Assembly: GCA_964610505.1 (NCBI GenBank)
Contig: CAZSXU010000007.1
Location: 3,594-67,593, forward strand
Direction: 5' to 3'
Length of the DNA: 64,000 bases
From: an uncultured bacterium
Lineage (GTDB): Bacteria > Arandabacterota > Arandabacteria > JAGLYR01
The notes under the pieces are model-generated. The model searched no databases and was not told the origin of the DNA. It was given only the letters and a program-made list of their open reading frames with translations. Shown piece after piece: positions 1-64,000 of the stretch. Both the position numbers and the translations under genes were made by a program. How positions within the stretch are numbered: the stretch's first letter is position 1; each line of letters begins with the position of its first letter.

Positions 1-321
1 ATCAATCCATCGCGGTCCGTGCGGGCGCGCCGGGGGCAGGTGGACCGGAATCGTCTTCGCGAGAACCGCTTGAATCAACTCGGCTACTACCTGGTGTTCG
101 CCGGGCACACCGACCGCGCAATCGACGTGTTCCGGGCCAACGTGATGTTCCATCCGGAGTCCTGGAACTGCTACGACAGTCTGGGTGAAGCTTACGCGTT
201 TCAGGGGGACATCGAGCAGTCGCTTGAATGCTACGAGAAGGCACTGGAATTGAATCCGGGGGATGAGAGAATCTCGCGGATCCTCGAAGAACTGAGGGAG
301 CATCTCAGAAAGGACGCCTAG
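1..321 (+). CDS. TPR repeat protein, C-terminal fragment (5' end lies outside the window)
   Basis: Open frame runs from position 1. TPR-like residues (LGEAYAFQGDIEQSLECYEKALELNP). Confidence 0.5.
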   Translation: MNPSRSVRARRGQVDRNRLRENRLNQLGYYLVFAGHTDRAIDVFRANVMFHPESWNCYDSLGEAYAFQGDIEQSLECYEKALELNPGDERISRILEELREHLRKDA

Positions 322-520
322 CATCGTGTGTTGGGTGGCCGTGGGGGTGGATCGATGTCCCTGTTGATGGTTCGCTCGGTGGATCGTGATCCCGCACTTG
401 GCAAGGGCCTGTACGTCTCTGTCTCCGTGAGATAACGGCAATGGGGGAGTCACTCTTGGGATTGAGCGCGCCACGTACTGAAAAGAACTTTACATTTACT
501 CCATCAAGGAGGTGGTCCCG

Positions 521-1354
521 GTGTTGTTCATTCTGAAGGCCCTGGTTGTATGTCTCATTTCGCTCGTCGTCGCGGCGTCGGACTGCTGTGAAACCCGCGC
601 CGATCGGGGCGGATGGGAAGTCCCGTCCGTGGAAGAGCTGGTTGACTGTCTCGAAAACGACCACGACCCGGCAGTCCGCCAGCGAGCGGCCTGGTGGTTG
701 GGGGAGCACGAGAAAAAGAGCGCCGTGCCTGCTCTCGTCGAAGCCCTTGGCGACAACTCGGTCGGAGTCCGTCTCGTAGCGGCCTGGGCTCTCGGCGAGA
801 TCAAGAACCGGCGGACAATCGATCCTCTGATCCGGAGTCTCCAGAAAGACCGCGACCCGTTCGTGCGCGAGATGGCGGCCCTGTCTCTTGGCGAAATCGA
901 GAGCAGGAAGGCCGTCGATGCGCTCAATGAGGCCGCCGATAAGGACGCGGATCTGCGCGAACCCGTGCGATGGGCCCTGGGTGAAATTGAAGGCTGGGGG
1001 GATCGTTCCGTGTGGGCAGGACCCATGCAATCTGTGGTGTACGAAAAGGGGACCCGAGGGCGAATCCATGGGGTTCAGGTCCAGGGGCTTGAATACTCAA
1101 GCGATTCTCATGATCCGATTGAGGACTTGCTGAAGGATCTCCGGGATGGAGACGCGGAGAAGCGCCGAGAGGTCGCGTTCATTCTGGGCCTCATCGGTGT
1201 GGCCGATGGCTTCGAATCGATCCGCGAAATAGAAGGGGTCGTGGACGGCCTGGCCGGAGCCCTTCGGGATCCAGCGCCCGAGGTCCGGGCGCGAGCGATT
1301 TGGTCGTTGGATGAGATCAACCCGTCTCGATCGAAGTACTGCGGCCGCCGGTAA
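521..1354 (+). CDS. HEAT-repeat (PBS-lyase type) protein with N-terminal signal/TM segment
   Basis: Repeated VR.RAAWALGEI / DP.VR..AA.SLGEI motifs. GTG start at 521 lies 8 nt after an AAGGAGG RBS. The ORF-track start is 512. Confidence 0.7.
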   Translation: MLFILKALVVCLISLVVAASDCCETRADRGGWEVPSVEELVDCLENDHDPAVRQRAAWWLGEHEKKSAVPALVEALGDNSVGVRLVAAWALGEIKNRRTIDPLIRSLQKDRDPFVREMAALSLGEIESRKAVDALNEAADKDADLREPVRWALGEIEGWGDRSVWAGPMQSVVYEKGTRGRIHGVQVQGLEYSSDSHDPIEDLLKDLRDGDAEKRREVAFILGLIGVADGFESIREIEGVVDGLAGALRDPAPEVRARAIWSLDEINPSRSKYCGRR

Positions 1355-1460
1355 TACGGGCGAAGATGGAGAAGCAGTTGAACACCTGGAACGGACCGCA
1401 CCGCGAAGCATGGCGCCCCTGTAGTGACACGGTGGTCCGCAGCTACAGGGGGAGTGCGTC

Positions 1461-3749
1461 ATGGGTATTCATTTGCGTCGATGTGTAAAATCTTTTTCGG
1501 TAGGGGGCCTCACCCTGTGTCTGCTCGGGTGGGGGTCGGAACAGGGGCCGACAAGCGCTCTCGGGCAGATCAGTGGGTCCTCTCATAATAGGGGAGAGGG
1601 GACAGTCGAGGCCCCCTACGTTATTCCGCAGACCGAAGAGAGAATCCGGATCGATGGCGTCCTGGACGACGCGCCCTGGCAACGCGCTCGGGTCCTGGAA
1701 CTCAACTACGAACAGGAACCGGGCGAGAACATCGCGCCTCCCGTTGAGACGGAGGTGCTGTTGATCTGCGATCGGCAGCATCTCTTCGCCGCATTTCGAT
1801 GCTACGATCCGGATCCCTCCGCCATCCGCGCGTACCTGCTCGATCGTGACCACCTCGGTGGACAGGACGACTGGGTAGAGATCGTTCTGGACACTTTCAA
1901 CGACGAGCGGCGGAGCTTCAATCTGTCCGTCAATCCTCTGGGCGTGCAGGACGATTACGTTGACACGGCCGGCGGAGGAGGAAGCTGGGACGGCATCTGG
2001 GACTCGGCAGGACGCGTCACCGATTGGGGCTATGCCGTGGAGATCGCCGTGCCCTTCAACCAGATCCGTTTCCAGCGAACTTCCGAGGAACAGGTGTGGG
2101 GGTTTGACGCCGTCCGGCACTATCCCCGGAGCCAGGAACATCGGATCGGCCTGTTCCCTCGGGACCGCAGCAACAACTGCTATCTGTGCCAGGCGGTGAA
2201 GATTCGCGGATTTGTCGGGGTTTCTCCCGGAAAGAACGTCGAAGTCAACCCATCCGTGACCACGGTGCGGACGGATGCGCGCGATGCTCTGCCCGATGGC
2301 CCGTTCCGGACGGGGGACCAGGACACGGATGTCGGGTTGACCGCGCGGTGGGGCTGGACGCCGAATCTCACCCTCACCTCAACACTGAATCCCGATTTCA
2401 GCCAGGTTGAGGCGGACGCGATGCAGCTCGACATCAATGAGCCCTTCGCACTGTATTACTCCGAACGACGCCCGTTCTTCACGGAGGGTTCGGATTTCTT
2501 TGGCACGCTCAAGACGGCGATCCATACCCGAACCGTGCGGGAGCCCTTGTGGGGGATGAAGCTCAGCGGGAAGGAAGGGTCTCACACGATCGGCGCGTAT
2601 GTCGTAGAAGACGATCGGACAAACCTGATTTTCCCGGGGAGTGAGAGTTCTGAAACCGCGTCGTTGGACATCGAATCGACGGCGTCCGTCTTTCGATACA
2701 AACGAGATATCGGCAGCCGCTACACGCTGGGTGCTCTCGCGACGAACCGTGAAGCCGGTGACTACGCGAACCACCTGGCCGGGGTCGACGGCAACTTCCT
2801 GCTGACGAACACGGATCAGATTCAGATCCAGATCCTGGGTTCGCGCACACAGTATCCCGGGGACGTCGCAATGGCTCACGGCCAGCGCACGGGCCGCTTT
2901 GACGGCGGATTCGTTGCCCTCGAGTACGATCACGAAAGCCGTGGGACGGGCTGGTGGCTGGACTACGATCAGGTCGACACCGGATTCCGGGCCGATCTGG
3001 GATTCATTCCGATGGTTGACTTCCGGAATGTCGAGGGCGGGATCCATCACAAGTGGTACGGCCCGGAGGGAGCCTGGTGGTATCGCTGTTGGCTGGGAAG
3101 CGAGGCCCACTACTACGAGGATCGCCGCGGCAGAGTTCTGGCGCGGGACGGTTCACTGTGGTTCTGCTACAGCGGGGCCCGTCAGTCCTGGCTGTCCCTC
3201 GAAGGTGGCCGGTCACGGGAAGCGTATGGAGACCTCGATTTCAATCTCACCTCCTACAGGGCGGATGGCGGATTCAGCCCCACGCGCCGGCTCCAGGTGA
3301 AACTCTACACACGCTTCGGCAACCGGATTGACTATGCAAACGGCCGCGTCGGCCGGCGAGTCTATGTCGAGCCCTGGATCCGCTACCACTTCGGACGACA
3401 CCTCAGTGTTGTCATGGATCTCACTTACGAGCGGTTGAATGTCGACGGGGGACGCCTCTACACGGCAAATGTCGGCGAGATCCGGGCCGTCTATCACATC
3501 AATGTGCGAACCTTCTTCCGGGCCATTCTTCAGTACCGCGACTACCAGTACAACCCGGGCCTGTATACGTTTGCCGTGGATCCAGAGGACCGGCGGTTCT
3601 TCACGGAGTTGCTGTTCTCGTACAAGATCAATCCGAGAACGGTCCTGTTCCTGGGGTATACCGACAATCACTACGGGACGCAGGATTACGGTCTGACGCA
3701 GAACGATCGGACGTTTTTCGCAAAACTGGGATACGCGTGGGTTCTGTAA
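1461..3749 (+). CDS. DUF5916 / carbohydrate-binding family 9-like outer-membrane protein
   Basis: 762 aa. N-terminal signal peptide, CBM9/DOMON-like segment (DGVLDDAPWQRA...DDWVEIVLDTFND) and a C-terminal beta-barrel-like end (LGYAWVL). Confidence 0.55.
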   Translation: MGIHLRRCVKSFSVGGLTLCLLGWGSEQGPTSALGQISGSSHNRGEGTVEAPYVIPQTEERIRIDGVLDDAPWQRARVLELNYEQEPGENIAPPVETEVLLICDRQHLFAAFRCYDPDPSAIRAYLLDRDHLGGQDDWVEIVLDTFNDERRSFNLSVNPLGVQDDYVDTAGGGGSWDGIWDSAGRVTDWGYAVEIAVPFNQIRFQRTSEEQVWGFDAVRHYPRSQEHRIGLFPRDRSNNCYLCQAVKIRGFVGVSPGKNVEVNPSVTTVRTDARDALPDGPFRTGDQDTDVGLTARWGWTPNLTLTSTLNPDFSQVEADAMQLDINEPFALYYSERRPFFTEGSDFFGTLKTAIHTRTVREPLWGMKLSGKEGSHTIGAYVVEDDRTNLIFPGSESSETASLDIESTASVFRYKRDIGSRYTLGALATNREAGDYANHLAGVDGNFLLTNTDQIQIQILGSRTQYPGDVAMAHGQRTGRFDGGFVALEYDHESRGTGWWLDYDQVDTGFRADLGFIPMVDFRNVEGGIHHKWYGPEGAWWYRCWLGSEAHYYEDRRGRVLARDGSLWFCYSGARQSWLSLEGGRSREAYGDLDFNLTSYRADGGFSPTRRLQVKLYTRFGNRIDYANGRVGRRVYVEPWIRYHFGRHLSVVMDLTYERLNVDGGRLYTANVGEIRAVYHINVRTFFRAILQYRDYQYNPGLYTFAVDPEDRRFFTELLFSYKINPRTVLFLGYTDNHYGTQDYGLTQNDRTFFAKLGYAWVL

Positions 3750-3876
3750 CTGCAGAGAATAGACAATAGAAAATGGACAATAGATCCCGGAGAAGAGCGT
3801 CGGGAGAACGCACAGACCTGATGTCGCCTTGTCGCCCGGTCCCCTTGCGGCCAGGTCGCCTGGTCGCCGTGTCGAG

Positions 3877-6012
3877 TTACTTGTCTATGCCCATCTGCCA
3901 GAGCGTGAAGGCGTAGTCCAGGGCGATCTCGCGAAGGTAGTCATAGCGCCCGGACGCACCCCCATGGCCGGCGCCCATGTTGACTACGAAGAGAAGCGGG
4001 TTCTCATCCGTCTTCAGCGCCCGCATCTTCGCCACGTATTTGGCCGGTTCCCAGTACATTACCTGGCTGTCATTGAAGGAGGTCTTCACCAACATCGCCG
4101 GATACGGCCCGGCTTTGAGATTCGTGTACGGGCAATACTGCCGGATATAGGTGTACTCGTCCTCAATGTTCGGATTCCCCCACTCCTCATACTCTCCCAC
4201 GGTAAGGGGGAGCGAGGCATCGAGCATGGTGTTCAGGACGTCCACAAAAGGGACGTCCGAAATGACAGCCCGAAAGAGATCCGGTCGCATGTTGACGATG
4301 GCTCCCATCAGGAGACCGCCCGCGCTGGCGCCCTCGACTACCAGACGGTCTTTCGCCGTGTATCCCTCATCGACCGTGTGCTCCGCCACGTCGATGAAGT
4401 CGGTGAACGTATTGATCTTGTGATCCATCCGCCCGTCGTCATGCCAGGTTTTGCCCATCTCACCGCCGCCCCGGATATGTGCGATGGCGTACGTGACGCC
4501 GCGATCAAGCAGACTCAGCCGCCTGGATCGGAAGCGAATAGAGTAGGGCCATCCATAGGCCCCGTACCCGGTGAGATACAGGGCACCTGTGCCGTCGTGC
4601 TTGGCCCCGCGCCTGTGGACCATCGAGATGGGGATGAGCGTGCCGTCCCGAGCCGTCGCGTATAGTCGTTTCGACACGTAGTCGTTCGGATCGTAGTCTC
4701 CGAGAACCTCGTCCTGCTTCAGGAGCTCACGGGCTCTCGAATCCATATCGTAGTCGAACACGGACTTCGGTGTGATCAGGGATTGATACTCGTAGCGGAG
4801 CGTCTTCGTGTCCCACTCGTAGTTGTCACCTGAATATGCGTTGTAGACGGGTTCGGGAAATGCCAGCCGATGCCAGTCTCCGGTGCGGAAGTCGGTGACC
4901 CGGAATTGAGGTAGACCGTTCTCACGTTCGTAGACGACGTAATGGTCTGTGAAGAGATCGAGGCCCTCCAGCATCACGTCGGCACGGTGGGGGATGATCT
5001 CCGTCCAGTTTTCTTCCTCCGGACGGTCGACCGGGAAGGACACGAGACGGAAATTCCGGCCCGTGTCGTTCACCAGCATGTAGAATCTCTCGTCGTGGTG
5101 GCCGAGGTTGCACTCCCGGTCCTGCTTGCGGGGCACAAGGACCCTCCAGTCACCTCTCGGCGTGGAGGCCGGCAGGGCGCGGACTTCCGTTGTTGTGAGG
5201 CTACCGACGTAGAGCAGGAGATAGTCTCTGCTTCGGGTGCGTGTGACGAAGATCCGGAAGAGCTCATCGGACTCCTCGTACAACAGATCGTCCTCCTCCA
5301 CTCCGAGTACGTGTCGCAGGAGCTGGTGCGGCCGTTTGGCAGGGTCTTCCGTGGTGTAGAAGAGGGTCTTGTTGTCGGAAGCCCAGACCACCGAGCGCAC
5401 CTTCTCGATCCGGTCGGGCAGAAGCCGTCCGGTACGGAGGTCCTTCACATGGAGCGTGTACTCGCGGAAACCGGTATTATCGGTGGTGTAGGCAAGGAGG
5501 TTTCCGTCGTCGCTGACTCGGTACCGGCCGATCGCCATGTATGTTTGCCCCTCGGCGAGCTCGTTCACATCCAGCGTGATCTGTTCGGGCGCGTCCAGGG
5601 ATCCTCGCTTGCGACAGTAGATCTCGTACTGCTTTCCCTCCTCGGTGCGGGTGTAATAGAAGTACTCCCCCATGCGGTAGGGAACCTCGAGATCCGTTTC
5701 CTTGATCCGTGAAAGCATCTCATCGTAGAGCGTCTCCTGGAAGTGCTTCGTGTGGGCCAGGATCTCCTCGGCGTACGCATTCTCGGCCTCGAGATAGGCC
5801 GCGACTTCCGGGTTCGTCTTTTCCCGCATCCAGAAATAGTCGTCCACACGCCGGTCGCCATGGATCGTGTCAACCTTGGGCACTTTCTTGGCAATCGGGG
5901 GAGCCGATTCGCAGAGGACCGGAGTGGCCGGAATCAGCTGAGCGCAGATCAGGATCACGAGGACAACCGGGAACAGAAGATGAGCGGACAGGTCTCTCCG
6001 GATACCGTGCAT
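3877..6012 (-). CDS. S9 family peptidase (prolyl oligopeptidase / oligopeptidase B-like), secreted
   Basis: GGSAGGLLMG catalytic-Ser motif. Signal peptide begins at MHGIRR, the Met at 6012, with a GGAGGA RBS. The ORF extends to 6108. Confidence 0.8.
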   Translation of the reverse strand: MHGIRRDLSAHLLFPVVLVILICAQLIPATPVLCESAPPIAKKVPKVDTIHGDRRVDDYFWMREKTNPEVAAYLEAENAYAEEILAHTKHFQETLYDEMLSRIKETDLEVPYRMGEYFYYTRTEEGKQYEIYCRKRGSLDAPEQITLDVNELAEGQTYMAIGRYRVSDDGNLLAYTTDNTGFREYTLHVKDLRTGRLLPDRIEKVRSVVWASDNKTLFYTTEDPAKRPHQLLRHVLGVEEDDLLYEESDELFRIFVTRTRSRDYLLLYVGSLTTTEVRALPASTPRGDWRVLVPRKQDRECNLGHHDERFYMLVNDTGRNFRLVSFPVDRPEEENWTEIIPHRADVMLEGLDLFTDHYVVYERENGLPQFRVTDFRTGDWHRLAFPEPVYNAYSGDNYEWDTKTLRYEYQSLITPKSVFDYDMDSRARELLKQDEVLGDYDPNDYVSKRLYATARDGTLIPISMVHRRGAKHDGTGALYLTGYGAYGWPYSIRFRSRRLSLLDRGVTYAIAHIRGGGEMGKTWHDDGRMDHKINTFTDFIDVAEHTVDEGYTAKDRLVVEGASAGGLLMGAIVNMRPDLFRAVISDVPFVDVLNTMLDASLPLTVGEYEEWGNPNIEDEYTYIRQYCPYTNLKAGPYPAMLVKTSFNDSQVMYWEPAKYVAKMRALKTDENPLLFVVNMGAGHGGASGRYDYLREIALDYAFTLWQMGIDK

Positions 6013-6271
6013 GGGCGGTTTCCTCCAGGCGTAGGACCAGCATCGAGTAGCGTGGGGTGGGAGCATGGAGACAGTGTACCTGAAGGGGTGAGGTCCGGAA
6101 AGGCCCAAGATGAAATTTCAGAGGGGGAAGTCGAGTCAGCGGCAAACCGAGGCCGGTTTTCGGGATGCAAAAGGATATTGACAGTTGATGCGTTGTCTGC
6201 TACCTTGCAAGATTAGTCGAATTGTGTGGGGTCGGGTGGAAATCGATGACCGGTGAAGGAGGATCCGTATC

Positions 6272-8359
6272 TTGAAGGACTACGAACCCAAGGACATTCG
6301 AAACGCAGTACTTGTTGGTCATAGCGGCGTTGGAAAAACGTCTATCCTGGATGCCATGCTCTACAGCGCCAAGATGTCGAACCGACTGGGGAAGGTGGAC
6401 GACGGCACGTCGCTTCTCGATTACGCACCGGACGAAATCGAGCGGAAGGTGACGATCAATCTCGCTCTTACGCACATGGAGTGGGCCGGCTGCAAGCTCA
6501 ACATCATCGATACGCCCGGGTACAGTGATTTCTACGGCGATACGCGCGCGGGAATTCGGGTTGCCGACGCTGCCGTGATCGTCGTTCGCGCCGACGGCGG
6601 CGTGGAGGTCGGCGCCGAGCTCAACTGGCAGCAGGTGGAGCGGAATGAGCATCCGGCGATGTTTGTGATCTCGCGAATGGACAAGGAGCAGGCCGACTTC
6701 GAGGCCGCCCTGAAGTCGATTCAGGACAGGATCTGTCCCCAGGCGGTGCCGATCTGCATCCCGTGGGGACAGGCGGAGAGCTTCGTGGGGGTCATCGACG
6801 TCCTGGCCAACAAGGCCTACCGCTACGGAGACAAGGATGACGGTTCCTTCACCGAAGAGGCCGTGCCCGAGGAATTCTCCGGCCGCGTCGAAAGCTATCG
6901 GGGCCAGGTGTACGACCGCGTCGCCGAATCCGACGATCAGCTTCTGGAGAAGTACCTCGAGTCGGGCGAGCTGTCCCTTGAGGAAGTGCTGGCGGGTCTG
7001 CGGGGAGCCGTGGTCCAGCGCACACTGTTTCCCGTGTATTGTGCGGCGGGAACGTCCAATCGGGGTGTTCGCCAGGTCATGGGCGGGATTGCGAAGCTTC
7101 TGCCCTCGCCCGTTGACCGGGCCCCGGTGATCGCGCACAAGCCCGGAAGCGAGGATCCAATCGAGCTGGAGCCCTCTTCGTCGGGACCGCTGGCCTGTTT
7201 CGTGTTCAAGACCATCTCCGAGCCCCACGTCGGAGAGTTATCTCTCTTCCGGGTCTACTCGGGAGCGTTCGAGACCGGAGTGGAGATCTACAACCATTCG
7301 AAGGGATCCTCGGAGAAGACCGGCCAGATTCACGCCGTGGTGGGTAAGGACAGGAAGGAAGTCAATAAGGTGGTCGCGGGGGATTTCGGAGCGGCGGTGA
7401 AGCTGAAGAATACGAAGACCGGAGATACTTTGGGTGTTCAGAGAACCCCCCTGTTGCTGGACGGTATTGATTTCCCGAAGCCCGTGATGGAGACGGCCAT
7501 TCGGGCCACGGCCAAGGGCGAGGAAGAAAAGATCGCCGGTGGTTTGGCCAGATTGCGGGAAGAGGATCCGACCTTCATGCTCACGGTGGATCCCGATCTC
7601 CACCAGACGATTATCGCCGGTCTCGGGGAGCTCCATCTCGAAGTGCTGACCAAGCGCCTTAAGGAACGGTTCGGCGTGGGTGTGGAATTGGTGAAACCCA
7701 GAATCCCGTTCCGGGAGACGGTCAAGGGATCGGCTCGAGTGCAGGGCAAGTACAAGAAGCAGACAGGCGGGCGGGGACAATACGGAGACGTCTGGCTCAA
7801 GCTCGAACCGCAGGCCCGGGGCGACGGCTATGAGTTTGTCAATGCCATCGTGGGCGGTGCGGTTCCCGGCAAGTTCATCCCCGCCGTCGAGAAGGGGCTC
7901 AACGAAGCCATCAAGACGGGTCCTCTCGCGGGATGCCCCGTTGTGGACCTCAAGATCACGCTGGATGACGGTTCGTACCACAACGTGGATTCATCGGAGA
8001 ACTCGTTCAAGGTGGCCGGTTCGATGGCTTTCCGCAAGGGATTCCAGGAAGCCCAACCTTTCCTGCTGGAACCCATCTATCGGGTGACGGTCCGCGTGCC
8101 CGAAGATTTCATGGGAGACGTGATGGGTGACCTGAGCAGCCGGCGAGGGAAGATCCAGGGAATGGACGCCGAGGGCAACTTCCAGGTAGTCCGGGCGCTG
8201 GTGCCGCTTGCCGAACTCTATCGCTACTCCACCCATCTGCGGTCGATGACCCAGGGCCGAGGTGTCCACGAGCAGGAATTCTCGCATTATGAGGAGCTGC
8301 CGAGGGAGCAGGCGGAGAAGGTGATTGAGGAACACAAGGCCGAGAAGGAAGCTGTCTAG
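6272..8359 (+). CDS. Elongation factor G family GTPase, divergent paralog
   Basis: 695 aa with five-domain EF-G architecture. TTG start after a GAAGGAGGA RBS. G1 motif reads GHSGVGKTS and G3 reads DTPGY instead of DTPGH. Confidence 0.8.
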   Translation: MKDYEPKDIRNAVLVGHSGVGKTSILDAMLYSAKMSNRLGKVDDGTSLLDYAPDEIERKVTINLALTHMEWAGCKLNIIDTPGYSDFYGDTRAGIRVADAAVIVVRADGGVEVGAELNWQQVERNEHPAMFVISRMDKEQADFEAALKSIQDRICPQAVPICIPWGQAESFVGVIDVLANKAYRYGDKDDGSFTEEAVPEEFSGRVESYRGQVYDRVAESDDQLLEKYLESGELSLEEVLAGLRGAVVQRTLFPVYCAAGTSNRGVRQVMGGIAKLLPSPVDRAPVIAHKPGSEDPIELEPSSSGPLACFVFKTISEPHVGELSLFRVYSGAFETGVEIYNHSKGSSEKTGQIHAVVGKDRKEVNKVVAGDFGAAVKLKNTKTGDTLGVQRTPLLLDGIDFPKPVMETAIRATAKGEEEKIAGGLARLREEDPTFMLTVDPDLHQTIIAGLGELHLEVLTKRLKERFGVGVELVKPRIPFRETVKGSARVQGKYKKQTGGRGQYGDVWLKLEPQARGDGYEFVNAIVGGAVPGKFIPAVEKGLNEAIKTGPLAGCPVVDLKITLDDGSYHNVDSSENSFKVAGSMAFRKGFQEAQPFLLEPIYRVTVRVPEDFMGDVMGDLSSRRGKIQGMDAEGNFQVVRALVPLAELYRYSTHLRSMTQGRGVHEQEFSHYEELPREQAEKVIEEHKAEKEAV

Positions 8360-8445
8360 TACGCTGTGAAGACGATCCATGATGCGCGCGGCATCTTAGT
8401 TCGAGATGCCGCGCGTGCTCTTATGCCCTGACGTCGAGGTTTTCA

Positions 8446-9360
8446 ATGCTGTCACTCTCCACCTGCTGGCGTGCGAAATCGGGACTGAGTGGAACCGACA
8501 TCGTCGATCTCTTTCGGAGCCGGGGTTTCCGGGAGATGGAGGTCGAGTACCGCCTGAATATGGCGCAGGTCAATGAGATCGAGCGAGCGGTGGAGGTGGG
8601 GAAGATTCGTGTGACCTCTCTCCATAACTATGTTCCGAGGATTCCGGGAGAGGGGCTCGCAACCGACGGCGGCGACCGGTTCCTGCTCTCCTCGCTGGTT
8701 GAGAGCGAGCGGACCGAAGCGGTCCGGAAGACGTGCAGGACCCTGGAGTGGGCCGAGCGGCTGGGTGCCGGAGCCGTGGTGCTTCATCTGGGGCGCGTGG
8801 AGGGCAGAGTGTCCCAGCGGCCTCTTCTTGACCTTTTTCGAGCGGGTCACGGAGCCTCGGACGAAGCGGACAACATTCGCAGGGACCTCATTGAACGGAG
8901 GGCCCGGGAGGCCGGGCCCTACGTTGCACAGGTGATGGAGAGCATCCGCGACATTGAGAAGCGTGCCGCGGACATGGGGCTGCGTATTGGCCTTGAGAAC
9001 CGCTACTACTACCGGCAGATCCCTTCGCCGGACGAGCTGAAGATGTTTCTTTCGGAGACGAATCCGGACGTCGTCGGCTACTGGCATGATGTGGGCCACG
9101 GGAAGGTGATGGAGGCCCTGGGACTCAGGGGAAACCTGGAGCACCTCGAGCAGTGCGGAGACCGCCTGATCGGCATCCACTTCCACGATATCACCGGCGT
9201 GGACGATCACTCCGCTCCGGGAACCGGCGAGTTCGATTTCGAGGTCCTCCGTCCGTGGCTTCGACCCGACGTGCTTCGAGTGATGGAACTCCATCCCCGC
9301 GTGACGGAGGAAGAGGTCGTTCGGGGCCGTGAATACCTCGAGTCGAGCGCGTTCGTCTGA
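8446..9360 (+). CDS. Sugar phosphate isomerase/epimerase (xylose-isomerase-like TIM barrel)
   Basis: AP-endonuclease-2 / TIM-barrel signature residues (HLG...GLEN...HD.GH...HFHD). Confidence 0.75.
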   Translation: MLSLSTCWRAKSGLSGTDIVDLFRSRGFREMEVEYRLNMAQVNEIERAVEVGKIRVTSLHNYVPRIPGEGLATDGGDRFLLSSLVESERTEAVRKTCRTLEWAERLGAGAVVLHLGRVEGRVSQRPLLDLFRAGHGASDEADNIRRDLIERRAREAGPYVAQVMESIRDIEKRAADMGLRIGLENRYYYRQIPSPDELKMFLSETNPDVVGYWHDVGHGKVMEALGLRGNLEHLEQCGDRLIGIHFHDITGVDDHSAPGTGEFDFEVLRPWLRPDVLRVMELHPRVTEEEVVRGREYLESSAFV

Positions 9361-9562
9361 TATTTGGGAGCGGGGCAGGGAACCGGATCCGACGGCGAGA
9401 GCGTGAGACGCCCGTGTAGCCAGACAGCGCCGGCACGTCACCGCCCGTCCGGGGTCTGTCGAAGGACACACCGCAGTTCGCCCGCCCCGCAATGTCATGC
9501 GGCCGGACGACACACGAGTCAGCGATTGCGGCCCCGGGGTCCTCGTGCCCGATCCTTTTCCC

Positions 9563-9591
9563 TTGCAGACCCCGGCCGTCCATGCTAGATT
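9563..9591 (+). promoter_or_regulatory. Candidate sigma70 promoter for the yebC-ruvCAB operon
   Basis: TTGCAG, 17-nt spacer, TAGATT. Lies 65 nt upstream of yebC. Confidence 0.3.
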
Positions 9592-9655
9592 CTGTAACTG
9601 GTGTAATGGCACTTGAGTCATCCACTTCCTTTGCTCCGAAGGAGAACGAGAGCGA

Positions 9656-10411
9656 ATGTCCGGTCATTCAAAATGGGCGACCATCAGGCGCAAGAAGGAG
9701 AGGGTCGACGCGGCCCGGGGGCGAATCTTCACCAAACTGATTCGCGAGCTCACCGTGGCGGCGAGGGCCGGTGGAGGGGATCCGGTCTCGAACATCCGTC
9801 TCAGAACCGCTATCCAGGCGGCCAAAGACGCCAACATGCCCCAGGCCAACATCGACAAGGCCATCAAGCGAGGAACGGGTGAACTCCCGGGGGTCAACTA
9901 TGAGGAAGGCACTCTGGAGGCCTACGCTCCGGGCGGCATTGCACTTCTGATCGAGATTCTGACCGACAACAGGAATCGAACAACCTCCGAAGTCCGGCAC
10001 ATCCTGACCAAGAACGGGGGGCGGATGGCGGACGCGGGAAGTGTCGCCTGGATGTTCAAACAGAGGGGCGTCATCACGATCGACAAGGGCAAGGTGGATG
10101 AGGAGACCGTGATGGACGCTGCCCTTGAATTCGGGGCGGATGATGTCGGCGGGGAAGCGAGTTTCTTCGAGGTGACCACGACGACGGCCGCTTTCGAGGG
10201 GGTCCGAGACGGGCTGAGGGAGAAAGGCATCGACTACGCCGAAGCGCAGCTGGTGAAGGTGCCCCAGAATACGGTCACGCTCGAGGAAAAGGACGCCGGA
10301 AAGGTCGTCAGAATCATCGGGGCCCTCGAGGAACATGACGACGTCCAGGACGTGTTTTCCAACTTCGATGCACCGCTCGACCTTATGGAACGCCTGATGT
10401 CCGAGGCATAG
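9656..10411 (+). CDS. yebC: YebC/PmpR family DNA-binding transcriptional regulator
   Basis: N-terminus MSGHSKWATIRRKK is family-diagnostic. Confidence 0.9.
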   Translation: MSGHSKWATIRRKKERVDAARGRIFTKLIRELTVAARAGGGDPVSNIRLRTAIQAAKDANMPQANIDKAIKRGTGELPGVNYEEGTLEAYAPGGIALLIEILTDNRNRTTSEVRHILTKNGGRMADAGSVAWMFKQRGVITIDKGKVDEETVMDAALEFGADDVGGEASFFEVTTTTAAFEGVRDGLREKGIDYAEAQLVKVPQNTVTLEEKDAGKVVRIIGALEEHDDVQDVFSNFDAPLDLMERLMSEA

Positions 10412-10443
10412 CCCTCCACTCGACAAGCGACAGGCGACGCGCG

Positions 10444-10977
10444 ATGAAGATCCTTGGACTCGACCCAGGTTCGATGGTGACGGGATACGGCGTCGTCGAG
10501 GTTGACGGCCCAAGAGTGACTTTCGTGACCGGCGGCGGGATTCGGCCTCGTGCGCGCGCGTTTCCTGAGCGCCTGACCCAGATTGCGGAGCGCCTGGCCG
10601 AAATACTCGTCCGCGAGAAGCCCGACGTCGTGGTGGTCGAAGATGTGTTCAATGCGAGGAACGTCAAGTCGGCCTTCAAGATCGCGCATGTCCGGGGAGC
10701 GCTTCTGCTGGTGTGTGCCCAGGCCGATGTGAGAATCGCCGAGTACTCGCCGGCGGAGATCAAGAAGGCAGTCGTAGGAAACGGCTCGGCGGCGAAGGAA
10801 CAGGTGCAGTTCATGGTCAAGCATCTGCTCGGGCTGGAGGAGGCACCGCCGGCGGACGAATCGGACGCCCTGGCTGCTGCGATTTGTCATTCGCAGCGGG
10901 TCGGAGTGAAGGGACAAACGGGCGAATCGGCGAGTGGGCGAGTGGGCGAGAAAGCCACAGAGTACCGTCTCCCCTGA
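10444..10977 (+). CDS. ruvC: Crossover junction endodeoxyribonuclease RuvC
   Basis: N-terminus ILGLDPGS..GYGVV and conserved acidic residues. Confidence 0.9.
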   Translation: MKILGLDPGSMVTGYGVVEVDGPRVTFVTGGGIRPRARAFPERLTQIAERLAEILVREKPDVVVVEDVFNARNVKSAFKIAHVRGALLLVCAQADVRIAEYSPAEIKKAVVGNGSAAKEQVQFMVKHLLGLEEAPPADESDALAAAICHSQRVGVKGQTGESASGRVGEKATEYRLP

Positions 10978-11007
10978 TCTGCAGGAGGGGATTCCCGTCC
11001 CCGGAGG

Positions 11008-11652
11008 TTGACGTTGATCTGGCGAGTAAGGGGCAAGATCCTTGACAAAGGCCCGTCGCACCTGGTGGTCGACGTGGGGGGAATCGGTTTCCTGGTTCAC
11101 ACGCCGGTGAGCTCCTTCGATCGCTTCGGCGGCGAGGGAGATGACGTGGATCTCCTCACGTATCTCCATGTTCGCGAAGACGCCATGGATCTGTACGGAT
11201 TCGCGGAGGAGGGCCAGCGGCGGCTCTTCCGAATGCTGCTCGCCGTGTCGGGTATCGGTCCCCGATCGGCTCTGGGAATTCTCTCGGGCATGGGCACCGA
11301 GGCGCTGCAGACGGCCATTCTGGGCGCCGATGTGGCGACGCTCACTCGGATTCCGGGCGTTGGTCGCAAGACCGCGCAGCGGATCGTCGTGGAACTGAAG
11401 GGTCCCCTGTCGGAGGGGCCCGGAGCCGGGCTGTTCGCCGCCGGTGGCGAGGACGACCGCCTGGGAGGCGCCGTGGAGGCCCTTGTGGCCCTGGGGTTCC
11501 GCAGATCGGAAGCGTACCGTTCTGCAGCCAATGTCATTCGGGGCGGTGCGGATGTGTCCCTGGAAGAGGTTGTGAAGCAGGTGCTTGCGGATTCCATGGC
11601 AAGACCCCACAGTAGCACCGCAGGGGAAGCCAAAACCGAGGTTGGGAAATGA
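11008..11652 (+). CDS. ruvA: Holliday junction branch migration protein RuvA
   Basis: [16 protein letters not shown] motif and HhH domain ([11 protein letters not shown]). Confidence 0.85.
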
Positions 11653-12671
11653 CGGAGCGTTCCAGAGTTACGGATCCCCATCCGGCTGCAGAGGAAGCCG
11701 AGCTCGATCTTACGCTTCGGCCTCGGCACCTGGATGAGTTCGTCGGCCAACCGCGCCTCAAGGAGAACTTGAGGATCTTCGTAGAAGCCGCCACGAAGCG
11801 CGGGGAGGCGCTGGATCACGTCCTGCTCTGCGGTCCCCCGGGTCTGGGCAAGACGACGCTGGCACACATCGTGGCGCGGGAGCTGGGAGTCGATATCACC
11901 TGCACGTCGGGTCCCGTTCTGGAAAGGCCGGCGGATCTGGCGGGAATGCTGACCAACCTGCCCCGGCGGGCCGTACTCTTCATCGATGAGATCCATCGTC
12001 TGAGCCATGTCATCGAGGAGTATCTGTATCCGGCGATGGAGGAGTTCGAACTGGACATTATGATCGATCGCGGTCCGGCCGCCCGCTCGGTCAAGCTCTC
12101 TCTTCAGAACTTCACCCTGATCGGCGCCACGACGCGCGCGGGCATGATTACCTCGCCGCTCCGGGCGCGGTTCGGGGTGCACTTCCGGCTCGGGTTCTAC
12201 GGTTCCGAGGACCTCTATCAGATTGTCCTGCGCTCAGCGCGCATTCTCGGTTTGGACGTGGACGAACACGGGGCGAGAGAAATCGCCCGCCGGTCGCGCG
12301 GTACACCCCGAATCGCCAATCGTCTCCTCCGAAGAGTTCGGGACTTCGCGGACGTCGAAGGAGACGGGCGGGTGACGCTTGACCTGGCGCGCTCGGCGCT
12401 GGATCGGCTGGACGTCGACGAGCAGGGTCTGGATCTGATGGACATGTCCATCCTCGAGACGATCGTCCATAAGTTCGGCGGAGGGCCGGTCGGCCTCAAC
12501 AGCCTTGCCGTGGCGGTTGGGGAAGAGGCCGATACCATCGAAGAGGTGTACGAGCCCTTCCTCGTCCAGGAGGGCTACATCCAGCGAACGGCCCGCGGTC
12601 GAGAAGCCACCGGGCGGGCGTATGAGCACCTGAAGGTCAAGGGCAAGGAGACGCAACCGAAGCTCTTCTAG
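11649..12671 (+). CDS. ruvB: Holliday junction DNA helicase RuvB
   Basis: Walker A motif [11 protein letters not shown] and RuvB C-terminus. The start overlaps the ruvA stop by 4 nt. Confidence 0.95.
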
Positions 12672-12680
12672 GTCCGCGCG

Positions 12681-12905
12681 ATGAACGGGCTCGTTTCACT
12701 GGGAAAGATCCTGATCGCCGTGGGAATTCTGTCGATTCTCCTCGGCGCGCTCTTGGTGTTGGGCAAGCATATTCCCTTTCTGGGACGACTGCCCGGAGAT
12801 TTTACATTCGAGAGGAAAGGCGTCCACGTATTTTTCCCCCTGGCGACCTGCCTCGTGATCAGTGTCGTTCTGACCGTTCTACTGAATTTGATATTCAGAC
12901 GATAG
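12681..12905 (+). CDS. DUF2905 family small membrane protein
   Basis: 74 aa with two TM helices and a GRLPGDF motif. Confidence 0.6.
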   Translation: MNGLVSLGKILIAVGILSILLGALLVLGKHIPFLGRLPGDFTFERKGVHVFFPLATCLVISVVLTVLLNLIFRR

Positions 12906-12925
12906 ATCGGCGCCTCGAGTGCCGA

Positions 12926-14008
12926 GTGGCCCGGAGGTCTCTTCTCCGCATGTCTGAAGCGGTTCCCGACAGTCTTCATCTTCGCGACTACGACTACTTT
13001 CTGCCGAAAGAGAAGGTTGCTCAATTCCCGCTCTCGAAGCGGGAGGCGTCCAGGCTACTGGTCCTCGACCGCGCATCCGGGGCCACCGAGCACCGGCGAT
13101 TCACGGACCTGGACTCGTATCTCTCCTCCGGAGATCTGCTGGTCGTCAATGAGACGAAGGTCATTCCTGCCCGGCTTTCCGGGATGAAGGTCGGCACGGG
13201 CGCCCGCCTGGAAGTGTTTCTTCTCCGGGATCTGGGAGACGATGGCTGGGAAACGCTCATCAAGCCACAGAGGCGCGTTCGAAGCGGCACAGACATAGAC
13301 CTCGGTGAGGGCGTCCGGGCGGTGGTGGAGGGGTGGGTGGGAGAAGGGAAGTTCCGGATCCGGATCGTTTCGGGTGGCCCGCTCGCCTCTGTGCTGGATG
13401 GGCTGGGCGAAGTGCCTCTTCCTCCCTACATTCGGAGGGATCCGGTGCCCGAGGACAGGGAGCGATACCAGACGGTCTTTGCCGCCGAGCCGGGCGCCGT
13501 GGCTGCGCCGACGGCCGGTCTTCATTTCACGCGGGAGCACCTCGACCGCCTGGTCGACGGGGGAGTGGGCATCGGAAGGATGACCCTTCACACAGGCCTT
13601 GGAACGTTTCGTCCTATCAAGAAGGAGGACGTGACCAAGCACCGGATGGAGGCGGAGTATTTCGAGGTCGGCGAGGTCCTGGTCCGCCGGATCGCCGAGT
13701 GTAAGGCGTCCGGCGGGAAGGTGATCGCAGTCGGGACGACGACCACTCGAGCTCTGGAATCGGCCGCCCGCTGGAACGGATCGGACACTCTCGCTGCGGC
13801 CGAGGGATGGACCGATCAGTTCATCTACCCGCCGTTTGAGTTCCGGGTCGTCGACTCGCTGGTCACGAATTTCCACCAGCCGAAATCGACGCTTCTGCTT
13901 CTGGTCTCCGCTTTTGCAGGGCGAGATCTCATCATGAAGGCGTACCGCGAGGCGCTGGAGAGGGACTATCGGTTCTTGAGCTACGGCGACGCGATGCTGA
14001 TACTGTAA
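12926..14008 (+). CDS. queA: tRNA preQ1(34) S-adenosylmethionine ribosyltransferase-isomerase
   Basis: DYDYFLP...VAQ.P N-terminus and conserved QueA core. Confidence 0.9.
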   Translation: MARRSLLRMSEAVPDSLHLRDYDYFLPKEKVAQFPLSKREASRLLVLDRASGATEHRRFTDLDSYLSSGDLLVVNETKVIPARLSGMKVGTGARLEVFLLRDLGDDGWETLIKPQRRVRSGTDIDLGEGVRAVVEGWVGEGKFRIRIVSGGPLASVLDGLGEVPLPPYIRRDPVPEDRERYQTVFAAEPGAVAAPTAGLHFTREHLDRLVDGGVGIGRMTLHTGLGTFRPIKKEDVTKHRMEAEYFEVGEVLVRRIAECKASGGKVIAVGTTTTRALESAARWNGSDTLAAAEGWTDQFIYPPFEFRVVDSLVTNFHQPKSTLLLLVSAFAGRDLIMKAYREALERDYRFLSYGDAMLIL

Positions 14009-14055
14009 GGGAGAGCGAGAGAGCGCGACGAATCACAAGACCCCCGTCTGCACCC

Positions 14056-14136
14056 CACGGTGCCGGCCACGGTGCTGGCCACGGCGCCGCCCACGGCACC
14101 GGCCACGGCGCCGCCCACGGCGCCGCCCACGGCGCA
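14056..14136. repeat. Tandem 12-nt repeat CACGG(T/C)GC(C/T)G(G/C)C, about 6.75 copies, in the queA-tgt intergenic region
   Basis: The period-12 repeat can be read directly in the sequence. Confidence 0.85.
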
Positions 14137-14186
14137 AGGCTCGGGCGGGGAACGGCAGAGGGCGGCCCATCCTGGAGGCGTGACGC

Positions 14187-15344
14187 TTGAACCTCGGACA
14201 TTCAGCCATACGCTTCGACATCGAGGCCGTTGATGAGCGGACCGGTGCGCGGGCCGGCAGGCTTCATACACCCCACGGGGTGGTGGAAACGCCGGTGTTT
14301 ATGCCCGTGGGGACGCAGGCGACGGTGAAGACGCTGGCGCCGGACGATCTCGACGCCGCCGGCGTATCGATGATCCTGGCCAACGCCTATCATCTCTATC
14401 TCCGGCCGGGAGCGGACTTGATGAGACGAGCGGGCGGGATCCACCGCTTCATGAGCTGGGGCGGGTCCGTTCTCACCGACAGCGGCGGCTTCCAGGTGTT
14501 CAGCATGGCGGACTTGAACCGGATCACGGATGAGGGGGTCCGTTTCCAATCTCATCTGGACGGTTCCGGCCATCTGTTCACCCCCGAGAGCGTGATGGCT
14601 CTGGAAATCGATCTGGGCGCCGACGTGATCATGTGCTTCGACCAGTGCACGTCCTACCCGTGCACGCACGCGTACGCCGAGGCCGCCACGGACCGGACCC
14701 TCCACTGGGCCCGGCGATGTGTCCGGACCTTCGACGAGTTGAAACGCAGGCCCGAAGAGGCGGATCGCCCCCAAGCGCTCTTCGGAATTGTCCAGGGAAG
14801 TACCTTCACCGATCTTCGCACGCGCTGTGCGCGGGAATTGGCGGAACTTGAGTTTCCCGGCTATGCGGTGGGGGGACTCTCCGTGGGCGAGCCGAAGTCG
14901 GCGATGGAGGAGATGCTGCATGTCAGTCTGGAGCCCCTGCCCGGGGAGAAGCCGAGATACCTGATGGGCGTCGGCTTCCCGGACGATCTGGTTATGGGCG
15001 TCTCTCTCGGAATCGACATGTTCGACTGCGTGATGCCGACGCGCAACGCCAGAAATGGAACCGTGTTCACCCGGAGGGGGAAGCTGGTAGTCAAGAACGC
15101 CGAGTACCAGACGGACTTCCGGCCCATTGACCCCGAGTGTGATTGCCCGGCATGCGGGGGATTCTCGCGGGCGTATCTGCGGCACCTGTTTCAGGCCGGA
15201 GAGATTCTGGGGCCGCGGTTGGCCACGCTCCACAGCGTCTTCTTCTATCAGTGGCTGATGCGCAAAATGCGACTGGCGATTTTGGAGAATCGATTCTATG
15301 ATTGGAAGCAAGAGTTTCTGGACCTGTACGCGAGGGGTTGGTAA
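14187..15344 (+). CDS. tgt: Queuine tRNA-ribosyltransferase
   Basis: Conserved Tgt core and the C-terminal Zn-site motif CDCPAC. Confidence 0.95.
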   Translation: MNLGHSAIRFDIEAVDERTGARAGRLHTPHGVVETPVFMPVGTQATVKTLAPDDLDAAGVSMILANAYHLYLRPGADLMRRAGGIHRFMSWGGSVLTDSGGFQVFSMADLNRITDEGVRFQSHLDGSGHLFTPESVMALEIDLGADVIMCFDQCTSYPCTHAYAEAATDRTLHWARRCVRTFDELKRRPEEADRPQALFGIVQGSTFTDLRTRCARELAELEFPGYAVGGLSVGEPKSAMEEMLHVSLEPLPGEKPRYLMGVGFPDDLVMGVSLGIDMFDCVMPTRNARNGTVFTRRGKLVVKNAEYQTDFRPIDPECDCPACGGFSRAYLRHLFQAGEILGPRLATLHSVFFYQWLMRKMRLAILENRFYDWKQEFLDLYARGW

Positions 15345-15420
15345 TCTGGTGAATCAGGGGAAGGCCGAACCTCTACGCAGGGGGTTGGTCGTCAGGTACG
15401 TGAGGGGAGGGCCGAGTCTC
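15327..15420. repeat. Imperfect tandem duplication (2 x 47 nt, about 74% identity) spanning the tgt stop codon
   Basis: TACGCGAGGGGTTGGTAATC...CCGAACCTC is followed by TACGCAGGGGGTTGGTCGTC...CCGAGTCTC. Confidence 0.7.
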
Positions 15421-15617
15421 CGAGTTCCGGAATCCTGGAGAATCGGCCGAGCGTGCGGGTCCGCCGGACGTGCGGGGGGAGCGGTGGGAAGCGACGCGAG
15501 GACTCCGGTGCTCGATCGCTCCCGTCGTGCGAACTCCCCGGGCCAGCGTGGTCACGCGCGGATGACGGGTGTTTCGCGGGATTCCGTTCAACGCGAATGA
15601 CGTGAGAGGAGTAAACC

Positions 15618-15935
15618 ATGTTTGGAATCGTGGGGTGGTGGGTTCTTCTGCAGGCAGGACAACGGCCGAGCGCTCTGGTGCAGATGCTGCCCATCGTGGC
15701 GATCCTGGTCATCTTCTACTTCTTGCTGATTCGGCCGAAGCAGAGGGAGCAGAAGGCGCACCAGAAGATGTTGACGCAGCTCGGCAAGGGGGATCGCGTT
15801 CTCACCTCGGGCGGGATCTTCGGTAGTGTGGTGGGATTGAAGGACGACCGCGTGGTGGTCAAAATAGCGGAAAACGTCAAGATCGAGTTGCTCAAATCAT
15901 CGGTTCTACGCAAATTGGAGGGAGAGGAGAGCTAG
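15618..15935 (+). CDS. yajC: Preprotein translocase subunit YajC
   Basis: 105 aa with a single TM and YajC-like sequence (LLIRPQQ...GGI.G.V). Confidence 0.85.
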   Translation: MFGIVGWWVLLQAGQRPSALVQMLPIVAILVIFYFLLIRPKQREQKAHQKMLTQLGKGDRVLTSGGIFGSVVGLKDDRVVVKIAENVKIELLKSSVLRKLEGEES

Positions 15936-15984
15936 AGACCCGCTCGGGCCCCAGTGCGGCCGGGCGATAAGGCGAGGCGCGAGC

Positions 15985-16494
15985 ATGGCGATTCTTCGAA
16001 TCAGAACGGTTGGTGATCCCGTACTGAGGGGCGAGGCAAAAAAGATTGAGAACATCTCGGGCGACACCATTGCGCTCGCGGAGTCCATGATGGAGACCAT
16101 GCGCGCCAATCGAGGGATCGGCCTTGCGGCCCCGCAGGTGGGTGAGCCGGTATCCCTCATCATCGTCCCGTCTTCAAAGGACTGGGAGGAGGCCACGCCA
16201 CTGGCCGTCGTCAATCCGGTTCTCAGCGGGCTCGAGGGAGCCGAGGTGGACCAGGAAGGGTGTCTCAGCGTTCCGGGCTTTTCGGAGAACGTCGAGCGCG
16301 CGGCGTGCTGCGTTCTCACCGGCCAGGATCTCAAGGGACACGACATTCGGATCGAGGCTGAAGAGCTCCTCGCCCGGGTGTTTCAACATGAGGTGGACCA
16401 TCTCAACGGCGTCCTCTATCTGGATCGGTTGTCTCCTCTCAAGCGGGACATGATCCTCCGGAAAATCGAACGGGAACGCAAGGAGCAGGAGTAG
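15985..16494 (+). CDS. def: Peptide deformylase
   Basis: GIGLAAPQVG, EGCLS and HE..HL motifs. Confidence 0.9.
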   Translation: MAILRIRTVGDPVLRGEAKKIENISGDTIALAESMMETMRANRGIGLAAPQVGEPVSLIIVPSSKDWEEATPLAVVNPVLSGLEGAEVDQEGCLSVPGFSENVERAACCVLTGQDLKGHDIRIEAEELLARVFQHEVDHLNGVLYLDRLSPLKRDMILRKIERERKEQE

Positions 16495-16548
16495 ATCCAG
16501 GGCGCGCCCCGAATGTTCCATCCCGCCAGTCGGAAGCAGGTCTGAGTC

Positions 16549-17508
16549 GTGGCCATCATTTTCGCAGGAACCCCGGAATTCGCCGTCCCCTCGCTCCGCG
16601 CGCTTCACGAGGCTGGGTTCTCCCCCGCTGCCGTGGTGACGCAGCTGGACCGGCCCCGGGGACGGGGACGAAAGGTGGAATCCTCTCCCGTAAAACAGGA
16701 AGCAGAGCGCCTTGGACTCCGTGTGGAGCAGCCGAAACGGTTCTCGAGCAAGCTGTTCCTTCCGGTTCTGGAGGAACTGAATCCCGAGCTTCTTGTGCTG
16801 GTCGCCTACGGCCAGATTCTGAAACCCCGTGCGCTGGCCCTTTTCGAGAAGGGTTGCATTAATCTCCATCCCTCTCGCCTCCCTGAACTCCGGGGAGCCG
16901 CTCCGCTCAACTGGACCATCATCAACGGCATGGCTCGGACGGGACTGACCACCTTCTATATGAACGACGCGATGGACGCGGGAGACGTCATCCTCCAGGA
17001 AGAGACCACCGTCGGGGAAAACGAAACGGCCGGTGACCTGGGGCAGCGCCTGGCGCGCGAGGGCGCCGATCTTCTGGTTCGAACGGTCCGTCAGGTCATG
17101 GCGGGCGTCGCGCCCCGCGTTTCCCAGGATGATGCCGCGGCCACCTTTGCTCCGAGGCTCCAGAAGTCGGATGGAGTCATCGCCTGGGGTGCCGGTGCGA
17201 CCTGCGTCCACGGGAAGATCATGGGCATGAATCCGTGGCCCGGAGCCATGACCGTTCGTAAAGGCCGGGCGCTCGCCCTGTGGCGCTCCCGCGTGCTGGA
17301 GCGCGACGGAGCCACCCCGCCGGGTGTGGTTCAGGGACTCGAAAGCGACGGGATCTCCGTGGGGTGCGGAAAAGGATCCGTCGTCGTGACCGAAGTGCAG
17401 GTTCCCGGCAAACGGCGCGTGTCCGCGGCGGCTTTCGCCAGGGGCTACCATGTGGAGAAGGGGGAGCGGTGGGGTGAGGAAGATGCCGCCTCGAGCCTGG
17501 AAGGGTAA
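16549..17508 (+). CDS. fmt: Methionyl-tRNA formyltransferase
   Basis: IIFAGTPEFAVPSL N-terminus and formyltransferase core. Confidence 0.9.
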   Translation: MAIIFAGTPEFAVPSLRALHEAGFSPAAVVTQLDRPRGRGRKVESSPVKQEAERLGLRVEQPKRFSSKLFLPVLEELNPELLVLVAYGQILKPRALALFEKGCINLHPSRLPELRGAAPLNWTIINGMARTGLTTFYMNDAMDAGDVILQEETTVGENETAGDLGQRLAREGADLLVRTVRQVMAGVAPRVSQDDAAATFAPRLQKSDGVIAWGAGATCVHGKIMGMNPWPGAMTVRKGRALALWRSRVLERDGATPPGVVQGLESDGISVGCGKGSVVVTEVQVPGKRRVSAAAFARGYHVEKGERWGEEDAASSLEG

Positions 17509-18877
17509 AGACGGCGGCCGGCGGGCCAGGCGGGCCGAGGCCCGAGCGAGCGTCCGTGGGCTGGCGCTGGAAGTCCTCTCCGCGGTCGAAGACGGCGCCT
17601 CGCTGGACCGGCTCGTGGCGGACCGACTCTCCGCTGCGTCTCTTGATATACGTGACCGCTCCCTCGGCACGCATCTCATCCAGGGTACGCTGCGGTTCAG
17701 GAAGTACCTGGACTGGGGGATCGCCCAGTACCTGAAGGGAAACCTTCACGATCTTCCGTCGCCCATTCGGAACACTCTACGACTGGCGTTCTATCAGTTA
17801 CTTTTCCTGGATCGGATTCCGGCGCGGGCGGTGGTAAACGAGCATGTGTCCCTGGCATCCGTGTTCGGCCATCGCGGAACCGCCGGACTCGTGAACGCCG
17901 TTCTACGGTCCTTCCTTCGGGCCGACCGGCACATCGCGATTCCCGAGACCGGGGATCCCGTCATACGAATCGCGATCGAGACCTCGCACCCGGAGTGGCT
18001 GGTCCGGCGGTGGGTGGGTCGATACGGTGAGGAGGAAGCCCGGCGGTTGGCGTCGGCGAACAACCGGATTCCGAAGCTGAGCGTTCGCGTGAATCAGCGG
18101 CGGACCACGCCTGAAGCACTCGCCGGAAAATTCGCCGATGTCGGCATCGATGTTACGCCCGGCCTGTACGGCGCCGGCACGCTCATTCTCGACCGGCCTT
18201 CCCGAGTCTCCGATCTCCCGGGTTTCGCGGAGGGTTGGTTCCAGGTGCAGGACGACAGCTCCGTACTGGTTGGACTGCTGGCGGCTCCGAAGAGCGGGGA
18301 ACGCGTGATCGACCTGTGTTCCGGGGTCGGGGGGAAGACTTCCCACCTGGCCGATCTGTCCGGCGGCCGTTCCACGGTGGTTGGTGTTGATCGAGCGATG
18401 TGGCGCCTACGGAAACTCCGCGAGAACTGCGACCGTCTGGGGCTTCACTCGGTGTTCGAGATATGCGGGGATGTGGCCCAGCCGTGCGTCCAACCTTCGG
18501 ACATCGTCGTACTGGATGCCCCGTGCTCGGGTACGGGCGTGCTGGCCCGAAGGGCGGATGCCCGGTGGAAACGCCGGGAGGAGGATGTGTTGCGACTGGC
18601 CCGCCTGCAGGAAACCTTGCTCAATGCGGCTTCCCCGCTTGTCAAAAGCGGTGGACACCTAGTATACAGTGTGTGCAGTCTGGAGCCGGAAGAGTGCGAG
18701 GACGTGGTTCGCGGATTCCTGAAGACCAACCCGGAGTTCGGGCTGCATCCGGCGGGTGAGCTTCTGCCGGAGGCCGTGGTCGATGGGGATGGGTGTTTGC
18801 GGACTCTTCCACACCGGCACGGGGTGGATGGAATCTTCGCGGCGAGAATGAGAAAGGTCGGTTCTCATATCCGATGA
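17483..18877 (+). CDS. rsmB: 16S rRNA (cytosine967-C5)-methyltransferase RsmB
   Basis: NusB-like N-domain plus a SAM MTase with DAPCSGTG and PC motifs. The start is uncertain; the ORF opens at 17450. Confidence 0.8.
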   Translation: MPPRAWKGKDGGRRARRAEARASVRGLALEVLSAVEDGASLDRLVADRLSAASLDIRDRSLGTHLIQGTLRFRKYLDWGIAQYLKGNLHDLPSPIRNTLRLAFYQLLFLDRIPARAVVNEHVSLASVFGHRGTAGLVNAVLRSFLRADRHIAIPETGDPVIRIAIETSHPEWLVRRWVGRYGEEEARRLASANNRIPKLSVRVNQRRTTPEALAGKFADVGIDVTPGLYGAGTLILDRPSRVSDLPGFAEGWFQVQDDSSVLVGLLAAPKSGERVIDLCSGVGGKTSHLADLSGGRSTVVGVDRAMWRLRKLRENCDRLGLHSVFEICGDVAQPCVQPSDIVVLDAPCSGTGVLARRADARWKRREEDVLRLARLQETLLNAASPLVKSGGHLVYSVCSLEPEECEDVVRGFLKTNPEFGLHPAGELLPEAVVDGDGCLRTLPHRHGVDGIFAARMRKVGSHIR

Positions 18878-19611
18878 GCATGCGCTCGGGTTGTCTTTGG
18901 TTTGTTCTTGTGGTCGCGGTGATCGGCTTGTCCTTCATCGGCGGCGTGGTGGCCTTCAACTTCATCATGGCGTATTCGGTGCGTCATGGCGAGGAGATCA
19001 CGGTCCCGCAGCTCAAGGGGTTGGCTTTCGACAAGGCCGAGTGCGTTGCCAAGGGCGCGAAGTTACGCCTTCGAAAAGAGGGGGAGCGCTTCAGCGCGAC
19101 CGTGCCGCCCGGCTTCGTTCTGGAGCAAAACCCGCGGGCCGCGCGGCGGGTGAAAGAAGGGCGGAGGATTTCCGTCATCGTGAGCGGGGGAACCGAAACC
19201 GTGGTGGTGCCGGAACTCGTGGGCCGGCCGGCCAGGCAGGCCGTGGTTCTTCTGGACGGAGCAGGACTGGAACTGGGGACGACGGCCGAGAGCCCTTCGC
19301 GTCGGGTGGAAGGAGGGGCCGTGATCGCGTGCAGTCCCGCTGCGGGGGCGGCGCTGGAGCGGGGAAGCCGGGTGGATCTGGTCGTGAGTCTGGCACCGGC
19401 TCCGATTCGGTTCATGATGCCCAATCTGGCGGGAATCGAAGCGAACCGGGCCCGCAAGTACCTGGAAGGACTGGGAACCGTGGTGCTCCGTTCCAGAGAG
19501 TATGGTCCTCGAGGGAGGAGCGGGCCCTGGAGAGTGGTCAGCCAGAGACCCACCTTCGGGCACATGGTGACCGAGGGGGATACGGTGAATCTGGTCGTGG
19601 GCGTGCAATAG
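18874..19611 (+). CDS. PASTA-domain membrane protein (N-terminal TM helix plus three PASTA repeats, no kinase domain)
   Basis: TM segment CLWFVLVVAVIGLSFIGGVVAF is followed by repeated PASTA-like units. The ATG overlaps the rsmB stop (ATGA). Confidence 0.75.
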   Translation: MSMRSGCLWFVLVVAVIGLSFIGGVVAFNFIMAYSVRHGEEITVPQLKGLAFDKAECVAKGAKLRLRKEGERFSATVPPGFVLEQNPRAARRVKEGRRISVIVSGGTETVVVPELVGRPARQAVVLLDGAGLELGTTAESPSRRVEGGAVIACSPAAGAALERGSRVDLVVSLAPAPIRFMMPNLAGIEANRARKYLEGLGTVVLRSREYGPRGRSGPWRVVSQRPTFGHMVTEGDTVNLVVGVQ

Positions 19612-19643
19612 GCAAAGCGGGAGACCTGAAAGGGGAGGGTGCC

Positions 19644-20315
19644 GTGATCGTACCGTCGTTGTTGTCGGCTGACTTTTCCCGACTCGAGTTGAGTCTCCGG
19701 GCCGTGGAGCGGACGGGCGTGGAGATGATCTCGCTGGACGTGATGGACGGGCATTTCGTTCCCAATCTGACGTTTGGCCCTCTTATCGTCTCGGCGGTTC
19801 GCAAACTGACGCACCTGCTCATTGAAAATCATCTGATGGTCGATGACCCGGTCCGTTACATCCCGGAGTTTGCCAAAGCGGGGGCCGACTATCTGACGTT
19901 TCACGCCGAAGCGGCTGAAGACGTGGGAGAGGCCGTCGACGCAGTGACGGCCGCGGGGAGTAAGGCGGGTGTTGCCTTGAGGCCCCAGACCGGGTTGGAA
20001 ACCGTCGAGGCTGTACTGGATCGGGTGGACCTGCTGGTGCTGATGACGGTCAACCCCGGGTTCGGGGGGCAGGAATTCATCGAGGACGTTCTACCGAAGA
20101 TCGAGAGAGCCGATGCGCTCAGAAACGAGAAGGGGCATCGTTACCTGATCATGATCGACGGAGGGATCAACGAACGCACGGTTCCTCTGGTGGTCTCGAG
20201 AGGAGCGGACCTTCTGGTGGCCGGATCGGCGGTGTTCGGAACCGGCGACATCGAGGCGGCCGTGGGCCGGCTCTCGGCGGCGGAAGAGGCCGCAAAGACG
20301 GCTGGACGGGGATAA
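19644..20315 (+). CDS. rpe: Ribulose-phosphate 3-epimerase
   Basis: SLLSADF...DVMDGHFVPN...MTVNPGFGGQ motifs. GTG start at 19644. The upstream part of ORF 18891 overlaps the PASTA gene in another frame and is not coding. Confidence 0.85.
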   Translation: MIVPSLLSADFSRLELSLRAVERTGVEMISLDVMDGHFVPNLTFGPLIVSAVRKLTHLLIENHLMVDDPVRYIPEFAKAGADYLTFHAEAAEDVGEAVDAVTAAGSKAGVALRPQTGLETVEAVLDRVDLLVLMTVNPGFGGQEFIEDVLPKIERADALRNEKGHRYLIMIDGGINERTVPLVVSRGADLLVAGSAVFGTGDIEAAVGRLSAAEEAAKTAGRG

Positions 20316-20508
20316 TCCGGGGTGCGGGTTTTGTGTTGCGGCAATGCCTCGGACCTGATAGAATCGGGGTTTTGGCAGTCGAATCCACCCTCCCGGGGGT
20401 GCTCGAAAGTGCCCTCGCGACGGCGGACTGCGCGCCGGGGGGGACTTCGGCCGGAATCCGGGAAGGGTTCCGGCGACTCCGCATGGTCACCCGTGCAAGT
20501 GGGAAACG

Positions 20509-21825
20509 ATGTTCGAGGATCTCAGCGAGAAACTGAATGAGGCGTTTCGAGGGTTCCTGGGAAGAGGCAAGCTCTCCGAGAAGAACATCGAGAGCGGTCT
20601 CCGCGAGGTCAGGCGATCGCTCCTGGAGGCGGACGTTCACTACAGGGTGGCCAAGGATTTCATCGCCTCGGTGAAAAGCCGGGCCGTCGGCCAGGAGGTT
20701 CTGAGCAGCCTGAAGCCCGGCCAACAGGTTGTGAAGATTGTCCACGAAGAGATGATCCGGCTGATGGGATCCGGGTTCGAAGACATTCGGCGTGCGTCGG
20801 CGCCGCCGACGGTGATCCTCCTCGTGGGACTTCAGGGCAGCGGCAAGACGACCCTGGCGGCTAAGCTGGCCCGGCGCATGCTGAAGGCCGGCCACCGGCC
20901 GTTGTTGGTGGCGGCCGACACGGCCCGGCCCGCGGCGGTCGAGCAAATCAAGATCCTCGCCGACGACATCGGGGTCAAGGTCTACGAGCAGGGAAGCGGG
21001 GTCGACCCGGTTCGGGTCGCAGCCGAAGGAGTCAAGGAAGCGGGGCGACTGGGTCTCCCCGTTGTGATCGTGGATTCCCGCGGGCGCTTGCACGTGGAGG
21101 AAGATCTCATGGAGGAGCTTCGCCGGACGAAGCATGAGATTTCTCCTCACGAGACGCTACTGGTGGTGGACGGAATGAGCGGCCAGGATGCCGCCAAGAT
21201 CGCCCACGCCTTTGCCGACGAGATCGGAATCGACGGGGTGGTCCTGACGAAGATGGATGGGGACGCCAGGGGCGGCGCCGCCCTCTCCGTCCGGGCCGTG
21301 AGCGGGAAGCCGATCAAGTTTCTCTCCGTGGGGGAGAAGGTGGAGCAGTTGGAGGCCTTCCACCCCGAGAGAATGGCCTCCCGAATCCTCGGGATGGGGG
21401 ATGTCCTGACCCTCGCCGAGAAGGCCCAGGAGGTGTTTGACCGATCGGAAGCCGAGAAGATGGAGCGAAAGCTTCGCGAGGCGAGTTTCACCCTGGAGGA
21501 CTTTCGCGATCAGCTCCGGCAGGTCAAGAAAATGGGATCGTTCGGTGATCTGGCCAAGATGGTCCCCGGGATGGGGCGGATCAAGGGGTTGGGAGAGCAG
21601 GAGCACCGGCTGGTTAAGATCGAAGCCATGATCAACTCCATGACGCCCGAAGAACGCGAGAACCCCCGGATCATCGATGGAAGCCGGCGGAAGCGAATCT
21701 CAAGGGGAAGCGGGACGCGAGTCGAAGACGTCAATCGCCTCCTCAAGGAATTCGAACAGATTCAGAAACTGATGAAGACCATGAAGAAGAGGGGCCCAAT
21801 GCGCATGCCGCTCACCTTCGGGTAG
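20509..21825 (+). CDS. ffh: Signal recognition particle protein Ffh
   Basis: N, G (GLQGSGKTT) and M domains are present. Confidence 0.95.
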   Translation: MFEDLSEKLNEAFRGFLGRGKLSEKNIESGLREVRRSLLEADVHYRVAKDFIASVKSRAVGQEVLSSLKPGQQVVKIVHEEMIRLMGSGFEDIRRASAPPTVILLVGLQGSGKTTLAAKLARRMLKAGHRPLLVAADTARPAAVEQIKILADDIGVKVYEQGSGVDPVRVAAEGVKEAGRLGLPVVIVDSRGRLHVEEDLMEELRRTKHEISPHETLLVVDGMSGQDAAKIAHAFADEIGIDGVVLTKMDGDARGGAALSVRAVSGKPIKFLSVGEKVEQLEAFHPERMASRILGMGDVLTLAEKAQEVFDRSEAEKMERKLREASFTLEDFRDQLRQVKKMGSFGDLAKMVPGMGRIKGLGEQEHRLVKIEAMINSMTPEERENPRIIDGSRRKRISRGSGTRVEDVNRLLKEFEQIQKLMKTMKKRGPMRMPLTFG

Positions 21826-21896
21826 AGCCATGCCGCGGGTCTCGAAAGGACGGCGGGATTCCGCCATCTCGGTACGACGAAGGAGGTGAGAGTTGC

Positions 21897-22196
21897 GTGG
21901 TCAGAATTAGGTTGTGGCGCGGTGGCAAGAAGAACCGTCCCAGTTATCGGGTGGTTGTCGTGGACAGCAAGAACCGTCGAGACGGCCGGGTGATCGAGAA
22001 CGTCGGGTACTATGACCCGCTGACGGATCCGGCGACGATTCGGCTTTCGATCGATCGAATCCATTCGTGGGTCGGCAAGGGAGCGCAAATGTCCGATTCG
22101 GTACGGTCGCTGATGAAGAAGGCGGAAACGCTTCCCCAGAGCCAGACAACGACTGCTCCCGAACCTGTATCTCCCCCGCCAAGTCCCGAGTCCTGA
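21897..22196 (+). CDS. rpsP: 30S ribosomal protein S16
   Basis: VRIRL.R.G.KK.P.YR.VV N-terminus. Confidence 0.9.
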   Translation: MVRIRLWRGGKKNRPSYRVVVVDSKNRRDGRVIENVGYYDPLTDPATIRLSIDRIHSWVGKGAQMSDSVRSLMKKAETLPQSQTTTAPEPVSPPPSPES

Positions 22197-22326
22197 GCGC
22201 CGGCGCGAGGATGAGGCGCTGCGTAGAAGGCCGATGGCGGAGGGGTGGGGCGTCCCGCGCCCGGTGTGCAGCGGAATGGATGGGCGGATGTCCCGGGCGC
22301 GTCTGTGGTTGGGGGAGTGACGAAGT

Positions 22327-22557
22327 ATGAGAGATCTCATCGAGTATATTGCGAAATCACTCGTCGAGGATGCTGAGCGAGTATCGGTAGAGCGGGTCGA
22401 AGGCGACAAGACGACAATCTACCAGCTGCGCGTATCACCCGAGGATCGGGGTCGCGTGATTGGTCGGCAGGGCCGTACGGCCCGTTCGATTCGAACCGTG
22501 TTGAACGCCGCCGCATCCAAGGTCGGCAAGCGCGTGATTCTGGAGATTGTCGAGTGA
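22327..22557 (+). CDS. KH-domain RNA-binding protein (YlqC/UPF0109 family)
   Basis: 76 aa with a GRVIGRQGRTA KH motif. Conserved position between rpsP and rimM. Confidence 0.8.
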   Translation: MRDLIEYIAKSLVEDAERVSVERVEGDKTTIYQLRVSPEDRGRVIGRQGRTARSIRTVLNAAASKVGKRVILEIVE

Positions 22558-22613
22558 GCCCGGCAGGCGCGTGATTCCGCGAGGGGTCAGATCGACGCCA
22601 TGGGGGTGCCCGG

Positions 22614-23129
22614 ATGGGCCCTGGCCGCAGTGTTACGGTGGGACACATCACGAAACCTCAGGGGTTGAAGGGGGAGGTTCGAGTTTCTCTCTTCGACGGA
22701 TCCGTGGATGTGTTCAGCCGACTCACACGGATGACGGCCGTCAAGCAGGGAGAACCTCTCCGGGTCGTAACCCTTGAGGCCGTGCGGACGCACGGACGCA
22801 CGGTGGTCGCCACATTCATTGAGGCGACCGACCGGGCCGCCGCCGAAAGTCTTGTGGGTTGCGATCTGGAAGTTCCGGAAGAGGATATCCCCCGGCTCCC
22901 CTCGGGTGAGTTCTACACCTACCAGCTGGAGGGGCTGGAGGTCGTTACGGAAACGGGCGAACCCTTGGGTACGGTGAAAGAAGTACTCGGCATGCCCGCC
23001 CATGACGTGTACGTGGTCCGGGACGGGACCCGGGAGGTGATGCTTCCCGCGACCGAGGAAGTGATCAAGGACATCGACCTGGAGAAGGGACGCGTCATCG
23101 TGCACCTTCTCGAAGGACTGTTGGACTGA
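22614..23129 (+). CDS. rimM: Ribosome maturation factor RimM
   Basis: GHI.KPQGLKGEV N-terminus and PRC barrel. Confidence 0.85.
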   Translation: MGPGRSVTVGHITKPQGLKGEVRVSLFDGSVDVFSRLTRMTAVKQGEPLRVVTLEAVRTHGRTVVATFIEATDRAAAESLVGCDLEVPEEDIPRLPSGEFYTYQLEGLEVVTETGEPLGTVKEVLGMPAHDVYVVRDGTREVMLPATEEVIKDIDLEKGRVIVHLLEGLLD

Positions 23130-23136
23130 GGCGCCC

Positions 23137-23889
23137 ATGCAGATCGACGTGGTGACGATATTCCCCGAGATCTTCGAGGGCTTCCTGACCCAGAGCATCC
23201 TCGGATCCGCCCAGGAGCGCGGGCTCGTGGATATCCGGCTCCATCCCCTTCGGTCTTTCGCCGACGGCAAGAGGCAGGACGTGGACGACTACCCCTTCGG
23301 GGGAGGGGCGGGAATGGTGATGAAACCCGAACCCATCATCCGCGCCGTAGAATATCTGCTGGAACAACGGGGCGAGGGTCGGGAGAACTCGAGAGTGATC
23401 CTGACCAGCGCCCAGGGGGCCCGCTACGATCAGGAAATGGCGAAACGGTTTGCCCGGGCGTCTCACCTGATTCTCATCGCGGGGCGCTACAAGGGGGTAG
23501 ACGAACGGGTGATCGAGGGATGGGTCACGGATGAAGTCTCGACCGGGGACTACGTGTTCTCGGGAGGAGAGATCCCGGTCATGGGGATCATCGACTCCGT
23601 GGTGAGGCTGCTGCCCGGCGTCGTGGGGAATTTCGAATCTGTTGAATCGGACTCATTTCATGATATAATCCTAGGCAGTCCCCACTATACACGACCGGCG
23701 GAGTTCCGGGGACGCTCCGTCCCGACCGTGCTTCTGTCGGGAAACCATGAAGAAATTAGGCTGTGGCGCCGCCGGGAAGCGCTCAGGCGTACCCTACGGC
23801 GAAGGCCGGATCTGATGGCGGCTGCGGGCCTGAGTGATGAGGATCGTCGCCTCATTCAAGAGATCCTCGCCGGAGAAGAAAACTCATAA
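23137..23889 (+). CDS. trmD: tRNA (guanine37-N1)-methyltransferase
   Basis: Conserved TrmD core (DDYPFGGGAGMVMKPEP). Confidence 0.95.
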   Translation: MQIDVVTIFPEIFEGFLTQSILGSAQERGLVDIRLHPLRSFADGKRQDVDDYPFGGGAGMVMKPEPIIRAVEYLLEQRGEGRENSRVILTSAQGARYDQEMAKRFARASHLILIAGRYKGVDERVIEGWVTDEVSTGDYVFSGGEIPVMGIIDSVVRLLPGVVGNFESVESDSFHDIILGSPHYTRPAEFRGRSVPTVLLSGNHEEIRLWRRREALRRTLRRRPDLMAAAGLSDEDRRLIQEILAGEENS

Positions 23890-23910
23890 CGCTGACGCAG
23901 GGGGAATACG

Positions 23911-24255
23911 ATGGGATTGCTTGAATCCGTGGACGCGAGAAACTCGGAGAAGGAGGTGCCCGACTTCAAGCCGGGCGATACGGTGAAAGTCCAGGTCCGA
24001 GTGGTAGAGGGCGAAAAGGAGAGGCTCCAGGCTTTCCAGGGAATCGTCATTCAACGCAAGGGGCAGGGTGCCAGGGAGACCTTCACCGTGCGGAGGGTTA
24101 CCGGGGGAATCGGCGTCGAGCGCGTCTTCGCGCTGCGTTCGCCGAATGTGTCCGGCATCCAGGTCTTGCGGCGCGGCCGGACCCGCCGGGCCAGACTCTT
24201 CTACTTGAGGGACCGCAAGGGAAAGGCGGCTCAGGTACCCGAGAAACGCTTCTAG
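23911..24255 (+). CDS. rplS: 50S ribosomal protein L19
   Basis: Conserved L19 sequence. Confidence 0.95.
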   Translation: MGLLESVDARNSEKEVPDFKPGDTVKVQVRVVEGEKERLQAFQGIVIQRKGQGARETFTVRRVTGGIGVERVFALRSPNVSGIQVLRRGRTRRARLFYLRDRKGKAAQVPEKRF

Positions 24256-24298
24256 CCCGCATGTCCAACCCGCTTTCTGAGCGGGTCCGCGGCCCGGC

Positions 24299-25204
24299 GT
24301 GGAGCGGGCCGAGGAGCCGCGCGTTTCCTTTGGTTTATGGAGTGGAACCGTCGAGGGTTCCCGCATCGCAAGGGCGGATGGAATGACGCTTTCCGAAGAC
24401 GCGTCGGCCGCGCTGGTGAGTGTGGCCCGGGCGCGGCGGACCCTGGTGAATCAGGACTGGAAGGCCGATGAGGCGCTTCTCCAGGCGCTCCTGACCGACG
24501 GCCGGACCGGGATCCGATCGCTGGGAGAGCGGGTGTTGGCTCGCCGGGCGGCACTCGAAGCAGAGGAAGGGCGCCTGCGGTGGATGGTTCGCCTGGAGCA
24601 GACGCACTGGGCGAGCGGGGTCGTCAACGTCGCGGGTGTGGATGAGGCGGGGCGAGGTCCGCTGGCCGGTCCCGTTGTCGCCGCCGCGGTTGTTCTTCGC
24701 CCCGATTCGAGGCTTCCCGGCGTCGACGATTCAAAGCGTGTACACCCTCGGCGGCGGGAGAGTCTGTTTCCTCTGATTCTCCAGGAGGCTCGAGCGGTGG
24801 GGGTGGGGGTGGTGCACCGCGACGAGATCGACCGCCGGAACATACGGGAAGCCAGTTTCCTGGCAATGCGAAAGGCCCTTGGGCGTCTGGCATACGAGCC
24901 GGATGTCGTTCTCGTCGATGGGGAGGCCATTCCCGGTCTCTCGTTTCGCCAGAAGGGAATTCCCAAGGGAGACCAGCAGTCTCTCTCCATCGCCGCCGCG
25001 TCCATCGTTGCCAAGGTTGTCCGGGATCGTATCATGACGGTTCTCGATCGGAAGTACCCGGGGTACGGGTTCGGGCGGCACAAGGGCTACGGAACGGTTC
25101 TGCACCGGGAGGCGATCGCCAGGCTGGGACTGTGTTCGATTCATCGGCGAACCTTCTGTCACGCGGCGACGTCCGTTCGGGGGCAACCGGATCCGTCAAG
25201 GTGA
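24299..25204 (+). CDS. rnhB: Ribonuclease HII with an N-terminal extension of about 100 aa
   Basis: RNase HII core begins at GVDEAGRGPLAGPVV. Alternative start at the Met at 24383. Confidence 0.85.
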   Translation: MERAEEPRVSFGLWSGTVEGSRIARADGMTLSEDASAALVSVARARRTLVNQDWKADEALLQALLTDGRTGIRSLGERVLARRAALEAEEGRLRWMVRLEQTHWASGVVNVAGVDEAGRGPLAGPVVAAAVVLRPDSRLPGVDDSKRVHPRRRESLFPLILQEARAVGVGVVHRDEIDRRNIREASFLAMRKALGRLAYEPDVVLVDGEAIPGLSFRQKGIPKGDQQSLSIAAASIVAKVVRDRIMTVLDRKYPGYGFGRHKGYGTVLHREAIARLGLCSIHRRTFCHAATSVRGQPDPSR

Positions 25205-25605
25205 GGATCGGAGGGACTCCGGTGGTCGGTTCTCACGAGTTCGGGCGGGAGGGGGAGCAGGCGGCCGTGCGGTATCTCGAGGCCAAGGGTTACCGCGTTT
25301 TGGATACGAATTACCGGTGGCACCGGGCTGAAATCGATGTCATTGCCAAGGACGGGAATCAGCTGGTATTCGTCGAGGTGAAGGCTCGGAAGGGGGACAG
25401 TTTCGGATCCCCCGAAGGCGCGGTCGACCGCAGGAAGCAAGACCAGATCGCGAAAGTCGCGGCCCATTACCTCCAGATGCACGGAATGGAGGAGACGGAC
25501 TGCCGTTTCGATGTTCTGGCCCTGAGGGAGACTCCCGGTTCGGGGAATCTGGTGATTGACCACTTCGAGGACGCCTTCTGGATTGAACGGCGCTTCATGC
25601 TGTAA
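25201..25605 (+). CDS. YraN family (UPF0102) endonuclease
   Basis: GE..A..YL...G..VL..N.R...EIDVIA..G..LVFVEVK motif. Probable GTG start overlaps the rnhB stop. The ORF opens at 25132. Confidence 0.75.
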   Translation: MRIGGTPVVGSHEFGREGEQAAVRYLEAKGYRVLDTNYRWHRAEIDVIAKDGNQLVFVEVKARKGDSFGSPEGAVDRRKQDQIAKVAAHYLQMHGMEETDCRFDVLALRETPGSGNLVIDHFEDAFWIERRFML

Positions 25606-25722
25606 CGCCGCGTTTCGCGGAGCGGGCATGCTGCCCGGCGTTTTTCGTACGGCCCGAGCATGCAGGGGTGGTGTGGGGAAGAGGCGCGGTGATGGGAGAT
25701 CCGGCATCGACCTGCGGGGGTC

Positions 25723-25851
25723 ATGTTGAAATTTCTCATTGTGATCGGGCTGGTGGTGCTGGTGGCCAACGCGCTGGTGGTCCTCATGGTGGGCGTGGTC
25801 ATGTTGGTGGATTGGGTCCGGGAACGCCAGCGCGTCCAGCGGAATCCGTGA
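25723..25851 (+). CDS. Candidate small membrane protein (42 aa, one TM helix, basic C-terminus); not in the ORF track
   Basis: Reads MLKFLIVIGLVVLVANALVVLMVGVVMLVDWVRERQRVQRNP*, preceded by a G-rich RBS. Hydrophobic, helix-like composition. Confidence 0.3.
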   Translation: MLKFLIVIGLVVLVANALVVLMVGVVMLVDWVRERQRVQRNP

Positions 25852-25893
25852 AATCCGCGAAGCATTTTCCATTAGGAAGGGGACGGGTCAAGA

Positions 25894-26772
25894 ATGAGAA
25901 TCGATCGACGGCGCGAGGGGAGTGGATACAAGGTCCTCACGGCACTCCTTCTGATGATGGCTATGGGCTCGGTGACTCTCTCCGCCGGTTGCGGCCGCGC
26001 GGAGAAGCACTTCAAAGCGGGCGAACATCTGGCTGCGGCCGGACAGTATGACGCGGCGATCCTTGAATACCGGAAGGCGATTCGGCAGGATCCCCGCCAT
26101 ACGCGTGCGCACAACGCGCTTGGAATCATTTACGGCGAACGGGGACTTCTGGACGCGGCGATCGCGGAGTTCCGGCACGCCGTGTTGTCCGATACGACCT
26201 ACGCGATGGCGCACTACAATCTGGGCAATGCGCTCAAGGCGAAGCACCAGTTTCAGGAGGCGCTCTTCAACTACCAACGGGCCTTACGCCTGGATCCGGA
26301 CCTGGCAATGGCCTACTACAGCATGGGCAATCTGTTCTTTGAGATCGGCGATCGTCCTCAGGCGATGGAATCCTACAGGAGGGCGCTGCAGCTCCAGCCG
26401 GACTACGTCGTGTGCTACCAGGCGATGGGTGACCTGCTGATTGTGGAGGAGATGATTGAAGAAGCTCTCGAGGCCCACCGAACAGCGGTGCGTCTGAGAC
26501 CCGATCATCCGCAGACCCTCGCGGGGCTGGCGACCGCGTTCATGGTGACTGGGTCACCGGATTCGGCCGTCCTGTACTACACTCAGGCCTTGACGATGGA
26601 CCCCGGGCTCGTGTTCGCCCGCATGAACCTGGGTGGACTGCTTATCGGCAGGGGTGACGCCGTGGGTGCCATCGAACAGTGGGAGCGGGTCCTGGATATC
26701 CAACCTACGGGCGCGTTGGCGGACTCGATACGGCTCAACATCGAACGAGCCCGGACGCAACTGGAGCGGTAG
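25894..26772 (+). CDS. TPR-repeat lipoprotein
   Basis: Lipobox LSAGC followed by multiple TPR units (AHNALG..Y..G, AHYNLGNAL, AYYSMGNLF). Confidence 0.75.
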   Translation: MRIDRRREGSGYKVLTALLLMMAMGSVTLSAGCGRAEKHFKAGEHLAAAGQYDAAILEYRKAIRQDPRHTRAHNALGIIYGERGLLDAAIAEFRHAVLSDTTYAMAHYNLGNALKAKHQFQEALFNYQRALRLDPDLAMAYYSMGNLFFEIGDRPQAMESYRRALQLQPDYVVCYQAMGDLLIVEEMIEEALEAHRTAVRLRPDHPQTLAGLATAFMVTGSPDSAVLYYTQALTMDPGLVFARMNLGGLLIGRGDAVGAIEQWERVLDIQPTGALADSIRLNIERARTQLER

Positions 26773-26875
26773 GCGCAACCATGGTATGGGGCAACGCGGT
26801 GACGCCAGGCCTTGGGGTCGTCCGCCCCCGTCCTCCGATCGAGCACTCCACAGCTCCGGGGTTCTGTACGTTCGA

Positions 26876-27505
26876 TTACTCCGGGACTCGTTCTTGAATC
26901 TCTATCCCGGCGATTCGATCCCCGCTCTCCAGTCGATCGACAACGTCCATTTCCCCGATGACTTCGCCGAAGATTGTATGCCGGCCGTCGAGCACGGGGA
27001 GATCGGCAAGGCAGATGAAGAACTGGGAACCGTTCGTGTCCACGCGGCCCTGATTGGCCATGGAGACCACGCCGCGCAGGTGCATTCGAGAACCGATCTC
27101 ATCGGCGAATAGGTAGCCGGGTCCGCCGCTCCCGGTTCCCGTCGGATCACCCGCCTGCGCTACGAATCCGGGAACGACTCGGTGGAATGTGAGACCGTTG
27201 TAGAACCCGAGGTTTGCGAGATGAATGAAGTTGGAGACGGTGTAGGGGGCCTCCTCTGCGAAGAGCGAAAGCGTCACGGTGCCCCGGTCGGTCCGTAGAT
27301 GTGCCTCATACGTCGTTCCCGTCTTGACGATCGGCCCGTCGAGGGGATCGACGACCGTCGGCCGGGACGCCCCCGGGTCCGTCTCGAAGCCGGAGGAGGT
27401 GTCCCGGGATCCCCGGTTCGATTCACAGCCCGACCCCGACAGCACACTGAGGAGCAACACCGCTGCCAGCGGACGGGCCCTGGCGTGCACCCAACGACGG
27501 ATCAT
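26876..27505 (-). CDS. Peptidyl-prolyl cis-trans isomerase, cyclophilin type, lipoprotein
   Basis: Cyclophilin motifs (FHRVVPGFVAQAGDP, MANQG) and lipobox SGSGC. Confidence 0.9.
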   Translation of the reverse strand: MIRRWVHARARPLAAVLLLSVLSGSGCESNRGSRDTSSGFETDPGASRPTVVDPLDGPIVKTGTTYEAHLRTDRGTVTLSLFAEEAPYTVSNFIHLANLGFYNGLTFHRVVPGFVAQAGDPTGTGSGGPGYLFADEIGSRMHLRGVVSMANQGRVDTNGSQFFICLADLPVLDGRHTIFGEVIGEMDVVDRLESGDRIAGIEIQERVPE

Positions 27506-28398
27506 CCTTGTCCCCCGCCTCTCTCCAGCAGATTCTCTGCAAGCTCGATCTCCCGCGCCAGCTCGGCCTCTGAAGACCCGGGAATCTCGAGGATCACAGG
27601 TCTTCTCCTCAGAAACGACGCGAGAGAATCGAGATCGACACTTCCCCTTCCAATCCCAAGATGATCCGTCTTGCCCTTCCGATCGTGGAGATGGAAGTGA
27701 TGAATCCTCGGTTCGGCCTCGCGAAGAAAACCCGCCAGGGAGCCGTAGGCCTCATAGGGCATGAGTCGCGACAGCCCAAAGGACCGAGACCACCATTGGT
27801 CAAGTCTCGGCAGGAGGCGGGATGCAACGCGGCGATGGTCCCATAGCCGTTGGTGCGCGTGCCCGACGTCTACACAGATGCGGGCGCCGTCTCCGTCAAT
27901 GGTCTCGACCACGTCCAGAAGGCGATCGAGCCGGACCAGGCACTCACCGTTTTCGATGCAGAACGTCATCCCGTGGCCGGCGGCCCTTTCCACCATCTCG
28001 GCGAACACGTCGATCCAGAGAGATCTCTCCACGCTCCAATCCCCTCCGTTGCATGAACCGCTTGCATGGGTCACCACGTAGGTCATCTCCATTCGCGCGG
28101 ACAACTCGATGGCCTCCTGAATCTGGCTGCGGGATTCCTCTCGAATTCCGGTGTTGGTCGCAATCGGATTGAGATCGAGGAAAGGAAGGTGTGCGCCTCG
28201 GATGGGAAATCGCTCGGCGAAGGACCGTACTCGTTCTTCGGGAACGTCCCAGGGCCACTTGCGAACCGGGCCGGGACGGACCTGCAGATTGATCTCGAAG
28301 GCGGTGAGGCCGAAGCGATCGGCCAGCCGCCCGTATGTCTCGAGGGCTTCCTCGAGGGTAAAGCCGTAGAACGCGCTGAGTGAGAGACCGAGATCCAT
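27502..28398 (-). CDS. Sugar phosphate isomerase/epimerase (TIM barrel)
   Basis: Xylose-isomerase-like TIM-barrel signature. Overlaps the ppi gene by 4 nt. Confidence 0.75.
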   Translation of the reverse strand: MDLGLSLSAFYGFTLEEALETYGRLADRFGLTAFEINLQVRPGPVRKWPWDVPEERVRSFAERFPIRGAHLPFLDLNPIATNTGIREESRSQIQEAIELSARMEMTYVVTHASGSCNGGDWSVERSLWIDVFAEMVERAAGHGMTFCIENGECLVRLDRLLDVVETIDGDGARICVDVGHAHQRLWDHRRVASRLLPRLDQWWSRSFGLSRLMPYEAYGSLAGFLREAEPRIHHFHLHDRKGKTDHLGIGRGSVDLDSLASFLRRRPVILEIPGSSEAELAREIELAENLLERGGGQG

Positions 28399-28725
28399 AG
28401 CGCGGGAGCGTAGCAGGTGAGGAAAGGGGTGTCAAGTTGGGACCACCCGGGGCTGGGGGTAGGGAGATGGCGGGAGTGGGAAATCGCGGGTCCACGCGAC
28501 ACGGCGCCTGGGCGATGCGGCCACGGAGACACAATCCTGACCTGGATCATGGATCATCCAGACTAGCCCTTGCATTCCTCGCGCGGACGGTGCACAGTGA
28601 AAAGCAATCGACGCGTGAGGTCGACGGTTGAATTGTGTGGCGGAACCCTATGGCACGGATGAGCGGTGAATCAACCGCGTACGGTCGGGGAACTACGCGC
28701 TCAGCAGACAACGAAAGGAGCGGCA

Positions 28726-29172
28726 ATGAACTTGAGGACCAAGATAGGAATCGTGATCTGCGACCGGTACCGACGCTGTGCTGGGGGGAAATGTCTCCGC
28801 GCGATGAGGAACAGGGAAGGTGCTTTTTCCACGTACACCGACACCGATCTGGAATTGGTCGGCTACACCACCTGCGATGGGTGTCCCGGCGGCAACATCG
28901 AGTACGCGGGCGACGAGATGGTGAAGAGCGGAGCGGAGGTGGTCCACCTGGCCACGGGCCTGGTCGTCGGCTACCCTCCCTGTCCGTACATTGACGTGTT
29001 CAAGACCTTCCTGGAGAAGCGATACGGGATCCGGGTCGTCGTGGGTACACACCCGATACCGGAAAAGTACCTGGATATGCACACGCAACTTGGAACCTGG
29101 GAAGATCCTGAGTGGAAGCCCCTCATCCAACCGACTCTGGCGGACGAGGCAACCCGTAGGGACTACGACTAA
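28726..29172 (+). CDS. CGGC-domain protein
   Basis: CDRYRRCAGGKC...CDGCPGG Cys motifs. ATG at 28726 lies 5 nt after an AAAGGAG RBS. Confidence 0.7.
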   Translation: MNLRTKIGIVICDRYRRCAGGKCLRAMRNREGAFSTYTDTDLELVGYTTCDGCPGGNIEYAGDEMVKSGAEVVHLATGLVVGYPPCPYIDVFKTFLEKRYGIRVVVGTHPIPEKYLDMHTQLGTWEDPEWKPLIQPTLADEATRRDYD

Positions 29173-29418
29173 CCCGGACGATGCACAAGTTCCGAAGCCG
29201 GGTGGGTGCATCGCCCGGGCTGAGAAGCAGAGAAATGGAGAAGCAGATGCCCGAAAACGGCATCCTGGTGTACCCAGGGCACAGTGGGGCGGTTGAGAAC
29301 GCCCTCTTCCTCCGCATGCGGAGAGGACATCGGGACTCAGCGCCTCGACGCGCTCGGGACAGGCTCAGGATGAACGGTTGAGAGGTTCTTTGGCGGCTCC
29401 CTGCTTCTCCGGGGGAAA

Positions 29419-29832
29419 CTATGCCTGTTTCGGCCGATACACGGCCGCGGCCACGGCACCCGCGATGATCATCTCCACAACACTCGCGATGAACCAGTAC
29501 ACCGCAAGGATGAACGGCAGCGGATACATTGCGTAGCTGCCGAAGGCCATCGGGAAGCCCATGAAGACGCCGATGTAGAGCCCGAACCGGATCCCCTCCG
29601 CGATGCCCCGGCCCTCGTAGCCCTTCGTGAAGATCAATACGAAGAAGATCGTGAAGATGAGCGTCCCGAGCCACATGAGCGGGAACAGCTTCTGCATCTC
29701 CGCGTCGGCGCGCCACAGATGGGAGACCTGATCGTAGAGATCTGCGAGGAGGACCATGTGGACGAGGGCATCAATGAGCATGTACGCCACGAAGACCACC
29801 AGCACCGAGAGCCAGAACCGCTTCACGTTCAT
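29419..29832 (-). CDS. DUF1761 family membrane protein
   Basis: 137 aa with four predicted TM helices. Start MNVKRF at 29832 with an AAGGAGGA RBS. The ORF extension to 30090 is rejected. Confidence 0.65.
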   Translation of the reverse strand: MNVKRFWLSVLVVFVAYMLIDALVHMVLLADLYDQVSHLWRADAEMQKLFPLMWLGTLIFTIFFVLIFTKGYEGRGIAEGIRFGLYIGVFMGFPMAFGSYAMYPLPFILAVYWFIASVVEMIIAGAVAAAVYRPKQA

Positions 29833-29982
29833 CGCGCTCCTCCTTTGCCGGAAACACTCCGGAACGGCGGGGTCCGGCTCGAACGGTAGTGCCGGCGTCC
29901 AAAGGAAGTCAAGCATGGAAAGAGATGTCGGAGGATCCTCGACCAGCCCCGATGGGGAGTATTCGGGATAGACCCTCAATTC

Positions 29983-30073
29983 CGAGTACGAGTTCGAGTA
30001 CGAAGTACGAGTACGGAAAGAGCGGCAGCATCGTACTCGTACTCGGCTTTTTTGCGGGACTCGTACTCGGGGA
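29983..30073. repeat. (GAGTAC)n hairpin element A: direct GAGTACGAG units plus an inverted CGTACTCGTACTCG arm
   Basis: GAGTACGAGTTCGAGTACGAAGTACGAGTACG, loop, GTACTCGTACTCG, GCTTTTTTG. Related to elements at 31824-31905 and 32384-32455. Confidence 0.85.
30001..30056 (+). terminator. Intrinsic-terminator-like hairpin (stem about 11-14 bp, 16-nt loop, followed by GCTTTTTTG) built from the TACGAG repeat
   Basis: Stem GTACGAGTACG pairs with CGTACTCGTAC, followed by a T6 run. Confidence 0.5.
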
Positions 30074-30083
30074 ACGACCGGTC

Positions 30084-30112
30084 TTGACAATCCCGCCGCT
30101 AGGCGCTATGCT
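30084..30112 (+). promoter_or_regulatory. Near-consensus sigma70 promoter upstream of comM
   Basis: TTGACA, 17-nt spacer, TATGCT. Leaves a 5' leader of about 160 nt before the ATG at 30276. Confidence 0.45.
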
Positions 30113-30275
30113 GAGTTCCGAGAGAAATGAAGGAAGGGGATGCAATGTCCCCGGGGTAGGGCCTTCCGGATTCATGATCCAAGCGACCGGCGGAATCGAA
30201 CGTTTTCGGCCTCATCGGACTCTGAGGCGTGGCCGGTGTGTGTCTTGTCGCTCGGGGTGGAAGGGGTGGGGATCG

Positions 30276-31808
30276 ATGCTGGCGAAGGTGACGAGTTGTG
30301 CCGTGCTGGGGGTGGATGCCTTCCTGGTGCAGGTGGAGGTGGATCTGGGGTCAGGACTGCCGTCCTACGCCACCGTGGGGCTTCCGACGGTCGCCGTGAA
30401 GGAATCCCGGGATCGGGTCTTTGCGGCGGTCAAGAACAGCGGGTACCGGTTCCCGGCCAAGCGGGTTACGGTGAACCTGGCGCCCGCGGACATTAAGAAA
30501 GAGGGGGCCGCTTTCGATCTGCCCATTGCGCTGGGTATTCTGGCGGCCACGGAACAGATCAAGGTGGACGGAATGGGCCCCACCGTCATTCTCGGCGAAT
30601 TGTCCTTGGATGGTTCCGTTCGCCCCGTGCGCGGCGTACTGCCGATGGCGATGGAAGCGGGTCAGCGGAAGGTGCGGAATTTCGTCGTTCCCAGCCCCAA
30701 CGCGCACGAGGCGGGGGTGGTGGAGAACATCGATGTTTATGCCGTGTCGACGCTGGAGGAGGCCATCTCCGTCTTGCAGGATCCCGACGGATACACCCCG
30801 CACCGGACGAGCCTCGACGAAAGTGTGGAGGACGGACCGGACGAGGTGAATTTCGCCGAGGTCAAGGGACAGGAGCACGCGAAGCGGGCTCTCGAGGTGG
30901 CCGCAGCGGGCGGACATAATATTTTGCTTATAGGTCCTCCCGGGTCCGGTAAGACGATGCTGGCCCGGCGACTGCCGACCGTCCTCCCGCCTCTCACTCG
31001 TGAGGAAGCCCTCGAGACCACCAAGATCCATTCCGTTGCCGGACTCCTCGCCGAAGGCGTGGCGCTCCTGCGAAACCGCCCCTTTCGATCCCCCCATCAC
31101 ACGATCAGCGATGCCGGTCTCATCGGAGGGGGGGCGTATCCGAGGCCGGGCGAAGTCAGCCTGGCCCACCGCGGTGTTCTGTTCCTTGACGAGCTTCCCG
31201 AGTTTCGAAGAAACGTGCTCGAAGTCCTCAGGCAGCCTCTCGAGGACGGATGCGTCACCATTTCGAGAGCCGCAATATCCCTCGACTTCCCGGCCAGCTT
31301 CATGCTTGCCGCCGCGATGAATCCCTGCCCGTGCGGATACCGGACCGATCGGAAGAACCAGTGCAGCTGCTCGCCCCTCGAGGTCGAGCGCTATCTCTCG
31401 AAGATCTCAGGACCGCTCCTGGATCGGATCGACATTCATATCGAAGTTCCCTCGGTCAGCTACCGCGAGCTGGCAAGCCGGGAGCCCGGGGAGACTTCGG
31501 CTGGCGTGCGGGAGCGGGTCGTTCGTGCCCGGGGAGTGCAGGCGGAGAGATTCCGGCGCCGCAAGCGTATCTTCTCCAATTCGATGATGGGCCCGAGAGA
31601 CATCCGCAACTGCTGCCTCCCCGATTCCGAAGGGGCCGCTCTCATCAAAATGGCGATTACCCAGCTCGGGCTTTCGGCCCGGGCGTATGATCGAATCCTC
31701 AAAGTGGCGCGGACCATTGCGGACCTTGAGGGGGCGGACTCCGTAACGTCGAGCCATGTTTCGGAAGCGATTCAGTATCGGAGTTTGGATCGGAAGCTGT
31801 GGTTGTAA
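30276..31808 (+). CDS. comM: YifB/ComM family Mg-chelatase-like AAA+ ATPase
   Basis: MLAKVTSCAVLGVDAFLVQVEVD N-terminus, Walker A motif GPPGSGKTMLARR and Mg-chelatase C-terminal domain. ORF 29889-30275 is treated as a spurious extension. Confidence 0.9.
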   Translation: MLAKVTSCAVLGVDAFLVQVEVDLGSGLPSYATVGLPTVAVKESRDRVFAAVKNSGYRFPAKRVTVNLAPADIKKEGAAFDLPIALGILAATEQIKVDGMGPTVILGELSLDGSVRPVRGVLPMAMEAGQRKVRNFVVPSPNAHEAGVVENIDVYAVSTLEEAISVLQDPDGYTPHRTSLDESVEDGPDEVNFAEVKGQEHAKRALEVAAAGGHNILLIGPPGSGKTMLARRLPTVLPPLTREEALETTKIHSVAGLLAEGVALLRNRPFRSPHHTISDAGLIGGGAYPRPGEVSLAHRGVLFLDELPEFRRNVLEVLRQPLEDGCVTISRAAISLDFPASFMLAAAMNPCPCGYRTDRKNQCSCSPLEVERYLSKISGPLLDRIDIHIEVPSVSYRELASREPGETSAGVRERVVRARGVQAERFRRRKRIFSNSMMGPRDIRNCCLPDSEGAALIKMAITQLGLSARAYDRILKVARTIADLEGADSVTSSHVSEAIQYRSLDRKLWL

Positions 31809-31823
31809 TGCGAGCACAAAAGA

Positions 31824-31905
31824 CGAGTACGAGTACGGGTACGAGTGCGAGTACGGAAGCAGGCCGAATCGTACTCGTACTCAGCGTGAGCGGTACTCGT
31901 ACTCG
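31824..31905. repeat. (GAGTAC)n hairpin element B, immediately 3' of comM
   Basis: Left arm CGAGTACGAGTACG..CGAGTACG, loop, right arm CGTACTCGTACTC AGCGTGAGCG GTACTCGTACTCG. A further direct unit lies at 31963-31984. Confidence 0.85.
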
Positions 31906-32020
31906 TTCTCGAAGGTTTGGGGTTTCACTCCGCGGGGGGGTATTCACTGAGAACCGCGAGGACGAGTACGAAGTACGAGTACGAACAGAAGAAAAGGATC
32001 GCACTCGAAAGGATTGAGTC

Positions 32021-32368
32021 TTGTTCGACCACGAGAAGCTCGACGTCTATCGCGTCAGCATGGATTTCGTGAAGTGGGCCTATCGCTTGTGCAACAGGCT
32101 CAAAGGCGCTGATCGCAATGCCCGCGACCAGCTTTTGCGTGCCTCACAGTCGATCCCCCTGAACATTGCCGAAGGCAACGGAAAGCTTCCCTCACCGGAC
32201 CGGCAACGGTTTCTGCGAATCGCACTGGGTTCCGCGCTAGAATGTGCTGCGATCATTGACGTTCTTGCAGTTGGCGAGGCTATCGAAGACACGACAGCGG
32301 CGAGGGGCAGAGCGCTTCTTGTGCGGGTCGTTGCCATGCTGACGAAAATGACATCGCCCTCCAAGTGA
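32021..32368 (+). CDS. Four-helix-bundle protein (23S rRNA intervening-sequence protein family, TIGR02436-like)
   Basis: 115 aa with the pattern ...YR....F..W...L...L.....R.Q..RA..SI..NIAEG.G.....D...FL.IA.GS..E characteristic of the family. Confidence 0.8.
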   Translation: MFDHEKLDVYRVSMDFVKWAYRLCNRLKGADRNARDQLLRASQSIPLNIAEGNGKLPSPDRQRFLRIALGSALECAAIIDVLAVGEAIEDTTAARGRALLVRVVAMLTKMTSPSK

Positions 32369-32383
32369 GCGTCGGGAAGGAGC

Positions 32384-32455
32384 CGAGTTCGAGTACGAGT
32401 AGGAGTGAGAAGCGGGGAATTATACTCGTACTCAGCGATAGCGGTACTCGTACTC
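32384..32455. repeat. (GAGTAC)n hairpin element C, immediately 3' of the four-helix-bundle gene
   Basis: CGAGTTCGAGTACGAGTA, loop, CTCGTACTC AGCGATAGCG GTACTCGTACTCG GGGTTT. Confidence 0.85.
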
Positions 32456-32745
32456 GGGGTTTAGGATTGTGTTCTGTCCTGCCTTCGAGGAAGAAGGCGG
32501 TTTCACCGAGCGGCTGTACCGGGTACGGAGCCGGAGGCGCGGCGAATGAAGGATCCGGGCACAGCCCAGCGCGTTCACTCCACCTGTCTGGTTTGTCCCA
32601 CGCTCGCGGGGTTTCCCCGCGACGCGATCGAGAGCCACATTACCGTCCTCCGAATAACGGCGCGTACTGCCAAGGATTCGACCCATACAGACTGTCCGGT
32701 AAGGCCTGAAATCTCCATCTGAATCTGTGCACTTGACTTCGTGTA

Positions 32746-33050
32746 GTGAAACCCGCATTCTTCCGGCATCCCAGTGACCGTCGGTGTTGGTCGGTGGGCG
32801 TCCGGTCGTTTGTGGTCCTGGCGATCTTCGGGCTTTGCGCATCCGCCGCCTCGCAGACGTTGAGTCGGTTCACTGACTACCCTGGGAATGACGGGTACTA
32901 GACTAGTGTGGCCCACTCCCCCGGGTGGTACGAGCCGGATTTCGATGACTCAGGTTGGGACCGGGCCGTGGAATCGGGGGACAGGGATCCACAAGCCCGC
33001 TTTGCGATGACAGGAGAAGACTACCGAGTGTTGCCGAGCGCCTTGAAGGA
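32746..33050 (+). pseudogene. Possible gene remnant: 51-codon signal-peptide ORF, then a frameshifted fragment with a glycoside-hydrolase-like motif (WYEPDFDDSGW)
   Basis: GTG at 32746 gives ...RSFVVLAIFGLCASAASQTL...*. The next frame reads SPGWYEPDFDDSGWDRAVESG and is then truncated by the ICMT gene start. Confidence 0.25.
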
Positions 33051-33550
33051 TGAACATGTTTGTTCTTATTCGTGCGATCAGCTACGCTGCGATCTTCATC
33101 AGCCTTCTGCTCATCTATGTCCCGGCCCGTCTTCTGTCCTGGTCGGGCATCGTCCGCCCTGCGACGATTGAAGTGCCGCAGGTTGCCGGGATGGTGATCG
33201 CGGCTGCCGGTGCCGTGGGCACCCTCTGGTGCGTCATCGGTTTTGTATCCGCCGGAAGAGGCACACCGGCGCCTTTTGATCCCCCTCGCCGGCTCGTGAT
33301 TCGAGGTCCCTACCGCTTCTTGCGGAATCCGATGTACCTGGGTGCAGGAATTGCCCTCGCCGGTGCCGCGCTCTTCTACGAGTCGCTGCACCTCTTGGGC
33401 TATACCGGTCTCTTATTCCTCGCAACGCACCTCTTCGTGGTAGGCTACGAAGAGCCCACTCTTCGGCGGACTTTCGGCCAAGAGTACGAAGACTATTGCC
33501 ACCACGTCGGACGCTGGTGGCCGAGATTCCACCAGCAGGATCCGGGTTAG
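33050..33550 (+). CDS. Isoprenylcysteine carboxyl methyltransferase (ICMT/PEMT) family membrane methyltransferase
   Basis: RGPYRFLRNPMYLGA...EEP.L...FG.EY..Y motif. Confidence 0.8.
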   Translation: MNMFVLIRAISYAAIFISLLLIYVPARLLSWSGIVRPATIEVPQVAGMVIAAAGAVGTLWCVIGFVSAGRGTPAPFDPPRRLVIRGPYRFLRNPMYLGAGIALAGAALFYESLHLLGYTGLLFLATHLFVVGYEEPTLRRTFGQEYEDYCHHVGRWWPRFHQQDPG

Positions 33551-33860
33551 AAATATCAAAGCCCACGGAAGTTTCAGGGGCAGCCTACGAAATGGGAACC
33601 CTTGATCTCCAGCACTGTTCAGCGACGCAAGCAGAGTTTCGTAGTCCGTCCCCGAGACTCCGTCCCCGAAACTCCGTGGATCGGAATCTGTGGTTCTAGA
33701 AAGTGCCTTTGGAAAGCCAGTTTCTGCTCGGTATCGGCGTCGGCAGATTTTCACCCCTTTTGAGAGTTGAGTTTCCAGGTGTCTTGGCTGTAGAATGACT
33801 CAGGCTCGTGCATGCAGGTGCACAACCAGGTGGTTGCCCTGGGTCCAAGTGGGAGTCCCA

Positions 33861-35426
33861 ATGACGAAGACCACGAATCGTGCCGTTCCACTCGCGCTGC
33901 TAACGCTGGGTTTCGCAGGGATCGCAGTTTTCGTCATCGCTACGGCACGCGGAATCGGGATTACTACCGATTCCACAGCCTACATTTGGGCCGCGCGGAG
34001 TCTCTCGCAGAGTCAAGGCTTGTCGTGTGGGCTGTCCGCAAGCGGGGAGCTGCTGCCGATGATCCACTACCCGCCCTTGTTCCCGGCCATCCTCGGTATC
34101 CTCGCGTATACAGGCATTGACCCACTGCACGGGGCCAGATGGCTGAACGCGTTCCTCTTCGGGGCCAACATTCTCCTCGTCGGCCTCGTGGTATGGCACC
34201 ACACGCGATCGAGGTGGATCTCGATCCTGGGTTCGTTCATCATGCTGACGTCCACCTTGATGCTCGGCCTCCATACGGTGGCCAAGACCGAGCCGCTGTT
34301 CTTCTTCTTCATTCTCTTGGGATGGCTGTTGCTCGCCGCGCATGCCGCCAATCCGAACCGAACCTTGCTGCTCCTGACCTCAATCGTCGCCGGGCTAGCG
34401 TTTCTCGCCAGGTTCCCGGGTCTGGCGCTCGTAGCCACCGGTATCGTGAGCATGATGTTCTGGAACAAAAGGCCGGTCCGTCAAAGGGTCGCGGATTCGG
34501 CTGTGTTCGTTGCGATCAGCTGTCTGCCGATGGCGTTGTGGTTAGCCAGAAATCTCCAGGTTTCAGGACAGGCGACGACTGTACAACTGGCATTCCATCC
34601 CGTCACTCTTCACCACCTTGATTCCGGCCTGACCGACATTTCGGACTGGCTGCTACCTGCGAGCGTGCCGACGAAAATCAGAATGATAGTCTTTCTGGTC
34701 GCGATCGGCGCGCTGCTTGGGGCGGGCGCGGTGCTGTGGTTCAGGAAACGGAAGCTGCACGAGAGTCGCTCCCTCAGAGAGGACCTCGGCGACATCAGCT
34801 GCATACTGGCGGCATTTGGGCTGTTCTATGGGTTGTTCGTGACCGCCGCCATTTCCTTCGGCTACGCGGATATCCCACTGAACGACCGGAACCTCTCCCC
34901 ACTGTTCATCTCGGGACTTCTACTTGTGTTATGCCTCGGACACCGTCTCTTGTATTCCACTGAGGGTCTGCTTGTCCCGAAACTTGGTGCTGCGGCGATT
35001 GGGATTGCACTTGCGATATCCTATCTTGTCGGGGAAGCCACGTGGGTCGCCCACACTCGGAAGGAGGGGCAGGGATTTACAGGCAGGGCGTGGCAGCAGT
35101 CGGAGGTGGTGGAAGCAGTGAGGGAACTCCCGCCGGATACTCCGATCTTCACAAATGCGGTGGGCGCGATCTACATCCTGACGGGCAAAGCAGCCAGGGA
35201 AGTCCCAGCCGCAGTGGTGCTGGCTACCGGGAGGCCTAACCCCGCCTACCGGTCCGAGTTGGCCGACGTGGAAGTGGAACTCAGGAACAAGGGTGGGGCG
35301 TTGGTGTATTTCCGTGACGAGGACAATGTACCGTATCCGCCTTCAGAAAGGGAACTCAAGGGACGATTGCCGCTGGAACTCCTCTCGAGCAGTCGTGGCG
35401 GGTCCGTCTACACGGTAGCACGCTAG
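33861..35426 (+). CDS. Glycosyltransferase family 39-like (ArnT/PMT-like) polytopic membrane protein
   Basis: About 520 aa and more than 10 TM helices. Aromatic/DS-rich first loop (ITTDSTAYIWAARSL). ATG at 33861; the ORF opens at 33795. Confidence 0.65.
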   Translation: MTKTTNRAVPLALLTLGFAGIAVFVIATARGIGITTDSTAYIWAARSLSQSQGLSCGLSASGELLPMIHYPPLFPAILGILAYTGIDPLHGARWLNAFLFGANILLVGLVVWHHTRSRWISILGSFIMLTSTLMLGLHTVAKTEPLFFFFILLGWLLLAAHAANPNRTLLLLTSIVAGLAFLARFPGLALVATGIVSMMFWNKRPVRQRVADSAVFVAISCLPMALWLARNLQVSGQATTVQLAFHPVTLHHLDSGLTDISDWLLPASVPTKIRMIVFLVAIGALLGAGAVLWFRKRKLHESRSLREDLGDISCILAAFGLFYGLFVTAAISFGYADIPLNDRNLSPLFISGLLLVLCLGHRLLYSTEGLLVPKLGAAAIGIALAISYLVGEATWVAHTRKEGQGFTGRAWQQSEVVEAVRELPPDTPIFTNAVGAIYILTGKAAREVPAAVVLATGRPNPAYRSELADVEVELRNKGGALVYFRDEDNVPYPPSERELKGRLPLELLSSSRGGSVYTVAR

Positions 35427-35653
35427 GCGTCTGTCGGAGAATGGCCTCTTGCCGTTGAGGATCCGGGACAGGATCCGAGATGCTGCTTTCGGTACCGGGT
35501 TCTTGGGGGATGTAGTCGGCTTCTGAGCTGACGGAACAGGTTGATAAGGCTGACTACGTCCCCCAGAGCCGCCGACGCCCGCTCCGCCGGCACCGGCATC
35601 CCGGAGAAAATGATTGGCCTGTTCCTCGCAACGCAAACTTGAGCCCGCGATTC

Positions 35654-36205
35654 TCAGGCATCCTTCCTGAACACGAAGAGGTTGTTCAATCCGAGTTGGA
35701 ACTTCTTCTTCCGTACCAGAGACAGGCCATGGCCCTCAAGACACGCCGGGGTCTTGTGAACGTCGAAACAATGATGCTCGCCCAGAGCCATTCCGTCGAT
35801 CATACGCAACGTTTTGAGTGCAGACAGGATCACGTCCACCGCCGGCGATGGGACGGTCACCAGCAGGTAACCGCCGGGCTTGAGGTGCTCTGAGCAATTT
35901 CGAGACAAGTTGCGCAATTGCTCGTCAGGCATGTGTTCCAGCACGGCCAGCAGAGTGATTGCGTCGAACGGCTCAGGAGCGGGCAGGACATCGGGGAAAT
36001 ACCCTTTCAGCAAGACGGCGCATTCCACGTGTTTCCGGCTGCTCGCGAGGACTGGATCAATCCCAACGCTTGGGCCCAGGCCGGGAATCTGGCGGAAGAG
36101 TGCGCCGTCTCCGCAGCCAACGTCCAGCACCCGTGCTCCCTTAGCGATGTAGGGCCTCGCTTCGGCGATCCGCCACCACTGAAGAAAGCGATCGAGCATC
36201 TTCAT
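35654..36205 (-). CDS. Class I SAM-dependent methyltransferase
   Basis: Motif I VLDVGCGDG. Overlaps the upstream GT2 gene by 4 nt, so the two are co-transcribed. Confidence 0.8.
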   Translation of the reverse strand: MKMLDRFLQWWRIAEARPYIAKGARVLDVGCGDGALFRQIPGLGPSVGIDPVLASSRKHVECAVLLKGYFPDVLPAPEPFDAITLLAVLEHMPDEQLRNLSRNCSEHLKPGGYLLVTVPSPAVDVILSALKTLRMIDGMALGEHHCFDVHKTPACLEGHGLSLVRKKKFQLGLNNLFVFRKDA

Positions 36206-37377
36206 CGGCGGCCCATCCCCAACAGACTGAGGAAGAAGCTGGACATGATGACTTGGAAACCCAGCGCCAGGACCATCCCGGATGGTATCAGTAACCGCAC
36301 GAGTTGGGCCGGGGCTAGGGGGCCGAACGAATGCTGGCCCCAGATCACCACGGCACGGCCGATTCCCCCCAGACCGCCCGCCATCATGATGGCGCCAATT
36401 GCCAGGCCAACCTCAAGCGTCACCGCGCGGAACGCTCTGTCGAACCGCGGATCGGGGGGCAACAATCCCTCGGTGATGGCGAATACCTTGCTGAGCACGG
36501 CGAAATTGGCGGCCTGGAAGCCCGACAGAATAGCAATGGCCGCAGCGAAGAGTGTATTCGCGTCGAAGGTGACTCCGCCAATGGCAATCGGGCCGCGCAG
36601 CAACAAGATGCCGACGGTTGTGCCGAGGAGCATCAGCAACAGCCCCGGATACAGGAATAGCCAGCGCGGGCTGTAGAGCAGCATGAAGCGCAGATGACGC
36701 CAGCCGTCGTGCCAGGACCGCAGGTGGGGAGGACGGGAACGCCCGTCGGGATGAAGCACCGTCGAAACCTCTGCTATCTTCATGCCCAGCAGCGTCGCCT
36801 TGATGACCATCTCGGAGGCAAACTCCATCCCCGTAGTCTGGAGGGCCATGCGTGTGAACGCCTCTCTGGAAAAGCCGCGCAGACCGCAATGGAAATCCTT
36901 GCACGGGGCCCTGAAGAACAGACGCCCAATCCCAGTCAGCACAGGATTGCCAAGGTAGCGATGCTTCCAAGGCATGGCCCCGGGCTCGACACCTCCCTTG
37001 AAGCGGTTTCCCATGACCAGATCGTACCCGGCACGCAACCTCTCAAGAAAGGGCGTCAGAGCGGAGAAATCATAGCTGTCGTCGGAATCCCCCATGATGA
37101 TGTACTTGCCCTGTGCGGCGCTGGCCGCGTAGAAGAGCGCCGCGCCGTATCCGCGGATCGGCACTTCGACCAGCCGAGCATTCAACGCGCGGGCGATGTC
37201 TTGGGAACCATCCGTCGAGCCGTTGTCACCAACAATGATCTCCCCGCGCACCTCGTGGTCCCGGAGCCAGTTCTGAGCCTTGCGAATGCACGTCCCCAGC
37301 GTCTCTGCTTCATTCAGGCAGGGCATGATGATGCTCAGCTCGAGCTCCGCTGTCTCTTGGCTGTGCGGCATTGCCAA
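36202..37377 (-). CDS. Glycosyltransferase family 2 (polyprenyl-phosphate sugar synthase / GtrB-ArnC-like) with a C-terminal TM domain
   Basis: SIIMPCLNE...GDNGSTDGS...DSDDSYD motifs, plus four C-terminal TM helices. Confidence 0.85.
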   Translation of the reverse strand: MAMPHSQETAELELSIIMPCLNEAETLGTCIRKAQNWLRDHEVRGEIIVGDNGSTDGSQDIARALNARLVEVPIRGYGAALFYAASAAQGKYIIMGDSDDSYDFSALTPFLERLRAGYDLVMGNRFKGGVEPGAMPWKHRYLGNPVLTGIGRLFFRAPCKDFHCGLRGFSREAFTRMALQTTGMEFASEMVIKATLLGMKIAEVSTVLHPDGRSRPPHLRSWHDGWRHLRFMLLYSPRWLFLYPGLLLMLLGTTVGILLLRGPIAIGGVTFDANTLFAAAIAILSGFQAANFAVLSKVFAITEGLLPPDPRFDRAFRAVTLEVGLAIGAIMMAGGLGGIGRAVVIWGQHSFGPLAPAQLVRLLIPSGMVLALGFQVIMSSFFLSLLGMGRR

Positions 37378-38301
37378 TCCTCCTAGGACCCTTCGTGAGC
37401 CTATGTCGGGCTGCTTCCCACATCAAGCGGGCGGCGGCCCGCGACCAGCAGATATCCGCCCCGGTCCCGCGGCCGACGTGCGTGTCCTGGCAGGTTGAGT
37501 CTGGGTCCGCGCCTCGGCGTCGTCGTCCTTCGGGTTTCTCTTCTCCCAAGACTGGAAGGCTTCGTACACCCCTCTGCGGTGACTGCCAGGTACAGCGGCA
37601 TCGCCTGTATCCTGTCCCTCGAGTGACCCCTGGCCCCGACGATCCCTGCGAAATAGAGGGTGCCCAGGACCAAGAAGAGGGTGTACAGCCTCCTCTGTCT
37701 GGAGTATGAGACCACCACGTATCCTTACGGAAACACATTCTCATTCTATATGAATACGCGTGGGTCGTAAAGCAGATTCGCCCCAATGAGCTACCCTAGG
37801 GAACCGGTCCAGTGGCTCTTACCCCGAAATGGACCTCTGACTCGCTCCGCTGCGAAAATCGTAGGGCGCAGTGTGACCTATGTCTTGGGGATGAACGTAA
37901 GCGAAGGGTCTCAGTCTGAGTCGTGGCGTGCCGTCTTGGGAGGCGGCCGAAGATCCCGATGCGTGGCGGAGCGAAACATAAACTCGATCTCGCCGTTTGG
38001 ACAGCGCACAGCCGGGGAATCTCGGCCGGCACGCGTCATCCCTCGAGACACGGTGATCCCGGCCTTCCGGCATCGCACTCTGCGCTCGGGGCGAACCGTA
38101 TCGGAACCTCCGGCCGCTGATGCCCGGTCGCCGTCGTTCCCTATGACCCACGCAACCTATTTATCCTTCCTCGGTCTACATAAATGAAGCCATAGCCGGA
38201 AGACCCGGGGCGATTCGGTTCTGGTCTGAGTGATGGGTCGAACAGCCTCCCCTCCGAAAGTACAGAACCCCTGTGAGCCAATCAGCCGAAAAGGAGACAT
38301 C

Positions 38302-39756
38302 ATGAAACGCTTGACTCTCACGTGGGCTCTAACGGTCTGTCTCGCCGCTTGCCATGTAGCATTCGCGGCGGGTGCCGAGGACGGGAAACGGCCGGCTTCC
38401 AAGAAGTTCGGGGAGTCTGTCTATCTGCTGGAAACATGGATCGAGTCGGTGCTCGATTTCGATCGCCTGCCGGGAATGTCCATCGCCGTCATCCACGATC
38501 AGGAGATTGTCTACACGAGAGGGTTCGGTTACGCGGATGTTGAGAGGGGCGTGAATGCGACGCCGAATACGCGCTACAGCATCTGCTCGATCTCCAAGCT
38601 GTTTACCAGTATTGCCATCATGCGGCTTCGCGATGAGGGGAAGCTGAGTCTGGATGATCCAGTGTCCAAACATCTACCCTGGTTTGCGCTGGAAACCGAG
38701 GATCCCAAGGCGCAGCCGCCGACGCTGGAGGATTTACTGCGGCACTCAAGCGGGCTGCCCTGCGAACCGGATTTGGCGACCTGGCCCGAATCCGATCTGC
38801 GCCGTCCGTCGCGCGAAGAACTCATCGAAGGAGTTTCGAAGCTGAAGGCGAGTTATCCCACCAACACGCAGTTCAACTACTCAAACCTGGGATTCTCTCT
38901 CCTCGGCGAGGTGGTGTCGGTGGTTTCAGGCATGGCGTATGAGGAATACGTGCACGAGAGCATCCTCGAGCCTCTTGGAATGGAGGCGACGACTCCGTAT
39001 CCACCCCGGAGTGTGCCGGGGAGGGAAGTGGCCGTCGGCTATGGGCGCTGGCCGCGAACGGGATCGCGCGCGGTAATATCACTTCCCGATGCACGGGCGA
39101 TGACTCCCGCAGGAGGTTTCGCCTCGACGGTGACGGACCTGGCGAAGTTTGCGATGTGGCAGTTCCGCGTCCTCGACGGGAAAGACGACGACGTCCTGGG
39201 CCAGGAAACGCTGGAGGAGATGCAGACCGTCCAGTGGCAGGATCCCGAGTGGGGCTACGGATTCACAGTCTGGTCCATGGGGGGCATGCACTTCGTCGGA
39301 CATCAGGGCGGCTGCCCTGGGTACAAGTCGCAGATCATCCTCTGCCCGGAAGAGAAGATCGCTGTGGTGGCGATGATCAACGCGACGGACGCGCCGCAGT
39401 TCACGCTAGTGTTGGAGACCTACAATATCATGGCGCCGGCTCTTAGGGCCTCGAGTAGCAGCGAGGAGGCGGACGAGTCGCAGGACTGGGCGAAATACAC
39501 CGGGTACTACACGGCCGACATGTCCTGGTCCGAGGCCGAGGTGGTGGTGTGGGACGGCGCCCTGTCGGTGATGTGGGTGCCGACGGGCAATCCTCTGGGC
39601 TCTCTGGTGAGATTGAAGCGCATCGAGGGAGGCATCTTCCGCCAGGTCGGAGGCGATGGGGCGCTTGGCAAGCACTACGTGTTCGGGACCGATGCCGAGA
39701 GCAACACCGTCTGCATGAAGTTCAATAACAACCTGCTCAGGAAGACGGTTCCCTGA
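38302..39756 (+). CDS. Secreted serine hydrolase, class C beta-lactamase / PBP-related family, with a C-terminal extra domain
   Basis: Signal peptide and S-x-x-K motif (CSISKLF). AAGGAG RBS before the ATG at 38302. Confidence 0.85.
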   Translation: MKRLTLTWALTVCLAACHVAFAAGAEDGKRPASKKFGESVYLLETWIESVLDFDRLPGMSIAVIHDQEIVYTRGFGYADVERGVNATPNTRYSICSISKLFTSIAIMRLRDEGKLSLDDPVSKHLPWFALETEDPKAQPPTLEDLLRHSSGLPCEPDLATWPESDLRRPSREELIEGVSKLKASYPTNTQFNYSNLGFSLLGEVVSVVSGMAYEEYVHESILEPLGMEATTPYPPRSVPGREVAVGYGRWPRTGSRAVISLPDARAMTPAGGFASTVTDLAKFAMWQFRVLDGKDDDVLGQETLEEMQTVQWQDPEWGYGFTVWSMGGMHFVGHQGGCPGYKSQIILCPEEKIAVVAMINATDAPQFTLVLETYNIMAPALRASSSSEEADESQDWAKYTGYYTADMSWSEAEVVVWDGALSVMWVPTGNPLGSLVRLKRIEGGIFRQVGGDGALGKHYVFGTDAESNTVCMKFNNNLLRKTVP

Positions 39757-39855
39757 GGTTGCGCCGGCCGGGGGAGAGTCCGCCGTCGCAGTCAGCCATT
39801 GTCACCGAATCCTCGAACGTGTACTATGTCCCGGGAAGCCAGCGTCTAGCAAGCG

Positions 39856-39883
39856 GCTGCGGCGGACGGCGGTCCGCCGCAGC
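39856..39883 (+). terminator. Perfect 12-bp GC hairpin (GCTGCGGCGGAC ggcg GTCCGCCGCAGC) 3' of the hydrolase gene; no U-tract
   Basis: Inverted repeat read directly from the sequence. Confidence 0.35.
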
Positions 39884-39921
39884 TCAGCCGGAGGGTCTCC
39901 GAAAGTCAACGAGAGGACGAT

Positions 39922-40737
39922 ATGCCCGGACTCAAGATGAAAGGTCTCGACAAGTTCATGAGTGTACTGATTTGTATTGTCTTCATCTCCTGTATCGGCG
40001 GCTGCGCAAGAGAACAACAGGAGCGTCATTTCTACTTCGTCCAGATTACCGACACCCATTTTGAAACCGGTGATAACATAGACAGATCGAAGAAGGCAGT
40101 GGAACTCATCAACGACTTGCCAATGAACATCCAGTGTGTGGTGCATACAGGCGACATAACTACGAACAGATTTGACGACAAGCAACTCTTAGACGTGTCC
40201 CTACCGATACTGGGGAAGATTGCCGCTCCAATCCACTTTGTGGCCGGTAATCATGATATTTTCCCTGAGAGACTGGAGTCATCGTGCAAGGCGTATGAAG
40301 AGATTTTTGGAGGATTGATTTCTCAGGCGGAATATGAGGATGTTGTATTCATATTTGTCTTCACAGAGCCGCTGAGAAAATCATTCACGATAGATGGCTA
40401 CCAACCCCTGGAGCAGCTCGAGGAGTATCTCAAGAAGGCAGATGGAAAACCTGTGATCGTGTTTCATCACGCCCCTTCGGTCGATAATTTCTATAACAAT
40501 GAGTTTCATGGAGGATGGGAGAATGAGATAAGGGAGAAATGGGTGAATCTGATCAATGGTTACAACGTCAAGGCGGTCATCGCCGGGCATTATCACAGAG
40601 ACGAACATCACTGGTTGGGAGATGTCCCGCTATATGTGTCGGCGCCGATTTCTGGATACTGGGGAAGGCAAGCAACGTTCAGGATATACGAGTACCACAA
40701 CGGTAGAATTGGATATAGAACTCAGTACATAGAATAG
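39922..40737 (+). CDS. Metallophosphoesterase (calcineurin-like) lipoprotein, compositionally foreign
   Basis: Lipobox ISCIGGC and the motifs DTHF...GD...GNHD. Roughly 45% GC against about 65% background, with AGA/ATA codon usage. Confidence 0.8.
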   Translation: MPGLKMKGLDKFMSVLICIVFISCIGGCAREQQERHFYFVQITDTHFETGDNIDRSKKAVELINDLPMNIQCVVHTGDITTNRFDDKQLLDVSLPILGKIAAPIHFVAGNHDIFPERLESSCKAYEEIFGGLISQAEYEDVVFIFVFTEPLRKSFTIDGYQPLEQLEEYLKKADGKPVIVFHHAPSVDNFYNNEFHGGWENEIREKWVNLINGYNVKAVIAGHYHRDEHHWLGDVPLYVSAPISGYWGRQATFRIYEYHNGRIGYRTQYIE

Positions 40738-40992
40738 AGGCCAGACCGTCTTGGGGATCGACTGCGAAACTCGGAGTTTACCTCGGAGTAGCTACATCCA
40801 TCGGTGACGCCTATCTCTTTGTCTGCGGCCGAGACTCCGGCCTTCTCTGAAGCCATCCAGTGCGGAAGCTTCGACGGGAGATCCTGGGGCCAGCGTGAAG
40901 TCGCTTGTCCGGCCTGCCCGACCGCCGAGATCGAGAGCAGCTCGAGTTCCCCGCTCAAATGGCCGATGGAGAGGAAGAGGAGGTGATCGGCC

Positions 40993-41526
40993 ATGAAGCG
41001 CGTTGAGGCCGTCCGGCCCGAATCGGTGTGTACGTTGAACGGAGGGTGGGTTCGAATCCTCGCCCTCGGCGCCCTGCTGCTCGTTTCGGGCTGTGCACCC
41101 GTTATAGACAATCTCCCCAAGAACGCTCCCAGGGGATACATCGAATGTCGCTGGCAGGGAAATCCGGGTTTTCCGCTGATGCTTTCGCTGTTTCCGGAGG
41201 GGAGGGACGCCGATCCCCTGGCCGTCTACCGCAGCGACGACAGGAGGGGCCGGGTTCGGTTCGCCGCTCGTCCGGGTGCTCATGTCTTGATCGTCTCCTC
41301 CATTGGGGACGCCGAGTTCCTCTCTACGATCGCCAAAGGGAGCAGACCCTTTGGCCCGCTCCCGGCCAACGAGAGAGAAGCGCTCGCTCTTCAGGTCTGG
41401 ACCGGAATGAAGACGGCCGTCGGCATTGACTTCGAGCGACAGGACAGCTGGTCTAACTGGGCGGGTCGTCCCATCGCCGGTAGCTACCTGATGACGCTCG
41501 CGGCCGAAAGACCGGTACCCAGATAA
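40993..41526 (+). CDS. Hypothetical lipoprotein
   Basis: Lipobox LLVSGC. No recognisable domain. Confidence 0.5.
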   Translation: MKRVEAVRPESVCTLNGGWVRILALGALLLVSGCAPVIDNLPKNAPRGYIECRWQGNPGFPLMLSLFPEGRDADPLAVYRSDDRRGRVRFAARPGAHVLIVSSIGDAEFLSTIAKGSRPFGPLPANEREALALQVWTGMKTAVGIDFERQDSWSNWAGRPIAGSYLMTLAAERPVPR

Positions 41527-41667
41527 CACCCCGAACCGCCGCGCACCCCTGTTTCGGCCCGATTTCTCCCCGCACACCCCATTCCGGGGTGATCATCGCT
41601 TTCGACCTCTGCCTGTGGGACTTCCCAACGGAACATCATCGCACGCATCCCGGGCCCTTGAATTGTC

Positions 41668-41696
41668 TTGACATGCACACGGCCCGGGACATATTG
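41668..41696 (+). promoter_or_regulatory. Candidate promoter for the BMC operon, with a downstream 8-bp inverted repeat (TGTGTGAA ... TTCACACA at 41717-41759)
   Basis: TTGACA, 16-17 nt spacer, CATATT. AT-rich patch in an otherwise GC-rich region. The inverted repeat may be an operator. Confidence 0.35.
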
Positions 41697-41774
41697 TGAA
41701 ATCCTGATATTGATTTTGTGTGAACCCGTATCACTCAGTCGCACATAGAGTTTCACACACGCGGGGAATCGAGA

Positions 41775-43178
41775 ATGACGGAGGCTCTCAACGTGCACCG
41801 TGTGGCCATCGGCGCCGATCATGGCGGTTTTCAACTCAAGGAGCAGCTGAAGGCGTATCTCAACTCCAAAGGGTATGGGCTTGAGGACTGCGGGACCTTC
41901 AGCGAGGAAGCGGTCGACTACCCGAAGATTGCCGCGGCCGTCGCCCGGCTGGTGGCCGAAGGGCGTTCGGAGCGCGGCATCATCATCGACGGCGCGGGGA
42001 TCGGTTCCTCCATGGTGGCCAACAAGGTGCCCGGCGTCCGGGCGGCCCTTTGCTATGATGTTTCCTCCGCGACGAACGCCCGAGAGCACAACGACGCCAA
42101 TGTTCTGACCCTGGGCGCACGAATGATCGGGATCGGCCTGGCCCAGCAGATCGTGGATGTTTTCCTGACGACCGACTGTGTGGAGGATCGCCACCGGCGC
42201 CGGGTAGCCATGATTGGGGAGGTCGAGAGCGGCCGTCCTCTGCCCGCCGCACCGGCAACTCCGACGGCGGAAGCGGGCGCCGGAGTTTCTGAGGGGGATC
42301 TGGATCGCATTGCCCGGGAAGTGGCCGCCATGCTCTCCACGGGGGCAGGCCTGTCTGCGGAATCAAAGGAGACCATTTGCGGGGAACTCGTCTGCGGTCT
42401 GTGCGCAGACTGCATCCAGAGGAATCCCGAAGCCGTTCGCGATCTGATCAACGATACGGGTGCCGACCGCATCAGCCTGGGTCCCGGCGGCGAGGGCGTT
42501 CCTAAGGATCTGGCCAAGTACATCGACCACACGCATCTCAAGCCGGATGCCACGGCTGAGCAAATCCGCAAGCTGTGTCGGGAGGCGGCCGAGTACGGAT
42601 TCGCCGCGGTTTGCGTCAATCCGAACTGGGTTCCCCTCTGCCGGGAGGAGCTGGCGGGAACCGGCGTGGCGGTTTGCACGGTGGTCGGGTTTCCGCTAGG
42701 CGCGCACCAACCGGAGGTCAAAGCCCTGGAAGCCCGGCGGGCGATTCGCGAGGGGGCCCGGGAAATCGATATGGTGATCAACATCGGGGCCCTGAAGGGT
42801 GGAGATCATGCCCTTGTCGAGAGGGACATTCGAACGGTGGCCGACGCGTGCCATGAAGGACGGGCGGTTCTCAAGGTAATTATCGAGACGGCCCTTCTCA
42901 CGGACGAGGAAAAGGTCCTGGCGTGCCGGCTGGCGAAAAAGGCCCGTGCCGACTACGTCAAGACCTCGACCGGATTCGCCGGCGCCGGCGCAACCGCACA
43001 CGACGTGTCGCTCATGAGCGGAGCCGTCAGGGGAACCAAGATGGGGGTGAAGGCCGCAGGAGGTATTGGTTCCGCGGCGGACGCCGAGAAGATGATCCAG
43101 GCGGGCGCGACGCGGATCGGCGCCAGCGCGGGAGTGAAGATCGTCAAGGAGTACAAGCAAGTCACGGTTTCCGAGTGA
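41775..43178 (+). CDS. Fusion protein: ribose-5-phosphate isomerase B (RpiB/LacAB) + linker + deoxyribose-phosphate aldolase (DeoC)
   Basis: N-terminal half [14 protein letters not shown]...[10 protein letters not shown] (RpiB). C-terminal half [13 protein letters not shown]...GFPLGA...KVIIET (DeoC with a Schiff-base Lys). The linker carries an amphipathic helix and a [12 protein letters not shown] motif. Confidence 0.85.
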
Positions 43179-43200
43179 ACGAACAGGTAGGGGAGAGCCC

Positions 43201-43821
43201 ATGGACCTGCGATCGTATGTGTTCCTCGACAGCATTCAACCCCAGTACGCCGCTTTCCTGGGAACGGTGGCGCAAGGATTCCTGCCCATCGCGAACATGG
43301 CGTCGCTCTACGTCGAGATCTCGCCGGGAATCGAGATCAATCGAATCACGGATATTGCGCTGAAATCCACGCGAGTGACGCCGGGGATGCAAGTGGTGGA
43401 GCGCCTCTACGGGTTGCTGGAAATTCACTCGGAATCGCAGGCGGACGTCCGGGAGGCCGGCCGGGCGATTCTTCAGGCGTTGAATCTCAAGGAAGAGGAT
43501 CGCTGGAAACCCAGGATTCTCTCCAGTCAAGTGGTCCGCCGGATGGATGATCATCAGACCCAGCTGATCAACCGGATGCGGCACGGGAATATGATCGTTC
43601 CCGGGGAGACGATGTACGTGATGGAAGTCGAGCCGGCCGCCTATGCCGCTCTGGCGGCGAATGAGGCGGAGAAGGCGGCCGAGATCAACATCCTTGAGGT
43701 TCGCGCGTTCGGCAGTTTCGGCCGCGTGTACCTCGGCGGTGAGGAGCGGGACATCGACGTCGGCTGGCGTGCGGCGGTCGGCGCAATCGAATCGGTAACC
43801 GGAAGGGTCGTGAAGAAGTAG
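43201..43821 (+). CDS. BMC shell protein, tandem-BMC-domain (BMC-T)
   Basis: Two BMC-like halves. The second is canonical ([39 protein letters not shown]). Confidence 0.7.
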
Positions 43822-43872
43822 AAGAGCAACGGGGCACGTTGAGAATCCACTATTCAAGGGAGGCAGTCGGCA

Positions 43873-44187
43873 ATGGCAGAAGCCCTTGGCATGATCGAGA
43901 CCCATAGCTATGCCGCCATGGTCGAAGCGGCGGACGCGATGGTGAAGGCGGCGAAGGTGGAGCTCGTTCATTATGAGAAGATCGGCGGGGGATACGTGAC
44001 GGCCATTATCCGAGGCGACGTGGCGGCCGTGAAGGCGGCCTGTGACGCCGGCCAGGCCAGTGCGTCCCGTGTCGGCGAGGTTGTCGCCGTTCATGTGATC
44101 GCGCGTCCGCATACGAACATCGATCTGGTGCTTCCGCTGGGCCGCCTCGACCAGGTTCGGGCGGAACTGAAGAAGACGACGAAGTAG
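43873..44187 (+). CDS. BMC shell hexamer protein (BMC-H, PduA/EutM-like)
   Basis: [29 protein letters not shown]...[19 protein letters not shown] is canonical BMC-H. Confidence 0.9.
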
Positions 44188-44281
44188 GCCGGTCGCGCCT
44201 GCTGGAGAAGACCGGCCGCGGGGGGAGAGGCGCGTTGAATTGCGCTGCGTCTCACCGACCCCGGAAGGTTGAGGAGTTGCC

Positions 44282-44569
44282 ATGGTTCTGGCCAAAGTGG
44301 TCGGCACGGTTGTCGCCTCGCGCAAAGAGAAGAGCACGGAAGGACTCCGCTTCATGGTCCTCGAGCAGATCGACCTCGACGGCAAGCCCTCGGGAGGGTT
44401 TGTCGTAGCGGCCGACGCCGTGGGGTCGGGTGTGGGTGAAATGGTGCTCTATGCCTCGGGAAGCTCGGCGCGGCAGACTGTAGCGACGGACAAACGTCCG
44501 TGCGACGCGGTGATCATGGCCATTGTCGACCAGTGGGAAGTCGGCGGCAAGACAAAGTACAAGAAGTAG
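44282..44569 (+). CDS. BMC vertex pentamer (BMC-P, EutN/CcmL/PduN family)
   Basis: [13 protein letters not shown]...[19 protein letters not shown] motif. Confidence 0.85.
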
Positions 44570-44738
44570 CCCGGACAATCCATGGAACCCTGCTGCGAGC
44601 AAGACAGGACGAGCCTGAACTGCGTTTCGGAAGCGATTTCGATCCTCGACGGAGCCGGGCTACGCAATCGGCGAAGTCCTATGTAGGCTTGGGGAGCTTC
44701 TGCCATAGGTAGTGTTGGGGTTTGGCGTTGGAGAATTC

Positions 44739-46184
44739 ATGTCTGTGACGTTGTCGGAAGGGCAGATTCGGGAGATCGCACGGCGGGTTGTGGAGTCGCT
44801 GGGAAGATCCGGTGCGCCGCCGACCGCCGCCGGGGCGGCCGCACCCGCGGGAGCCCTGGCCGAAGGCGTGTTTGCGGATGTCGATTCGGCCGCGCGCGCG
44901 GCCGCCGAAGCCCAGCGTTCGCTGGTGGCGATGACCATGTCCCAGCGGGACAAGATCGTTTCCCGAATTCGGCAGGTGATGCTGGATCATGCCGAGGCCC
45001 TGGCGGGTGAGGCTCTGGCGGAGACGGGGCTTGGTCGCCTGGACGACAAAACGGGAAAGAACCGGCTCGTTGCGGAGAAAACTCCGGGGACGGAAGCTCT
45101 TTATCCGACGGCCCGAAGCGGAGATCGAGGGCTGTCGTTGTTCGAACCGGCTCCCTACGGCGTCATCGGGGTCATCACGCCCGTAACCAATCCTACGTCG
45201 ACCATCATCTGCAACACGATCGGAATGGTGGCGGCGGGCAACGGCGTGGTCTTGAACGTCCATCCCTCGGCTAAGACGGTCTCGATCCGAACGGTGAACC
45301 TCATCAACCAGGCCATCCGGGAGGCCGGTGGGCCTTCCAACGTGGTTACCACTCTGGCCGAGCCGACGATCGAATCGGCCCAAGAGCTGATGAAGCATCC
45401 GGGCATCCGTCTCCTGGTCGTGACCGGCGGAGCCGCCGTCGTCAAGGTAGCGATGCAGAGCGGCAAGCGGGCGATCTGCGCGGGCCCCGGGAATCCTCCC
45501 GTGGTCGTGGATGAGACGGCGGATCCGGACCAGGCGGGCCGCGACATTGTCCGAGGCGCATCCTTCGACAACAACATCGTGTGTGTCTGCGAGAAAGAGA
45601 TTCTCGCCGTGGACTCCGTGGCCGACGCCCTCCTGAAATCCATAGGACGTCAGGGAGGGGTTGTCCTCACGGGGGTCCAGCTTCGCCAGATCGAGCGGGT
45701 GCTCTTCCCGCACGACAGGACGCCCGGAAGGCCGGCGGCGGTTGAGAAATCACTCATCGGCAGGGACGCGGGCGTCATCCTCTCCAAGATCGGAGTGAAC
45801 GCGGGGCCGCAAGTCCGGCTGGCCGTGGTGGAAACCGACGCCCAGCATCCTCTGGTGTGGACGGAACAGATGCTTCCCGTCATGCCTCTGGTGAGGGTGA
45901 GAAGCGCCGATGAGGGGATCGACCTGGCTCGGCGCGTCGAGCAGGGCATGAGGCACACGGCCGTGATGCACTCGAAGAATCTGGATCATCTGAGCCGGAT
46001 GGCCAAGGTGATGGACTGCAGCATCTTCGTGAAGAACGGCCCCGCAGTGGCGGGATTGGGTTTCGGGGGTGAGGGCTACTCATCCTTCTCCATCGCGTCG
46101 CCGACGGGAGAGGGGTTGACGGGCCCGAGGCAGTTCTCCAGGGAACGGCGGTGCGTTCTGGTCGATCACTTCAGGATCGTGTGA
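44739..46184 (+). CDS. Acylating aldehyde dehydrogenase (PduP/EutE-like) with an N-terminal encapsulation-peptide-like helix
   Basis: Aldehyde dehydrogenase family core. N-terminus MSVTLSEGQIREIARRVVESL followed by an Ala/Pro-rich linker. GGAG RBS before the ATG at 44739. Confidence 0.9.
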   Translation: MSVTLSEGQIREIARRVVESLGRSGAPPTAAGAAAPAGALAEGVFADVDSAARAAAEAQRSLVAMTMSQRDKIVSRIRQVMLDHAEALAGEALAETGLGRLDDKTGKNRLVAEKTPGTEALYPTARSGDRGLSLFEPAPYGVIGVITPVTNPTSTIICNTIGMVAAGNGVVLNVHPSAKTVSIRTVNLINQAIREAGGPSNVVTTLAEPTIESAQELMKHPGIRLLVVTGGAAVVKVAMQSGKRAICAGPGNPPVVVDETADPDQAGRDIVRGASFDNNIVCVCEKEILAVDSVADALLKSIGRQGGVVLTGVQLRQIERVLFPHDRTPGRPAAVEKSLIGRDAGVILSKIGVNAGPQVRLAVVETDAQHPLVWTEQMLPVMPLVRVRSADEGIDLARRVEQGMRHTAVMHSKNLDHLSRMAKVMDCSIFVKNGPAVAGLGFGGEGYSSFSIASPTGEGLTGPRQFSRERRCVLVDHFRIV

Positions 46185-46807
46185 TGGAACATCCAGCGCT
46201 TGCACTCGTGGAACTGAACAGTATCGCCGCCGGGGCCAGAACGGCGGACGCGATGGCCAAGAAGGCCCCCGTCGAGATCCTGCGTGTGGGGACAATTCAT
46301 CGCGGCAAGTACTTGATCCTGATCGAGGGTAGCGTAGGGGCGGTTGAGGAGTCCTTCGCCGAGGGTCTTCGGGTGGGGGGGGAATCCGTCGTCGATAAGG
46401 TCTTTCTGCCGGAGGTCGATCGGACGGTTCGGGACGCGCTTCTGGGGAATCGACAGACGGGCACGTACGATGCCTTGGGAGTGGTCGAGACCGCCAACGT
46501 GGCGGCCGTGATCGAAGCGGCCGATGGGGGGGTTAAGGGCGCCGACGTCAAGGTGATGGAAGTACGCCTGGGCGATGGGATGGGAGGCAAGGGTCTCGTT
46601 TTCTTCACGGGCAAGGTTCACGATGTAGAGGCCGCCGTGGACATCGCCGTCGAGCGAATCCGGGATCGGCAGACCTGGGTCCAGCAAACGGTCATCCCGA
46701 TTCTTCACGAAGACATGGCGCGGCAGGTGGCGGAATCGACTCGCTTCGGGCCGCGGCGGAGTTCGGGCGGCAGAGCAGCGAGACGGCGGGGCAGCGGAGC
46801 CGATTGA
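46184..46807 (+). CDS. BMC shell protein, tandem BMC domains (PduT-like BMC-T) with an Arg-rich C-terminal tail
   Basis: Two BMC domains (ALALVELNSIAAG..., ALGVVETANVAAVIEAAD...). The start overlaps the AldDH stop (TGATG). Confidence 0.8.
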   Translation: MEHPALALVELNSIAAGARTADAMAKKAPVEILRVGTIHRGKYLILIEGSVGAVEESFAEGLRVGGESVVDKVFLPEVDRTVRDALLGNRQTGTYDALGVVETANVAAVIEAADGGVKGADVKVMEVRLGDGMGGKGLVFFTGKVHDVEAAVDIAVERIRDRQTWVQQTVIPILHEDMARQVAESTRFGPRRSSGGRAARRRGSGAD

Positions 46808-46880
46808 GCGTGTGCACACTCTGCGGTCCCAGGATTGCCGCTCCGCGCTTCTGACGGATGGAACCGGAAGGTGGAATCGA

Positions 46881-47168
46881 ATGCGTCTGGGCCGGGTTAT
46901 TGGGACCGTCGTTCCCTGCGTTGTCTACGAAGGGCTAACGGGTGTTCCGATGCTCATCGTCACGCCGCTGGATAAACGGGGAAAGCCCAAGGGAACCCCC
47001 TTTGTGGCGGCGGATGCAACGCGCATGGCGGGCCCCGGTGAACTCATCTATTACGAAGCTTCTCGAGAAGCCGCCCTGGCGCTCGACCCGTGGTTCGTCC
47101 CTGTGGATCACGCGATCGTGGGCATCGTTGACGGTGTCGAGCGAGACGGCGTGGAGATCAAACCGTGA
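46881..47168 (+). CDS. BMC vertex pentamer (BMC-P), second copy
   Basis: MRLGRVIGTVV...LIVTPLD EutN/CcmL family. ATG at 46881. Confidence 0.8.
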   Translation: MRLGRVIGTVVPCVVYEGLTGVPMLIVTPLDKRGKPKGTPFVAADATRMAGPGELIYYEASREAALALDPWFVPVDHAIVGIVDGVERDGVEIKP

Positions 47169-47437
47169 TCCTCGGGATTGTCAAGGGGACCGTCTACTCG
47201 ACGATCAACCATCCCTTCTACGACAGCCGGCGACTGCTCCTGGTGGATCTCGTCAACCCGAACGGGAGCGAGACGGGAGGCTACCTCATCGCCATCGACT
47301 CGGTCGATGCAGGCGTAGGGGACCGCGTTCTCATGATCGACGAGGGGAATTCCGCTCGGCAGATCGTGGACGATCCGCAGGCTCCACTTCGGTCCATCAT
47401 CATCGGCATTGTGGACGACGTGCAGGTGTCGGCATGA
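47165..47437 (+). CDS. BMC vertex pentamer (BMC-P), third copy
   Basis: MILGIVKGTVYST...GGYLIAIDSVDAGVGDRVL. GTG start overlaps the previous stop. Confidence 0.8.
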   Translation: MILGIVKGTVYSTINHPFYDSRRLLLVDLVNPNGSETGGYLIAIDSVDAGVGDRVLMIDEGNSARQIVDDPQAPLRSIIIGIVDDVQVSA

Positions 47438-47598
47438 GCCTCGTTCGTTGGAACACCAGGGGCGCAGCCGCAGATTGCACAGACCTCACAGCCAAGGGGA
47501 TCTTTCCGGGATGCACTCCCGTGCGTCCCGGGAAGACCCGGTAGCCTTCGCACGTTCTGTGGAATCTGTGTCATCTGTGGTGGGGGGTTCGCCTTCTC

Positions 47599-48303
47599 AT
47601 GAATGCCGCTTGGCACCTCAGGAAAGAGATCGTCGAGTTCGGGCGCAGGGTCTATGAGAAGAATCTCGTGGCTGCGACGGACGGGAACATCAGTGTCCGC
47701 ATCCTGGGGGATCGGCTCCTCATTACGCCGTCGGGATTCTGTCTGGGGGAGCTCAAACCTGAAGACCTGGTCTATGCCGACTTTGAAGGGAGGACACTCT
47801 CCGGGCGAAACGCCCCCTCCAGCGAGCTCCCAATGCACATTGCGGCGTACGAGGAAAGACCCGACGTTCACGCCATCATCCACGCCCACCCACCGGTGAC
47901 CACGGCGTTCACCGTGGCCGGCTACAATCTGGCTCAATGCGTGATTCCGGAGGTTGTCCTGATCTTCGGATGTATCCCCACCACAGAGTATGCAACGCCG
48001 TCATCGGAAGAAGGCCCTCGAGTCATCCGGTCTCTCATCCGGAAGCACGACGCGCTGATTCTCGATCGGCATGGATCCCTTACGGCGGGTTGCAGCTTGC
48101 GGGAGGCGTATCACAAGCTGGAGAAGGTGGAACACTGTGCACAGGTGACCTTGGCCGCTCGCCAGCTGGGTAACGTCAAGACTCTGACGGCGGATCAGGT
48201 AGAGCGTCTCGAAGAGGTCCGGAAGAAGATGGGGCTCGGAAACGGGTCGTCCCTCTGCAATCTCTGCGGAACGTGCGGAAAGTCCGGCCCGGACGATTCC
48301 TGA
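47599..48303 (+). CDS. Class II aldolase/adducin family protein (fuculose-/rhamnulose-phosphate aldolase-like)
   Basis: ATDGNISVR...HAHPP Zn-binding motifs. Confidence 0.85.
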   Translation: MNAAWHLRKEIVEFGRRVYEKNLVAATDGNISVRILGDRLLITPSGFCLGELKPEDLVYADFEGRTLSGRNAPSSELPMHIAAYEERPDVHAIIHAHPPVTTAFTVAGYNLAQCVIPEVVLIFGCIPTTEYATPSSEEGPRVIRSLIRKHDALILDRHGSLTAGCSLREAYHKLEKVEHCAQVTLAARQLGNVKTLTADQVERLEEVRKKMGLGNGSSLCNLCGTCGKSGPDDS

Positions 48304-48361
48304 ACCCGCGTTACTGAAGAGGGCCGGGGACCCCACGGGGGCCCGGGCGACAAAGAAAACG

Positions 48362-48394
48362 GAGCGGCCCTTGCGGGCCGCTCTCGGTGTTTTA
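48362..48394. terminator. Bidirectional intrinsic terminator (9-bp GC stem GAGCGGCCC/GGGCCGCTC flanked by A-run and T-run) after the BMC operon
   Basis: AAAGAAAAC GGAGCGGCCC ttgc GGGCCGCTC TCGGTGTTTT. Confidence 0.6.
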
Positions 48395-48398
48395 GGGC

Positions 48399-48545
48399 CC
48401 CGCAGTGCCGTGAGTCAACCTCGCGAAAATCCGCGCGTCAAGGGAGTTGAAGTCGGCCCGCGAAACCGATCACGAACACTGCAGGGAAACGGGGCGAACC
48501 GTATTCAGTTGTGTCTCTGCAGGGACGCAATCCGTATGCCAGCCG
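48399..48545. repeat. Conserved 145-nt module, copy C (divergent, with indels relative to copies A and B)
   Basis: Shares GCGCGTCAAGG..TTGAAGTCGGCCC.CGAA...CACGAACACTGCAGGGAA...GCGAACC.TATTCA.TTGTG...CAGGG.CGC...TGCCAG with 51125-51270 and 61222-61365. Confidence 0.8.
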
Positions 48546-48913
48546 AAGGGACAATGTGCCGGGGCGCTCGTGTTCGCGGAAATGCATCCCCCGGGACTGG
48601 CACCGGACGGCTTCACGGGGTATTCTTTGCGGTGTGTGGCCTGGATTGACATGAGCTGAGAAGTAGATTCGCGCTCGCATGGAGGGACGCGCTTCGGAGG
48701 AACCGGCGTTTCCTCACTTCCGGGGAGGGGAATCCCCCAGAGAGATGCCCCATGTGGGTGAAATTCCGCAGGTGGAGTAAGCGGTCCCGGCTGAAGCGAG
48801 ATACACGTCGAGCCGGTCGGGGGGGCGCCGGCCACGGCGACTTGGAATGGTTCTCCTTCACCATCCCGCTATGGACCGGGCTTTCCCGGTTCTGAATCTG
48901 CGTCGCGGGCTTC

Positions 48914-50605
48914 TCAACCGGTCGTCCGATCCGGAACCTGAAGCTTGCCGCTCATCCGCACGGCAATCTCTTTGTGAGCGGCCACGCATTCGCCGAGGAT
49001 CCTCGTCGCCTCCGCCTCGGTTTCCCGGACGAACCGGGGATCGTCGATCCCCGGTAGGTTGATCTTCACGTTGTAGTAGGCGCCCTCTGCGGCTGCGCGC
49101 CCGACCGATGCCGCGACGCCGCCGTCGCTGACCGAGCTCTCCATGCCTTGATCGACGACCTTCCCGGCCAGCTCCATGACCGCGGGAACGCGCCTGAGAA
49201 TCGTGAGCGGCACGAGTGTAGCGTTCCGAGTGGCCTCTTGAATGGCCGCCTCTCGAGCCGCCTTCTCGTCGTCTGTCTTCTTGGGCAATCTCCGGGCCGC
49301 CATGAACTGGTTGAAGGCATGCGTGTCCTGGTTGACCAGGGAGAGGAACTCATCCTTGGCGGCCTGCGCCTCCTCTGCAATCGACGCCATCGCGCCTCGA
49401 AGCCGGACGTAGTCTTTGTTGCCGTGCGTGAGATGAGCCACCATCGACGTGAGCGAGGCGGCCAGCGACCCGGCGAGCGCGGCCACGGACCCTCCTCCGG
49501 GCGCGGGAGAATCCGTGGACAGCTCATCCATGAAATCGGAGACGGGCATCACCGTGAGGTTGACGTCGCCCGCGAACTGGTACTCGATGATCTTCTTCTG
49601 CGGTTCGAAAGGAGTGATCTCACTCATTCCCAGGGATCGCACGGCGATCTTGATCAACTCCTTCTCGGGCACGGCCGGGCACTTGCCCTGCTTGTCGAGG
49701 TAGTACCGTCCGGCCATGAGCATGGCCTCCTTGGGAATGAGGCCCACCAGCTCCGATCCCGTGACCCGCAGGCCGCGCTCGTTGGCTTGCCGGCAAACCT
49801 CTTCGAAGGCTGCGTGGGGCGGCGTCACGTGATAGTTGGTCAGGTTCATGGAGACCTGCGCCGTCTCGAAAGTGTCGAGATACCAGCCTCCGGCCTTGCA
49901 GAACTGGAGTGCGCCGGGGACCTTGACGGCTTTGCCGTCCTTGTCCCGGATGATCTTGCCGGCGCCGTCGCGCTTCGCCCGTCCCTGCTCCCGAATGCTC
50001 AGCGCGATGTCGCGCGCCAACCTCGGATCTCTCGTGTTGAGGTTGATGTTATAGGCAATCAGGAACTCCCGGGCGCCGATCACCGTTGCTCCCGAGCGGG
50101 CGTTGAACACGGGCTCTCCATAGTCCGGGGCCCAGTGAGGGTCCTTGAGTTTCTCCGCCAGCCCTTCGTATTCGCCCTGGCGGATGACGGCAAGGTTCTG
50201 CCGATCCGGCTTCTGCGCCGCGTTCTCATAAAGATAAACCGGAATGGACAGATGCTCGCTGACCCTTTCGGCCAGGCGGTGCGCCATTTCTATGCAGTCG
50301 TCCATGGTCACCCCGGTTACGGGAACGAACGGGCAGACGTCGGTAGCCCCCATGCGAGCGTGCTCGCCGTGATGCCTGCTCATGTCGATGAGCTCGGCGG
50401 CCTTCCGGATGGCGTTGAAAGCGGCATCGACGACGCCCTCCGGTGTGCCGATGAACGTAACCACCGTCCGGTGGGTGTCGGGGCCGGGATCGACGTCCAG
50501 CAGTTTGACCCCCGGCGTATCCGCAATGGGTTTCGTGACGGCGTCGATCACCGCTCGATCTCTGCCCTCGCTGAAATTCGGCACGCACTCGACCAGCTTC
50601 AACAT
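48914..50605 (-). CDS. ftcD: Glutamate formimidoyltransferase / formimidoyltetrahydrofolate cyclodeaminase (bifunctional FtcD-like)
   Basis: N-terminus MLKLVECVPNFSEGRD (formiminotransferase) plus a C-terminal cyclodeaminase domain. Start at 50605; the ORF-track extension to 50830 translates the repeat. Confidence 0.85.
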   Translation of the reverse strand: MLKLVECVPNFSEGRDRAVIDAVTKPIADTPGVKLLDVDPGPDTHRTVVTFIGTPEGVVDAAFNAIRKAAELIDMSRHHGEHARMGATDVCPFVPVTGVTMDDCIEMAHRLAERVSEHLSIPVYLYENAAQKPDRQNLAVIRQGEYEGLAEKLKDPHWAPDYGEPVFNARSGATVIGAREFLIAYNINLNTRDPRLARDIALSIREQGRAKRDGAGKIIRDKDGKAVKVPGALQFCKAGGWYLDTFETAQVSMNLTNYHVTPPHAAFEEVCRQANERGLRVTGSELVGLIPKEAMLMAGRYYLDKQGKCPAVPEKELIKIAVRSLGMSEITPFEPQKKIIEYQFAGDVNLTVMPVSDFMDELSTDSPAPGGGSVAALAGSLAASLTSMVAHLTHGNKDYVRLRGAMASIAEEAQAAKDEFLSLVNQDTHAFNQFMAARRLPKKTDDEKAAREAAIQEATRNATLVPLTILRRVPAVMELAGKVVDQGMESSVSDGGVAASVGRAAAEGAYYNVKINLPGIDDPRFVRETEAEATRILGECVAAHKEIAVRMSGKLQVPDRTTG

Positions 50606-50683
50606 GATGGAGATTACCCTCCTGTGCTCTGGAAAACGGCCGGCACGCAGGGAATTCCGAGGCCGGCGCAGGCTCTGCGGAAG

Positions 50684-51124
50684 GAAGAATAGCGCATTGG
50701 ACAAGAATAGACAATAGACAATGAATGGAAATAGAGAGGTCGGCGGGTTGATATAGAGAAGCGGAGAAGCGGACCGCATTGGAGGAGAATAGACAATAGA
50801 CCGAAATGGTGAAGTCGTCAGGTTCTCCACGACGCCTTTTTCCAGGATCTATTGTCTATTTTCTATTGTCTGCTTCACCATTTCTCTGGGGAACCTAAAC
50901 AGAAAATGGGAGCCAAGTGGCTCCCGAGGTCCGAGGGAAGCGAGGAGAGATTTGAGGATTGGAGGAGAATAGACAATAGACCGAAATGGTGAAGTCGTCA
51001 GGTTCTCCACGACGCCTTTTTCCAGGATCTATTGTCTATTTTCTATTGTCTGCTTCACCATTTCTCTGGGGAACCTAAACAAGAACAGGGAGCCTCATTG
51101 GCTCCCTGTTCTTGTTTAGGTTCC
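50684..51124. repeat. Complex intergenic repeat: AATAGAC iterons, a 180-bp unit in two tandem copies (50781-50960 and 50961-51140, 122 nt identical), and a truncated plus an intact long palindrome
   Basis: GGAGGAGAATAGACAATAGACCGAAATGGTGAAG...TCTATTGTCTATTTTCTATTGTCTGCTTCACCATTTC...GGAACCTAAACA is repeated. A related copy lies at 60952-61167. Confidence 0.85.
51070..51124. terminator. Perfect 25-bp-arm palindrome (GGAACCTAAACAAGAACAGGGAGCC tcatt GGCTCCCTGTTCTTGTTTAGGTTCC): GC stem with flanking A- and T-tracts, like a bidirectional terminator
   Basis: Read directly. The sister palindrome at 61168-61221 has different inner-arm bases that are perfectly compensated. Confidence 0.5.
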
Positions 51125-51270
51125 CCGCATGTGCCGTGTCAGAATTCGTGTCAAGCCTGCGCGTCAAGGTTTTTGAAGTCGGCCCACGAATCAGATTCAC
51201 GAACACTGCAGGGAAGTCGGGGGCGAACCATATTCAATTGTGCTCTCTACCTATTGCAGGGCGCGTGCCA
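51125..51270. repeat. Conserved 145-nt module, copy A
   Basis: Near-identical to 61222-61365 over about 120 nt. Not coding: copies differ by frame-breaking indels. Confidence 0.85.
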
Positions 51271-51553
51271 GGAATGCCGGCGTCCGGCCGTGAAGGCCGT
51301 TTGCGGTTTGGGTGAATTCCTCGTTCGCGTTTACAGAGAGAAGTCGGTCGTGAAATGGGCGATTCTTGACTTTCCTCAAACCTGTCGGAACGCCTTCCGG
51401 TGGGGCGCAGGACGCCATCTCCGGGGACGAACGGTATCCGCCGCCGGTGGGAAATGGAAAAAAGGCCCGGAAGAGCCGGGAAAGTGGGGGAGATGACCCG
51501 ACCGGCCACTCTCGGCTGCGAAACCCGCCTCGTGCCTGTTGCGTAGGAGGGCC

Positions 51554-52303
51554 ATGTCTGTTAGTGTGTTGCGCGGCGCGCAAGGAAAGGACGAATACGG
51601 CTTGATACGAACCGTGGATCTCTGCAGGTACTATGGGAGCGGCCCTCAGGAAGTACGGGCGGTGGATCGTGTGAATTTCGCCGTGGAGCAGGGTGGATTC
51701 CTGGGAATCGTGGGGGCCTCCGGATCGGGGAAGTCGACGCTTCTGAATCTCCTGGCGGGGCTGGACTCCCCGACGGCGGGCCGGGTCGAAATCGATGGCA
51801 CGGCGTTGAGCGATCTCACGCGAAGAAACCTTGCAGCCTACCGAGCACGCCGCGTCGGCATCGTTTTCCAGTCTTTCAATCTGATGCCCCATTACACGGC
51901 CGCGGAGAACGTGGAGCTGGCCCTCTACTTCACCGACATCGCCAAAGGGGAACGCCGCTCGCGCTCCCGCGACATCCTGGCCCGCCTGGGGCTCAGGGAT
52001 CGCCTGACGCATCGGCCCGCCGACCTTTCCGGCGGAGAGCAGCAGAGGGTGGCTCTTGCCCGCGCTCTGGTCAAGGAGCCTCACGTTCTCTTCGCGGACG
52101 AACCGACGGGGAACCTGGACCGGAAGAACTCCGAGGACATCGCCGGTCTTCTGACCGAGCTGAATGGGGAGGGGCTCACCATCGTCCTGGCCACCCACGA
52201 CCTCGATATGGCGCGTGTCTGCGCCCACCGCATGGTGCAGATGGAGTACGGGCGGTTGGCGGAAGGCACGGCCGATTCTCAAGGGCCGGGAGACCGTCGA
52301 TGA
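51554..52303 (+). CDS. ABC transporter ATP-binding protein (MacB/LolD type)
   Basis: Walker A GASGSGKST, signature LSGGEQQRVALARAL and Walker B. The start is uncertain; candidates are 51539, 51554 and 51602. Confidence 0.8.
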   Translation: MSVSVLRGAQGKDEYGLIRTVDLCRYYGSGPQEVRAVDRVNFAVEQGGFLGIVGASGSGKSTLLNLLAGLDSPTAGRVEIDGTALSDLTRRNLAAYRARRVGIVFQSFNLMPHYTAAENVELALYFTDIAKGERRSRSRDILARLGLRDRLTHRPADLSGGEQQRVALARALVKEPHVLFADEPTGNLDRKNSEDIAGLLTELNGEGLTIVLATHDLDMARVCAHRMVQMEYGRLAEGTADSQGPGDRR

Positions 52304-53763
52304 ACACGAGGGATCTTCTCTCCATCGCGATCGGCAGTCTTCAGCGGATGAAACTCCGGACTTTCCTCACGGTCTCCGGCGTCATCATCGCCATCGCTGC
52401 TTTCGTGGGCATGTTGTCCTTCGGCGCCGGCATGCAGCAGAGCATATCGAAAGATTTCGACGAGCTGGGACTCCTGTCCACGATCCAGGTCTTCTCCTCA
52501 AGCAACGGCGATGCGTCCGACTCCACCGCCGCTCGGATTCTCGACGATGAAACAGTCGGCCGTCTCGCACAGTTGCCGGGAGTCAACCTGGCGTATCCGC
52601 TCGATGCGTTCCAGGTCACGGTGTCCCTGGCGGACACGCAGGTGAACGTGAGTGCCCAGGCGCTCTCGGGTGCCGCGGCGGGAACGAAATTCTACTCGCG
52701 TCTGGCGGCCGGAACGCCGTTCACTTCCGACGATGCGCGTGAGGCCCTGGTCACGTCGCGGTTGCTCGAGCGGCTGGGACGCGTGGACCCGGATTCCCTG
52801 GTGGGGAAACCGGTGGTTGTTTCGGCCGAGATTGCCAGCCTGGACAGTGGTTTGGTTCACATGTTCCGCGACGCGGACCCCGAAGGCGCCCGACGGCTGA
52901 TGGACGTATTCCTTCCCGGACGCGGCGACCGGAGTGAGGCAAAGGAAATCCTGCAGGCCGAGATGACGAGCGCTCTTCAACGGTTCCTGAACGGTTACAT
53001 GAGAGCGAATGCGGTGGTGACGGACACGCTGATCGTGCGCGGTGTTCTGGATGACCGCATGGGCGGGCCCTGGAGAATTAAGCCGCTTCTGGTTCCGGTA
53101 AGAACAGCTCGACGACTCTCGCCGGGGGATTTTGGCAGCAGTCCTGCGAATCTCTTCGCCTACCTGAACAGCGGTGCGCGCATCGAGCTTGGTGGGGAAG
53201 AGGGGAGCAGGAACTACCCCCATGTGACGCTCAACCTTGATTCGCGTGCGGATCCGAATGTGGTGGCGGACACGCTCGAGGCAATGGGATTCCGCGTGTT
53301 CAGCTATGCCCGCGAGTTTCGCGAAATGCGGAAGTTCTTCCTCTTCTTCGACATGGCACTCGGGGTAGTGGGGTTCATTGCCCTCGTGATTGCCTCCCTT
53401 GGAATCGTCAACACTCTGGTCACCTCGATTGTGGAGCGCAGGCGCGAGATTGGTATTCTCAAATCGCTGGGCGCGGACGAGGGTTACATCCGGGTTCTCT
53501 TCCTTGTGGAATCCGGTACGATCGGCGCGCTGGGTTCCGGCATCGGGATTGTGTTCGGATGGCTGATCACGAGGGTCGCCTCGGTGGCCTCCCGGATCTA
53601 TCTGAATCGCCAGGGGCTCCCGGACATGGACCTCTTTGCCCTGCCGATCTGGCTGATCCTGGTCGGCTTTTTCTTCGGTCTGGGCGTCAGCATTGCGGCC
53701 GGCCTCTATCCGGCTGCTCGGGCCGCCGCAGTCGATCCTGTGGAAGCGCTTCGGAGTGACTAG
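52300..53763 (+). CDS. ABC transporter permease, FtsX/MacB-like (N-terminal TM, large periplasmic domain, three C-terminal TM helices)
   Basis: Topology and FtsX C-terminal motifs. Overlaps the ATPase stop, so the two are co-transcribed. Confidence 0.8.
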   Translation: MNTRDLLSIAIGSLQRMKLRTFLTVSGVIIAIAAFVGMLSFGAGMQQSISKDFDELGLLSTIQVFSSSNGDASDSTAARILDDETVGRLAQLPGVNLAYPLDAFQVTVSLADTQVNVSAQALSGAAAGTKFYSRLAAGTPFTSDDAREALVTSRLLERLGRVDPDSLVGKPVVVSAEIASLDSGLVHMFRDADPEGARRLMDVFLPGRGDRSEAKEILQAEMTSALQRFLNGYMRANAVVTDTLIVRGVLDDRMGGPWRIKPLLVPVRTARRLSPGDFGSSPANLFAYLNSGARIELGGEEGSRNYPHVTLNLDSRADPNVVADTLEAMGFRVFSYAREFREMRKFFLFFDMALGVVGFIALVIASLGIVNTLVTSIVERRREIGILKSLGADEGYIRVLFLVESGTIGALGSGIGIVFGWLITRVASVASRIYLNRQGLPDMDLFALPIWLILVGFFFGLGVSIAAGLYPAARAAAVDPVEALRSD

Positions 53764-53872
53764 AAGATAAGAGACGCAACGCACCAGAGCCCCGATTTGT
53801 TCTGTAATCGTATATGATTATAAGAGGTTAGGAGAGTGAGGGTTTTTTCAGCAATTCGATTTAATCAAATGC

Positions 53873-53901
53873 TTGACTTAATCAATCAATTGATTTATAC
53901 T
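53873..53901 (+). promoter_or_regulatory. Near-consensus sigma70 promoter with an embedded perfect 12-bp palindrome AATCAATTGATT (53884-53895): likely a TetR-family operator
   Basis: TTGACT, 17-nt spacer, TATACT. AT-rich island of about 100 bp directly upstream of the TetR gene and efflux operon. Confidence 0.5.
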
Positions 53902-53954
53902 GGGTGTGTGGGCGTGGATCAGTCAAGGTTGGCCGACCTGCAGGAGGCGGTTCG

Positions 53955-54677
53955 ATGAGCGGCACCCGGCCGGGTGGTCGCAGGCGTAAAGAAGATGAAC
54001 CCGGTGCATTCCGGCGTTTTCTTGAGGGAATCCCTTCTGATCTCGAGGCGCCCCCTTCCGGTAGTCCACCGGGCCGGATTCTCCGGTCCGCCCGGGCACT
54101 GTTCGCCCGTCACGGTTTCGATTCGACAAGCACGCGCGCGATCGCCGAAAAGGCCGGCGTCAATCAGGCGATGATCCATTACTACTTCGGAACCAAGGGG
54201 CGGCTGTATCGGCGAGTGATCTCGCTGGAGATCCTCGACGTCTTTCGCTCCATCTCCGGCGAACTCGAAACGGAAGATCCGCCGGACGCGATCGTGGTGC
54301 GGATTCCGTTGGAGATTATGGGCCAACTCCGCAGTGATCCCGTGCGGCGGAATCTCCTTCGGCGAGAGATCGGCCAGGGCTCGGAGCACGCAGGACAGGC
54401 GGTGATCGCCATGCGTGAGTATGGTCCGCGAGGGTTTCGGAGTTTGCTGACGGCTCTGCTGGAGGCCGGTCAACGTGAGGGTCGATTCCGGTCCCTTCCC
54501 GCGAATGCCGTTCTCCCGTTTCTGCTCAGTGTGGCCTATGGATCGATGATGCTGGAGCCGCTTTTCGAGGTCGTATTGGGCCGGAGTGTCGAGGAAGAAG
54601 ACGTCTGGAACGCGCGCGTGGAGACATTTGAGGCTCTTCTGCGACATGGGCTGCTGGTTGGGGAGAAGGAATCATGA
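53955..54677 (+). CDS. TetR/AcrR family transcriptional regulator
   Basis: N-terminal HTH (RALFARHGFDSTSTRAIAEKAGVNQAMIHYYF). AGGAGG RBS before the ATG at 53955. Confidence 0.85.
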   Translation: MSGTRPGGRRRKEDEPGAFRRFLEGIPSDLEAPPSGSPPGRILRSARALFARHGFDSTSTRAIAEKAGVNQAMIHYYFGTKGRLYRRVISLEILDVFRSISGELETEDPPDAIVVRIPLEIMGQLRSDPVRRNLLRREIGQGSEHAGQAVIAMREYGPRGFRSLLTALLEAGQREGRFRSLPANAVLPFLLSVAYGSMMLEPLFEVVLGRSVEEEDVWNARVETFEALLRHGLLVGEKES

Positions 54678-55996
54678 AAGACATCCGACACCTGAGGTGT
54701 CTCGGCGCCGTACTTCTGTGGTGCGTGGGGTGGGGGGTGGCCGCGGAGGACGGACGAGCCTCCGATGTCTGGACATTGGAGCGCTGTGAACGGGAGGCCC
54801 TGGTCAGGTCCCATGAAGTTGGGGTCGCCGCGTATCGTCTCCAGCAGGCGGAGGCAAGTGCCGACGAAGCCGAGGCCGTCCGGAGGCCGACGCTGTCGGC
54901 CTCCGGCGCCTACACGTACACGAGCGAGACGATGGAACTTGGTCTTCCCGCACTGGGGACGTTCAACCTTCCCACGATTCGTTTCGGTGACGGGAACGTA
55001 TACGACCTCGGCCTGGTCGCGAGCGTTCCCCTTTTCACGGGAGGCGCCCTTCGAAGCAGGGCGCAGGCGGAGCGGGCCGCGTCCCGGGCGGCGCGTCACG
55101 ATCTCGCCGCCGACAGCCTTCAGGTGGTACACGAGGTTCGAACCGCCTACTTCAGAGCCCTTGGGGCCAAGGCGCAGGCGGATGCAGCTCGCGTGGCGGA
55201 GGACCGTCTTCGCCGTCACGTCACAGATCTGGAAGCGGCAATCGAGATCGGTGCCGCGGCGGAAGAAGCTCGTATCCAGGCCCTCTCACGCCTCCGCCAG
55301 GGAGAGCAGAGGCGGTTGCAAGCCGACCTCGGGGCGTCGGTCGAAACGCTGAATCTCGGCAGACTCGTCGGTCGGCCGGGAGAGGAACCGGACCTGCTGG
55401 ACAACCTCAGGCGACCGCTCTTCCTGCACGAGCCGTTCGTGCGGGGAGACAGCGTCGATGGTCGGCCGGAGTTGGCGGCGTTTGACGAGCGAATTCAGCA
55501 GAGCGAGAGGTTGGCCGGGGCAGCGAGGGGGGCGTATTTCCCGACCCTCTCGGCGCAGTTGAGCTACCATCATGCCAAGCCCGGCGTGGATCTGATTGCC
55601 GACGAATGGATGCAATATGCAGCGGCGGGGATTGTCCTCTCGTGGCCGATCTGGGATTGGGGCGCCCGTGCTCAGCGGGTCCGCGGTGCGCGCGTTGCTG
55701 GTCGTGTCCTGGAGGAACAGAGGGCGCTATTGCACGACGCGCTGCGAAACAACCTGGCCGTCGCCCTATCCGCCCTGGCGTCGGCCCGGGAGCAGGCCGC
55801 GAAAGTGGGCGAACGCGCGGAACTCGAACGCCGCCGTCTGGAACTGGTAAAGGGGCGATACAAGAATGCGGCTGCCACGGAGAGCGAACGGCTCGACGCC
55901 GAAGATGATCTGGCCGCGGCAGAGATGGATCTCGCCGCCGCCACGGCGCACGTCCGGTTGGCCGAGGCGGATGTGTTGTACGCCCTTGGACAATAG
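54674..55996 (+). CDS. TolC family outer-membrane efflux protein
   Basis: Signal peptide and two TolC repeat halves. Overlaps the TetR stop. Confidence 0.85.
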   Translation: MKDIRHLRCLGAVLLWCVGWGVAAEDGRASDVWTLERCEREALVRSHEVGVAAYRLQQAEASADEAEAVRRPTLSASGAYTYTSETMELGLPALGTFNLPTIRFGDGNVYDLGLVASVPLFTGGALRSRAQAERAASRAARHDLAADSLQVVHEVRTAYFRALGAKAQADAARVAEDRLRRHVTDLEAAIEIGAAAEEARIQALSRLRQGEQRRLQADLGASVETLNLGRLVGRPGEEPDLLDNLRRPLFLHEPFVRGDSVDGRPELAAFDERIQQSERLAGAARGAYFPTLSAQLSYHHAKPGVDLIADEWMQYAAAGIVLSWPIWDWGARAQRVRGARVAGRVLEEQRALLHDALRNNLAVALSALASAREQAAKVGERAELERRRLELVKGRYKNAAATESERLDAEDDLAAAEMDLAAATAHVRLAEADVLYALGQ

Positions 55997-56039
55997 AGCG
56001 ATGGAGACGAATACAGGGAACGATCTTCTGGACCCATGA

Positions 56040-56969
56040 GTGATGGAGACGAAGATGATGCGCTTACACAGAGTGGGGGGGAGGACGATCTGCCGGTGGA
56101 TCGCTCTATTCCCCTTCGTGATTCTGGTGGCGATCGCCGGTTGCAGAAACGGGCGGAACGGTCCCAATCCGTCCGGAACCCTCGAAACCACCGAGATTGA
56201 TCTCGGTTCACCTCTGGGAGGCCGGGTTCTCGATGTTCGTCCTGGGCTGGGGGATCGTGTGTCGGTGGGGGATACACTGGTTCTCTTCGATGTGGAGCTG
56301 ATCGAGCTCCAGCGGGCGCAGGCCGAGGCCAATCGAAGGAGCATCGAGGTGCAGCGCGATCTGGCCGAGGAAGACCTTCGGCAGGCCGAGCGGAATCTCG
56401 ATCTGGCCGAGACCACTCTCCGTCGTCTCCAATCTCTCCTGGAGCAGGGAAGCACAACCGGGCAGCAGGTCGACGATCTCACGGCGAAGAGGGACGTGGC
56501 TGCGATCCAGGTGTCGGCCGCCAGACAACATCTCGGACTTTTCGAGGCCGAAGAGGCCAAGCTCGTTGCGGCGCTTGCCGTGTTCGATCGTCAGCTGGAA
56601 GACGGGATCCTGGTCTCTCCGGCATCGGGCACGGTCCTTGTCCGGGCCGTGGAGCCCGGGGAGATCGCCCTCCCCGGCGCAACGGCCCTCAGAATCGCGG
56701 ATCTGTCCGAACTGGAACTCCGGGTCTTCCTCTGCGAGGAGAACCTGGATCTTGTACACCTGGGTCAACGGATGCCCGTTCTGGTGGACGCGCTGGAGGG
56801 TGAGGCACTCGAGGGAACGGTGGCCTGGATCAGTGATGAAGCCGAATTCACACCGAAGAACGCACAGACACGAAACGCACGGGCCCAGCTGGTCTACGCC
56901 GTCAAACTCCGAGTTGGGAATCCTGACGGGCGTCTCCACATCGGGATGCCGGCCGAAATTCGGCTCTAA
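56040..56969 (+). CDS. HlyD-family periplasmic adaptor (membrane fusion protein)
   Basis: Lipobox/TM, coiled coil, and a C-terminal HIGMPAEI motif typical of YbhG/EmrA-type adaptors. Confidence 0.8.
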   Translation: MMETKMMRLHRVGGRTICRWIALFPFVILVAIAGCRNGRNGPNPSGTLETTEIDLGSPLGGRVLDVRPGLGDRVSVGDTLVLFDVELIELQRAQAEANRRSIEVQRDLAEEDLRQAERNLDLAETTLRRLQSLLEQGSTTGQQVDDLTAKRDVAAIQVSAARQHLGLFEAEEAKLVAALAVFDRQLEDGILVSPASGTVLVRAVEPGEIALPGATALRIADLSELELRVFLCEENLDLVHLGQRMPVLVDALEGEALEGTVAWISDEAEFTPKNAQTRNARAQLVYAVKLRVGNPDGRLHIGMPAEIRL

Positions 56970-56975
56970 CGCGCG

Positions 56976-57920
56976 GTGAAAACTATGGGCGAGGAACCCG
57001 CCGCCATTCGGTTTTCCAATCTGAAGAAGCGCTACGGCAACGTGAGGGCGCTGGACGGACTTGCGCTGGACGTTCGGCGTGGGGAGGTCTTCGGGCTTAT
57101 CGGACCCGACGGATCGGGGAAGACCACGGCGATGAGGATCGGGTGTGGCCTGGTTGTTCCGGACACCGGGTCCGCCGAGGTCGCCGGTTTCGATTGCGTC
57201 CGCCAATCCCGGGCGGTGAAAGAGCATCTGGGGTACATGCCGCAGCGCTTCAGCCTGTATCCGGATCTCACCGTATCGGAGAATCTCCGGTTCTTTGCGG
57301 ACATGTTTGAGGTCTCTGCAGCCGAACGTGTGAAGCGGCAGGCGGAGCTGATGGAATTCAGCGGTCTGGGGCCATTCTTGAATCGCCGAGCCGGCGCTCT
57401 CTCGGGAGGAATGAAACAGAAACTGGCACTGTGCTGTACGTTGATCCACACGCCCGACGTCCTGGTCCTCGACGAGCCCACGACGGGCGTGGATGTCGTC
57501 AGCCGGAGAGAGTTCTGGAACATCATCCGTGGACTTGCTTCGGACGGATTGGCCCTTCTTGTCAGCACGCCCTACATGGACGAGGCCATGCTTTTCGACC
57601 GCGTGGTTCTCATGCACCGGGGGCGCGCGATTGCCGAAGGGACTCCTCGGGCCGTGACGGAACGCTTTGAAAGGCGACTGCTGGAGATCAAGGGACCGGG
57701 GATCCGGGAAGCCCGAGAGCGGCTTCTGGCGGCGGACCTGCCGGCGGTCGAGGTGCACCGCTTCGGAGATCGACTGCATGTTGTGCATGATTCGGAGGAG
57801 CAGGAAGCGGCCCTCGCGCGCCATCTCTCGGGCATCAACGTTGGGGTCGCGCCCATCCGCCCGGATATCGAGGATGCCTTTGTGGGGCTCGTGAGTGCGG
57901 AGCGGGAGGCATCCGCATGA
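56976..57920 (+). CDS. ABC transporter ATP-binding protein (ABC-2 / YbhF-like, first copy)
   Basis: GPDGSGKTT, LSGGMKQKLAL, DEPTTGVD. Confidence 0.9.
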   Translation: MKTMGEEPAAIRFSNLKKRYGNVRALDGLALDVRRGEVFGLIGPDGSGKTTAMRIGCGLVVPDTGSAEVAGFDCVRQSRAVKEHLGYMPQRFSLYPDLTVSENLRFFADMFEVSAAERVKRQAELMEFSGLGPFLNRRAGALSGGMKQKLALCCTLIHTPDVLVLDEPTTGVDVVSRREFWNIIRGLASDGLALLVSTPYMDEAMLFDRVVLMHRGRAIAEGTPRAVTERFERRLLEIKGPGIREARERLLAADLPAVEVHRFGDRLHVVHDSEEQEAALARHLSGINVGVAPIRPDIEDAFVGLVSAEREASA

Positions 57921-58711
57921 ACGCCTTCGATGGACATGCGGCCGCCCCAGGATCGGACGCGTCTTCCGGGTGCGAGACGCACAATCCGGGGACGTGTGCC
58001 GTTCTGGCGGAGAATCTGACTCGCCGCTTCGGCGATTTCACGGCCGTCGATCACATCCAGCTGGCCGTGGAGAGGGGAGAGATCTTCGGATTTCTCGGCG
58101 CCAACGGGGCGGGGAAGACCACGGCCATCCGTATGTTCTGCGGTCTGCTACAGCCCACGGAGGGGGACGGGTGGGTGGACGGGATCTCCGTCCGCGAGAA
58201 CCCGGAGCGGATCAAACGTCGCATCGGATACATGAGTCAGAGGTTCAGCCTCTATGAGGACCTGACCGTTGAGGAGAATCTCTCGTTCAGCGGGGGCATC
58301 TACGGTCTGGGACGGCGTGCCATCGCCGAACGAGGGAGTGAATTGCTCGGGCGGCTCGGACTGGATGCCCACCGCCGCCGGATTACCGGTTCGCTTCCGC
58401 TGGGGTTCAAGCAGCGGTTAGCGCTCGGTTCGGCCGCACTTCATTCCCCCGGAATCCTGTTTCTCGACGAACCCACGGGCGGCGTCGACCCTCTGGCCCG
58501 GCGCCAGTTCTGGGACCTCATCTACGAACTGGCGGACGGCGGGACCACCGTTTTCGTGACGACGCACTACATGGACGAGGCCGAGTACTGCGGCCGCGTC
58601 TCCATCATGATCCAGGGGAAGATCATGGCGCTCGGTTCCCCGGAGGATCTTAAGCGGCAAACCGGAGCGAAGAGCATGCAGGACGTATTCCTCAGGGTGG
58701 TGGAAGGATGA
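57917..58711 (+). CDS. ABC transporter ATP-binding protein (ABC-2 / YbhF-like, second copy)
   Basis: GANGAGKTT, signature motif, DEPTGGVD. Confidence 0.9.
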   Translation: MNAFDGHAAAPGSDASSGCETHNPGTCAVLAENLTRRFGDFTAVDHIQLAVERGEIFGFLGANGAGKTTAIRMFCGLLQPTEGDGWVDGISVRENPERIKRRIGYMSQRFSLYEDLTVEENLSFSGGIYGLGRRAIAERGSELLGRLGLDAHRRRITGSLPLGFKQRLALGSAALHSPGILFLDEPTGGVDPLARRQFWDLIYELADGGTTVFVTTHYMDEAEYCGRVSIMIQGKIMALGSPEDLKRQTGAKSMQDVFLRVVEG

Positions 58712-59814
58712 AGCGCGTGCTGGCGGTGGCGCGCAAGGAAACGTATCACATTCTCCGTGATCCGCGGAGTCTCGCCGTGGCCGTGGTCATGCCCATAATG
58801 ATGGTATTGTTGTTTGGATACGCCATCAACATGGATCTGGCAAACGTACCGGTCGGGATTCTGGATCAGGACCGGAGTCCGGCGAGCGCCGATTTCATCA
58901 CGAGGATGACGTCCGGCGACTTCATTCTGGAGGTCGCGCGCCTGGGCGCCCGGGACGAAGTGGAACCCGGATTTCGCAGGGGATTGTTCCGGGCGGTGCT
59001 GGTGATTCCTCAAGGTTTCGGCGAACGCCTGGTGTCGGAACCACTGTCGGAGATCCAGATTCTCATCGACGGGGCGGATGCGACGACGGCGGCCGCCGTG
59101 GACAACTATCTCAAGGCCGTGGTGGGGATGGTGAATCTGGATCTCATGGTGAGGCAGGGGAACGCTCGATTCCGGTCTCAGGAACTCCGTTCCCGTGTCC
59201 TGTTCAATCCGGAACTCGAAAGCTCCCACTTCGTCGTCCCGGGTTTGGTGGCGGTGGTCCTGATCATGATCTGTGCGCTCCTGACCAGCATTGCGATCAC
59301 ACGGGAAAAAGAAACCGGGACGATGGAGCAGGTTCTCACGACACCGCTGGCTCCCCGTCAGCTGGTTCTCGGAAAGGTCCTGCCCTACCTCGTCATCGCG
59401 TCGGTGGACGCCGCGCTGGTTCTGGCCGTGGGTAACCTGATCTTCGGTGTGCCCATGCGGGGCTCCTGGTGGCTGCTGGCCGGGTACAGCCTGATCTATC
59501 TTCTCATCGCGCTGGCGCTGGGGCTGTTGATCTCCGCCGTTACGAAGACGCAGCGGGTGGCGATGATGATCGCGCTGGTGACCACTCTGCTCCCAACGCT
59601 GATCCTCTCCGGGTTCGTGTTTCCTCTGGCCAGCATGCCGCTTCCGTTGCGAATGATCGGCCGGATCATTCCAGCCACCTACTTTCTGGAAGTCATCCGG
59701 GGTATTATGTTGAAGGGGAGGATGTGGTTCCCCGTCCAGGGTGGGGTCATGCTGGGAATGGCGGTCCTTCTCCTGGGCATGGCGGGCCGGCGCTTTCGAA
59801 CGAGACTGGAGTAA
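58708..59814 (+). CDS. ABC-2 type transporter permease (YbhS/YbhR-like)
   Basis: Six TM helices. ABC-2 family N-terminus (KE..HILRDPRSL). Confidence 0.85.
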   Translation: MKRVLAVARKETYHILRDPRSLAVAVVMPIMMVLLFGYAINMDLANVPVGILDQDRSPASADFITRMTSGDFILEVARLGARDEVEPGFRRGLFRAVLVIPQGFGERLVSEPLSEIQILIDGADATTAAAVDNYLKAVVGMVNLDLMVRQGNARFRSQELRSRVLFNPELESSHFVVPGLVAVVLIMICALLTSIAITREKETGTMEQVLTTPLAPRQLVLGKVLPYLVIASVDAALVLAVGNLIFGVPMRGSWWLLAGYSLIYLLIALALGLLISAVTKTQRVAMMIALVTTLLPTLILSGFVFPLASMPLPLRMIGRIIPATYFLEVIRGIMLKGRMWFPVQGGVMLGMAVLLLGMAGRRFRTRLE

Positions 59815-59819
59815 ATCGC

Positions 59820-60950
59820 GTGGTCCGCTCGGTTCTCTATCTGGTGCAGAAGGAATTCCGGCAGGTCTTTCGCGACCGGACACTGCTTCGGGTGATTCTG
59901 ATTGTCCCGATCGTGCAGATCTTCGTTCTGGGATACGCGGCGAACACGGATCTCAAGAACGTCCGGCTCTCCGTACTGGATCAGGATTCGAGCCGCGACA
60001 GCCGCTCCCTGGCCGATGCATACTACGCCTCCGACGTGTTTATCCCGGGCCCGCGCGCGTCGTCCCCGGCGGAGCTCCAGAATCTTCTTCTGGAAGGACA
60101 AACGGATGTCGGGTTGTGGATTCCGAGGGGGTACGCAGCGACGTTGCTGACGAGTGACGCCGTCGCCGTCTCTATGACATTCAACGGTCAGAACAGCAGC
60201 GCCGCCGGCCGGAGTGTAGGCTACGCAAGCGAGATCGCCCTTCAGGAAGTCGGTCGGTACCTGGAGTCGGCGGCCCTCGCGCAACCCGACCTTGCACGCC
60301 GGGCCCGGCGGATTGAATCGTCCTCCCGCTTCTTCTATAACCCCGAACTGCGAAGCCAGCACTATATGGTGCCGGGGATCGTGGTCCTCCTGATCACGAT
60401 CATCTCCGCCCTGCTGACGGGCGTGGCGGTGGTGAGGGAGCGGGAGATCGGCACGTTGGAGCAGCTGATGGTGAGTCCTCTCACGCCCGGCCAGTTGATT
60501 GCGGGGAAGACCATCCCGTTTGCCCTCATTGCTTTCTTCGAGTTGACCTTCGCAACGACGGTAGCCGTGCTCTGGTTCAGGCTTCCCCTCGAAGGGTCCG
60601 TGCTGCTCCTCGGTGTTGCGGCCGCGATCTACCTGAATGTAACCCTGGGCGTTGGACTGCTGGCGTCCACGGTCTCGTCCACGCAGCAGCAGGCGATGTT
60701 CACGATGTGGTTCTTCCTGGTGTTCGGGATTCTGATGAGCGGATTCTTCTACCCGATTGAGAACATGCCGCGCGAAGTTCAGTGGCTGACCTACCTGAAT
60801 CCGCTGCGGTACATGATGAGTATGGTCCGCGGGATCTTCCTCCGAGGATCGGGCGTGGTGGATCTCGCACCCGACCTTGCCCGGCTGGCCATCATTGGAG
60901 TCGTGACCTTCGCCGGCGCGGCGCTGAGGTTCCAGAAGAGACTTGGGTAG
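59820..60950 (+). CDS. ABC-2 type transporter permease, second copy
   Basis: Paralog of the previous permease (LVQKEFRQVFRDRTLL). GTG start assumed at 59820. The upstream part of ORF 59469 overlaps the previous gene in another frame. Confidence 0.75.
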   Translation: MVRSVLYLVQKEFRQVFRDRTLLRVILIVPIVQIFVLGYAANTDLKNVRLSVLDQDSSRDSRSLADAYYASDVFIPGPRASSPAELQNLLLEGQTDVGLWIPRGYAATLLTSDAVAVSMTFNGQNSSAAGRSVGYASEIALQEVGRYLESAALAQPDLARRARRIESSSRFFYNPELRSQHYMVPGIVVLLITIISALLTGVAVVREREIGTLEQLMVSPLTPGQLIAGKTIPFALIAFFELTFATTVAVLWFRLPLEGSVLLLGVAAAIYLNVTLGVGLLASTVSSTQQQAMFTMWFFLVFGILMSGFFYPIENMPREVQWLTYLNPLRYMMSMVRGIFLRGSGVVDLAPDLARLAIIGVVTFAGAALRFQKRLG

Positions 60951-60951
60951 G

Positions 60952-61167
60952 GCATTGGACGAAAATAGACAATAGACAATAGACCGAAATGGTGAAGTCG
61001 TCAGGTTCTCCACGATGCCTTTTTCCAGGATCGGGGGGGACGTGGAAAGGACCCATTGCGATAGAGAAGCAGAGAAGCGGACCGAAACGGAAGGGGCTGA
61101 GTGGTTGTCCATGATGCGGTTGTCCGCATCTGTTTCTCTGTTTCTCGGCTTCTCCGTTTCTCTGCGG
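60952..61167. repeat. Complex intergenic repeat, right-hand copy (AATAGAC iterons x3, GAAATGGTGAAGTCGTCAGGTTCTCCACGATGCCTTTTTCC, GAGAAGC shuffled inverted motifs)
   Basis: Related to 50684-51124 and in the same orientation. Confidence 0.85.
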
Positions 61168-61221
61168 GGAACCTAAACAGAAAATGGGAGCCAAGTGGCT
61201 CCCATTTTCTGTTTAGGTTCC
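61168..61221. terminator. Perfect 25-bp-arm palindrome (GGAACCTAAACAGAAAATGGGAGCC aagt GGCTCCCATTTTCTGTTTAGGTTCC)
   Basis: Read directly from the sequence. Confidence 0.5.
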
Positions 61222-61365
61222 CCGCATGTGCCGTGTCAGAATTCGTGTCAAGCCTGCGCGTCAAGGTTTTTGAAGTCGGCCCACGAATCAGATTCACGAA
61301 CACTGCAGGGAAGTCGGGGGCGAACCATATTCAATTGTGATCTCCACCCATTGCAGGGCGCGTGC
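61222..61365. repeat. Conserved 145-nt module, copy B
   Basis: Near-identical to 51125-51270. Confidence 0.85.
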
Positions 61366-61673
61366 CAGAAGACGTGGGTCGGGAGAAAAAGTGAACGCGG
61401 TGCCATCCCGTGAATGTGAGTTCACAGGGAGACGCCCTGTAGGAGCGCGTGAGGGGCATTCGTGAGAGTCAGAAATGTCGAACGTAATGTGGCAAGACCG
61501 AGAGTTTGGAACCCAGCTACGGGCCGACAAGGGAGCGATCTGAGCCAACTCCCCCAGATCCTGTCTCGGAAGCGGGTCAGATCCCTCAATCGGGCACCGT
61601 TGTCTTCCCTGTAGGAGGGGATTCCTATCCCCGGTGCTTGAATCCGGTCCCGTCCGCTGGTAACGTCTGGCTG

Positions 61674-62195
61674 ATGAACGACTCCCACCACCTGGAGGTG
61701 ATGATGGCGAAATACTCGAGTCAATTCCCCGATCCCGTAACTCTGGTGACGGTCAGGACGGACAACGAGACCAATTTCATGACGGCCGGGTGGGCGTCCC
61801 CTGTCTCGTTTGATCCCCCGATTCTCATGGTGAGTATCGCCCCCGAGCGCCACACGCACAATCTCATCCTGGAAGCCGGGGAATTCGGCATCTCCATCCT
61901 GGCCGATGACCAGAGGAATCTGTCCACACTCGGCGGTACGACGAGCGGAAGGGACGTCGACAAGATTGCGGAAGGCAACGTGGCGACTGCCCCGGGCGAG
62001 AAGATCCGGGCCCCCCACGTCGCCGGAGCGCGCGCGTGGTTGGAGTGCAAACTGGTCTCGCACGAGACGGTCGGCGATCACACGGTGTTCTACGGTGAGG
62101 TTCTGAAGACCGTTGCGGACGAGGCGAAGTCGGCGCTCGTGTTGTTCAATCGGGTGTACTACGCGCTCGGGGAGAAGAGAGGAGTCTATCCGTAG
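61674..62195 (+). CDS. Flavin reductase family protein (FMN-binding split barrel)
   Basis: LVTV...NFMTAGWASPVSFDPP...HT motifs. Start at 61674 or 61701; the ORF opens at 61506 inside the repeat. Confidence 0.8.
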   Translation: MNDSHHLEVMMAKYSSQFPDPVTLVTVRTDNETNFMTAGWASPVSFDPPILMVSIAPERHTHNLILEAGEFGISILADDQRNLSTLGGTTSGRDVDKIAEGNVATAPGEKIRAPHVAGARAWLECKLVSHETVGDHTVFYGEVLKTVADEAKSALVLFNRVYYALGEKRGVYP

Positions 62196-62209
62196 GGAGT
62201 TGTTTTCCT

Positions 62210-62965
62210 CTAAGATGGGCCGTCTACGGATCCGGCCGGCCGTCTCGGCCCGGCGGCGATGTAGATGCAGTTCGTGTCCTTCTCGTCCACGAGGGGATTG
62301 AAGAACTCGACCTCGCAGGCCCTGACGCTGGAGAAGACGGACTGCAAGCGGTTGAGGAACTTCTCATCCGGCCGTTCGGCGGACCAGAGGGCGAACACGC
62401 CATCCGGCGCGACGTGAGCCACAAGGCGCCGGAGGCCCTCGGTTTCGTAGAAGGGCGCGTGGGAGGCACGGATCGGATGGCAAGGTGAATGGTCGATGTC
62501 GATGAGAATCCCGTGATAGGTCCGAGTCACGGGACCGGCTTTGACGCTTTCACCCGACGGCCCCACCATGTCAAAGAAGTCCGCCTGGACCAGGCGGCAC
62601 CGCGCGTCCGTCGTGAGTTCCATACCCAGAGGCACGATCTGCCGCCGGTGCCACGCGATCACCGGCTCCAGGTACTCCACCACGGTTACGGATCTGACGT
62701 TCGGAAAATCCAGGGCCGCTTTGGCCGTGTATCCCAATCCCAGCCCGCCCACGAGAACGTCCCACTCACCATCCGGCAGCTCCGCAAGCGCCAGCTTGGC
62801 CAGGGCGATCTCGGAATGATTGACGAGGCTGGACATGAGGAATTCCCCGTCCAGCCGGACCTCGTAGAACTCCGTCCCGCCTGGGGAAGGGGATCGCCTT
62901 CGCCACAGCGTCAGCTCGCCCAGATTTGTTCTACATCGGTCCAGTTCCTGAACGGTCGTCAACAT
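62210..62965 (-). CDS. Spermidine-synthase-like (polyamine aminopropyltransferase family) protein
   Basis: VLVGGLGLGYTAKAAL, VVEYLEPV..W and ILIDID motifs. Confidence 0.65.
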   Translation of the reverse strand: MLTTVQELDRCRTNLGELTLWRRRSPSPGGTEFYEVRLDGEFLMSSLVNHSEIALAKLALAELPDGEWDVLVGGLGLGYTAKAALDFPNVRSVTVVEYLEPVIAWHRRQIVPLGMELTTDARCRLVQADFFDMVGPSGESVKAGPVTRTYHGILIDIDHSPCHPIRASHAPFYETEGLRRLVAHVAPDGVFALWSAERPDEKFLNRLQSVFSSVRACEVEFFNPLVDEKDTNCIYIAAGPRRPAGSVDGPS

Positions 62966-63186
62966 CCCGCACCCCGCACTTCGGAAAGGCCGATCATGCA
63001 ACCTCTATCGTACTCGATCGGGATCCCTTCCGCTACCCCGATTCACGATGAAACCCGGGGTGCGTGTCGCGCCCCGGGCCACTACCGGCCTTGCTCACCC
63101 TCTCTCGATCGCCGCCGGGCGACGGGAAAAGAGACCGTGCGGCCCGTGGGCCCGAGCCGTATCGAAACATGGGTGAGAAGTATGGG

Positions 63187-64000
63187 CTACCTCGCGAACC
63201 AGTAGCTCAATTTGGCCAGGATCACATTCTCCGGCTCCGCGCGGAAAAGATGATCTCCTCTCAACGCGTTGTTGAACCGGTGGCCTGCATCAAGGGCGTC
63301 GCCGCGATTCTCGTCAATACACCGCCCCTGCTTCCAGACCAGATAGAAGGTGCTCCCGGGCCGATACTCCCAGCGCAGAACCGTGTTGAGATTGACGGAT
63401 GAGTAGCGGAAGTCGTAATCGTCGACGTCGAAATCCTCGGCCGTGTACGGCGTCCACTCGTCGGAGTCAGGCTTCGCCAGTTCCCGTGGGTTCCGGTAAT
63501 CTCCCACACTCAGGTACGGCTGGGCGTACAGCTCGAGTGAGAGGTGCCGGCTAAAGAGAAGGCTCCCGCGAAACGTGATGTCGACCGTTCGCTGGTCGAG
63601 CTCGCCGAACACCCAGCTCACGCCCCCGATCCCGCCCCCTGGGTTTGCGAAATTCTCGATATGCTGCGCGTCGTCCAACGTTTTATCGAATCCAATCTCG
63701 AGGTAGTAGATCATCGAGGGACACGCCAGCCACCGAGTCTCGAACCCGATGTACGTGCTCCGGGTTCCGGAACCTCTCCTCAGGTGGTTTCCAACGTGGG
63801 TCCACACGAGTGGTTTCCGCGTGTCCGTGTTAATCCCCCACCAGGTGAACATCTGGCCCGGGAGCTCGATCAGTGGGCCGCGGTGGTCCTCGTAGTCCTC
63901 GGTTGCCCAGCGATCCGTCTGCTTGGAGCGGACGTTAACCCCGAACCACCCTTCCCAGTAGTTACGGAACTTGCCCCAGCCGTCCCACTCCACCACGTTG
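63187..64000 (-). CDS. DUF5916-family outer-membrane protein, C-terminal part (gene continues beyond the window end)
   Basis: C-terminal beta-barrel end LSYWFAR. Compositionally similar to gene 1461-3749. The open frame runs to the window edge. Confidence 0.5.
   Translation of the reverse strand, partial: NVVEWDGWGKFRNYWEGWFGVNVRSKQTDRWATEDYEDHRGPLIELPGQMFTWWGINTDTRKPLVWTHVGNHLRRGSGTRSTYIGFETRWLACPSMIYYLEIGFDKTLDDAQHIENFANPGGGIGGVSWVFGELDQRTVDITFRGSLLFSRHLSLELYAQPYLSVGDYRNPRELAKPDSDEWTPYTAEDFDVDDYDFRYSSVNLNTVLRWEYRPGSTFYLVWKQGRCIDENRGDALDAGHRFNNALRGDHLFRAEPENVILAKLSYWFAR

What the first reader, a model, noticed from the sequence alone, without database searches (positions are those of the whole stretch)
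42225..42510. RpiB and DeoC fused in one polypeptide, joined by a roughly 95-aa linker with an internal encapsulation-peptide-like amphipathic helix and a CxxxxCxxCxxC motif
Within 41775-43178, residues 1-150 are RpiB and residues 245-467 are DeoC. The linker contains [17 protein letters not shown]. This closely resembles the N-terminal helix of the downstream AldDH (SEGQIREIARRVVESL), which is followed by an Ala/Pro-rich spacer as in known encapsulation peptides. Encapsulation peptides are normally terminal, so an internal one that could target both catalytic domains at once would be unusual. The adjacent [12 protein letters not shown] four-Cys motif suggests a metal or Fe-S site not expected in either parent enzyme.
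Basis: inference. Interest (0 to 1): 0.7.

Follow-up and report, generated by a model that had tools for sequence, protein, structure and literature searches.

The report
Known microcompartment RpiB–DeoC fusion enzyme
This gene encodes the already-described fused isomerase–aldolase cargo enzyme of a sugar-phosphate bacterial microcompartment; its "linker" is the aldolase's own targeting extension trapped inside by a gene fusion, and the only undescribed detail is a conserved but dispensable four-cysteine knot.

Summary
ORF 41775-43178 encodes RpiB (residues 10-150), a 95-residue insert, then DeoC/DERA (246-467). It is the first gene of a nine-gene SPU3-type microcompartment operon.

Axen 2014 noted the fusion. 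Dwyer 2024 described RPI-DERA chimeras in 20 SPU3 loci and proposed that the DERA-derived intra-enzyme helix acts as the encapsulation peptide.

My comparison of 86 related loci supports this:
- 50 loci have separate adjacent rpiB and deoC genes. In the unfused loci I read, DERA starts with the same amphipathic helix.
- The unfused RpiBs carry their own N-terminal helix, which most of the 35 fused proteins lack.
- The helix follows the same motif as the locus's AldDH N-terminal peptide.

The Cx4Cx2Cx2C motif is real. All four Cys are kept in 86 of 121 fused sequences, and four or more Cys occur in 31 of 50 unfused orthologs with other spacings. It has been lost repeatedly. It lies in the extension whose removal left DERA active and able to bind RPI. 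Some members show weak ferredoxin-like matches, but the metal is unknown.

The operon's class II aldolase carries a similar CxxCGxC tail. Interest is low to moderate.

The parts
41775..43178 (+). RPI-DERA chimera ORF (467 aa), first gene of the BMC operon
   Evidence: A 100% identical database protein exists (P0001), and the 120 best hits shown are all fused homologues.
41802..42224 (+). RpiB-type domain (residues 10-150). It has no N-terminal extension. The catalytic Cys is replaced by Asp (D72) and Thr68 by Ala (A74).
   Evidence: Pfam PF02502 E=1.3e-53. D72 is at least 90% conserved. The paper reports the Cys-to-Asp change for all SPU RPIs.
42225..42284 (+). Variable Ala/Pro/Thr-rich spacer (residues 151-170, [20 protein letters not shown])
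   Evidence: Columns are poorly conserved and gap-rich. pLDDT falls to 57.
42285..42338 (+). Amphipathic helix [18 protein letters not shown] (residues 171-188). It corresponds to the N-terminal encapsulation-peptide helix of unfused BMC DERAs, here made internal.
   Evidence: AF2 helix 173-188. Hydrophobic moment 0.64. Conserved pattern. Sits at the start of DERA in the unfused loci I read. Same motif as the AldDH N-terminal peptides.
42339..42377 (+). Second variable spacer (residues 189-201)
   Evidence: Gap-rich, unconserved columns. pLDDT below 50.
42378..42413 (+). Cys knot [12 protein letters not shown] (C202, C207, C210, C213)
   Evidence: The four Cys are 79-88% conserved in fused homologues. 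Unfused orthologues keep Cys clusters with other spacings. The knot has been lost in several nested clades. Some family members give weak Fer4 matches, but the window's own sequence does not.
42414..42509 (+). Conserved extension segment [32 protein letters not shown] (residues 214-245) leading into the barrel
   Evidence: P218 99%, V221 92%, R222 88%, G229 and R232 100% conserved. It resembles the DERA's own C-terminal unit at 435-453 (hhalign P=7.8e-5). It is not modelled confidently.
42510..43175 (+). DERA class I aldolase barrel (residues 246-467) with catalytic D332, K396 and K426
   Evidence: TIGR00126 E=1.4e-83. The closest PDB DERAs align to 245-457. The catalytic residues are invariant in A1.
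43201..43821 (+). BMC-T shell protein (CsoS1D-like, 206 aa)
   Evidence: Weak Pfam BMC match. It is 86-88% identical to orthologues whose records carry PF27545 CsoS1D_N.
43873..44187 (+). BMC-H shell protein
   Evidence: PF00936 E=3e-29.
44282..44569 (+). BMC-P vertex protein 1
   Evidence: PF03319 E=4.3e-27.
44712..46184 (+). Acylating aldehyde dehydrogenase. The likely start is the ATG at 44739. The N-terminal EP helix LSEGQIREIARRVVESL lies at 44751-44801 and is followed by an Ala/Pro spacer.
   Evidence: PF00171. Translation. Hydrophobic moment 0.82. Orthologous N-termini share the motif.
46151..46807 (+). Second BMC-T shell protein (tandem BMC domains)
   Evidence: PF00936 E=3e-34, two stretches.
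46812..47437 (+). BMC-P vertex proteins 2 and 3 (46812-47168 and 47165-47437)
   Evidence: PF03319.
47599..48303 (+). Class II aldolase, last gene of the operon. Its C-terminal tail carries CNLCGTC (48256-48276).
   Evidence: PF00596. The tail motif is present in 79 of 120 homologues, and 35 of those continue to a terminal EP-like helix. The gene sits in the same operon position in L088 and L089.

Best explanation
The ORF is the signature cargo enzyme of an SPU3-type (sugar-phosphate-utilisation) bacterial microcompartment: a chimera of a catalytically degenerate RpiB-type isomerase and an active deoxyribose-5-phosphate aldolase (DERA).

The 95-residue "linker" is the N-terminal extension carried by microcompartment DERAs. 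It consists of a spacer, an amphipathic encapsulation-peptide helix, a second spacer, a Cys knot, and a conserved segment that leads into the barrel.

Inferred history: rpiB and deoC were adjacent genes, each with its own N-terminal encapsulation peptide. Loss of the stop codon between them fused the genes. The RpiB peptide was lost, and the DERA helix, now internal and flanked by two flexible spacers, became the only targeting or aggregation element for both domains. It would drive co-condensation with the AldDH, whose N-terminal peptide follows the same motif, and docking to the shell.

[quoted passage not shown] The AldDH converts the acetaldehyde to acetyl-CoA.

The Cys knot is an accessory, probably metal-binding element between helix and barrel. 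A small Fe-S cluster or a Zn site cannot be told apart here. It is needed neither for catalysis nor for RpiB binding.

Shown here: domain identities, conservation, the fused and unfused series, and the locus context. Inferred: encapsulation function, order of evolutionary events, and metal binding.
For: Domains and operon.

Published description of the same chimera, and of the DERA-derived helix as the putative EP: PMC11585597. The fusion was noted in 2014: PMC4207490.

Comparative series:
- Of 86 loci, 35 are fused and 50 have rpiB directly upstream of a separate deoC. In some of these a single in-frame stop separates the two genes.
- In the unfused loci I read, DERA begins with the helix (e.g. 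MDRQHLIEAVTREVLAALA in L053).
- Unfused RpiBs carry N-terminal helices (e.g. SEAEVRDLVARIVDAVL). In most fused proteins the RpiB core starts 2-20 residues from the start codon.
- Fused forms fall in one clade of an NJ tree of the DERA core, plus one independent fusion, L034.

Helix:
- Predicted by AF2 with a hydrophobic moment of 0.64.
- Its pattern is conserved while the flanking spacers are not.
- The motif LSxxDLxRIAxRIxxLL parallels the AldDH N-terminal motif L[ST]DxQ[IV]DxIAxxΦxxxΦ across loci.

Enzyme cores:
- No solved DERA or RpiB structure contains the extension.
- DERA catalytic D332, K396 and K426 are invariant. RpiB C66 is replaced by D72.
- ΔN-term SPU6 DERA is soluble, active and still binds RPI, whereas the full-length protein aggregates as EP-bearing proteins do.

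Locus: most related loci share the window's gene order.
Against: - No experiment shows that this helix, or any internal one, targets cargo to a shell.
- 29 of the 86 loci show no shell genes in the flanks held (up to 10 kb; some contigs are short) yet keep the helix and the Cys knot. They are fused forms in Phycisphaerales and unfused pairs in Pyrinomonadaceae, Vicinamibacterales and some Anaerolineae. I could not check whether those genomes encode shells elsewhere.
- I had no model coordinates, so I cannot say whether the helix is free or packs on a domain. pTM is only 0.55.
- Residues 189-242 have pLDDT below 50.
- The subtype call (SPU3) rests on architecture and gene order, not on the authors' HMM classification.
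Confidence: 0.78

Rival explanations
1. The helix is not a shell-targeting peptide. It is a structural or oligomerisation element of the DERA extension (for example, holding RpiB tetramers and DERA dimers in a lattice), with a function independent of microcompartments.
For: The helix and Cys knot persist in 29 of 86 loci that show no shell genes in the flanks held. [quoted passage not shown] The helix pLDDT of 70-84 is compatible with packing.
Against: ΔN-term DERA still forms the RPI complex and is dimeric and active. The helix is flanked by unconserved, low-confidence spacers. It shares its motif with the AldDH N-terminal peptide of the same loci. The lineages without nearby shell genes belong to taxa with distal or satellite BMC organisation. 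Non-BMC DERAs lack the helix.
Confidence: 0.12
2. The Cys knot binds an Fe-S cluster (a [4Fe-4S]-type loop) and gives the cargo core a redox or electron-transfer role. This would go beyond a passive structural metal site.
For: Most family members read CxxCGxCxxxAP, or CxxCx3Cx3CP, like single-cluster ferredoxin loops. Sub-threshold Pfam hits to Fer4_13 (best E=5.9e-5), Fer4_15 and Fer4 recur in up to 4 of the 24 members scanned per family. The same CxxCGxC motif occurs in the co-encoded class II aldolase tail. In 7 of 9 same-contig pairs the two motifs are either both present or both degenerate or absent. Compact four-Cys loops can bind [4Fe-4S], as in endonuclease III (my own knowledge).
Against: The window's own sequence gives no Fer4 hit. 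Cys spacing varies widely among orthologues. Some variants substitute C..C..HxxH. Whole clades inside BMC loci have lost the knot. The window has no PduS/RnfC partner, and its shell proteins carry only four scattered Cys. ΔN DERA is fully active. AF2 does not fold the region.
Confidence: 0.35
3. The Cys knot is a structural Zn knuckle or a disulfide-forming loop with no redox role. Alternatively, it is a decaying relic.
For: Spacing is variable and one or two Cys are often lost (14 partial patterns in 121 sequences). His-containing variants exist. There are weak RING-like and DUF1677 hits. The knot has been lost repeatedly without loss of the locus.
Against: All four Cys are kept in 86 of 121 fused sequences, and four or more Cys in 31 of 50 unfused orthologues, across distant phyla. 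This argues against a relic. The ferredoxin-like CxxCGxCxxxAP context argues against a simple Zn knuckle.
Confidence: 0.4

Closest known systems
SPU3 RPI-DERA chimera (e.g. Verrucomicrobia bacterium ADurb.Bin018), Dwyer et al. 2024, Commun Biol, PMC11585597. The fusion was first noted in Marinimicrobia by Axen et al. 2014, PMC4207490.
   Same: The domain order is the same (RPI then DERA). There is no N-terminal EP on RPI. A DERA-derived intra-enzyme helix is proposed as the EP. The BMC locus has the same components: DERA/RPI, AldDH, a BMC-P triplet and BMC-T proteins, plus a class II aldolase in some loci.
   Different: This copy comes from a different, high-GC lineage; the closest named relative is a Candidatus Eisenbacteria MAG at 82% identity. 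The paper does not mention the Cys knot. I find the fusion in far more genomes than the 20 loci reported.
SPU6 DERA of Chloroflexi bacterium GWB2_54_36, with a ~70-residue N-terminal extension (PMC11585597)
   Same: The extension has a similar make-up: an amphipathic helix followed by a poorly modelled segment. Anaerolineales loci that I take to be the same subtype carry a four-Cys cluster at this position (L028, L029, L037, L055). The catalytic D/K/K residues are conserved. It forms a complex with RPI.
   Different: The genes are separate. The helix is truly N-terminal. RPI has its own N-terminal EP. The AldDH EP is C-terminal in SPU6.
Canonical encapsulation peptides (PduP, PduD and EutC N-termini; CcmN C-terminus); Aussignargues et al. 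2015, PMC4594438
   Same: An amphipathic helix of about 18 residues, set off from the catalytic domain by a poorly conserved spacer and absent from non-BMC homologues. The cited paper attributes the aggregation of full-length SPU6 DERA to this extension.
   Different: Here the helix is internal, with spacers on both sides, and is followed by a Cys knot. Targeting has not been tested experimentally.
Free-living DeoC and RpiB (E. coli DeoC and RpiB; PDB 8qps, 3he8)
   Same: The folds are shared, and for DERA the catalytic residues as well. phmmer E-values are 3e-80 for the DERA part and 1.5e-39 for the RpiB part.
   Different: They have no extension and are separate proteins. The RpiB catalytic Cys66 is Asp here and Thr68 is Ala.
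Single-cluster ferredoxin cluster-binding loop (Pfam Fer4_13, Fer4_15)
   Same: The CxxCGxCxxxAPxx[VF] pattern is present in many members of the extension family. The hits are marginal.
   Different: All hits are below the curated thresholds. There is no ferredoxin fold and no distal Cys-Pro ligand; instead a fourth Cys lies 4 residues upstream. The window's own motif ([12 protein letters not shown]) gives no hit.

Membership tests
SPU-type bacterial microcompartment locus | A DeoC-family aldolase (PF01791) and an RpiB-family protein (PF02502) encoded next to shell genes | tested here: met
   Both domains lie in ORF 41775-43178, 23 bp upstream of the first shell gene.
SPU-type bacterial microcompartment locus | An acylating aldehyde dehydrogenase together with BMC-H, BMC-T and a triplet of BMC-P shell proteins | tested here: met
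   AldDH 44712-46184; BMC-H 43873-44187; BMC-T 43201-43821 and 46151-46807; BMC-P 44282-44569, 46812-47168 and 47165-47437.
SPU-type bacterial microcompartment locus | Assignment to subtype SPU3 by the authors' shell and enzyme HMM clustering | not testable with these tools
   Indirect evidence only. Chimeras are reported only in SPU3, and a CsoS1D-like BMC-T occurs in SPU3.
Encapsulation peptide (EP) | Amphipathic alpha-helix of about 15-25 residues | tested here: met
   AF2 helix 173-188. Hydrophobic moment 0.64, rank 14 of 454. The hydrophobic pattern is conserved.
Encapsulation peptide (EP) | Joined to the catalytic domain by a poorly conserved, flexible spacer | tested here: met
   Residues 151-170 and 189-201 are variable and gap-rich, with low pLDDT.
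Encapsulation peptide (EP) | An extension absent from homologues that are not associated with microcompartments | tested here: met
   All solved DERA structures and the Pfam/TIGRFAM models start at about residue 245.
Encapsulation peptide (EP) | Located at the N- or C-terminus | tested here: not met
   The helix is internal here (residues 171-188 of 467). It sits at the start of DERA in the unfused orthologues I read, so its position is a consequence of the fusion.
Encapsulation peptide (EP) | Sufficient or necessary for packaging cargo into the shell | not testable with these tools
   Only indirect evidence: the extension makes SPU6 DERA insoluble, as other EPs do.
Deoxyribose-phosphate aldolase (class I, EC 4.1.2.4) | Schiff-base Lys and the catalytic Asp/Lys (E. 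coli D102, K167, K201) | tested here: met
All three are invariant in 82 sequences. TIGR00126 scores 279.5 bits against a cutoff of 117.3.
Ribose-5-phosphate isomerase B | Catalytic base Cys66 (E. coli numbering), together with Thr68 | tested here: not met
   C66 is D72 and T68 is A74. H99 is retained as H105. D72 is at least 90% conserved. SPU6 RPI showed negligible R5P isomerase activity. The fold and family membership are clear (TIGR01120 scores 157.3 against a cutoff of 138.65), but canonical activity is doubtful.
4Fe-4S ferredoxin-type cluster-binding domain | A match to a Fer4-family model above the curated threshold | tested here: not met
   The window's extension gives no Fer4 hit. Up to 4 of the 24 relatives scanned give sub-threshold hits to any one Fer4 family (best Fer4_13 E=5.9e-5).
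4Fe-4S ferredoxin-type cluster-binding domain | Bound Fe-S cluster | not testable with these tools
   Needs metal analysis or spectroscopy.

The most novel reading that the evidence does not exclude
The Cys-rich element is a previously unrecognised part of the encapsulation module in this BMC type. It lies between the EP helix and the enzyme core in DERA (EP-Cys-core), and in mirror order in the operon's class II aldolase (core-CxxCGxC-EP). It binds a metal or Fe-S cluster that either cross-links or orders cargo during core assembly, or makes packaging sensitive to redox or oxygen. A corollary: EP- and Cys-bearing RpiB/DERA pairs encoded away from shell genes in Acidobacteria would be the missing signature enzyme of the uncharacterised ACI microcompartment.
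Probability: 0.2. Interest if true: 0.6.

Novelty: new member of a known kind. Interest (0 to 1): 0.3.

Why it matters
The fused enzyme and its internal targeting helix are already in the literature, so this window mainly adds one more clear example from another lineage. The comparative series assembled here is independent sequence-level support for the published idea that a gene fusion turned a terminal encapsulation peptide into an internal one. The series consists of separate genes with two terminal peptides, then fusion, loss of the RpiB peptide and retention of the DERA helix. This is useful for people who engineer cargo loading with multi-domain fusions.

The part that could matter more is the conserved Cys knot beside the helix, together with its counterpart in the aldolase tail. 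If it binds a metal or Fe-S cluster, cargo assembly in one of the most widespread but least understood microcompartment types would have a cofactor-dependent step. That might also explain why full-length SPU DERA is insoluble when expressed aerobically in E. coli.

Tried and rejected
- A word-indexed search with the extension alone (residues 165-250) returned nothing, and that search was wasted. The exhaustive profile search succeeded instead.
- In that profile search, the multi-stretch hits to long proteins were ankyrin-repeat proteins in the two I inspected (P0129, P0148). They match only NPExVRxLIxxGADxN. I rejected them as homologues.
- AlphaFold2 with an 82-sequence alignment did not fold residues 189-242 (pLDDT below 50). 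The geometry of the four Cys, and whether the helix is free, could therefore not be assessed, and no coordinates are returned.
- PDB sequence and profile searches found nothing covering residues 153-243.
- I looked for a redox partner. The window has no PduS/RnfC homologue. The six shell proteins carry only four scattered Cys, none in the two BMC-T proteins.
I rejected this because of strong conservation at 171-188 and 202-245.
- I considered an assembly or frameshift artefact and rejected it.
- A literature search for "internal encapsulation peptide" phrases was uninformative.
Full report
**1. Observation**

ORF 41775-43178 (+) is an uninterrupted 467-codon frame. Pfam LacAB_rpiB covers residues 10-147 (E=1.3e-53). 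The NCBIfam deoC equivalog TIGR00126 covers residues 246-457 (279.5 bits against a cutoff of 117.3).

The quoted peptides are present:
- [18 protein letters not shown] at residues 171-188.
- [12 protein letters not shown] at residues 202-213.
- MSVTLSEGQIREIARRVVESL, followed by an Ala/Pro-rich spacer, at the start of the downstream AldDH.

The two helices share 8 of 17 identical positions.

**2. Locus**

The ORF is the first gene of a compact same-strand operon:

| Order | Gene | Coordinates |
|---|---|---|
| 1 | RPI-DERA chimera | 41775-43178 |
| 2 | BMC-T (CsoS1D-like) | 43201-43821 |
| 3 | BMC-H | 43873-44187 |
| 4 | BMC-P | 44282-44569 |
| 5 | AldDH | 44712-46184 |
| 6 | BMC-T | 46151-46807 |
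| 7 | BMC-P | 46812-47168 |
| 8 | BMC-P | 47165-47437 |
| 9 | Class II aldolase | 47599-48303 |

The closest relatives have the same nine-gene order (L088 and L089). Most of the 80 species-representative genome loci I fetched share genes 1-8. This is an SPU (sugar-phosphate utilisation) microcompartment locus. The fused signature enzyme points to subtype SPU3.

**3. What is already published**

- Axen et al. [quoted passage not shown]
- Dwyer et al. 2024 (PMC11585597) report an RPI-DERA fusion in 20 SPU3 loci.
[quoted passage not shown] This is the N-terminal extension (an amphipathic helix plus two poorly modelled strands) found on all SPU DERAs.
- They further show that all SPU RPIs have Asp in place of the catalytic Cys and that the SPU6 RPI they assayed has negligible isomerase activity. 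The ~70-residue extension makes SPU6 DERA insoluble. The ΔN-term DERA is soluble, dimeric, active on deoxyribose-5-phosphate, and still binds RPI.

The paper's text never mentions cysteines, iron or zinc in connection with the extension.

**4. Independent comparative test**

I classified 86 loci: 79 from the genome scan and 7 from protein look-ups.

- 35 loci encode the fusion.
- 50 loci have rpiB immediately upstream of a separate deoC. In some of these a single in-frame stop and a few codons separate the two genes.
- One locus is cut at the contig end.
- In the unfused loci I read, DERA starts with the helix. Examples are L053 MDRQHLIEAVTREVLAALA, L055 KTVEQLVEIITREVLVAM, and the Pyrinomonadaceae sequence NGDFEQLVEQITDVIYARL.
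- The unfused RpiBs carry their own N-terminal amphipathic helix plus spacer. Examples are L053 SEAEVRDLVARIVDAVL, L055 DDELQQIVQRVVAQLMG and L071 SESEVREVVRRVVAGL.
- In most fused proteins the RpiB core begins 2-20 residues after the start codon. In the window it begins at residue 9-10.
- An NJ tree of the DERA core places the fused forms in one clade. L034 (Terriglobia) is a separate, independent fusion.
- The AldDH N-termini of these loci follow L[ST]DxQ[IV]DxIAxxΦxxxΦ. This is the same class as the DERA helix consensus LSxxDLxRIAxRIxxLL.

The picture is coherent. Two adjacent cargo genes each had a terminal peptide. They fused, the RpiB peptide was lost, and the DERA peptide was kept and is now internal.

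**5. Anatomy of the insert**

Conservation over 120 fused homologues (57-82% identity; Eisenbacteria, Phycisphaerae, KSB1, Zixibacteria and others) divides the insert into five parts:

| Residues | Feature | Conservation |
|---|---|---|
| 151-170 | Spacer | Variable, gap-rich |
| 171-188 | Amphipathic helix | L/I171, S/T172, D175, R/K178, I/V179, I183, L/M186 at 85-100% |
| 189-201 | Spacer | Variable |
| 202-213 | Four Cys | 79-88% each |
| 214-245 | Conserved segment | P218, V221, R222, G229, R232, P237, G238, P243 at 83-100% |

AlphaFold2 (82-sequence alignment, mean pLDDT 85.5, pTM 0.55) models both enzyme domains confidently. It predicts a helix at 173-188 with pLDDT of about 70-84. Residues 189-242 stay below 50. 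The helix hydrophobic moment is 0.64, 14th of 454 windows. No solved structure covers residues 153-243.

DERA catalytic residues D332, K396 and K426 are invariant.

**6. The Cys knot**

It is not a chance feature.

- All four Cys are present in 86 of 121 fused sequences.
- Nine more sequences have CxCCx3Cx3C.
- Fourteen keep one to three of the four Cys, most of them three.
- About twelve replace the region with C..C..HYGH or similar.

A profile of the extension searched against 1.84 billion representative proteins finds 271 proteins. They include unfused ~300-aa DERAs with the match at their N-terminus and four or five Cys in other spacings (P0164, P0240, P0161, P0238).

Across the 86 loci, 44 have at least 4 Cys in this region and 26 have 0 or 1. 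The Cys-less forms sit in nested subclades, so they are secondary losses:
- Woeseiaceae.
- Acidimicrobiia, which keep the following segment.
- Thermoanaerobaculia, Lentisphaerae and Verrucomicrobiota, which have deleted the whole Cys-plus-NPExVR..GADRI module but kept the helix.

All 26 low-Cys forms lie in BMC loci.

Many members read CxxCGxCxxxAPxxV or CxxCx3Cx3CP. Scanning 24 extensions against Pfam gives recurrent sub-threshold ferredoxin hits: Fer4_15 in 4 members, Fer4 in 3, and Fer4_13 in 2 (best E=5.9e-5). The window's own motif gives no Fer4 hit. RING-like and DUF1677 hits also appear.

The published ΔN construct shows that the extension, which in related Anaerolineales DERAs includes a four-Cys cluster, is needed neither for catalysis nor for RPI binding. 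I conclude that the knot is an ancestral, accessory, probably metal-binding element. Fe-S and Zn cannot be distinguished here.

**7. A parallel in the last gene of the operon**

The class II aldolase ends ...LTADQVERLEEVRKKMGLGNGSSLCNLCGTCGKSGPDDS.

- Among 120 homologues, 79 carry CxxCxxC in the tail, and 77 of those read CxxCGxC.
- 35 of the 79 continue through a spacer to a terminal EP-like helix, for example VVDVVVEEVLRVL.
- The arrangement core-Cys-EP mirrors DERA's EP-Cys-core.
Six of nine pairs have CxxCGxC in both proteins. One pair has a degenerate motif in DERA and none in the aldolase. Two pairs have it in DERA only.

This is suggestive. It is not proof of a shared function.

**8. 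Loci without shell genes**

29 of the 86 loci show no shell genes in the flanks held (up to 10 kb; some contigs are short) but keep the helix and the Cys knot:
- Fused copies in Phycisphaerales (L003-L007).
- Unfused pairs in Pyrinomonadaceae/Blastocatellia and Vicinamibacterales.
- Some Anaerolineae.

This weakens the EP reading but does not overturn it, for two reasons. Sutter et al. 2021 describe EP-bearing PF01791 genes located away from HO loci. They also describe the ACI microcompartment of Acidobacteria subdivisions 4 and 6, which has no identified signature enzyme and whose AldDh lies on a satellite locus. I could not scan those genomes for shell genes.

**9. Mechanism and rivals**

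Best-supported model (confidence about 0.78): this is an SPU3 signature enzyme in which active DERA is covalently joined to a catalytically degenerate RpiB scaffold. The DERA-derived helix, flanked by two flexible spacers, is the sole encapsulation or aggregation element. The Cys knot is an accessory metal site.

Rivals:
- The helix is an oligomerisation element unrelated to shells (about 0.12).
- For the Cys knot: a redox-active Fe-S cluster (about 0.35), or a Zn, disulfide or relic site (about 0.4).

**10. Verdict**

The feature is real and correctly read, but it belongs to a described family.

New here:
- The explicit fused and unfused series.
- The breadth of the fusion. Of the 86 loci classified, 35 are fused, as are all 120 best protein hits shown.
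- The conserved but dispensable Cys knot, and its counterpart in the aldolase tail.

Interest is 0.3. Novelty: a new member of a known kind.

Noticed in passing
window 47599-48303 (Cys motif at 48256-48276); proteins P0271-P0390; loci L088 and L089: The operon's class II aldolase has a C-terminal tail with CNLCGTC. Of 120 homologues, 79 have CxxCxxC there (77 read CxxCGxC). In 35 of those the tail continues through a spacer to a terminal EP-like amphipathic helix. The order core-Cys-EP mirrors the DERA order EP-Cys-core. The cited papers do not mention this.
   Followed up: partly
window 42429-42488 (residues 219-238) compared with 43077-43133 (residues 435-453): The conserved extension segment [20 protein letters not shown] aligns, profile to profile, with the DERA's own last beta-alpha unit [19 protein letters not shown] (hhalign P=7.8e-5, probability 62%). 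The extension may derive from a partial duplication of the barrel's C-terminal unit. Ankyrin-repeat proteins also match this segment, so convergence on a helix-turn motif is possible.
   Followed up: partly
L035, L039, L042, L045, L052, L054, L056, L057, L060, L066, L069, L072, L080, L083, L085-L087 (Acidobacteriota): Pyrinomonadaceae, Blastocatellia and Vicinamibacterales encode adjacent RpiB and DERA genes. Both carry EP-like N-terminal helices, and DERA has a Cys knot. No shell genes lie in the flanks held (up to 10 kb). These are the taxa of the uncharacterised ACI microcompartment, which lacks a known signature enzyme. DERA might be its distal cargo.
   Followed up: partly
RpiB N-termini in L019, L026, L034, L035, L039, L040, L042, L043, L045, L046, L049, L051, L052, L054, L056, L057 and L060: Many unfused RpiBs, and the independently fused L034, carry an extra module of about 45 residues between the EP helix and the RpiB core (ITEDDVRGLxxGxxLRIxxxAxLTPLAxDIVxExxIELV). 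The only Pfam hit is a weak one to PF15953 PDU_like (E=0.11). Its function is unknown.
   Followed up: partly
L003-L007 (Phycisphaerales; GCA_964385225.1, GCA_022360095.1 and Logan contigs): Here the fused RPI-DERA has a CxCCx3Cx3C variant of the knot and an intact helix. It sits among unrelated genes (DUF72, MreB, peptidases), with no BMC genes within 8-10 kb.
   Followed up: partly
L001 13759-17380: In this relative's locus, an Rnf/Nqr-type complex (RnfC, RnfD, an FMN-binding subunit, and an RnfB-like Fe-S protein) lies immediately downstream of the SPU shell genes on the opposite strand. The window has no such genes.
   Followed up: no
window 44712-46184 and 46151-46807: The longest AldDH ORF starts at GTG 44712. 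The EP helix follows the ATG at 44739, which is the more likely start. The AldDH 3' end overlaps the longest ORF of the next BMC-T gene by 34 nt. The first BMC-P of the downstream pair (46812-47168) likewise has about 23 extra N-terminal codons before the Pfam match, so several annotated starts in the operon are uncertain.
   Followed up: no
window 48914-50830 (-) and 51539-55996 (+): Immediately after the operon come a convergently oriented formiminotransferase-cyclodeaminase gene and a MacAB/TolC-type efflux cluster (ABC ATPase, FtsX-type permease, TetR regulator, outer-membrane factor). These appear to be ordinary neighbours that mark the end of the BMC locus.
   Followed up: no

Follow-up and report, generated by a model that had tools for sequence, protein, structure and literature searches.

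Paralogous small-RNA gene candidates with sigma-54-type promoters and a partly 6S-like hairpin in uncultured Eisenbacteria-like bacteria

The window analysed here, a 64,000-nt stretch of DNA from an uncultured bacterium, contains three homologous modules, A, B and C, which start at positions 48399, 51125 and 61222. They had been pointed out at these coordinates in an earlier, sequence-only reading, and this was readily confirmed: the 19-mer TTCCCTGCAGTGTTCGTGA matches the minus strand exactly at 48470-48488, 51197-51215 and 61294-61312, i.e. three times where 0.01 occurrences are expected by chance, and all conserved blocks that had been listed are present. A and B had been described as near-identical and C as the deviating copy; in fact B and C are identical at 143 of 146 positions (97.9%), and A is the divergent one, with ~73% identity to B or C and short indels of 1-2 nt. 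These indels between paralogues are real, in line with the earlier argument that broken reading frames make the module non-coding; we likewise rejected a coding reading of the 26-codon ORF of B, as its AUG start codon is ACG in A. The three differences between B and C all fall between the promoter -12 element and the conserved 5' tail described below. The homology had been traced into the adjacent hairpin, which holds for B and C but falls short of its true extent, as it continues past the terminator into the downstream repeats (51001-51271 versus 61103-61368, 87%). At the other end, the homology among the copies ends exactly at a sigma-54-type promoter on the minus strand, and that of C with B stops at the upstream edge of the C promoter. 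Copy C arose from B by a recent duplication and was inserted between an ABC-2 permease gene and a flavin reductase gene that are adjacent to each other in one of the related genomes (L042).

Among the neighbouring genes is an FTCD gene (glutamate formiminotransferase/formimino-THF cyclodeaminase; 48914-50605, minus strand, with a start codon and the Pfam domains FTCD_N, FTCD and FTCD_C), which is flanked by copies B and A; a matching arrangement is present in the related loci L042, L045, L041 and L048. Downstream of B, on the same strand, come ~460 nt of other repeats and then FTCD. Copy A is convergent with a class II aldolase gene (47599-48303, plus strand, Pfam) and copy C with the ABC-2 permease gene (59469-60950, plus strand, Pfam). 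The aldolase gene also closes a bacterial microcompartment locus with BMC and aldehyde dehydrogenase domains (~43200-48303), at the end of which copy A or its counterpart is always found. Syntenic microcompartment loci in L042 and L045 additionally carry EutN and DeoC/RpiB genes; the locus, which is conserved in the relatives, resembles the sugar-phosphate/aldehyde type of Planctomycetes and Verrucomicrobia.

On the minus strand, each copy carries a sigma-54 (RpoN)-type -24/-12 promoter, TGGCAY-N5-YTGCR. The pattern TGGCAYNNNNNYTGCR has only three matches in the 64 kb (expected 0.18; none of 100 shuffles reached three), and these lie at 48541-48526, 51270-51255 and 61367-61352, the upstream edge of each copy. 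The promoter of A reads TGGCATACGGATTGCG (-24 GG/-12 GC; 48526-48541, minus strand) with a predicted start near 48515; those of B (51255-51270, minus strand) and C (61352-61367, minus strand) both read TGGCACGCGCCCTGCA, with predicted starts near 51244 and 61341. In all three window copies the -24 GG and the -12 GC are exactly 10 nt apart in TGGCAC-N5-TTGCW, and TGGCA(C/T)-N5-NTGC(A/G) is found at the equivalent position in every one of the ten distinct copies that we collected from five genomes (see below). Comparison of these ten promoters showed that the 5-nt spacer is variable and the DNA upstream unconserved. A sigma-70 scan of the region containing A and B (48200-51600) returned no promoter-like site on either strand.

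We assume that sigma-54 is present in the host organism; a search for GAFTGA and RpoN-box motifs found neither rpoN nor an enhancer-binding protein in the ~250 kb of related DNA covered. An activator site common to all copies was not found either, and no upstream k-mer exceeded shuffled controls. The sequence GGAATT occurs exactly 50 nt upstream of TGGCAC in three FTCD-side copies only, namely window B (51320, minus strand), L042a (~9608, as GGAATTCC) and L045 (~2011), where it could be an activator or IHF site or residual orthology. It is missing from copy C, whose duplication boundary coincides with the promoter edge; since C thus lost the upstream region of B in the duplication, it may not be activated. 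Further upstream of the sRNA B promoter, by ~200 nt, we noted a terminator-like hairpin (CCCGGCTCTTCCGGG + CCTTTTTTCC; 51466-51480, minus strand), which sits within the 5' region of a divergent ABC-transporter gene; in L045, L048a, L048b and L042b, CAYTTTCCCCGG-like stretches precede the promoter by 205-225 nt. A further motif, (C)TG(C/T)AGGAGGGGATTCC-N3-CCCCGG, recurs at 10979-11011 (plus strand), 61609-61641 (plus strand) and 48717-48745 (minus strand). The first two of these sites are located just upstream of likely gene starts (flavin reductase in the case of 61609), the third ~200 nt upstream of the sRNA A promoter. The motif may be bound by a protein or form a small hairpin with a regulatory role.

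The predicted RNA consists of a 5' tail, one large hairpin and a terminator. The tail, with the consensus ACAAYUGAAUAYGGUUCGCCCC (ACAACUGAAUACGGUUCGCCCCC), begins 2-4 nt past the predicted start and ~12 nt past the -12 GC. It occupies 48491-48512 in A (ACAACUGAAUACGGUUCGCCCC) and 51219-51241 in B (ACAAUUGAAUAUGGUUCGCCCCC), and the C tail (61316-61338) is identical to that of B, all on the minus strand. The tail lies outside the consensus structure and in no conserved helix, i.e. it is predicted to be single-stranded, and that of A is marked as a candidate seed. In the ten-sequence alignment A5 it is near-invariant in seven copies, diverged in L042a and L055, and absent from L048b. The main hairpin that follows is imperfect and 89-94 nt long across the family. 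In A it spans 89 nt (48398-48486, minus strand; 106.8 bits with R1, a covariance model built from the family), with CCCUGCAGUGUUCGUG/CACGGCACUGCGGGG as its 6S-like closing stem, followed by a middle stem and by the conserved apical region GGGCCGACUUCAA...CCUUGACGCGC; in B it spans 91 nt (51123-51213, minus strand; 143.9 bits), and the hairpin of C (61220-61310, minus strand; 144.4 bits) is identical to that of B. For the window copies the closing stem can be written as CCCUGCAGUGUUCGUG/CACGGCAC(A)UGCGGGG, and the sequence-conserved apical region of ~22-25 nt as GGGCCGACUUCAA-N3-6-CCUUGACGCGC (GACUUCAA..CCUUGACGCGC).

That each module abuts a hairpin had been noticed before, and a hairpin with a U-tract is indeed present at all three. 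The module had been read on the plus strand, as something that follows a terminator, but it is the minus strand that is functional, and there the hairpin is the RNA's own 3' terminator. The terminator scan placed that of A (GAGCGGCCCGCAAGGGCCGCUC + CGUUUUCUUU), which is bidirectional, at 48352-48383. The terminator of B (51068-51126) is a perfect 27-bp palindrome with a GC-rich core at 51086-51108 and a U-tract at 51072-51085, and that of C (61163-61226) a perfect 31-bp palindrome with a U-tract at 61170-61183, again on the minus strand in each case; the full-length fold of copy B has a z of -8.2. The palindromic terminators of A and C are common to the convergent plus-strand genes, aldolase and ABC-2 permease, respectively. 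A GC hairpin followed by a U-rich run is found in each family copy, the U-tract being weak in L045 and L048b. L055 (4600-4765, minus strand) is without a separate terminator hairpin; here the main 6S-like hairpin is directly followed by UUUUUUCUUU, and probably itself terminates transcription.

The hairpin is moderately supported by covariation, one of the checks proposed at the outset. A5 comprises the ten sequences in a model-guided alignment, and 95.3% of its cells are standard pairs, compared with 34-46% if the 3' partners are slid by 1-3 columns. Compensatory changes are found at six pairs (e.g. A-U/G-C/C-G at columns 49-132), with both the closing and the middle stem covarying, and none of 500 shuffles reached the observed covariation score. 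Because the alignment was fitted to the model and contains just ten sequences, the support is only moderate. Each of the nine copies examined folds better as the sense than as the antisense strand, the gain being 2.5-12.8 kcal/mol; the main hairpins of A and B, for example, fold at -44.6 and -37.1 kcal/mol versus -33.7 and -27.9 kcal/mol for the antisense. In addition, if the opposite strand were the RNA, the invariant U-G pairs at A5 columns 46-135 and 53-127 would turn into C-A mismatches. The better folding together with these U-G pairs identifies the minus strand as functional. A plus-strand RNA was rejected in view of its weaker fold and the missing sigma-70 promoter-like site in 48200-51600.

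Further copies, also called for originally, were indeed found: there are ten distinct copies in five related metagenomic genomes whose closest named relative is Candidatus Eisenbacteria, and all ten retain promoter, hairpin and terminator. An exact 19-mer scan of 185,579 species genomes gave one true homologue, a Candidatus Eisenbacteria MAG (L009); most of the other matches were canonical 6S RNAs containing the 19-mer, and two in Methylocystis seem to be unrelated. Scanning JGI metagenomes with the apical-loop pattern yielded 31 loci, 30 of them chance matches in unrelated sequence and one the window itself; a metagenome contig identical to the window (L016) ends inside copy C. We reached further relatives by synteny, using FTCD homologues with 74-80% identity and one aldolase homologue, which led to four more genomes, and nhmmer together with R1 located the unit in each of the four. 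No family copy was detected beside the more distant homologues in L051-L054 (FTCD ~66% identity, Coatesbacteria-like) and L057 (aldolase 68%) or at the loci of two further relatives (L058 and L059), which indicates a narrow family. The copies fall into a lineage beside FTCD (window B and C, L042a, L045, L048a and L041) and a second one between FTCD's neighbour and the aldolase gene (window A, L042b, L048b and L055); these two old paralogue lineages flank the FTCD gene. Positions are syntenic across the five genomes, which speaks against mobility. FTCD serves here only as a synteny anchor for the sRNA family. Of the ten copies, six (A, C, L042b, L048a, L048b and L055) have a convergent and not a co-oriented gene downstream, and for the FTCD-side copy of L048 this gene is FTCD itself. 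These six thus combine the features of a stand-alone unit, i.e. its own promoter, its own intrinsic terminator and no co-oriented downstream gene.

On these grounds we consider it probable that the three modules are paralogous sRNA genes of ~160-170 nt on the minus strand, transcribed from a sigma-54-type promoter and acting in trans. Of the options that had been offered for the module, a structured sRNA family is the one supported: promoter, covarying hairpin and terminator all lie on a single strand and are conserved throughout the ten copies of the five genomes. As at least six copies lack a co-oriented downstream gene, the family is, in its genomic arrangement, a stand-alone small RNA and neither a leader nor a mobile element. 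The main rival of base-pairing as its mode of action is binding of RNA polymerase through the 6S-like stem. The RNA would then be a 6S-derived half-molecule that does not base-pair with targets and that occupies or modulates the polymerase whenever the sigma-54 activator is on; we hold this to be unlikely, although the resemblance on which it builds is real. The proposed Rfam scan gave nothing for any copy at the gathering thresholds (Rfam 15), but its top sub-threshold match was 6S RNA (RF00013) for all three copies, with 32.4 bits for A and 37.4 bits for B and C (E = 5.2e-4 at whole-window scale for the latter score) against a gathering threshold of 46.4 bits. Matches to miRNA and PYLIS obtained in E-value mode were discarded as artefacts of the perfect terminator palindromes. 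The closing stem, with the conserved GUUCG/CGGC core of 6S, is near-identical to that of 6S RNA (UUCCCUGCAGUGUUCGUGA ... ACGGCA(C)AUGCGGGG), GGGCCGA/CAGGCUUGA of the adjoining internal stem corresponds in the alignment to GAGCCGA/CAGGUUCAA of the 6S consensus, and the long imperfect duplex is a common trait as well; in 6S RNA these two stems are part of the polymerase-bound duplex. Several 6S RNAs that score above the threshold, with 48-72 bits (L001, L002, L006 and L007, from Vicinamibacterales and a deltaproteobacterium), have exactly the 19-mer UUCCCUGCAGUGUUCGUGA as their 5' end, their 3' ends ACGGCAAUGCGGGG match too, and R1 weakly finds these 6S RNAs from end to end (17-18 bits). Moreover, 9 of the 15 closing-stem pairs never vary, which is beyond what pairing requires, and the locus adjoins a folate-enzyme gene; in E. 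coli, ssrS is followed by the gene for 5-formyl-THF cyclo-ligase. Its place beside FTCD may, however, be mere synteny, and the score remains below the threshold of 46.4. The alignment to RF00013 covers the closing and internal stems, but 81 of the 187 model positions are deleted and replaced by 4 nt, and these are the central bubble and the terminal stem, the very part that mimics an open promoter. With ~90 nt and an apical region of ~22 nt, the hairpin is only half as long as a 6S RNA (160-200 nt with central bubble and terminal stem); the conserved single-stranded 5' tail and the sigma-54 promoter are features of the new family, not of 6S RNA, and so is the occurrence of 1-3 copies per examined locus or genome, with three in the window. 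Membership in 6S RNA was rejected for its score, the missing bubble and terminal stem, and its length. We take the resemblance as partial, and the family may derive from 6S or share its binding partner. A combination of both readings is rather unlikely: the family would be a 6S derivative in which the polymerase-binding closing and internal stems persist, the terminal stem and the open-promoter bubble have disappeared, and a sigma-54 promoter and a 5' seed are new, and it would be either a hybrid regulator or the only 6S-like RNA of these bacteria. Should the hybrid be true, an RNA made only when the sigma-54 activator fires would bind to mRNAs by pairing and also make contact with RNA polymerase.

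That the module could be cis-regulatory had also been suggested, and this fits only four of the ten copies, which lie upstream of FTCD and co-oriented with it. On this reading FTCD would be transcribed from the sigma-54 promoter; the hairpin would detect a ligand or protein as the sensor of a riboswitch-like or protein-dependent attenuator, with the terminator as expression platform, and the other copies would be orphaned duplicates. The unit does lie 140-460 nt upstream of FTCD in window B, L042a, L045 and L041, sigma-54/NtrC control of histidine and formimino-glutamate catabolism would be physiologically sensible, and the closing stem of B and C ends in a 3' GGGG that is also part of an extended terminator stem, so that two structures compete. 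This competition was seen only in B and C, however; the overlap is absent in A, L042a, L045, L048a and L041, and in the window ~460 nt of repeats separate the B terminator from FTCD. None of the copies matches an Rfam riboswitch. The convergent orientation of the L048 FTCD-side copy, of C and of all aldolase-side copies means that the unit cannot generally be an FTCD leader, and with six of ten copies lacking a co-oriented gene downstream we regard a leader as very improbable. An attenuating-leader or riboswitch class was rejected, with only four of the ten copies upstream of FTCD and competing helices restricted to B and C. The notion of a MITE or IS terminus has fared worse. Three copies within 13 kb, each beside a palindromic hairpin, B and C embedded among other intergenic repeats, and a metagenome contig that breaks inside C, as assemblies often do at repeats, are what might be expected of a mobile or selfish repeat (MITE, IS end or REP-like), or of a plus-strand repeat that belongs to a 3'-UTR or accompanies terminators and does not itself give rise to an RNA. 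Against this, the unit is bordered by neither terminal inverted repeats nor target-site duplications, only 1-3 copies occur per examined locus or genome, the 19-mer scan gave a single homologue and the apical-pattern scan the window only. The syntenic positions in five genomes, the gene-like conservation, with promoter hexamers around a variable spacer and covarying stems, and the poorer folding of the plus strand make such a repeat exceedingly unlikely.

If the modules are trans-acting sRNA genes, their transcription would require RpoN together with an enhancer-binding activator, and the RNA would be made only while the signal of this activator is present. The RNA would then act in trans, most likely by base-pairing with mRNAs via the 5' tail, while the hairpin, whose lower half nearly copies the 6S closing stem, could serve as a protein-binding or stabilising module. 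Base-pairing through the tail is favoured by its location at the very 5' end and its near-invariance in seven of ten copies; its divergence or absence in the remaining three weakens the idea of a universal seed. No conserved target site for the tail was found. Its complementarity to FTCD translation-initiation regions did not exceed background (z from -1.0 to +1.3), and in target prediction within the window the best duplex energies equalled those of shuffled seeds, with the exception of a 15-nt identity at 38088-38102. This site repeats, without a mismatch, the best-conserved stretch of the tail (minus strand ATACGGTTCGCCCCG, with the complementary sequence on the plus strand; ~0.02 expected by chance) and lies within an 830-nt gene-poor spacer, ~200 nt upstream of a beta-lactamase-family gene with its real start near 38302. 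Neither L058 nor L059 retains it in front of their orthologue of this beta-lactamase-family gene, and a 12-mer tail match in L059 was dismissed as it falls inside an unrelated coding sequence. The site could be a target, a relic or a chance match.

The family is previously uncatalogued; it is absent from Rfam and limited to a small number of Eisenbacteria-like bacteria, all of them uncultured. Candidatus Eisenbacteria lacks cultured representatives, we know of no regulatory RNA described for it, and our literature search found no paper naming both Eisenbacteria and sigma-54. For this group, the family offers an RNA that can be searched for with R1, along with a predicted input into its regulation, namely sigma-54 and an activator. 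The 6S-like stem raises the question whether 6S genes can be shortened and turned into condition-specific sRNAs or whether the stem is a general module for recognition by polymerase or another protein; if neither holds, the family would still be a clean case of sibling sRNAs outside the Proteobacteria. Apart from the Qrr RNAs, GlmY/GlmZ, CrcZ and NrsZ are sigma-54-dependent sRNAs. In its logic the family resembles the sigma-54-dependent sibling sRNAs Qrr1-5 of Vibrio, which depend on LuxO and sigma-54 (PMC13501541). The likeness lies in stand-alone genes bounded by a -24/-12 promoter and an intrinsic terminator, in the presence of several paralogues in one genome that have a conserved single-stranded segment in common, and in an expected dependence on an enhancer-binding activator. 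In contrast to Qrr1-5, the new RNAs come from a different, uncultured phylum, are longer (~165 nt) and dominated by one 90-nt hairpin, and there is no sequence or structural homology, with no Rfam match to Qrr or any other sRNA family. A second point of comparison are sRNAs derived from riboswitches or leaders, such as the trans-acting SreA/SreB of Listeria, in that some copies are terminated leaders upstream of a metabolic gene and others orphan units; the new family differs from them in that it lacks any known aptamer fold and that competition of the sensor hairpin with the terminator is not conserved.

The window also contains other repeats. Hairpin elements with arms of tandem heptamers (CGAGTAC/GTACTCG) are found at 29986-30075, 31823-31905, and 31960-32007 with 32385-32456. 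One of the heptamer-arm pairs encloses a 115-aa gene (32021-32368, plus strand) for a 23S rRNA intervening-sequence protein (PF05635, E = 2.7e-21), and the CGAGTAC elements look like a stem-loop cassette family with and without a four-helix-bundle gene. Elements of similar style built from other heptamers (AATAGAC; GAGAAGC/GAAACAG) occur at 50690-51066, 60948-61160 and, inverted, 3754-3802, the first two of them directly downstream of the sRNA B and C terminators; the element at 50690-51066 includes a 180-nt tandem duplication (50778-50914/50958-51094). In two such elements, which differ in sequence and have this architecture in common, the complementary segments are interleaved (a-b-loop-a'-b') rather than nested, and Rfam gave no match for the elements built from these other heptamers. 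Finally, at least seven tandem 12-nt units of GCCACGGYGCCG are present at 14042-14149 and may lie within a coding repeat.

Follow-up and report, generated by a model that had tools for sequence, protein, structure and literature searches.

Multicopy small RNAs that depend on sigma-54, such as Qrr1–5 of Vibrio, CrcZ and CrcY of Pseudomonas, and GlmY and GlmZ, combine a −24/−12 promoter with near-identical bodies among paralogues and an intrinsic terminator belonging to each copy. Bidirectional intrinsic terminators, found between convergent units, consist of a GC-rich stem with an A-run upstream and a U-run downstream, and their sequence is free to vary as long as the pairing is kept. Inverted repeats can also be remodelled as DNA: template switching makes quasipalindromes perfect (PMC7202029), and the Ripley model of this mutation (PMC7202029) accounts both for an imperfect inverted repeat that becomes perfect and longer and for a multi-base change in one arm that is mirrored in the other in a single step. 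A further point of comparison is 6S RNA, whose genes often lie next to ygfA, which encodes a 5-formyltetrahydrofolate cyclo-ligase, as stated in PMC9130861 (citing Barrick 2005 and Wehner 2014).

Here we analyse a 64-kb stretch of bacterial DNA (the window) that contains two long palindromes, which we denote C and D. We find, with good confidence, that an unannotated small RNA gene is present in two copies on the minus strand and that the palindromes are most likely its terminator hairpins. The gene resembles the multicopy sigma-54-dependent small RNAs in its −24/−12 promoter, its near-identical paralogue bodies and the terminator carried by each copy; in contrast to Qrr-, CrcZ- and GlmY-type RNAs, it shows no sequence or Rfam similarity to them, and its lineage is an uncultured candidate phylum. 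Its terminators resemble the bidirectional kind in the A-run, GC stem and U-run of C and D, in their position between convergent units (copies D and E, and copies L004b and L017a/b of relatives) and in the freedom of their sequence under preserved pairing. The arms of C and D, however, are 27–31 bp long and perfect, and run 8–12 bp past the U-run. Very long stems make terminators resistant to processive antitermination (PMC10325885); no sign of a processive antitermination system was found at these loci.

The palindromes and the repeated unit that carries them

The original prediction described two long perfect palindromes with 25-nt arms, accompanied by a truncated third copy. Both palindromes are real, as seen in reads of the sequence and with a repeat finder, and their arms measure 27 and 31 nt rather than 25; after C and D, the longest perfect hairpin in the window is 12 bp. 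The third copy, B, is also present and is identical to D at 38 of 38 positions. Each palindrome is the 3′ end of a repeated minus-strand unit consisting of a promoter, a body of roughly 125 nt and the hairpin, and the small RNA gene has a predicted length of roughly 165 nt. With a diverged copy, E, three RNA copies lie within 13 kb. The features are given below, with scores against R1, a covariance model of the RNA body built from six sequences; FTCD is the gene for formiminotransferase-cyclodeaminase.

48351–48385, minus strand: conventional intrinsic terminator predicted for copy E, GAGCGGCCC gcaa GGGCCGCUC, then CGUUUUCUUUG
48393–48517, minus strand: body of the diverged RNA copy E (R1, 92.7 bits, E 2e-22)
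48527–48541, minus strand: sigma-54-type promoter of the diverged copy E, TGGCATACGGATTGC
50690–51271: repeat segment at the FTCD locus; in minus-strand order it holds the promoter, the RNA and palindrome C, then truncated terminator B between two duplicated blocks, and last what is left of the FTCD promoter region
50888–50925, minus strand: truncated copy B, D-type; GC stem-loop (50908–50925) and full 3′ arm with U-rich run (50888–50907)
51068–51126, minus strand: palindrome C, perfect 27-nt arms and 5-nt loop; probable terminator hairpin of RNA copy C; −56 kcal/mol
51118–51246, minus strand: body of RNA copy C (R1, 151 bits, E 4e-38)
51253–51270, minus strand: sigma-54-type −24/−12 promoter of copy C, TGGCACGCGCCCTGCAAT; predicted start near 51244
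60948–61368: second, dispersed copy of the FTCD-locus segment, immediately behind the stop codon of the ABC-2 permease gene
61163–61226, minus strand: palindrome D, perfect 31-nt arms and 2-nt loop; probable terminator hairpin of RNA copy D; −59.8 kcal/mol
61215–61343, minus strand: body of RNA copy D (R1, 152 bits; identical to C over 130 nt)
61350–61367, minus strand: sigma-54-type promoter of copy D; predicted start near 61341

On the RNA strand, palindrome C comprises the 5′ arm GGGGAACCUAAACAAGAACAGGGAGCC, the loop AAUGA, the GC core GGCUCCC, the U-rich stretch UGUUCUUGUUUAGG and UUCCCC. Its terminator core on the minus strand is GGGAGCC-AAUGA-GGCUCCC, then UGUUCUUGUUUAGG; D and B read GGGAGCCACUUGGCUCCC on the same strand, then the U-rich AUUUUCUGUUUAGG. 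Copy B has a left arm of the D type, the loop and, of the right arm, 7 nt; the A-rich 5′ arm is missing. The frame GGAACCTAAACA occurs exactly five times in the window, every time within these elements. An architecture of A-tract, GC-rich stem and T-tract had been proposed, and this layout is correct, except that the T-tracts are located inside the long arms and do not flank them. A terminator scan scored B, which retains just the GC core and the U-run, as terminator-like on the minus strand (GGGAGCCACTTGGCTCCC plus ATTTTCTGTT) and gave no score to C and D, because their long arms absorb the U-run.

The similarity between C and D runs to the right of the palindromes and stops exactly after TGGCACGCGCCCTGCAAT on the minus strand (51270–51253 and 61367–61350), so that the shared repeat terminates at the −24 element of a TGGCAC-N5-CTGCA motif. 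Between the −12 element and the predicted start, 3 of 10 positions differ, whereas the next 130 nt, comprising the RNA body and the outer 5′ arm, contain no differences at all, a contrast that reveals constraint on the RNA. In the inner 5′ arm, four of six positions differ (AGAACA in C against GAAAAT in D, at positions 1, 2, 5 and 6), next to a GGG common to both, and the loops differ too. Position-by-position comparison thus finds four differing arm positions where nine had been counted, and the claim that the differences are exactly mirrored holds for all four, each being compensated in the opposite arm.

The sigma-54-type promoter TGGCACGCGCCCTGCA has only two strict matches (TGGCAY-N5-YTGC) in the 64 kb on either strand, against a chance expectation of 0.05 for this 18-mer pattern in the window. 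The copy C element closely matches the sigma-54 −24/−12 consensus (GG-N10-GC; TGGCAC-N5-TTGC), and from this promoter motif we infer that the RNA is transcribed in a sigma-54-dependent manner. When all reading frames of the window and of the loci fetched from relatives were searched for an enhancer-binding activator, neither a GAFTGA nor an ESELFG motif was found, and a 9-mer search for a shared upstream activator site gave GC-rich background words only. Copy D has the promoter but none of the region upstream of it in copy C, and activation may be absent there.

The body of copy C consists of a 5′ leader, ACAAUUGAAUAUGGUUCGCCCCC, and an imperfect hairpin of roughly 95 nt with an invariant apical region, GGGCCGACUUCAAAAACCUUGACGCGC. 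Compared with shuffled controls, the whole C and D transcripts have fold z-scores of −8.7 and −8.1, respectively. Two further candidate features of the body were rejected: the 26-codon open reading frame, considered as a small peptide, is without a ribosome-binding site, and a leader–loop pseudoknot (UUGAA/UUCAA) is contradicted by uncompensated loop changes in two relatives (L016 and L017a).

Copy C lies between FTCD (minus strand, 48914–50605) and a divergent MacB-type ABC operon, copy D follows the stop codon of an ABC-2 permease gene (60950) and precedes a flavin reductase gene, and copy E sits between the FTCD stop codon and a convergent aldolase gene; the neighbours of the elements are FTCD, ABC transporters, TetR and flavin reductase. 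The proposal that the palindromes insulate the flanking operons fits this arrangement poorly: the unit that would be terminated is the minus-strand small RNA gene, and at copy C, where no plus-strand gene is transcribed towards the hairpin, insulation is not the main role. Bidirectional termination by C, D and E would matter at D, where it is plausible and the palindrome lies roughly 215 nt beyond the stop of the convergent plus-strand ABC-2 operon, and at E, which faces the convergent aldolase gene.

The segment at 60948–61368 appears to derive from a dispersed duplication of 50690–51271; in relative L004, the spacer orthologous to the site after the ABC-2 stop codon measures only 103 bp and has no element. 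D-type hairpins resemble that of the orthologous copy L004a, a likeness that makes the D type the probable ancestral one, and copy B is probably what remains of this ancestral terminator at the FTCD locus. The blocks between the hairpins and FTCD contain ATTGTCT ‘words’ in which the ancestral FTCD −35 region appears to have been copied repeatedly (CTCTTTTCCATTGACGG in L004, CTCTATTTCCATTCATTGTCTATTGTC in the window). No further copies were found in the 9 kb past the right end of the window.

Conservation of the RNA and of its 3′ hairpin

Contigs encoding FTCD proteins 74–79% identical to that of the window were fetched, and public collections were also scanned for the conserved body pattern. 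The nearest named relatives of the window FTCD protein are labelled Candidatus Eisenbacteria in NCBI records. R1 matches ten members at 49–152 bits, in the window (C, D and E) and in five related lineages that NCBI records likewise label Candidatus Eisenbacteria (two in L004, one each in L007, L010 and L016, and two in L017). R1 did not match the FTCD neighbourhoods of the more distant, Coatesbacteria-like loci L019 and L020 and found no member in viral contigs, and the body-pattern matches in L012 and L014 fall within coding sequence and were discarded as chance. Rfam at gathering thresholds returned nothing in the window or the related loci, and Rfam has no entry for the small RNA family.

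All ten members have TGGCAY-N5-nTGC located 14–18 nt upstream of the conserved ACAACUGAAUA, and the intervening sequence is not conserved. A conserved motif followed by an unconserved spacer is the signature expected of a promoter just before a transcript start, and we predict such a start here. Four copies, window C, L004a, L007 and L010, lie directly upstream of FTCD in the same orientation; in the three relatives, a TGGCAC-N5-nTGC promoter and a window-like body are followed by a long hairpin of quite different sequence.

A hairpin at the 3′ end of the predicted unit, directly after a conserved GCGGGG or GUGGGG, is present in all ten members. The stems are as follows.

Window C: 27 bp, perfect
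Window D: 31 bp, perfect
Window E: 9-bp GC stem, then CGUUUUCUUUG
L004a: 19 bp
L004b: 14 bp
L007: 14 bp
L010: 18 bp
L016: 14 bp, perfect, without a U-run
L017a: 19 bp
L017b: about 12 bp

In most members, the 5′ arm is A-rich, the core is GC and the 3′ arm is U-rich, and in C, D and B a U-rich run follows the GC-rich stem-loop on the transcribed strand. With the exception of L004a and D, whose similarity is recognizable, the hairpins are unrelated in sequence across lineages: the sequence changes completely and the hairpin is kept, which bears out the terminator reading of the original prediction. In the RNAalifold analysis, 14 pairs have changed on both sides, almost all of them in the terminal helix; within the body, 5 of 29 pairs show such changes, a modest covariation that reflects how conserved the body is.

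The comparison also indicates on which strand selection has acted. Most imperfect stem positions of the orthologues, namely those in L004a, L007, L010 and L017a, form G·U pairs when read as sense RNA, and the sense hairpin is more stable than the antisense hairpin by 3.6–8.6 kcal/mol in L004a, L004b, L007 and L017a; in L010, it is slightly less stable. The G·U positions and the sense-strand stability point overall to selection on the RNA of the sense strand, which is what an intrinsic and often bidirectional terminator would lead one to expect. Folding on both strands, which had been suggested as a check, shows that the C and D hairpins, perfect as DNA, are equally stable on either strand and, at −56 and −59.8 kcal/mol, about twice as stable as those of their orthologues (about −29 to −41 kcal/mol). 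Six members face a convergent gene, fitting a symmetric bidirectional design, and at D and E convergent genes coincide with a hairpin and U-run on both strands.

We therefore regard the palindromes, with considerable confidence, as ordinary in function, the intrinsic terminator of a small RNA being the role best supported by these data. In the mechanism that we propose, sigma-54 RNA polymerase would start near 51244 or 61341, transcribe the conserved leader and then the conserved imperfect hairpin, reach the GC core (GGGAGCC/GGCUCCC) and the U-rich run (UGUUCUUGUUUAGG or AUUUUCUGUUUAGG), and terminate. As the A-rich run of the 5′ arm is complementary to this U-run, the same DNA would present a GC core and a U-run on the plus strand and would act as a bidirectional terminator. 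Because a terminator needs pairing and not a particular sequence, differences in the arms would survive only if mirrored.

Origin of the mirrored arms and competing readings

Termination leaves one part of the palindromes unexplained, namely the outer 8–12 bp of the 3′ arm, because this part lies beyond the expected termination point. The C and D arms extend 8–12 bp past the U-run, into the flank on one side and into the end of the RNA body on the other, and the terminated transcript would not include the 3′ extension. The first GGGG of palindrome C belongs to the conserved RNA body end that pairs with CCCUGC of the body stem in all members, and the 3′ flank of C and D is complementary to this body end. 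Among B, C and D, only the interior varies; their outer arms are the same. B and C, in particular, are identical over 124 of 124 positions in their left flanks and outer arms, yet their interiors differ at four positions in each arm and in the loop. Two of the four changed arm pairs between C and D are transversion pairs, for which no wobble intermediate is possible.

Because the arms are perfect as DNA, are roughly 10 bp longer than termination needs and carry their differences in one small patch flanked by identity, we lean, by a slight preference, towards an origin in which DNA-level copying from arm to arm shaped the arms of C and D. One arm would have been copied onto the other by intrastrand template switching at a quasipalindrome or by short-patch conversion, and the mirrored patch could alternatively have come from a paralogue not seen here, through a short conversion. 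Arm copying appears to explain better why the arms are perfect and over-extended in this genome. The process is read here from the pattern, in contrast to the described Ripley-type events, and the only polymorphism seen is unmirrored: over 20,750 bp, the single difference between the window and an independent assembly is at position 51074, in the outer arm of palindrome C, and may be either a real hotspot polymorphism or an assembly error. Loop inversion, a hallmark of some template-switch events, is not seen: neither of the loops of C and D is the reverse complement of the other. Inside the palindromes, three JGI assemblies break; we attribute such breaks to arms that are perfect and over-extended, to the mirrored change confined to one patch and to the polymorphism located there. 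The window corresponds to the metagenomic contig ENA ERZ27256778 k141_1583066, and contigs near-identical to it were also found in other samples.

The chief competitor to arm copying leaves the terminator function unchanged and derives the mirrored differences from stepwise compensatory substitution under RNA-level selection, which is possible but which we judge the less probable course. It draws strength from the orthologues, whose terminator stems have diverged fully and remain paired, with G·U intermediates visible, and from the 3 of 10 differences between C and D at apparently unconstrained promoter-spacer positions, which imply that the two copies are not very recent and that time was available. 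It is harder to reconcile with the identity of the B and C flanks next to interiors that differ in both arms and the loop, with the two changed pairs that require mismatch intermediates and with the perfection of both palindromes past the U-run, where RNA-level selection on the terminated transcript cannot act.

A different question is whether the unit acts in cis. In this reading, it would be an FTCD leader, resembling an attenuator or riboswitch, in which a sigma-54 transcript senses a signal and the hairpin decides on read-through into FTCD. The co-oriented position directly upstream of FTCD in window C, L004a, L007 and L010 is as such a leader would have it, and FTCD, a gene of folate and histidine catabolism, is of a kind that often has RNA leaders. 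Six of the ten members (D, E, L004b, L017a, L017b and the equivalents of D), however, have no co-oriented gene downstream and face a convergent gene instead; in three relatives, the stretch from the hairpin to FTCD contains a conserved promoter of sigma-70 type (TTTTCnATTGACG-N17-TAYCnT); and neither an alternative anti-terminator pairing nor an Rfam riboswitch match was found. We consider a leader quite improbable, and a free-standing small RNA is probably the better reading.

The least probable reading is that the palindromes act as DNA, with their adjacency to the RNA incidental, whether as a cruciform or recombination site, as a site for a dimeric protein such as the nearby TetR, or as mobile-element ends (MITE, REP or IS junction): the DNA-perfect arms with equal stability on both strands, the identical outer arms around a variable interior, the duplication of the carrying segments both in tandem and to a distant site, and the JGI assembly breaks would suit it, but there is no transposase, RAYT or integrase nearby, the GGAACCTAAACA-N16-46-TGTTTAGGTTCC frame has no match in genome, metagenome or viral collections (a null that is partly uninformative because the JGI contigs, which are of the same population, stop inside the palindromes), the orthologous hairpins are of unrelated sequence and some are imperfect as DNA but paired as RNA, the half-sites are roughly 40 bp apart, too far for a simple dimer operator, and the 5′ outer arm belongs to the conserved RNA body. 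An origin from an IS, MITE, REP, integron or phage was likewise rejected, including the IS-junction alternative that had been raised at the outset: the elements have no mobility genes and no match in the viral collection, every copy is attached to an RNA body with no cognate transposase or RAYT among its neighbours, and the position is syntenic in relatives.

Resemblance to 6S RNA and implications

With permissive thresholds, the best Rfam match of four independent members of the family is 6S RNA (RF00013), all four scoring below the gathering score of 46.4.

Window C: 37.4 bits, E 2e-6
Window E: 32.4 bits, E 3.4e-5
L010: 31.2 bits, E 0.012
L004a: 26.6 bits, E 8e-4

L016 and L018 gave no match to RF00013. 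The blocks CCCUGCnGUGUUCGU, GGGCCGA, CAGGCUU and ACGGCACnnGCGGGG align in order to the 6S closing stem and the edges of the central bubble. In contrast to 6S RNA, however, the family has no counterpart to 81–127 model positions, corresponding to the terminal arm and most of the bubble, and instead has a loop of roughly 23 nt; it has a sigma-54-type promoter, a 5′ leader and three copies within 13 kb; and it ends in a predicted terminator hairpin of its own, not in processed paired ends. We did not file the RNA as 6S, as its scores are below the threshold and it is not a rod with a terminal stem-loop. The genomic neighbourhood offers a parallel: the 6S gene ssrS often adjoins ygfA, and the family gene adjoins FTCD, another folate one-carbon gene. 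The FTCD and ygfA enzymes both yield 5,10-methenyl-tetrahydrofolate.

It is conceivable, although we think it unlikely, that the RNA is a shortened 6S relative, transcribed by sigma-54 polymerase and still binding RNA polymerase, in which the unusually long, perfect 3′ hairpin would not serve termination only but would contribute to the function of the RNA, perhaps by replacing the missing duplex arm. If so, an enhancer-dependent signal would switch on a decoy for the housekeeping holoenzyme, and the folate-gene neighbour would recall the long-standing and unexplained linkage of ssrS to ygfA.

The palindromes bring to light a conserved small RNA family outside Rfam, in a candidate phylum without cultured members. 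Its sub-threshold similarity to the 6S closing stem, together with its folate-gene neighbour, provides a testable lead on the diversification of 6S-like RNAs. The perfect, over-extended arms, the mirrored patch and the lone polymorphism of a 20.7-kb comparison, located in a palindrome, offer a natural case in which template switching may have reshaped terminators.

Sequence variation and contig ends at the palindromes

Along 20,750 bp shared between the window and L001, an independent ENA assembly, the sole difference is C versus G at position 51074. This position lies within the outer arm of palindrome C, the perfect inverted repeat at 51068-51126, where the C/G difference disrupts the perfect symmetry; the site may be a hotspot of mutation, or the hairpin may have been misassembled. 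JGI metagenome contigs from the window's own population break at these structures: one (L003) starts at window position 51120, and three (L013, L022 and L023) end inside palindrome D (61163-61226). Because these contigs stop inside the palindromes, the palindrome frame, the outer-arm pattern used as a search query, was not found in the metagenome collection.

A separate terminator-like hairpin lies 35 nt ahead of palindrome D on the plus strand.

61113-61139, plus strand: GATGCGGTTGTCCGCATC then TGTTTCTCTG

Given this placement, termination before palindrome D is possible for the plus-strand ABC-2 operon, whose transcription may therefore already have ended upstream of the palindrome, at this predicted hairpin.

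Word-repeat arms and the FTCD promoter

Near the palindromes and at one further site are blocks whose arms consist of tandem 7-8-nt 'words'.

50785-50871, 50965-51051, 60960-61032, 61070-61160 and 3758-3802: word-arm blocks

The arms, built from the words AATAGAC/ATTGTCT and AGAGAAGC/GCTTCTC, flank a core starting CCGAAAYGG; rather than nesting, the pairing partners interleave. In two related lineages (L016 and L017), comparable word runs are located after the RNA gene.

Between the RNA terminator and the formiminotransferase-cyclodeaminase (FTCD) gene, three relatives conserve a sigma-70-type promoter, TTTTCnATTGACG-N17-TAYCnT.

L004 9862-9905, L007 2318-2362 and L010 6543-6585: sigma-70-type promoter before FTCD

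Its counterpart in the window, TTGTCT-N17-TATTCT, lies on the minus strand at about 50686-50714, and the word-arm blocks seem to be amplified pieces of this FTCD promoter region.

Word-built hairpins elsewhere in the window

The same building style as in the word arms near the palindromes is seen in hairpins with stems of tandem CGAGTA/TACTCG words.

29987-30055, 31823-31905, 31957-32007 and 32385-32456: CGAGTA/TACTCG hairpins

One of them is followed by TTTTTT. These hairpins flank a 115-aa gene (32021-32368), the product of which has a match to PF05635 (E 3e-21), the family of 23S rRNA-intervening-sequence proteins. Separately, 7-9 tandem copies of a 12-nt, GCCACGGTGCCG-like unit occupy 14042-14149.

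A third RNA copy and the microcompartment locus

The third copy of the small RNA gene (copy E) is sited between the FTCD stop codon and a convergent aldolase gene, and has same-position counterparts in two related lineages (L004 13566-13704 and L017 861-949).

48351-48541, minus strand: diverged small RNA gene; own promoter, TGGCAT-N5-TTGC; ordinary terminator
about 41500-48300: bacterial microcompartment (BMC) locus encoding BMC shell proteins, EutN/CcmL, aldehyde dehydrogenase, class II aldolase and an RpiB/DeoC fusion

The microcompartment locus directly adjoins FTCD and the RNA genes, an arrangement that is kept in L004, L007 and L017.
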